A stretch of 9,859 bases of DNA from IMG/VR virus record IMGVR_UViG_2585427757_000009, one strand, 5' to 3'. This DNA comes from a virus. Taxonomy: Duplodnaviria; Heunggongvirae; Uroviricota; Caudoviricetes. Each line of letters begins with the position of its first letter. Position 1 is the first letter of the stretch. The position numbers were made by a program, and so were the translations under genes. Below are positions 1-9,859 of this stretch, piece by piece. The notes under the pieces were generated by a model. That model saw only the letters and a program-made list of their open reading frames with translations. It had not been told where the DNA came from and did not search any database.

Positions 1-201
1 AGCCTTGCGCTTATCTTCTTTAATCTTGAAATAAAGGTTTGTCAGGTACGTCAGCAGGCCAAATACCAGGCTACCCAGCACACCTATTGCTGCCCACTGT
101 GAGGGCGTGACTTTATCGAGCAGCTGTAAAAACCAGTAACCGGCACTACCTGCTGAGGTGCCATAGGCGACACCCGTTGTTAACTTATCCATGGATTTCA
201 T
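1..201 (-). CDS. essD: Phage holin/antiholin, S21 (pinholin)-like, 5' part only; runs off the window start
   Basis: Reverse-complement of 1..201 translates [67 protein letters not shown] with no stop before the window edge. Two in-frame ATGs (201 and 192) give the dual-start MKSM motif. GAGGTGGGG Shine-Dalgarno lies upstream. Absent from the ORF track because it is truncated. Confidence 0.8.
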
Positions 202-789
202 AACCCCACCTCGCAGACAAAGCGGGTGTAAATTGAGGGAATACAACGTATCGCAAAAAAGCAGAAACGTAACAGACTCGGAGTCAGTGAATAACTCAGG
301 TATTGAGTTATCAGCTAATATCGAGACTCAAAAAATGGAAAAACCAGCTCGACGGCGGGTTTAAGCTGTGTGACGAAGTAACCACTCTTAACAGCATAAC
401 CAATTTTTTACGTACGTAAACCACTGAATGATATTTATGAGAATGCTACCGAGTGTTCAAAACACCACCACAAATACATAAGAAAACCTCAACAAATAAC
501 CAATAAATAATTTCCGGCGTTATTTTTAGTTAATTTAAATTAAACCATCGAATTATAGCCCCCCCATAAATAACAGCCATTAATATAAATTAGCTAATAG
601 GTTTATTTTTGTTCAAATAAGAGCCATAAATAGGTTTCGATAGAAAAAGTTCAGATAAAAATAGAGATCTACTTCACAAATTAAATGAGAAACTAAAACT
701 TACATCTTGAAATAATCACATTGATTAGATGAATATTTATCGCGCAGTGACATCATTTTTTAATAATAGTTCAAAAAAAAGGGCTCACG

Positions 790-1872
790 ATGAAAAAATT
801 AACAGTGGCAATTTCTGCTGTAGCTGCATCAGTACTGATGGCGATGTCTGCTCAGGCAGCTGAAATTTATAATAAAGACAGTAACAAGCTGGATCTGTAC
901 GGGAAAGTTAATGCTAAGCACTACTTCTCCTCTAATGATGCAGATGATGGTGATACTACTTATGCCCGTCTTGGCTTCAAAGGTGAAACCCAAATCAACG
1001 ATCAACTGACTGGTTTCGGTCAGTGGGAATATGAATTCAAAGGCAACCGCGCTGAATCTCAAGGTTCCTCCAAAGATAAAACCCGTCTTGCCTTCGCTGG
1101 CCTGAAATTCGGTGACTACGGCTCCATCGATTACGGCCGTAACTACGGTGTAGCATACGACATCGGTGCGTGGACTGACGTCCTGCCAGAATTCGGTGGT
1201 GACACTTGGACTCAAACAGATGTGTTCATGACTGGTCGCACCACTGGTGTTGCAACTTATCGTAACAACGACTTCTTTGGTCTGGTTGATGGTCTGAACT
1301 TTGCTGCTCAGTATCAGGGTAAAAATGACCGCACTGACGTAACTGAAGCTAATGGTGATGGTTTCGGTTTCTCCACTACTTATGAGTATGAAGGATTCGG
1401 TGTAGGTGCAACCTATGCTAAATCTGATCGCACTAATAATCAGGTTATCTACGGTAACAACGGTCTGAATGCTTCTGGTCAAAATGCTGAAGTATGGGCA
1501 GCTGGTCTGAAATATGATGCGAACAACATCTATCTGGCCACCACCTATTCTGAAACCCAGAACATGACTGTTTTTGGTAATAACCATATTGCCAACAAAG
1601 CACAAAACTTCGAAGCTGTTGCACAATATCAGTTCGACTTCGGCCTGCGTCCATCCGTTGCTTACCTGCATTCTAAAGGAAAAGACTTGGGTGTTTGGGG
1701 TGATCAGGACCTGGTTGAATATGTTGATGTAGGTGCAACCTATTACTTCAACAAAAATATGTCCACTTTTGTTGACTACAAAATCAACCTGATTGATAAG
1801 AGCGATTTCACGAAAGCATCTGGCGTTGCTACCGATGATATCGTTGCTGTAGGTATGGTTTACCAGTTCTAA
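790..1872 (+). CDS. nmpC: General outer-membrane porin, NmpC/Lc (OmpC/OmpF/PhoE) family, 360 aa, apparently intact
   Basis: ORF begins [23 protein letters not shown] (signal peptide, AQA-AE cleavage site) and ends with the porin C-terminal YQF. Close match from memory to the prophage-borne NmpC/Lc porin. High-expression-like codon usage. Confidence 0.9.
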
Positions 1873-1886
1873 TTTGATTACTAAAA

Positions 1887-1920
1887 GATATGTTGTGGGA
1901 GGCTTTGCCTCCCCAACATA
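1887..1920. terminator. Strong hairpin (7+8 bp stem, one bulged T) 15 nt after the porin stop; candidate porin terminator and/or tR'-like terminator on the minus strand
   Basis: atatgttgtgggaggc-ttt-gcctccccaacatat. On the minus strand it is followed by CTTTTAG; on the plus strand there is no T-tract. Confidence 0.35.
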
Positions 1921-2008
1921 TAAGTGGCTCCCTCAAGCCACTTCCTTTAGAAGCACAACCTTGCTTCTAACTATACAAACCTTCTGTTATATATTACCCT
2001 TTATTTTT

Positions 2009-2033
2009 GGGGGCGTTTCAACGCCCCATTTTT
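2009..2033 (+). terminator. Rho-independent terminator (plus strand)
   Basis: GGGGCG (2010-2015), loop tttcaa, CGCCCC (2022-2027), followed by ATTTTT (2028-2033). On the minus strand the stem is followed by an A-run, so it is plus-strand specific. Confidence 0.5.
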
Positions 2034-2060
2034 AATAACTTTTAGTAAATAATTGGCGTA

Positions 2061-2444
2061 TTAATTAGAGTTATTAACAACGATATCCATCTCTAACCGG
2101 ATATCTAATGCCATTAACATCCCTTCAATTATGCCCTCAGCCTTTTGTAACCTTTTCCCGATATAACCATCAGAGCAGCAATGCTTACCTGCCAGTGACA
2201 TGAATGTCATACCGACTACATAATAATCTACTAATAAATCGTGCAAATCGCTGTTGTTCTTTTTCAGACGGGCCATGCACCCGCAAATGATCATCGCGTC
2301 ATCGTCACAACATTGCGGGCGAGATTTTACTTTTGAAGGAATTAATCCCTTAAAACCGGCGGCAATGGACGACCAGGTCACATCTTCATGATTATTAGCC
2401 GCCCACGCTCCCCAACGCTCAAGAACCATCTGAATATCACGCAT
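2061..2444 (-). CDS. quuD: Late-gene antiterminator Q-like protein, 127 aa
   Basis: Track ORF 2061..2459 begins with a TTG-initiated MWSKL extension; the internal ATG at 2444 gives [24 protein letters not shown]..., matching my recollection of DLP12 QuuD. Sits between the nin genes and the lysis gene, as expected for Q. Confidence 0.85.
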
Positions 2445-2522
2445 CAACTTACTCCACAAAAATCAGACCAGAACGCCAATTACAAGCAACAAAACAGTAT
2501 TAGTTGATTGTTATCTCTGACT

Positions 2523-2645
2523 TCATACTCCTGCTCCTGTCAGGGTTTTGGCGTAATTCTTCAGTATTCGGTAATCGGTCAAAACAGAACCGGGGAAACG
2601 ATATAAGCGCAGACGCCCCCAGCGGTGGCGAAGAAGTTCTGCCAT
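2523..2645 (-). CDS. Small hypothetical ORF (40 aa) in the ylcG position between rusA and quuD; homology not verified
   Basis: ATG at 2645 to TGA at 2523-2525; translation MAELLRHRWGRLRLYRFPGSVLTDYRILKNYAKTLTGAGV. Positional analogy only; below the ORF-track length cutoff. Confidence 0.25.
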   Translation of the reverse strand: MAELLRHRWGRLRLYRFPGSVLTDYRILKNYAKTLTGAGV

Positions 2646-2659
2646 ATTAAACTCAAACA

Positions 2660-3022
2660 TCATTCATTCCCCATTTCGGTGATGGTCAGTTCCAGCCTCC
2701 CACCTTTGGTAACAGGCATCTTCACAACGCGGTAATCAACGACCTGAGCATCATCCAGCCAGAAACCTGCTTTAGTGAGTGCGTCAAAAGCGGCTTTTTG
2801 CAGATTATCCAGGTCACGGCGACGGCGATCCGGCATGTAGCACTCAATGCGGATTTTCACAGGCATAGCCAGGCCGATATCCAGCATTGCGTTTTTAATG
2901 ATTCGGGCGACGTTATCGCGGTATGCCTGCCCCTCTGCGCTGACGTGCGTGCGCCCGCGATTATGGCGGTAATAGCGATTATTGCTCGGAGGCCAGGGTA
3001 ATGTGATGCTGTAGGTATTCAC
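2660..3022 (-). CDS. rusA: Holliday-junction resolvase RusA, 120 aa
   Basis: [120 protein letters not shown] matches RusA. GTG start overlapping the ybcO stop (GTGA). Confidence 0.9.
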
Positions 3023-3309
3023 GCCTTAATAACCCCCTCTTTCAGCCAGATAACCTGTGTTCTCGCCATACCTTCCAGCGCGCATTCTTTTGCATATGCA
3101 GCATCGACAAAATGTGTGCGGCGGTCGATTTCGTCGTGGCAGGCAGAACATGCAATGGTGGCAATCAGGTCTGGCGGTTTGGTACCGGTGCCGCACAATC
3201 CAGTCAGCCGGATATGTGCCAGTACAGACGTTTCAGGGTTGCCATTACATACGCCAGGGATTCTTACCTGGCATTCCCGACTACGCGCTGCTTTTCTCAA
3301 ATCAGCCAT
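3019..3309 (-). CDS. ybcO: YbcO-like prophage protein (putative zinc-binding nuclease), 96 aa
   Basis: Internal ATG at 3309 gives [66 protein letters not shown]...; GGAGGA Shine-Dalgarno just upstream. The 13-codon N-terminal extension in the track ORF (to 3348) is probably not used. Confidence 0.8.
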
Positions 3310-3472
3310 GATTCCTCCTTGCTGCCAGTCGCAACCATTTTTTATCAACCAGGCTGGCGGTATATCCGAGCAGTGTTGGTATTTCGGAAGGCTTCAGCTC
3401 CGGTTTACGCTTACGACGATTTGGTACTCTGTAGATGTGTCCGTTCATGACACGAATAAGCGGTGTAGCCAT
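3302..3472 (-). CDS. ninE: NinE, 56 aa
   Basis: Hand translation from ATG (3472-3470): [56 protein letters not shown], stop TGA at 3302-3304. Start overlaps the ybcN stop (TAATG); end overlaps the ybcO start. Below the ORF-track cutoff. Confidence 0.8.
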   Translation of the reverse strand: MATPLIRVMNGHIYRVPNRRKRKPELKPSEIPTLLGYTASLVDKKWLRLAARRNHG

Positions 3473-3927
3473 TACGCCTCCTGTTTGTCGCGGAGCTGCT
3501 GGAACTCGCAGCTCTGCGGAATAGTCAGGTGGCAGCCAATATTCATCGCCCAGGCTTCAACCTTACACAGGAAGACATACATCTCTCCGGTATCAAGATC
3601 GGAGGTATGGCGTAACGACTGGATAGTGGTGATATCACCGGTTACGACATCAACCAGGTCTTTGGTTTCATAACCGAGATATGTGTGTTTGAGAGCATCT
3701 TTTACCCAAGCTGGAGTGGCGAACGTTTTACCCTTGCTGATGAGGTATTCACTGATTTCGCTGTACCACATGTGGCTGAGTGCATTCTGGGAAAGACTGC
3801 GTCTCTCGCGCCACGGTTTAAGCACCATGCGAAAGCATTTGCCCTCCTCCAGATAAGGCTGGATCTGCCGACCGATAGCGGTGAAGTTACCGCGATGCAA
3901 TTTGATACCATCTTGTGGGAGGTTCAC
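3472..3927 (-). CDS. ybcN: YbcN-like nin-region protein, 151 aa
   Basis: [66 protein letters not shown]... with GTG start at 3927 preceded by GGAGGT. Conserved order ybcN-ninE-ybcO-rusA. Confidence 0.8.
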
Positions 3928-4046
3928 GCTTCACCTCCGCAGAGATCAAACGCTGGATGCAAAATATCGCAGGTGCATTTCTGCATCTGTGAATGGAGAA
4001 GAGAGGTTGGATTGTATGTGCGCATAAACGTCCCCGTTTAGCGCAG

Positions 4047-4079
4047 AAGTCACCGGAGGAGTTCAAACTCCGGTGACTT
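4047..4079. repeat. Perfect 12-bp inverted repeat / hairpin with 9-nt loop, between the HNH-gene stop and the ybcN start
   Basis: aagtcaccggag (4047-4058), loop gagttcaaa, ctccggtgactt (4068-4079). No clear U-tract on either strand. Confidence 0.5.
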
Positions 4080-4119
4080 AATTATGGCAAGTTGATTGTT
4101 GAAAATCAATTTAGTGGAT

Positions 4120-4902
4120 TTAGGCGCAATACAAAGGATCATTAGCAGCTCTAATACCGCCCTGAATCGCAAGCCCTGTATGGCAATTTGACATTGAGCA
4201 TGATTGCCATCTGTGCAAGGGACCTCCATTAATCGAAACTTCCAGCAGATCTTTATCTCCTTTCATCCTGACCCCTTCATACAACATATCAAGACGCTCA
4301 ACAATCAATCCTGTTGGAGGTTCCATTTTTAGAACGAGGGCAAACTCTCCTGGCCCACGTCGTATTGTTATACGCGGGCCGGTACACTCCACATCCCAAT
4401 TGTCTGATTTAGCTTTCCATTCATTTTCATCTATCAGTAAAGTCTCCTTACCAATAGAATTACAGAAAATTCCTGATAAAAGCATCGGTCCATGTGGTAT
4501 GGGTGAAGGTTTCACAGAAAGAATGGGTTGTTCGTTGACTACAATCAAATTTTGACAGTTATGAAACGTCACTCCTGCAAATTTTACTGTTATAGGCTCA
4601 TTATGAAAATCAAACATTTCATTTGCAAAACCAGCCTGTAAGCACTTGGGATTTCTGTCAGCTATTTCCACTGTCTGTGCTGAAAGTCTACCACGAGCTC
4701 TTTTTTGATTGCATTGGGAGCAAAGAAGTGTCATTCCATTCGGATCATGTACTTTGGCATCAACGAAGTCAGGTTTAAAATGCTCATAATCATAAAATCC
4801 AAATCCACAAATTACACAGCCAAAGCCGCACCTTTGCCTTATCTGACGTTTTATTGTCTCAGGTATTCTTCTTGAGAGCCCGTGTTTATTAATATTGTCC
4901 AT
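4120..4902 (-). CDS. Hypothetical protein, 260 aa, N-terminal HNH (beta-beta-alpha-Me) nuclease motif with CxxC...CxxC zinc ribbon; C-terminal ~185 aa of unknown fold
   Basis: ATG at 4902. Residues ~25-70, CGFGCVICGFGFYDYEHFKPDFVDAKVHDPNGMTLLCSQCNQKRARG, fit the HNH consensus (CxxC, E/D-H, P, N, CxxCN, K). Visibly lower GC than the flanking nin genes. Confidence 0.6.
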   Translation of the reverse strand: MDNINKHGLSRRIPETIKRQIRQRCGFGCVICGFGFYDYEHFKPDFVDAKVHDPNGMTLLCSQCNQKRARGRLSAQTVEIADRNPKCLQAGFANEMFDFHNEPITVKFAGVTFHNCQNLIVVNEQPILSVKPSPIPHGPMLLSGIFCNSIGKETLLIDENEWKAKSDNWDVECTGPRITIRRGPGEFALVLKMEPPTGLIVERLDMLYEGVRMKGDKDLLEVSINGGPLHRWQSCSMSNCHTGLAIQGGIRAANDPLYCA

Positions 4903-5032
4903 ATGGTTAGTACGCTATAAGTTTGTTTCTATAATTTTACCACAATAGATAAGTTTGTATCAGAAATCGCTATATGGAGTGAGCGGAATATTTATATTAT
5001 TCATGCAATTGCTCTCCCGTACGCAGCCCGCA

Positions 5033-5058
5033 CTTCCGTCATCGCAGAATGACGGAAG
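5033..5058. repeat. Perfect 10-bp inverted repeat with 6-nt spacer, 19 nt 3' of the 107-aa ORF
   Basis: cttccgtcat (5033-5042), cgcaga, atgacggaag (5049-5058). No adjacent U-tract. Confidence 0.5.
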
Positions 5059-5076
5059 CCTTACTAACTAGCGCCT

Positions 5077-5400
5077 TTATTGAAACAGATTCTGAGGTAA
5101 ATGCGGCAATACTCGACTCCACTTATCATCCTGCCACGGCTGAAGTTTTACATGTGCCGTTTCTCGGACGAGGATTGCTCGCGCTCTGTTGAGTATCTGG
5201 GGATATTCTTGCTCGATAGAAGTGAAGCGACCAGCTTCACGATGCTCCGCAACCTGAAGAAGAGGAGTAACGTTCTGGTAGGTAATTAACATCACATTCC
5301 CTGCTCGCCATAACCAGGCGAGTGTGCAAAGTTCGTTATCAGTGAATTGTTTTGTGATTGGGGATTGTTGAACTGCTAGAACGAGAACGCCAGCATCCAT
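5077..5400 (-). CDS. Hypothetical protein, 107 aa, no recognisable family
   Basis: ATG-initiated ORF MDAGVLVLAVQQSPITKQFTDNELCTLAWLWRAGNVMLITYQ... between the ybcK-like gene and the HNH gene, same strand. Coding status unproven. Confidence 0.35.
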   Translation of the reverse strand: MDAGVLVLAVQQSPITKQFTDNELCTLAWLWRAGNVMLITYQNVTPLLQVAEHREAGRFTSIEQEYPQILNRARAILVRETAHVKLQPWQDDKWSRVLPHLPQNLFQ

Positions 5401-5511
5401 TGGCAGTCCCTATAGTAAAACCATAGCTCAGGACGCTTCGTTCAGGATAGATAATTTTATTGTACTTACCTAACTTTCTTACTATAGCACGGTTGAAAAA
5501 GTGATTATTAC

Positions 5512-7038
5512 TCAAAAATAAACCTCACCATCAACCATATATTTGAGAGCACTTATCGCCTGCTGGGCGGATATTACTTTCATTAAAGGATAGTGTTTAA
5601 AAACAATGCCATTCATAAAATAGATATCACAGGTTTTATTATCCGTATTAATTATGATTTTTTCGAATGTTTTATAGGCAAGTGTACGGCATAACTCTCG
5701 TCCATTTTTACTGGTTAAGTCAATAGCATAAAAATCACTGAATGAATTTACACCTTTACTCTTCAAAGTTTTCAATGATACCGAAGCCCTTCTTAATTCC
5801 TTATCTAATAGTCTTATTTTCTCTGCTATAGCGGTAACTTCAGGCGCGACAGACAATGCAACGATTAAATTATTAATTTTCATCTGAAGCTCAATAATTT
5901 TTAACTCTAAAGTTTCATTAGCATCTTTCTTGTTTTCAACTGGTTGAATTTTGCTACAATTAAAAAGCAATTCATTAATGATATTATAATCAACCAAATC
6001 TCTTTTTATTGATGGCCTGTCACATCGATGTAATCTTCTCATCGGACAAACATAATAGCCATGCAAACTTCCAGATACCGCATGAACAATCATGGTATTA
6101 CCACAAGCCTCACACTTCATAACTGTTCGAAGTAGATTTATTAGCATAGGATTCTTGCTACTATTGCTAATACCAAAAGGTGCCAACCGAATTTCCTGTA
6201 CAGCGTAAAACAAATCATCTGATATGACTCTGGGATAATAGCCAGCGATTTCACTTATCCCTTTCCCTCTTGCACGATATGAAGGTACGCATATACCTAT
6301 CAGAGCTTTATTCGCTAATAATTTTTCAATTACAGAAGGTCCCCATGCACTTTCTTTTCCTGAGAAATTCTTTACAGCATGATCATTTAAATACTTGGCT
6401 ATTGCATTCAATGAGCGCCTTTCCATCCTGAGTTTAAAAATTAGCTCAATAGTTTTCACCCTGTCGGGGTCTGGAACAAAACCCGTTCTTTTGTCATCTA
6501 AGGAGAGCCATCTCGGACAAGACGCCGTCATAATCGTACCTGATTCCAGTGCATCCTGCCGTTTTTTCTTCCATGATAATTTAACCCGACTTGACTTTAT
6601 CTCGCTTTCTTCATTTGCCCTTTGTGCTATAAGTATGGCTTTTATTAATGAATATGGCTCATTCAAAGAGTCAATATTATAGACTGTATTGTCGCAAAGA
6701 GTTATAACATCAATACCGTGATTCAAAATCAATTTCAGACGTTCAATCGCTTCACCGACTTTTTCTCTTGAAAGTCTGTCCAGACTTTCAACTAACAATG
6801 TAGTTCCTGGCAATATATAACCATGCTCTATAGCATCTAAAAATTCCGAAAAAGCTCCTGATTGTGCATGCTTTCCTTTGAATGCACTTAATCCTAAATC
6901 TTCATATGTTATGGTATCAAGATAATAATCACTATTTACCTTTAACCATTCAGCAATAAGTCTTCTCTGTCGGTTTAATGAGTCACCAGACATCTGACCT
7001 GGTGATGAAAATCGCATATATGCTATGGCTTTTTTCAT
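5512..7038 (-). CDS. ybcK: Large serine recombinase family protein, 508 aa, YbcK-like
   Basis: N-terminus AIAYMRFSSPGQ...SLNRQ and LLVESLDRLSR match resolvase catalytic motifs. Cys-rich segment CEACGNTMIVHAVSGSLHGYYVCPMRRLHRCD fits the zinc ribbon of large serine recombinases, followed by a coiled-coil-like C-terminus. Strongly AT-rich by eye. Confidence 0.85.
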   Translation of the reverse strand: MKKAIAYMRFSSPGQMSGDSLNRQRRLIAEWLKVNSDYYLDTITYEDLGLSAFKGKHAQSGAFSEFLDAIEHGYILPGTTLLVESLDRLSREKVGEAIERLKLILNHGIDVITLCDNTVYNIDSLNEPYSLIKAILIAQRANEESEIKSSRVKLSWKKKRQDALESGTIMTASCPRWLSLDDKRTGFVPDPDRVKTIELIFKLRMERRSLNAIAKYLNDHAVKNFSGKESAWGPSVIEKLLANKALIGICVPSYRARGKGISEIAGYYPRVISDDLFYAVQEIRLAPFGISNSSKNPMLINLLRTVMKCEACGNTMIVHAVSGSLHGYYVCPMRRLHRCDRPSIKRDLVDYNIINELLFNCSKIQPVENKKDANETLELKIIELQMKINNLIVALSVAPEVTAIAEKIRLLDKELRRASVSLKTLKSKGVNSFSDFYAIDLTSKNGRELCRTLAYKTFEKIIINTDNKTCDIYFMNGIVFKHYPLMKVISAQQAISALKYMVDGEVYF

Positions 7039-7237
7039 GGTGACACCTGCTAACGTATGCTTTTATAAACCTTAGTGGCGGGATATAATTTTTTTTTAAT
7101 TTTTATTTAAAAAAACAATTAAGGTCACATTATCTTGAATATACAACAATAATCGTATTGCAATTTTCTTACGCCATAATCTTGAAAGCACAAAAGAACA
7201 CATAAAAAAATAAAGACATTAACAAAAAGCATAAAAC

Positions 7238-7263
7238 GAGGCTCATATAAATATAAGAGCCTC
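7238..7263 (-). terminator. Candidate rho-independent terminator of emrE
   Basis: 7-bp stem gaggctc (7238-7244) / gagcctc (7257-7263) with 12-nt loop. On the minus strand it is followed by GTTTTATGCTTTTTGTT, about 30 nt after the emrE stop. Confidence 0.45.
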
Positions 7264-7294
7264 CATATTTTAGTCGTTTAGAAACAAATTATTT

Positions 7295-7627
7295 TTAATG
7301 TGGTGTGCTTCGTGACAATAGATTAATAACCAACACACCGGCACAAATTAACATCATGCCTATAATGGCTGGCAGGTCCAGCCGTTGGCCGAAAAGTCCC
7401 CATGACAGTAAGCTAATCAGGACAATACCGACTCCTGACCAGATAGCATAAGCAATCCCTGTAGGAATATAAGCCAGCGTCTGAGCTAATAACCAGAATG
7501 ATGCACAATAACAAATAATTGTACCAACAGATGGCCATAACCGTGTAAAACCTTCTGAAAACTTCATTAAGGTTGTACCAATGACCTCTGCAAGTATTGC
7601 ACCACCAAGATAAATATAAGGGTTCAT
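7295..7627 (-). CDS. emrE: Small multidrug resistance (SMR) efflux transporter EmrE, 110 aa
   Basis: Internal ATG at 7627 gives MNPYIYLGGAILAEVIGTTLMKFSEGFTRLWPSVGTIICYCASFWLLAQTLAYIPTGIAYAIWSGVGIVLISLLSWG...LSRSTPH. AGGAAAG Shine-Dalgarno upstream. The track ORF extends 18 codons further, probably spuriously. Confidence 0.95.
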   Translation of the reverse strand: MNPYIYLGGAILAEVIGTTLMKFSEGFTRLWPSVGTIICYCASFWLLAQTLAYIPTGIAYAIWSGVGIVLISLLSWGLFGQRLDLPAIIGMMLICAGVLVINLLSRSTPH

Positions 7628-7642
7628 AGCATATTCTTTCCT

Positions 7643-7677
7643 GTTCAAACTGGAGAGAATTGTACTACAGTTTGAAC
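7643..7677. repeat. Perfect 10-bp inverted repeat with 15-bp spacer, between the ren stop and the emrE Shine-Dalgarno
   Basis: gttcaaactg (7643-7652) and cagtttgaac (7668-7677). Confidence 0.5.
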
Positions 7678-7694
7678 TCAACTCACCTGTTTCA

Positions 7695-7996
7695 TCATTG
7701 TGTACCCATTGATGTTCTTTTATATACCCTCAATACCCGTTTCATCGCGGCACTCTGGCGACACTCCTTAAAAATCAGATTCGTGCTCACCTTTCCTTCC
7801 CGTTCTTCTCTGGTAGCGAACCGGTAATACACCGTTCGCCAGACCTTACCATCAACGACCAGGATTCCTGCCCGGCCATTTTAGCCGCAGCCTGATTTAT
7901 GCTGGTTACGGTTGCGCCTGTTACCGCGGCAACGTCCTGCGCACAGAAGTTCTTATGAGTCCCCAGGTAATGAATAATTGCCTCTTTGCCCGTCAT
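7695..7996 (-). pseudogene. ren: ren-like gene disrupted by an apparent 1-nt deletion (frameshift) near 7871-7876
   Basis: The ATG frame at 7996 gives MTGKEAIIHYLGTHKNFCAQDVAAVTGATVTSINQAAAKMA (lambda Ren-like), then leaves frame. A contiguous second frame encodes GILVVDGKVWRTVYYRFATREEREGKVSTNLIFKECRQSAAMKRVL..., stop at 7695-7697, also Ren-like. Start overlaps the P stop. Confidence 0.65.
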
Positions 7997-8694
7997 ACAC
8001 TTGCTCCTTTCAGCCCAAACTTAGCTTTGATTTCTGCGATCTTCGCCAGAGCCTGTGCACGATTTAGAGGTCTACCGCCCATGACAGGAAGTTGTTTTAC
8101 TGGTTCAGGTATAGCCTCACCACGGTTAATTCGCGCGATCATACAGGACAGTTCATCGGCAGCCTTGCGCCGTAATTCCGCGTCAGTCAGCGCATTGGCT
8201 CGCATGTTCTGGTACAGGTTGGTAACCAGCCAGTAGTGCGCGTTTGATTTCCACGGATAAGACTCTGCATCCGGATACAGCCCGCGCTTCCGGCAATACT
8301 CGTAAACCATATCAACCAGCTCGCTGGCGTTTGGCAGCCCGGCGGTAACGGATGCTTCTTCCCGGCACCAGGCGACAAACTGCCCGGGTGATGGCAGGAA
8401 TGGTCGATTCTGCCGACGGGCTACGCGCATTCCTGCGTTAACCTGTTCCATTGTGGTGATCCCGTTTTCCCGGAAAGCCAGAACCCACTGGCGGCGGATT
8501 TCGTTCAGTTCATTCTGGTCACGGTTAGCCAGGCTCGCCGGGAAAGTTGCCAGTAACTGGCTGAACACACCGTTGATGATCTGCGCTACCTGCTGTACCT
8601 GTGGCTTTTCGTCGTACTGTTCCGGCATGTTGTTGGCGATCCGACGCATCTGCTCACAGTCAAAGTTAACCATTTGTGCGGCGATGTTTTTCAT
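7993..8694 (-). CDS. P: Lambda-type replication protein P (DnaB helicase loader), 233 aa
   Basis: MKNIAAQMVNFDCEQMRRIANNMPEQYDEKPQVQQVAQIINGVFSQLLATFPASLANRDQNE...KAKFGLKGASV is near-identical from memory to lambda P. ATGA overlap with the O stop. Confidence 0.9.
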   Translation of the reverse strand: MKNIAAQMVNFDCEQMRRIANNMPEQYDEKPQVQQVAQIINGVFSQLLATFPASLANRDQNELNEIRRQWVLAFRENGITTMEQVNAGMRVARRQNRPFLPSPGQFVAWCREEASVTAGLPNASELVDMVYEYCRKRGLYPDAESYPWKSNAHYWLVTNLYQNMRANALTDAELRRKAADELSCMIARINRGEAIPEPVKQLPVMGGRPLNRAQALAKIAEIKAKFGLKGASV

Positions 8695-9605
8695 AAATCC
8701 ACCCCATAAATCCAGTCAGTGTTTGTCAGGTCCAGTTTTGATTTTCCGGCTGTCACTCCAGCCTGTTGCTTGTTACGGTTGATTTCGAGTTGGGTCCACT
8801 TGTCACGGAGTTTGGCCGGACTTAGCACGTTACCGGACCAGAAGTTGTCCTGGCATGCCCAGCGGAACAGCACGCACATGTCGCGGTGGTTACGTCCGTC
8901 ACGTTCACGCATCAGGCGGATATCGTTAGCCCACCCTGCAAAATTCGGTTTTCTGGCTGATGGCGCGATGGTCTTCACCATGTCAAACATCCACTCTGCG
9001 GCGGTCAGGTCTTCTGCTGTCCCCCACTTGCTGCCGCTCTGAATTGCAGCATCCGGTTTCACCACAGGAAGATCGTTTTCTGGTTGGTCAGAGGATTCGC
9101 CAGAATTCTCGGACGAAAAAGGTTTTATATTGTCTTTTGTTAGTTTGTCTTTTGTGTTTACCTGATTCGGGTAAACGCCTTTACCTGATTTGGGTAAACT
9201 TTTTTTACCTGATTCAGGTAAATTTACCTCTTTCAGGTAAACTTTATTTTTCTTACCTGATTCGGGTAATGTTGACCATTCACTGACCACATTATTAATG
9301 CCGGTATTCCGCCCGCTCTGAATAAAAATCCCACGCTTTACCAGAACACTTTTTGCAGCAGAACACTTGTGCGGCAATATCCCGGTTAATTCGGAAAGTT
9401 GCTCGTTGCTAACCCAATCCAGTTTTTTATTAAAGCCATATGTTTTGCGCATGACAGCCAGAAAGACCAGAAGCTGGTGCTGTGTTAATCCGGCCAGCAT
9501 CACAGCTTCCAGCAACTCATTTGCAATGCGCGTATAACCATCATTGTCAGCGCCAATGATATAAGACAGTAATTCACCATTTGGATTGTCCGCTCCACCC
9601 AACAT
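8691..9605 (-). CDS. O: Lambdoid replication initiator O, 304 aa; lambda-like C-terminal (P-interaction) domain, divergent N-terminal iteron-binding domain
   Basis: C-terminus ...DNFWSGNVLSPAKLRDKWTQLEINRNKQQAGVTAGKSKLDLTNTDWIYGVDL is lambda-O-like. N-terminal region (NDGYTRIANELLEA...) has O architecture but different sequence. Iterons lie inside the gene. Confidence 0.85.
   Translation of the reverse strand: MLGGADNPNGELLSYIIGADNDGYTRIANELLEAVMLAGLTQHQLLVFLAVMRKTYGFNKKLDWVSNEQLSELTGILPHKCSAAKSVLVKRGIFIQSGRNTGINNVVSEWSTLPESGKKNKVYLKEVNLPESGKKSLPKSGKGVYPNQVNTKDKLTKDNIKPFSSENSGESSDQPENDLPVVKPDAAIQSGSKWGTAEDLTAAEWMFDMVKTIAPSARKPNFAGWANDIRLMRERDGRNHRDMCVLFRWACQDNFWSGNVLSPAKLRDKWTQLEINRNKQQAGVTAGKSKLDLTNTDWIYGVDL
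9158..9269. repeat. Replication origin iterons: five copies of a ~17-bp dyad-symmetric repeat (consensus TTACCTGATTCGGGTAA) inside O, flanked by an AT-rich stretch (9121-9157)
   Basis: Copies at 9158-9174, 9181-9197, 9205-9221, 9224-9240 (variant) and 9253-9269, each with TTACC/GGTAA inverted ends. The iterons encode the repeated LPESGKK linker of O. Confidence 0.75.
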
Positions 9606-9859
9606 GTTGTTTCCTTAAGGTTCCTACACCACAAAGGGAACACTCATGCTGAGCAGAGAGGATTTTTACATGATAAAGCAAATGCGCCAGCAAGGTGCGT
9701 ATATTGTTGATATTGCCACTCAGGTTGGTTGCTCTGAGCGGACCGTCAGACGGTACCTGAAATACCCGGAACCTCCGGCCAGAAAAACACGCCACAAAAT
9801 GGCCAAACTCAAGCCGTTCATGGACTATATAGATATGCGTCTGGCTGAGAACGTCTGGA
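9606..9859 (+). mobile_element. Left end of an IS21-family insertion sequence (IS100-like), partial; exact terminus not mapped (about 9600-9645)
   Basis: istA-like ORF begins at 9646. The preceding ~40 bp carries repeated GTTCC/GGAAC motifs and starts with TGT (9606), as expected for an IS21-family end. Runs off the window. Confidence 0.6.
9646..9859 (+). CDS. istA: IS21-family transposase IstA, N-terminal 71 codons only (truncated by window end)
   Basis: Hand translation MLSREDFYMIKQMRQQGAYIVDIATQVGCSERTVRRYLKYPEPPARKTRHKMAKLKPFMDYIDMRLAENVW, with an N-terminal helix-turn-helix; matches the IS100/IS21 IstA N-terminus from memory. AAGGGA Shine-Dalgarno upstream. Absent from the ORF track because no stop lies within the window. 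Confidence 0.8.
   Translation, partial: MLSREDFYMIKQMRQQGAYIVDIATQVGCSERTVRRYLKYPEPPARKTRHKMAKLKPFMDYIDMRLAENVW

Follow-up and report, generated by a model that had tools for sequence, protein, structure and literature searches.

The window analysed here, a stretch of 9,859 nucleotides from the Caudoviricetes virus record IMGVR_UViG_2585427757_000009 of IMG/VR, carries two neighbouring ORFs that encode proteins of 260 and 107 amino acids (aa). Both lie on the minus strand, in the same orientation as O, P, the nin genes, and Q (Table 1). A preliminary description made from the letters alone had placed these two ORFs at the same coordinates and in the same early-right orientation, and had seen here a variable cargo position of the nin region. 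This view of the position holds in comparisons between strains, as the flanks are kept while the cargo differs. In blastn alignments with L002–L005 and K-12, the right border of the exchanged segment is constant at 4109/4110 (5/5 comparators), while its left border varies with the comparator, at 5026, 5084, or 5097. The cassette thus delimited, from 4110 to between 5025 and 5096, has the 260-aa HNH gene as its sole cargo. The flank to the right was found in 2,936 of 5,426 E. coli genomes, and its segment 3948–4085 recurs as a second copy beside the neighbouring cassette in L005 (blastn); judged from these alignments, it is a recurrent slot boundary sequence. It includes a 33-aa YlcH homologue at 3924–4025, with 27/33 residues identical to K-12. 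The K-12 slot had been described as holding ybcL-ybcM-ylcH; ybcL-ybcM do occupy it, but ylcH is not replaced in our sequence, where its homologue stands in the flank. On the other side, the slot adjoins the variable block emrE-ylcJ-ybcK, in which ybcK encodes a large serine recombinase, and the edge of this block is the point where a Bro-N gene is truncated. The ren gene, a neighbour of the HNH gene, is frameshifted; the prophage, a DLP12-like one of E. coli, is cryptic and decaying.

Table 1. Features of the cargo slot and its surroundings, in positions of the 9,859-nucleotide window
Feature	Position	Strand	Basis or remark
260-aa HNH gene	4120..4902	minus	ORF search; intact; WP_001348590-type; phrog_6544
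107-aa ORF, P22_AR_C remnant	5077..5400	minus	Pfam, BLASTP, blastn
HNH domain, residues 1-88	4639..4902	minus	Predicted beta-beta-alpha-metal nuclease domain of the 260-aa protein
C-terminal all-beta domain, residues 89-260	4123..4638	minus	About 16 predicted strands
Cassette-specific region upstream of the HNH gene	4903..5025	minus	Absent from other DLP12-like prophages (blastn)
Swappable cassette	4110..5096	.	blastn against L002-L005 and K-12
Perfect 10-bp hairpin with 6-nt loop	5033..5058	minus	Inverted-repeat and folding analysis
Conserved right flank (ylcH homologue and hairpin 4047-4079)	3924..4109	minus	blastn, genome survey
Variable block emrE-ylcJ-ybcK adjoining the slot	5512..7627	minus	ORF and Pfam annotation

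The 107-aa ORF, first thought to have no recognisable family, matches Pfam P22_AR_C (57.6 bits against a cutoff of 22.4, E 1.3e-15) and also the PHROG Ant families; NCBIfam gave no match for either this ORF or its 260-aa neighbour, and PADLOC-DB 2.0 gave no usable match for the 107-aa ORF. Its product is 81% identical (BLASTP) to the C-terminal half of a 202-aa Bro-N/P22AR-C protein of sister prophages and corresponds to residues 101–197 of the Bro-N plus P22_AR_C gene. The Bro-N domain of these 202-aa homologues is absent from it, and no ANT/KilA-N domain takes its place. DNA homology ends at 5399, beside ybcK, and the start codon lies in junction sequence. The copy in L004 has an internal stop, and dN/dS is 0.17–0.85 among the remnants versus 0.06–0.11 among full-length copies. 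In most comparators, the ORF falls in the conserved flank (blastn). On this homology, the 107-aa ORF is a 5′-truncated stump of an antirepressor-like gene, unrelated to the HNH gene.

Two ORFs in this arrangement are easily misread as a nuclease gene and its partner. The preliminary description had indeed treated them as a two-gene cargo and listed a nuclease with a small partner among its options, in which case the 107-aa protein would serve the HNH nuclease as immunity, antitoxin, or regulatory protein. The ORFs point the same way, with 174 nt between them, and the shorter one stands upstream of every full-length E. coli copy of the HNH gene (80 genomes) and in 17 of the 18 IMG/VR loci of the E. 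coli type. However, it occurs in 839 E. coli genomes, about ten times as many as the 82 with the HNH gene, and it is also found beside BstA, 118-aa, and 169-aa cargo, whereas HNH relatives outside the E. coli haplotype never have it as a neighbour. No P22_AR_C-type gene adjoins the relatives in Enterobacter, Klebsiella, Pseudomonas, Burkholderia, Alcaligenes, or Undibacterium, nor those in the 62 IMG/VR loci of other than E. coli type. A hairpin and a cassette border moreover stand between the two genes. This distribution effectively refutes the pairing, to which we assign a probability close to nil, and the truncation, the internal stop in L004, and the raised dN/dS of the remnants also speak against it; the upstream ORF is best read as a gene stump and not as an immunity partner. 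The earlier opinion that nothing could be decided from sequence was therefore too pessimistic for the partner hypothesis, although it was fair for the biochemical function of the nuclease.

The two inverted repeats of the locus had been described as bracketing the gene pair. Both are perfect and real, but they form separate local hairpins, one between the genes and 19 nt 3′ of the 107-aa stop codon, the other (4047–4079) in the flank common to the 2,936 E. coli genomes. The hairpin between the genes folds at -26.6 kcal/mol with its context (z -4.08) and is also present in L004 and absent from L002 and L003 (blastn); the one in the flank has a perfect 12-bp stem (z -4.75). Each beats 200/200 shuffles. 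Since both lack a U-tract, the scan for intrinsic terminators called neither, and an Rfam scan of the window gave no RNA family; they are therefore not known RNA elements. Upstream of the HNH gene, a promoter-like site at 4934–4963 combines CTGATA and a TG-extended TAAAAT at 18 nt; it is weak and a consensus match only, and the count of promoter-like sites in the window is not above that in shuffles.

The N-terminal part of the 260-aa protein had been recognised as an HNH/zinc-ribbon motif, and it is real by its PHROG match and conserved residues, though the Pfam HNH model (PF01844) scores it below threshold (14.5 bits, cutoff 21.4, E 0.041). The PHROG HNH families match it at E 5e-4, and a distant family member, P0196, reaches 25.0 bits with the Pfam model, above the cutoff. 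Among 36 aligned sequences, C29, C32, E40, H41, C61, and N65 do not vary, and C64 hardly does. The domain thus combines the CxxC…CxxC zinc site, acidic-His pair, and helix Asn of an HNH motif with the predicted beta-beta-alpha fold. C29, C32, C61, and C64 are the putative zinc cysteines, the E40-H41 pair would provide a metal ligand and the general base, and N65 is a further putative metal ligand; in wider relatives, position 65 is a His, as in CxxCH. From this domain, we infer that the 260-aa protein is a nuclease.

The C-terminal domain had been left without an assigned family, and our searches agree: its approximately 170 residues have no match among Pfam families, solved structures, or viral structures. 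A PDB profile search with the 260-aa protein returned a single match, to gp160, which is spurious (E 0.048), and an internal duplication of the beta domain was considered and rejected (hhalign probability 1.9%). No modified-DNA reader of the SRA, EVE/PUA, or McrA N-domain type was detected in it. Three of its residues, N160, W169, and D170, are conserved across the family. In distant relatives, TPR, CxxCxxCC, or SEC-C tails are added, and such modularity is typical of conflict systems. The domain would presumably act as a discrimination or regulatory module.

Among the 5,426 E. coli genomes, 82 carry the 260-aa gene, all at 99% identity or more. Beyond E. coli, a homologue search with the 260-aa protein gave 305 full-length matches of 50–79% identity, and the family, which the protein joins through phrog_6544 (E 1.8e-141), extends over Gamma- and Betaproteobacteria and beyond and numbers at least 1,505 clusters when grouped at 50% identity. 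Both ORFs had been called visibly AT-richer than their neighbours. This is so for the HNH gene, with 40.9% GC and a GC3 of 32% (ybcN and rusA, 50–53% GC, GC3 about 59%), but the 107-aa ORF is just mildly so (46.9% GC). Non-synonymous divergence within the family is 0.16–0.34 per site and synonymous divergence is saturated at 0.78–0.87; synonymous change exceeds non-synonymous change by far in each of the two domains, and the family alignment holds 46 invariant columns. As these substitutions indicate, the family is under strong purifying selection. With PADLOC-DB 2.0, whose models include Septu PtuAB, Zorya ZorE, and type IV restriction enzymes, nothing significant was found for the 260-aa protein, the best match being PtuB (E 0.031, 12 bits), and neither PtuA nor another partner of a catalogued defence system is encoded near the gene in the window or in the IMG/VR loci. 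The literature search returned no mention of the protein's accession and nothing on this locus, and the protein was not found in those parts of the DefensePredictor supplements that could be consulted.

We surveyed the relatives of the HNH gene in nine genomic contexts and 80 IMG/VR loci, 62 of them of other than E. coli type, and no neighbour gene is common to the nine contexts or to the 80 loci. Between genera, homology is limited to the coding region of the HNH gene itself. Relatives occur on 103 IMG/VR contigs and in 1 of 50,697 deposited phage genomes, that of a temperate phage. The family is mostly prophage-borne and always solitary, and its positions are diverse. The Pseudomonas relative lies on the opposite strand of an early-left prophage region, those of Alcaligenes and Burkholderia are close to lysis and tail genes, and one relative sits in a chromosomal islet that is not a prophage, with IS and HicAB. 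In 23 Klebsiella-type loci, a 194/217-aa gene is found upstream; it is lineage-specific and belongs to no Pfam family. A restriction-modification system was considered and rejected: methyltransferases lie within 1–3 kb in three contexts (Klebsiella, Pseudomonas), and none is near the gene in E. coli, Enterobacter, Burkholderia, Alcaligenes, or Undibacterium. A terminase-associated HNH packaging factor was also rejected, the terminase genes being distant and, in L001, beyond the lysis cassette.

These positions bear on whether the nuclease might serve the phage and not the lysogen. It would then be transcribed with the early-right and nin genes after induction and act in recombination, in the processing of replication intermediates, or in host DNA degradation. 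RusA and lambda Rap/NinG are nin-region nucleases that offer parallels, the HNH fold is common to structure-specific nucleases, and the gene reads in the direction of O, P, ybcN, rusA, and Q and opens a nin region rich in recombination functions. In at least seven IMG/VR loci of other than E. coli type, relatives of 55–97% identity also stand directly upstream of NinB-type genes. However, a family serving the lytic cycle would fit poorly with its near absence from phage genomes and with relatives at unrelated prophage positions and in the HicAB islet. The slot is dispensable, as most DLP12-like prophages hold unrelated cargo there, and the protein has no Pfam match to NinG, RusA, or another recombination family. 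The gene has also been kept intact in 80 of its 82 E. coli carriers despite the frameshifted ren next to it, in a prophage that is itself decaying. We regard a phage-cycle role as unlikely.

What else the slot can hold is informative for the remaining readings. In DLP12-like prophages, conserved flanks enclose interchangeable, unrelated cargo, and validated defence genes are among the alternatives. BstA, a prophage defence protein validated experimentally (10.1101/2020.07.13.199331), fills this slot in 121 E. coli genomes (PADLOC 3.6e-121), with its junctions at the same places. Other occupants are a HEPN protein resembling PDC-M28A with a 133-aa ORF, the 169-aa and 118-aa proteins, which have no known function, an alpha/beta hydrolase, and, in K-12, ybcL-ybcM. 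The adjacent slot shows the same kind of exchange, as L022 and L023 carry PD-Lambda-1/DUF4041 (PADLOC E 1.9e-198) in place of the emrE-ylcJ-ybcK block, and the Bro-N gene is full length where PD-Lambda-1 adjoins it.

A free-standing HNH homing endonuclease, which had been another of the initial options, would be a selfish element: it would cut prophage or phage alleles without the gene and be copied into the break during repair. The setting of the gene, which stands alone as an HNH ORF among conserved phage genes, would suit such an element, and so would its low GC and its sporadic occurrence, in 82 of the 2,936 genomes with the slot. It is also the only ORF conserved between hosts, unusually well so across genera, and the flank beside it is at least 99% identical only in the approximately 83 carriers, which could represent a co-conversion tract. 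However, no empty-site allele was seen among the DLP12-like comparators, where the slot is always filled by some cargo. Since BstA, HEPN, and other non-endonuclease cargo share the 4109 junction, recombination at these conserved flanks accounts for the exchange. Relatives at many sites, and not at one homing site, also argue against homing, as do their near absence from phage records, where HNH homing genes abound, and the makeup of the protein, which combines an orphan beta fold with no NUMOD, IENR1, HTH, or AP2-type DNA-binding module (Pfam, fold search). Homing is thus disfavoured, and we judge it improbable, somewhat more so than a function in the phage cycle.

We favour the reading in which the 260-aa gene protects the lysogen, as a defence gene of one protein that works as a nuclease, and we put the chance of this being correct at about even. 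It is supported by the kept flanks and swapped cargo, the solitary gene, the prophage association, the constraint, the intact HNH residues, and the modular tails of distant relatives, and DS-7/SVIR offers a precedent. The anti-phage or exclusion function proposed at the outset gains real support from the slot context through BstA and PD-Lambda-1, to the extent that neighbours and co-occupants predict function; this is guilt by association, and ybcL-ybcM and the hydrolase from the same slot are not known defence genes. The early-right co-orientation could also mean a function in the lytic cycle. Expression in the lysogen and the anti-phage function itself are both inferred. The gene would then be a moron, an accessory gene complete in itself, carried in a hypervariable cargo slot where the nin region begins. 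Its N-terminal HNH domain would be the DNA-cutting effector, and the C-terminal all-beta domain would guide this effector to foreign DNA, such as modified DNA in the case of the type IV enzyme McrA. Alternatively, the C-terminal domain may keep the nuclease inactive until a phage cue is bound, in the style of abortive infection. N160, W169, and D170 would form the ligand site, and no immunity partner would be required.

A more far-reaching proposal is that the 260-aa protein represents a new family of nucleases, widespread and acting against phages as single proteins, with a novel sensor fold in which the invariant N160/W169/D170 site senses a phage DNA modification or protein and licenses DNA cleavage without a partner. 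We offer it tentatively, as possible but with the balance tilted against it. Should the protein prove to be a defence nuclease, bacterial immunity would gain a compact single-gene system of 260 aa with a new sensor fold. The junction between P and ninB in DLP12-like and other lambdoid prophages, which more than half of complete E. coli genomes contain, would then be a defence hotspot, and its 118-aa, 169-aa, HEPN plus 133-aa, and alpha/beta hydrolase occupants would be candidates as well. If the protein is instead a nuclease of the phage cycle or a selfish one, the result is ordinary.

Several known systems share some of these traits. I-HmuI and the T4 Mob family are free-standing HNH homing endonucleases of phages. 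They resemble the 260-aa gene as small HNH ORFs with a patchy distribution between conserved phage genes; the 260-aa protein differs in having no DNA-binding modules or empty target allele, in its many contexts, and in its rarity in phage genomes. EcoKMcrA, the modification-dependent type IV HNH restriction endonuclease of the e14 prophage, has the reversed domain order, the HNH domain being N-terminal in the 260-aa protein, and neither the sequence nor the fold of the latter is similar to the McrA reader or to SRA/EVE readers. Two other HNH proteins of defence systems differ in what accompanies the HNH domain: Cap5 (HNH-SAVED) of CBASS has a SAVED domain, which the 260-aa protein lacks, with no cyclase nearby, and PtuB is the HNH protein of Septu and Retron-Eco7, whereas neither a PtuA ATPase nor a retron lies near the 260-aa gene. 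Bro-N/P22_AR_C proteins are relevant to the upstream stump, which shares their P22_AR_C domain without the Bro-N half. DS-7/SVIR, validated in the DefensePredictor study (PMC13092281), is a single-protein E. coli defence system whose HNH domain is N-terminal and whose C-terminal domain is phage-baseplate-like. It is similar to the 260-aa protein in combining an N-terminal HNH domain with a beta-rich, non-enzymatic C-terminus in a single gene of the E. coli accessory genome. Its C-terminal domain is, however, DUF2634, whereas that of the 260-aa protein has no match, and homology between the two was rejected (hhalign probability 0.3%). Finally, BstA, an abortive-infection protein encoded by prophages, is unrelated in sequence, being KilA-N-like and not a nuclease, and it has the aba DNA immunity element, to which nothing comparable was found at our locus; the likeness lies in a single lysogen-protecting gene, as the 260-aa gene would be, placed in the same slot between the same junctions.

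At the variable position upstream of ylcH in this DLP12-like lambdoid prophage of E. coli, whose early-right operon runs on the minus strand, the exchanged object is a single gene. In comparisons with four other DLP12-like prophages and K-12, right-hand homology always ended at window position 4109, 10 bp past the stop codon of the 260-aa HNH gene. Left-hand homology restarted at 5026, 5084 or 5097, and at 5473 in K-12, which lacks the 107-aa ORF. These borders delimit an exchangeable unit from about 4110 to 5025-5096, containing the 260-aa gene alone plus about 170 nt of its own upstream sequence. The object of interest is thus this one gene and not the low-GC pair of the preliminary description, whose observations were partly confirmed and whose interpretation is partly supported. 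Both ORFs lie where they had been placed, and MG1655 indeed carries ybcL-ybcM between ybcK and ylcH; ylcH, however, was said to be replaced and is in fact kept here. The AT-richness is clear for the 260-aa gene (40.9% GC and GC3 of 32%, against 50-53% and about 59% in the nin genes), but the 107-aa ORF is merely intermediate (46.9% GC). The two inverted repeats are perfect, real and fold far better than shuffled sequences, but instead of bracketing the pair they form separate local hairpins, one between the two genes and the other in the conserved flank.

Features of the window, and alternative cargo of the slot in K-12 and other prophages (L003, L004, L024)
Feature	Position	Strand	Remark
O	8691-9605	minus	
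P	7993-8694	minus	
ren homologue	7695-7996	minus	
emrE	7295-7627	minus	
ybcK	5512-7038	minus	large serine recombinase
107-aa ORF	5077-5400	minus	
260-aa ORF	4120-4902	minus	
ylcH homologue	3924-4025	minus	
ybcN/NinB	3472-3927	minus	
ninE, ybcO, rusA, quuD	downstream of ybcN		
porin gene	790-1872	plus	nmpC/ompC-like
Slot cargo: BstA, 309 aa			full length, PADLOC 3.6e-121
Slot cargo: HEPN protein + 133-aa neighbour			weak PDC-M28A match
Slot cargo: 169-aa protein	L004 2794-3303		uncharacterised
Slot cargo: 118-aa protein	L003 2663-3019		uncharacterised
Slot cargo: alpha/beta hydrolase, 347 aa	L024 1826-2869	plus	uncharacterised
Slot cargo: ybcL-ybcM	K-12		

The conserved right flank, comprising ylcH and the hairpin at 4047-4079, was found in 2,936 of 5,426 complete E. 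coli genomes. This hairpin lacks a U-tract; our promoter and terminator calls are at consensus level only. In the O26 prophage L005, a second copy of window 3948-4085 (L005 4509-4646) flanks the neighbouring cassette, so that this 138-bp segment, made up of the 3' part of ylcH and the perfect hairpin, stands on both sides of a Bro-N and HEPN block. The flank looks like a recurrent, reusable recombination boundary. Over 9.5 kb, strain 600468 matches the window with 97.7% identity; the match stops at 9544, within the 5' part of O, and this place (window 9544-9859) is probably a mosaic joint in the region of replication-origin specificity. The porin gene is intact (360 aa), whereas the K-12 DLP12 copy is split by IS5. 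Compared with strain 600468, where ren is intact at 100 aa, the homologue here lacks 1 bp near 7875 and is broken into ORFs of 69 and 45 aa, a sign of decay in a prophage copy whose HNH gene is intact.

The 107-aa ORF, previously thought to lack a family, matches Pfam P22_AR_C (57.6 bits) and PHROG Ant families. Sister prophages encode a 202-aa protein that has both a Bro-N and a P22_AR_C domain; from its residue 5, the ORF aligns to residues 101-197 of this protein with 81% identity. Its DNA homology ends at 5399, beside the emrE-ybcK block, which places its ATG in junction sequence. In one strain the ORF is interrupted by a stop, and dN/dS, from small counts, is 0.17-0.85 among remnants versus 0.06-0.11 among full-length copies. 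We read the ORF as a probable decaying remnant of a Bro-N/P22AR-C gene, though a lone P22AR-C domain might conceivably keep some residual function. The remnant occurs in 839 of the 5,426 genomes. Between ren and the Bro-N/P22AR-C gene lies a second, adjacent variable slot, occupied here by emrE-ylcJ-ybcK (5512-7627) and elsewhere by a DUF4041 protein identified as PD-Lambda-1 (1.9e-198). In the PD-Lambda-1 strains (L022, L023 4459-5961), the DUF4041 gene is on the plus strand and the Bro-N gene is full length; arrival of the emrE-ybcK block may have truncated the latter.

The HNH slot itself holds other cargo. BstA, present there in 121 of the 5,426 genomes, is a validated prophage abortive-infection protein, an E. 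coli homologue included (10.1101/2020.07.13.199331). With validated or known defence genes as alternative cargo, the stretch acts like a hotspot for prophage cargo and defence genes. The 118-aa and 169-aa proteins and the 347-aa hydrolase had no defence-database match, and the first two had no Pfam match. In O26 and O157-type DLP12-like prophages, a 138-aa HEPN protein (PDC-M28A, E 2e-7) overlaps a 133-aa ORF without family (L005 2388-3184), possibly a two-gene defence or toxin-antitoxin system.

The HNH gene was found in 82 of the 5,426 genomes, always with at least 99% identity. Two of the 82 carriers have a partial gene; in ST12468 (hit H60) it lies in two places, each accounting for about 50%, suggesting that it was disrupted, perhaps by an insertion. 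A homologue search returned 305 full-length proteins of 50-79% identity from Enterobacter, Klebsiella, Citrobacter, Serratia, Burkholderia, Comamonas, Alcaligenes, Undibacterium, Pseudomonas and Vibrio; the protein belongs to phrog_6544, a family of unknown function. Against seven homologues, non-synonymous differences were 0.16-0.34 per site with synonymous sites saturated, and both domains were constrained, the N-terminal more strongly. Nine genomic contexts were compared, as were 80 IMG/VR loci grouped by their neighbouring proteins: no neighbour was common to the identity classes, and the remnant adjoined E. coli-type copies only; a nuclease with a partner, as first proposed, appears very improbable. 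Between genera, homology is limited to the coding region; a selfish homing endonuclease is nevertheless doubtful. The family members mostly occupy accessory positions in prophages, in many cases once more immediately upstream of NinB-type genes; in one context the gene lies in a chromosomal islet together with an IS element and HicAB. A phage-cycle nuclease of the nin operon is unlikely, if somewhat less so than homing; among 50,697 deposited phage genomes, a relative was present in just one, that of a temperate Klebsiella phage. In an Alcaligenes prophage (L018 6001-9338), lysis and tail genes adjoin a small group of candidate defence genes: a family member and, after it, another kind of HNH protein (245 aa, PADLOC mREase_IV, E 3.5e-7) and a DUF4238 protein. 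In Enterobacter (L006-L009 7806-9185), the relative directly follows replication gene P and precedes a pair of small ORFs and a RES-domain protein of 459 aa, the latter possibly toxin or defence cargo.

The AF2 model is confident (pLDDT 84 overall, 83 for the C-terminal domain alone). C29, C32, C61 and C64 form the zinc site, and E40-H41 and N65 occupy what we take to be the positions of the acidic residue, general-base His and metal-binding His or Asn of canonical HNH enzymes; distant relatives have CxxCH at the last position. A profile of the C-terminal all-beta domain retrieved 1,505 clusters at 50% identity, in almost all of which the domain begins around residue 88; the two-domain architecture is therefore fixed. 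In some members, TPR, CxxCxxCC or SEC-C tails are added. Across members of 33-57% identity, H41, H52, C29, C61, N160 and D170 are invariant and W169 nearly so, which suggests that the beta domain has a conserved polar/aromatic site.

The protein thus has an HNH fold, is intact and under constraint, stands alone and is associated with prophages; the other alleles of its slot include validated defence genes. We infer that it cleaves DNA, is made in the lysogen and gives protection from phage. The reading we favour, with about an even chance of being right, is a defence nuclease acting as a single protein, whose beta domain would provide self/non-self discrimination; it would either attack foreign or modified DNA directly, in the manner of type IV enzymes, or be switched on by a phage cue. 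Lying in a well-defined lambdoid hotspot, the gene is a credible and testable candidate for a novel form of single-protein HNH defence. The family may already have a name, the PADLOC-DB version used being that of 2023. Although its C-terminal domain showed no homology to McrA or DS-7/SVIR, it resembles McrA as a prophage-borne HNH enzyme without a partner. DS-7/SVIR, a validated single-protein system of E. coli, combines an N-terminal HNH with a C-terminal domain of baseplate-like type (PMC13092281); the present protein shares with it the single-protein design and the N-terminal HNH.

Follow-up and report, generated by a model that had tools for sequence, protein, structure and literature searches.

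The window, that is the whole 9,859-bp stretch of DNA analysed here, carries on its minus strand an O-family replication gene with the helicase loader gene P downstream of it. An array of short repeats and an AT-rich tract lie inside O, and the 5' end of the gene is interrupted by the left end of an insertion sequence. The features are listed below in order of position, the repeats (iterons) being numbered in the reading direction of O.

7993..8694, minus strand: gene P, helicase loader (Phage_lambda_P, E 9e-62), downstream of O
8691..9605, minus strand: ORF of 304 aa (Pfam Phage_rep_O, E 6e-31)
8691..9544, minus strand: native O coding sequence, 5'-truncated, lacking the first 76 nt counted from a lambda-like start (MANTAEIF)
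8691..9116, minus strand: C-terminal domain of O, lambda-type; in lambda this part interacts with P
9088..9113, given in O sense: imperfect palindrome, TCCGAGAATTCTGGCGAATCCTCTGA, one base different from its lambda counterpart to the right of the AT tract
9121..9156, minus strand: AT-rich tract, presumed unwinding element, 72% AT, A-rich on the O-sense strand
9157..9175, iteron 5: TTTACCCGAATCAGGTAAA, codon phase 2 (VYPNQVN), adjoining the AT-rich tract
9180..9198, iteron 4: TTTACCCAAATCAGGTAAA, codon phase 0 (LPKSGK)
9204..9222, iteron 3: TTTACCTGAATCAGGTAAA, codon phase 0 (LPESGK), a perfect palindrome
9223..9241, iteron 2: TTTACCTGAAAGAGGTAAA, codon phase 2 (VYLKEVN), with the most divergent centre
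9252..9270, iteron 1: ATTACCCGAATCAGGTAAG, codon phase 0 (LPESGK)
9276..9542, minus strand: type-specific N-domain of O, predicted winged helix, native residues 27-115 (Pfam Phage_rep_O)
9545..9605, minus strand: 20 IS-derived codons including the ATG (9605), the false N-terminus of the 304-aa ORF
9545..9859, plus strand: left end of ISEc62 (IS21 family), TGTCAGCGCC..., istA starting at 9646; the element continues beyond the window

Read in the direction of O (minus strand), the order of elements is N-domain, iterons, AT tract and C-domain. Comparison with lambda O gave an amino acid identity of 47% for the N-domain and 28% for the linker encoded by the iterons and AT tract, versus 97.9% (138 of 141 residues) for the C-domain; P was 97.4% identical to lambda P (227/233). 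A type-specific N-domain is here joined to a separate C-domain matched to the downstream partner gene, as in lambdoid origins generally. The first-pass annotation, prepared from the sequence alone, had described a divergent O N-terminus and a lambda-like C-terminus. This contrast holds for the native protein, but part of the 'divergent' end is IS sequence. At the DNA level, identity to lambda was about 50% across the N-domain and iterons, climbed within the AT tract and stayed at 90% or more from about position 9125 to the stop codon, which places a mosaic boundary just after the last iteron.

Repeats and AT-rich tract within gene O

The array at 9157-9270 consists of five dyad-symmetric repeats of 19 bp (17-19 bp), TTTACCYGAATCAGGTAAA, whose starts lie 23, 24, 19 and 29 bp apart along the plus strand. 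A search with the 17-mer TTACCTGATTCGGGTAA, allowing up to three mismatches, returned eight matches corresponding to the five sites, three of which were also matched on the reverse strand owing to their palindromic nature. No further site was present elsewhere in the 9,859-bp window under the same conditions. Dinucleotide shuffles gave an expectation of 0.04, and none of 200 reached eight. The motif and shuffle search thus agrees with the initial description of five ~17-bp repeats, spaced by 19-29 bp, within the O frame and beside an AT-rich segment. The remark that the repeat is unlike the lambda iteron was likewise correct (TTTACCYGAATCAGGTAAA against TCCCTCAAAACGAGGGA in lambda). A candidate sixth iteron at 9336-9345 was rejected, being merely a 10-bp half-match.

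Spacing among the four AT-proximal copies is 19/24/23 bp, which fits the ~20/24/23 pattern of lambdoid origins. Judged against four-iteron loci of the same class (class A, see below) and against the spacing in lambda and P22, iteron 1 is the extra copy, situated 29 bp upstream of the canonical four. The variant seen in iteron 2 recurs at the same position in other class-A loci. Translation of O passes through three copies in codon phase 0 and through the other two in phase 2.

The tract at 9121-9156 is considerably richer in AT than the O gene (53%), with A at 23 of its 36 bases on the O-sense strand, and it contains two 15-bp direct repeats (9125-9139 and 9140-9154). Its start, ACACAAAAGACA, is common to lambda, 434, P22, HK97 and KO-TP1 and absent in phi80; in the former five phages, as in Perceval, it comes after the last repeat. 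The motif is therefore common to several of the iteron classes compared. Origins of the oriλ type are recognised by at least three to four dyad repeats of ~18-19 bp lying between the two domains of an O-family gene, with an adjacent AT-rich tract on the C-terminal side. All of these elements were found here, and the lambda ori layout proposed initially was thereby recovered, with the repeats at the oriλ iteron position and the AT-rich tract next to them.

The structure of O was modelled with AlphaFold on a homologue with a full-length N-terminus (P0001, 99% identical), from a 36-sequence alignment of homologous proteins, mostly contig-end fragments of at most 244 aa. The model predicted a helix-helix-helix-helix-hairpin domain at residues 25-115 (pLDDT ~90), preceded by a low-confidence tail (residues 1-24) and followed by disorder from about residue 116, in the stretch whose coding sequence holds the iterons and AT tract. 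Foldseek comparison with the PDB yielded weak matches, chiefly to winged-helix domains of CRP/FNR, MarR and IclR regulators; the best E value was 3.8e-3, and no match reached 1e-3. A sequence search of solved structures with O found no relative. The probable assignment of the N-domain as a winged helix is based mainly on the order of secondary structures in the model.

Iteron classes across the O family

Dyad-symmetric repeats were found at the same gene position, at about nucleotides 350-465, in lambda, 434, P22, HK97, phi80, KO-TP1 and Perceval. Record annotations designate the repeats of 434 and phi80 as gpO and gp15 binding sites, respectively, and place the P22 rep_origin in this region. 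A survey of the family was performed on one genome per species, scanned with an alignment of six N-domain types, and gave 80 loci, or about 85 with the references. This species-dereplicated scan replaced an earlier scan of viral contigs with the N-domain, whose 80 loci were 98-100% identical and of no use for comparing types. At each locus, the iteron was called as the dominant repeated 17-mer downstream of the conserved TYG(F/W/Y)NK motif. The following classes were named.

Class A: TTACCYGAATCAGGTAA; this window, Perceval, KO-TP1
Class B: TTTACCGAATCGGTAAA; P22
Class C: TTAGCCAAGTCAGCTAA; HK97
Class D: TCCCTCAAAACGAGGGA; lambda, 434
Class E: GTCACCAAAACAGTGAC; genome-scan loci only
Class F: GTCTCTAAGTTAGAGAC; genome-scan loci only
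Class G: CGGGAAAATTTCCCG; phi80

Each N-domain lineage surveyed had its own dyad-symmetric iteron class at the same gene position. The type in the window was the nearest N-domain type for 13 non-redundant loci (66-100% core identity), all of which carried TTACCYGAATCAGGTAA, and loci with P22-type iterons encoded N-domains 69-92% identical to that of P22. Core start-to-start spacing was 19-20/24/23 bp in many classes, exceptions being phi80 (21/21/21) and a few other loci. Copy number within class A was 4, 5, 6 or 8, the highest value belonging to a Kluyvera locus (L092) in which eight copies derive from in-frame 48-bp units of two iterons. At least four C-terminal domains, unrelated to one another and accompanied by different partner genes downstream, were joined to the unit formed by the class-A N-domain and its iterons. 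The modular exchange that had been suggested to set specificity types is well reflected in these data, the iteron class tracking the N-domain lineage and the unit being combined with at least four C-terminal and partner modules. About ten iteron classes can thus be described by one rule, according to which an N-domain and its own dyad iterons form a single exchangeable unit. Close physical linkage would by itself suffice to keep iterons and N-domain paired; the case for function is built on the contrasts in conservation and on where the mosaic breakpoints fall.

Such contrasts were observed among five loci sharing the five-iteron layout of the window. Their N-domain DNA was 73-77% identical to that of the window, with 43-50% at third codon positions; the iterons were 89-95% identical and the spacers between them 56-74%. 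Fisher's test of iteron versus spacer conservation gave p values from 0.013 to 5e-5 in four of the five loci. Over class A as a whole, the arms TTACC/GGTAA were invariant in 63-65 of 65 copies. Iterons that are better conserved than both the surrounding coding DNA and the spacers point to a constraint on the repeats as DNA and not merely as coding sequence.

These results bear on two other readings of the array. The repeats could represent a peptide linker (LPESGKK-like) that grew through in-frame duplication, without any function as DNA sites: their sequence is coding, the segment they encode is predicted to be disordered, and copy number varies in in-frame units, such as the 48-bp units behind the eight copies of the Kluyvera locus. 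However, the window's copies fall into two codon phases, and a single DNA repeat thereby yields the unrelated peptides LPESGK and VYPNQVN/VYLKEVN, so that a peptide repeat cannot explain the copies. Moreover, every copy has dyad symmetry, for which a peptide repeat has no need, the repeat bases are conserved well above neighbouring spacers and third codon positions, and the equivalent repeats of 434 and phi80 are annotated as initiator binding sites. This explanation is accordingly very improbable. Dyads of 17-19 bp are also typical of many dimeric DNA-binding proteins, and the array might consist of sites for another protein or element (repressor operators, recombinase arm sites or transposon ends) that happen to fall within O. 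Against this, the repeats were found solely within O-family genes and at one fixed position, with no further copy elsewhere in the window; their class changes with the O N-domain and not with immunity, integrase or other modules, and they travel with the N-domain through several genomic contexts. A chance location of foreign sites in O is even harder to credit than a peptide linker. Both readings were rejected on the basis of the two phases, the dyads, the fixed position in O and the tracking of the N-domain, and the array is best regarded as a set of putative sites for the O initiator.

Relation to classical origins and proposed function

In lambda, oriλ comprises four 18-19-bp iterons (ITN1-4) and a ~38-bp AT-rich tract inside gene O (PMC3349717, PMC7466680). 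The window resembles it in the position within an O-family gene, the dyad repeats, the core spacing (19/24/23 versus 20/24/23 in lambda), the AT-rich tract starting with ACACAAAAGACA on the C-terminal side, the near-identical palindrome, the C-domain and P. It differs in its unrelated iteron sequence (lambda TCCCTCAAAACGAGGGA), in copy number (five versus four in lambda), in the N-domain, just 47% identical, and in the interruption of O by an IS. Given the unrelated iteron consensus and this low N-domain identity, the locus does not belong to the lambda specificity type (repλ).

Alignment of the iterons and N-domain with those of lambdoid phages, as the first-pass annotation had proposed, assigned the window to a separate class, A, whose closest classical relative is P22 gene 18 (51% N-domain identity over 162 aa, 63% over the core). 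The arms of the P22 iteron, TTTACC/GGTAAA, are identical to those of the window, and its spacing of 20/24/23 was considered the same. In contrast, the centre of the P22 iteron (TTTACC-GAATC-GGTAAA, 17 bp) measures 5 bp versus 7 bp in the window, which makes the P22 half-site one bp shorter. P22 has four copies, and the partner of its C-domain is a DnaB-like helicase (gene 12), not lambda P. With a 7-bp and not a 5-bp centre, and an N-domain 51-63% identical, the locus also lies outside the repP22 type. It is worth noting that class-A O and P22 gp18, whose half-site arms are alike and whose centres differ by 2 bp, offer a natural system for studying spacing specificity of initiator dimers.

The Stx phages 933W and P27 carry extra iterons on the side away from the AT tract, as does the window with its fifth, distal copy. 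They possess lambda-class iterons and a lambda-class N-domain (41% identical to that of the window), and they match the window in the C-terminal half of O and in P only. Their iterons, of lambda type, number six, and the extra AT-distal copies are required for replication in spite of their weak binding of O (PMC7466680), which provides a precedent for the fifth copy in the window.

Phage 82 has also to be considered, DLP12-type prophages being relatives of this phage. Moore, Denniston and Blattner (1981, Gene 14:91) reportedly sequenced ori82, which is said to have a lambda-like layout with repeats of its own. Class A may correspond to this classical ori82 type. A literature search for the iteron string found no paper containing it, and searches on DLP12 together with O and iterons, on the P22 gene 18 origin and on the phage 82 ori found nothing usable; iterons are not discussed in a 2025 paper on lambdoid phages (PMC12315714).

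Taken together, the comparison makes it very probable that 9121-9270 is the theta origin of a lambdoid prophage, built like oriλ and belonging to a different specificity class, in a copy whose O gene is cut and which is most likely silent in cis. The assignment as an origin is drawn from the likeness to characterised loci. The lambda system suggests how such an origin could work: dimers of O bind the iterons and bend them, forming the O-some, the AT tract opens, and the C-domain of O recruits P-DnaB (PMC7466680, PMC3349717). By analogy, each 19-bp iteron would bind a dimer of the winged-helix N-domain from the phage's own O, and the resulting O-DNA complex would unwind the AT-rich tract at 9121-9156. 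Next, P of lambda type, in complex with the DnaB helicase of the host, would be recruited by the C-domain of O, itself lambda-type. The copy in the window could fire only with an O of its own class, frequent in E. coli prophages, provided in trans.

The architecture is a textbook one; beyond that, the locus represents a very common lambdoid specificity class, orphaned in this copy by an IS. The accepted picture of lambdoid replication is unchanged and the importance of the finding is modest. It puts on record the sequence and arrangement of the iterons and the boundary of the module for a class that is apparently one of the most widespread lambdoid specificity classes in E. coli, and whose O is annotated in genome records merely as 'replication protein'.

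The ISEc62 insertion and the occurrence of class A

The phage homology of the 304-aa ORF stops at 9544 and ISEc62 begins at 9545, from where the sequence is identical to ISEc62 copies at other E. coli sites. The insertion had been missed in the earlier reading, and the first 20 codons of the ORF are IS sequence. Alignment with phage Perceval showed that native O in the window begins at residue 27 (DGYTRIANE...) of the protein with the MANTAEIF start. The contig (JNMR01000061.1, E. coli assembly GCA_000700445.1) ends within the IS, so that a single IS junction is in view. As read from this junction, ISEc62 takes the first 26 codons of O and parts the gene from the region of its promoter, and in both window and contig the IS stands where the cII/cro/repressor side would be. 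An intact cognate initiator in cis, downstream of the early rightward promoter, is therefore lacking in this copy, in which the origin DNA is intact and the O gene is cut.

A promoter scan detected no promoter-like site reading leftward from the IS end and one chance-level site, inside istA. Because O is without its start and upstream promoter region, and no above-chance promoter reads from the IS, this copy is most likely silent in cis and would be fireable only with a same-class O in trans. A different outcome would be that the chimera, made of 20 IS-derived residues and O residues 27-309, is expressed and works as an initiator, leaving the origin self-sufficient. According to the predicted fold (25-115), the insertion costs O its low-confidence tail and two residues of helix 1, the winged helix being almost wholly kept; the ATG at 9605 is preceded, at a distance of 5 nt, by a Shine-Dalgarno-like AAGGAA, and RefSeq lists the ORF as a gene. 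The lost segment nevertheless includes the family-conserved RVADLD, and its residue A23 is invariant across six divergent types. The result of the promoter scan also argues against expression, as does the ~2.1-kb IS standing between the gene and the pR region. In lambda, origin firing needs transcription through or near ori. A working chimera is on balance improbable, and silence in cis remains the preferred interpretation. The RefSeq entry in question, WP_050487766.1, labelled 'replication protein', should be treated with caution by annotators, as it is an IS-O chimera.

The closest genome is that of E. coli strain 64, in which a DLP12-like prophage matches positions 1-9544 of the window at 99.9% identity. 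Besides P and an uninterrupted O, this prophage contains genes for a porin, quuD, rusA, ybcO, ninE, ybcN, ybcK, emrE and a ren with a frameshift; beyond O come, in turn, a cII-like gene with a YdaT domain, a cro-like gene and the gene of an S24 repressor. The segment with the N-domain and iterons (9140-9544) was present in 2,422 of 5,426 complete E. coli genomes, at up to three places per genome, when counted at 80% coverage or more; almost all of these matches had at least 95% identity. The 90% cluster of the O protein had 7,825 members. Class A is among the commonest replication types in E. coli, not a rare one.

The intact origin DNA, the broken initiator and the occurrence of the class in ~45% of complete E. 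coli genomes, with at most three copies per genome, together make a trans-acting role of the orphan origin possible. A co-resident or superinfecting phage could supply same-class O and fire the origin in situ, or the origin could titrate that O and hinder the incoming phage. We regard such a role as unlikely, though conceivable; firing in situ would, if it took place, amplify the neighbouring emrE and porin cargo. Ectopic oriλ iterons are known to interfere with repλ but not with repP22 phages (PMC3349717).

Isolated phages carry the replication module at 97-100% identity, which lends its function indirect support, and the N-domain and iteron segment was found at 95% identity or more in 16 phage records, among them Perceval, 4A7, Lambda_4C10, 1W, 3W and several PhiR phages. 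Six Klebsiella phage records contained the same segment at ~79%.

Conserved and variable parts of the O-internal origin region

The AT-rich tract of the presumed origin, which lies inside the lambda-type replication initiator gene O, was found to open with ACACAAAAGACA...ACAAAAGAC, both in the window (9125-9154) and at the equivalent positions of the compared O-family loci L003-L007. This motif was common to several otherwise unrelated iteron classes, namely those of lambda, 434, P22 and HK97 as well as class A (the class of the window, Perceval and KO-TP1). Its conservation across unrelated classes suggests a class-independent role, which may for instance be that of an unwinding element or of an O-some contact.

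Iteron copy number was found to be 4, 5, 6 or 8 across class-A loci. The iteron block of L092, from Kluyvera sichuanensis, contained eight class-A iterons whose spacing alternated between 29 and 19 bp, which amounts to tandem in-frame duplication of a 48-bp unit comprising two iterons.

In the O homologues of Enterobacter sichuanensis (L093) and Klebsiella grimontii (L096), the usual place of the iterons, after the winged-helix domain and ahead of the AT tract, was taken by an inserted T5orf172 domain (Pfam E 7e-8) about 125 aa long. No iterons of class A or of class B (the P22 type) were found in these two homologues, and a few other repeats, TTYAMMCCGT..GGGAA-like, immediately preceded ACACAAAAGACA.

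about 1850-2230 (locus coordinates), T5orf172-bearing region of O in L093 and L096

Lambda-identical O loci in assemblies of unrelated taxa

O was 100% identical to that of lambda at a series of loci on genome contigs (L132, L134-L138, L140-L142 and L146-L148), which came from assemblies of unrelated taxa including Pseudomonas, Bradyrhizobium, Paenibacillus, Leeuwenhoekiella and Oceanobacillus. The contigs concerned were often of low coverage and some measured about 48.4 kb. These loci most likely represent lambda DNA contaminating sequencing libraries. Locus L149, from Ruminococcus albus, displayed the same match profile, but its short length kept it out of the iteron survey.

The ISEc62 junction and other prophage genes

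9545-9859, ISEc62 (family IS21), inserted in O
8691-9605, IS-O chimeric ORF (RefSeq WP_050487766.1, labelled 'replication protein')
4120-4902, minus, ORF of 260 aa between a ybcK-like serine recombinase and a ninB/ybcN-like gene
7787-7996, minus, ren-like ORF of only 69 aa
790-1872, plus, intact OmpC/NmpC-type porin gene, prophage cargo
7295-7681, minus, multidrug efflux gene emrE, prophage cargo

The entry WP_050487766.1 is an annotation artefact, the product of the ISEc62-O fusion; the junction was absent from every complete E. coli genome of the collection searched.

The 260-aa ORF matched no Pfam family. Judging by the cysteine pairs near the N-terminus (CGFGCVICG...CSQCN), its product may bind zinc or be HNH-like. 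The ren-like ORF was shorter than renD of phage Perceval, which measures 303 nt, and its counterpart in the strain 64 prophage, 99.9% identical to the window, was annotated as frameshifted. DLP12 likewise carries the porin gene and emrE as cargo, and emrE is also present in Perceval, where it adjoins ren and P.

Follow-up and report, generated by a model that had tools for sequence, protein, structure and literature searches.

The 9,859-nt stretch of prophage DNA analyzed here (the window), taken from contig JNMR01000061.1 of E. coli 3-267-03_S4_C2 (assembly GCA_000700445.1), closes with a minus-strand reading frame resembling the λ replication gene O and, within about 40 bp of its ATG and on the opposite strand, the start of an istA gene. 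This arrangement raises the question of where O begins, what became of the early-right control region and whether the prophage can still replicate. A sequence-only reading had placed an IS21-family element at or immediately upstream of the O start codon and had proposed that it replaced the native control region. We conclude instead, with a probability of about 85%, that a complete ISEc62 element inserted into O of a DLP12-like lambdoid prophage, that it duplicated the target sequence TCAT and created a chimeric ORF, and that this recent event has likely left the prophage replication-defective. Native O is split by a complete ISEc62 with a 4-bp duplication, and the O-like ORF in the window is a chimera.

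The assignment of the element to the IS21 family was correct. ISEc62 is catalogued in ISfinder, is named by NCBI PGAP and carries istA and istB. We extracted and compared seven independent full copies with different flanks, which gave a length of 2125 bp and the ends TGTCAGCGCC…GGCGTTGACA. All seven complete copies are bordered by a direct target duplication of 4 bp (tcat, ttat, tatc, acag, gcat, ccag and acgg), short as in the IS21 family, where 4-8 bp are typical. The terminal repeats TGTCAGCGCCAA and TTGGCGTTGACA match at 11 of 12 positions, and the tips read TG…CA as in other IS21 elements. An inverted copy of the sub-terminal repeat TTCACCATTTGGATTGTCCGCT of the left end is found in the right end, which contains a related unit in two places. 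The end repeats of the IS21 family have an L1/L2-R1/R2 organization (PMC10122671), and by analogy the sub-terminal repeats of ISEc62 are probably IstA binding repeats of this type.

The source contig runs through intact istA and istB and halts 10 nt before the right end of the IS. Over IS positions 1-2115 it has zero mismatches with the ISEc62 copy of strain AST85, which is annotated as "IS21-like element ISEc62 family transposase / IstB." Both proteins exceed the NCBIfam cut-offs: full-length IstA from the source contig scored 282.8 bits on NF033546 (IS21 family transposase; cut-off, 160 bits), with Pfam matches to rve and Mu-transpos_C_2, and IstB, encoded outside the window, scored 296.3 bits on NF038214 (cut-off, 200 bits) and matched PF01695 (IstB_IS21) with E = 1e-87, identifying it as the AAA+ helper ATPase. 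istB lies directly downstream of istA, whose stop overlaps the istB start. The window edge falls within istA, so named with 100% identity of its 71 codons in the window to the annotated ISEc62 gene; they begin at the plus-strand ATG 9646-9648 (IS position 102), and the translation opens MLSREDFYMIKQMRQQGAYIVDIATQVGCSERTV…. Many E. coli genomes carry multiple copies of ISEc62, with up to 15 matching places in a genome.

The left end of the element was mapped by comparison with both its neighbors. A megablast search of positions 9000-9859 in 5426 complete E. coli genomes recovered the full stretch in none of them; the 100% matches to native "replication protein" genes ended at 9544, in more than 20 complete genomes among the matches listed. 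Conversely, a search with 9530-9859 returned "IS21-like element ISEc62 family transposase" elements matching from about 9539-9545 onward. At the junction the window reads …aaccatcat followed directly by TGTCAGCGCC. Native O of strain 4/1-1, compared base by base, reads …aaccatcat followed by cgagatctgcc, and the AST85 copy of the IS reads …gcgttcat followed by TGTCAGCGCC; base-by-base reading in strains 4/1-1 and 64 showed that native O diverges from the window beyond 9544, and IS copies match the window from 9545 on. Given that the seven ISEc62 copies have identical termini, the left terminus in the window is base 9545, and 9545-9859 correspond to IS positions 1-315. In the annotated 1020-nt O gene the cut follows nucleotide 166; counted from the λ-like start, 76 nt precede it. 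The element thus does sit at the 5' end of the O reading frame, as had been noted, but inside the coding sequence and not at or just upstream of the start codon. Its terminus had been sought between the ATG and istA; none lies in 9606-9645, and the comparison with ISEc62 copies places it 61 bp further in, within the 5' coding sequence of O, an outcome that the sequence-only reading had itself named as counter-evidence. Features of the locus are listed in Table 1.

Table 1. Coordinates of features around the junction of O and ISEc62 in the window.
Feature	Position	Strand	Basis or remark
Left 315 bp of ISEc62	9545..9859	+	100% identical to IS positions 1-315, AST85 copy
Terminal inverted repeat, left end, TGTCAGCGCCAA	9545..9556	+	11/12 match to reverse complement of right end TGTCAACGCCAA
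TATAAG, -10-like hexamer facing istA	9560..9565	+	Read from sequence; IS positions 16-21
Sub-terminal repeat, left end, TTCACCATTTGGATTGTCCGCT	9573..9594	+	Repeat search on full copy
IS-internal ATG, in frame with truncated O	9603..9605	-	IS positions 59-61, antisense to istA
AAGGA, IS-donated Shine-Dalgarno-like sequence, 6 nt upstream of IS-internal ATG	9612..9616	-	Read from sequence
istA 5' part, codons 1-71, HTH region of transposase	9646..9859	+	Translation; Pfam HTH_23, HTH_7
TCAT, left copy of 4-bp target-site duplication	9541..9544		Right copy on contig JNMR01000040.1
Native O 3' part (nt 167-1020, residues 57-339, and stop)	8691..9544	-	Identical to IS-free relative; Phage_rep_O, TIGR01610
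λ-type origin inside the 3' part of O	9125..9278		Repeat search
Replication gene P, downstream of the 3' part of O, same operon	7993..8694	-	PF06992

The position of the terminus changes the meaning of the O-like reading frame. The ATG at 9603-9605 does open an O-like ORF, as had been noted, namely the 304-aa frame 8691-9605 (stop at 8691-8693) with a Phage_rep_O domain. This codon had been taken for the start codon of O; it cannot be, because the IS terminus is at 9545 and 9545-9605 lie in ISEc62. The first 20 residues of the ORF (MLGGADNPNGELLSYIIGAD) are encoded by the IS, a single junction codon (N) comes next, and residues 57-339 of native O make up the rest; the ORF is by all appearances an accidental IS/O fusion, the frame from the IS ATG being open to the IS tip and continuing in frame from codon 57. 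In strain 64, the nearest IS-free relative, O is intact and annotated with 339 aa, although many database entries begin at Met31 (309 aa), which is preceded by GGAGG and gives an N-terminus resembling that of λ O. Pfam places profile positions 1-95 of 95 of Phage_rep_O at residues 51-145 of native O. The window ORF retains only positions 6-95 (90/95), and its first 21 residues are non-native, so that it lacks the complete N-terminal origin-binding domain with a native start that characterizes a λ-type O. A sequence search of the PDB found no solved structure for any O relative. The RefSeq "replication protein" WP_050487766.1 (304 aa) is this same IS/O chimera, deposited as an ordinary protein.

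The origin and P are intact. The window contains the 3' 854 nt of O (O'), and the 5' 170 nt are located outside it, past the right end of the IS. oriλ is located within O (PMC6022878), and as in a λ-type O gene the iterons of the window lie within O' and P follows downstream. The origin comprises five palindromic iterons of ~19 bp (9157-9278; unit TTTACCTGATTCGGGTAAA) and an adjoining AT-rich 15-bp direct repeat (9125-9154); it is intact and lies about 270 bp from the IS.

The other side of the element was found in the same assembly. Assuming a simple insertion with a 4-bp TCAT duplication, we predicted beforehand that the reciprocal product would have 76 aa, namely native O residues 1-57 and 19 residues read from the right end of the IS. 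This sequence was matched exactly in the database by KDU22741.1 / KEL81446.1 from strain 3-267-03_S4_C2, encoded on contig JNMR01000040.1 of GCA_000700445.1. On one side of the gene for the 76-aa chimera are istB and istA; on the other are genes for a ydaT-domain protein, a YdaS/cro-like protein and an S24-peptidase (cI-like), followed by kil, gam, bet, exo and int. At the right junction, …GGCGTTGACA is followed by TCAT and then by cgagatctgcc, which is native O resumed with TCAT duplicated; over the following 6 kb, identity to strain 64 is 99.97%. With the exact reciprocal junction present in the same assembly and the 4-bp duplication perfect, the sequences point to a simple insertion that left the early-right control region intact, displaced by 2.1 kb and not replaced. 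The sequence-only reading was accordingly right that O'-P-ren'-emrE is separated from the native early-right promoter region, by the 2.1-kb IS, and mistaken that this region was replaced: the extension past 9859 that it had proposed, in search of the other IS end, leads to an intact cro-like/cI-like region directly upstream of the O 5' fragment, the second outcome that this reading had named as counter-evidence. KDU22741.1 / KEL81446.1 is deposited as a 76-aa "replication domain protein," like the entry for the 304-aa chimera an annotation artefact.

We propose that ISEc62 transposed into O after nucleotide 166, duplicating TCAT. Native O could then no longer be made, and early-right transcripts would first have to run through the IS as 2.1 kb of untranslated antisense RNA, so that polarity should lower the expression of O', P and downstream genes. 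Insertions in O can be polar on P (PMC6022878). The immunity region of strain 64 is of the YdaS/YdaT type, and between its cI-like repressor gene and kil (extract positions 17341-17853) there is no ORF of at least 40 aa; thus strain 64 appears to lack, at the λ position, an N-like antiterminator gene by which such polarity might be relieved. The prophage would most likely be unable to start replication from the origin inside O'. The earlier view of the prophage as probably defective therefore seems sound for replication, by way of the disruption of O.

Two other accounts of the structure were weighed against a simple insertion. The one we set out to examine, which has the IS at or immediately before an intact O start and cII, cro and pR removed by its insertion or an associated deletion, could appeal to an ATG with a Shine-Dalgarno-like sequence that opens an O-like ORF 40 bp from istA, and to the absence of cII, cro and pR from the window. 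That absence is real, but is due solely to the window stopping within the IS; the ATG belongs to ISEc62, native O reaches 166 nt past the junction, and the ydaT, cro-like and cI-like genes stand intact beyond the reciprocal junction. This account can hardly be correct. A second one accepts the simple insertion but supposes that recombination between ISEc62 copies (inversion or translocation) later parted the two halves of the prophage, each keeping its copy of the target duplication. Contigs JNMR01000061.1 and JNMR01000040.1 both terminate inside the IS, so their adjacency is inferred, and the multi-copy nature of ISEc62 would offer partners for such an exchange. Furthermore, the two contigs overlap over 2033 nt of the IS and disagree there at one base (IS position 227, window 9771; A vs C, istA E42D), a difference that could reflect either collapsed multi-copy reads in a draft assembly or two different ISEc62 copies. 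Draft consensus would suffice to explain this single mismatch, however; each contig extends from a unique flank of its own through almost all of the IS, and nothing positive speaks for a rearrangement. We consider this sequel to the simple insertion quite unlikely.

A further question is whether the insertion abolished O function or merely altered it, since the chimeric ORF might be a working initiator that has exchanged its first 56 residues for 21 others and still binds iterons and P, translated from an IS-donated Shine-Dalgarno sequence and ATG on RNA that stems from read-through or from antisense transcription within the IS. The frame is open and in phase, 90 of the 95 Phage_rep_O positions are kept, and the origin and P are intact. 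An IS-donated Shine-Dalgarno sequence had been suggested earlier, and a putative one, AAGGA, is indeed present 6 nt before the ATG, which makes translation of the chimera conceivable if RNA exists. An outward IS promoter driving O-P-emrE had also been suggested, but gained no support: in the IS portion at the window end we found one weak antisense promoter-like site facing O' (9/12 match at 9851-9824, where 0.5 ± 0.7 are expected), and in the whole IS in its source context four sites against 3.9 expected, both at chance level. A scan of the whole IS found no strong intrinsic terminator on its antisense strand, only two weak terminator-like hairpins on the read-through strand, a point that counts against our main reading. 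Against a working initiator, too, are the 1-in-3 prior for a frame match, which makes selection unnecessary, the polarity expected of 2.1 kb of untranslated antisense RNA, the lack of an N-like gene in strain 64 and the occurrence of the junction in two assemblies only, so that nothing points to selection. On balance, we regard a functional chimera as improbable. The N-terminus of λ O carries a ClpXP recognition signal. Were an N-terminally swapped O transcribed, the initiator might be more stable than native O, and the insertion would rewire the control of prophage replication rather than abolish it. The chance that the left end of ISEc62, with its Shine-Dalgarno sequence and ATG, rebuilds an O without its native N-terminus that could fire the origin and so rewire replication control is very small, and nothing positive speaks for it.

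GTTCC and GGAAC, which had been described as IS-end-like repeats, are present at 9620-9624 and 9637-9641, but lie within the IS, at positions 76-97 and shortly before istA, and are at chance level, a 5-bp inverted repeat arising in 28% of shuffles of this 40-nt stretch; the RNA fold of the istA leader that contains them is not significant (z = -1.3). At its right tip ISEc62 carries TTGACA, a perfect -35 hexamer (AST85 extract 5624-5629), and in its left end the -10-like TATAAG. In the split-promoter model of IS21, the -35 lies in the right end and the -10 in the left end, and the two meet at a tandem junction (PMC10122671). The ISEc62 hexamers fit this model, and by analogy their spacing would make for a strong promoter only where the two IS ends abut, in a tandem or circular form. 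In the O flank next to the left IS end, no -35 was found at 16-18 bp from TATAAG, and the right-end TTGACA points outward and, on the antisense strand, into the 5' fragment of O, not toward O'-P.

Several comparisons bear on the age of the event. The O/ISEc62 junction is absent from the 5426 complete E. coli genomes, and an exact-pattern search of GTDB species representatives returned no match; it occurs in two assemblies only. Over window positions 1-9544, strain 64 shows 5 differences in 9544 positions, and 7695-9544 is free of them. Because the junction is found in only two assemblies, O' shows zero divergence from strain 64 and the IS zero divergence from another copy, the insertion appears to be recent and confined to the strain lineage. 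Relative to strain 64 there is a single indel (window 558, G vs AC), which falls in the intergenic spacer separating essD from the porin gene; the remaining three differences are located at 4299, 7094 and 7114. Two further defects are older features of the lineage that are unlinked to the IS: ren (window 7695-7996) and ylcJ (about 7096-7246) are both annotated as frameshifted in IS-free strain 64 as well (extract positions 13696-13997 and 13097-13247, respectively). The ren frameshift had been counted together with the IS as a sign of a defective prophage; since strain 64 shares it, it predates the IS and has no bearing on it.

The element in O agrees with AST85 and the six other copies of ISEc62 in length, termini and 4-bp duplication, and differs from catalogued copies in insertion site alone. 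It resembles IS21 and IS5376 in its istA-istB operon, its multi-unit terminal repeats and the placement of the -10-like box in the left end and TTGACA at the right tip, as in the tandem-junction promoter model, but duplicates 4 bp where IS5376 duplicates 5 bp (PMC10122671).

The closest parallel for the prophage is DLP12 of E. coli K-12, in which IS3 interrupts the replication region and the pseudogenes peaD and renD are left beside emrE. Both prophages occupy the same site beside tRNA-Arg(TCT), after sfm/fimZ-like genes, share the gene order ren'-emrE-ybcK…rusA-quuD-porin-essD-rrrD and have a replication module broken by an IS. Unlike DLP12, the present prophage has kept P, the 3' part of O and its immunity and recombination region in full, and it was struck by an IS of another family, at another site and with no accompanying deletion; an IS-associated deletion as in K-12 DLP12 was considered here and ruled out by the reciprocal junction with its perfect duplication. 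Classical polar insertions in the early-right operon of λ include r14/IS1 and r32/IS2. By analogy, an IS between pR and the replication genes would be expected to lower O and P through polarity here as well; whereas r14 and r32 lie upstream of O, ISEc62 lies inside it and also destroys the native protein.

Our findings thus describe an ordinary, recent gene disruption, one more case of IS-driven prophage decay with no new biology, and their main use is a correction: the deposited "replication protein" WP_050487766.1 is a chimera. Other ISEc62 copies also lie in prophages. In strain AST85 (extract 3501-5633), a copy sits exactly at the gam start codon of a related prophage, again with a TCAT duplication. 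Several more ISEc62 copies interrupt prophage genes for a tape measure protein, a major capsid protein and a DUF968 protein.
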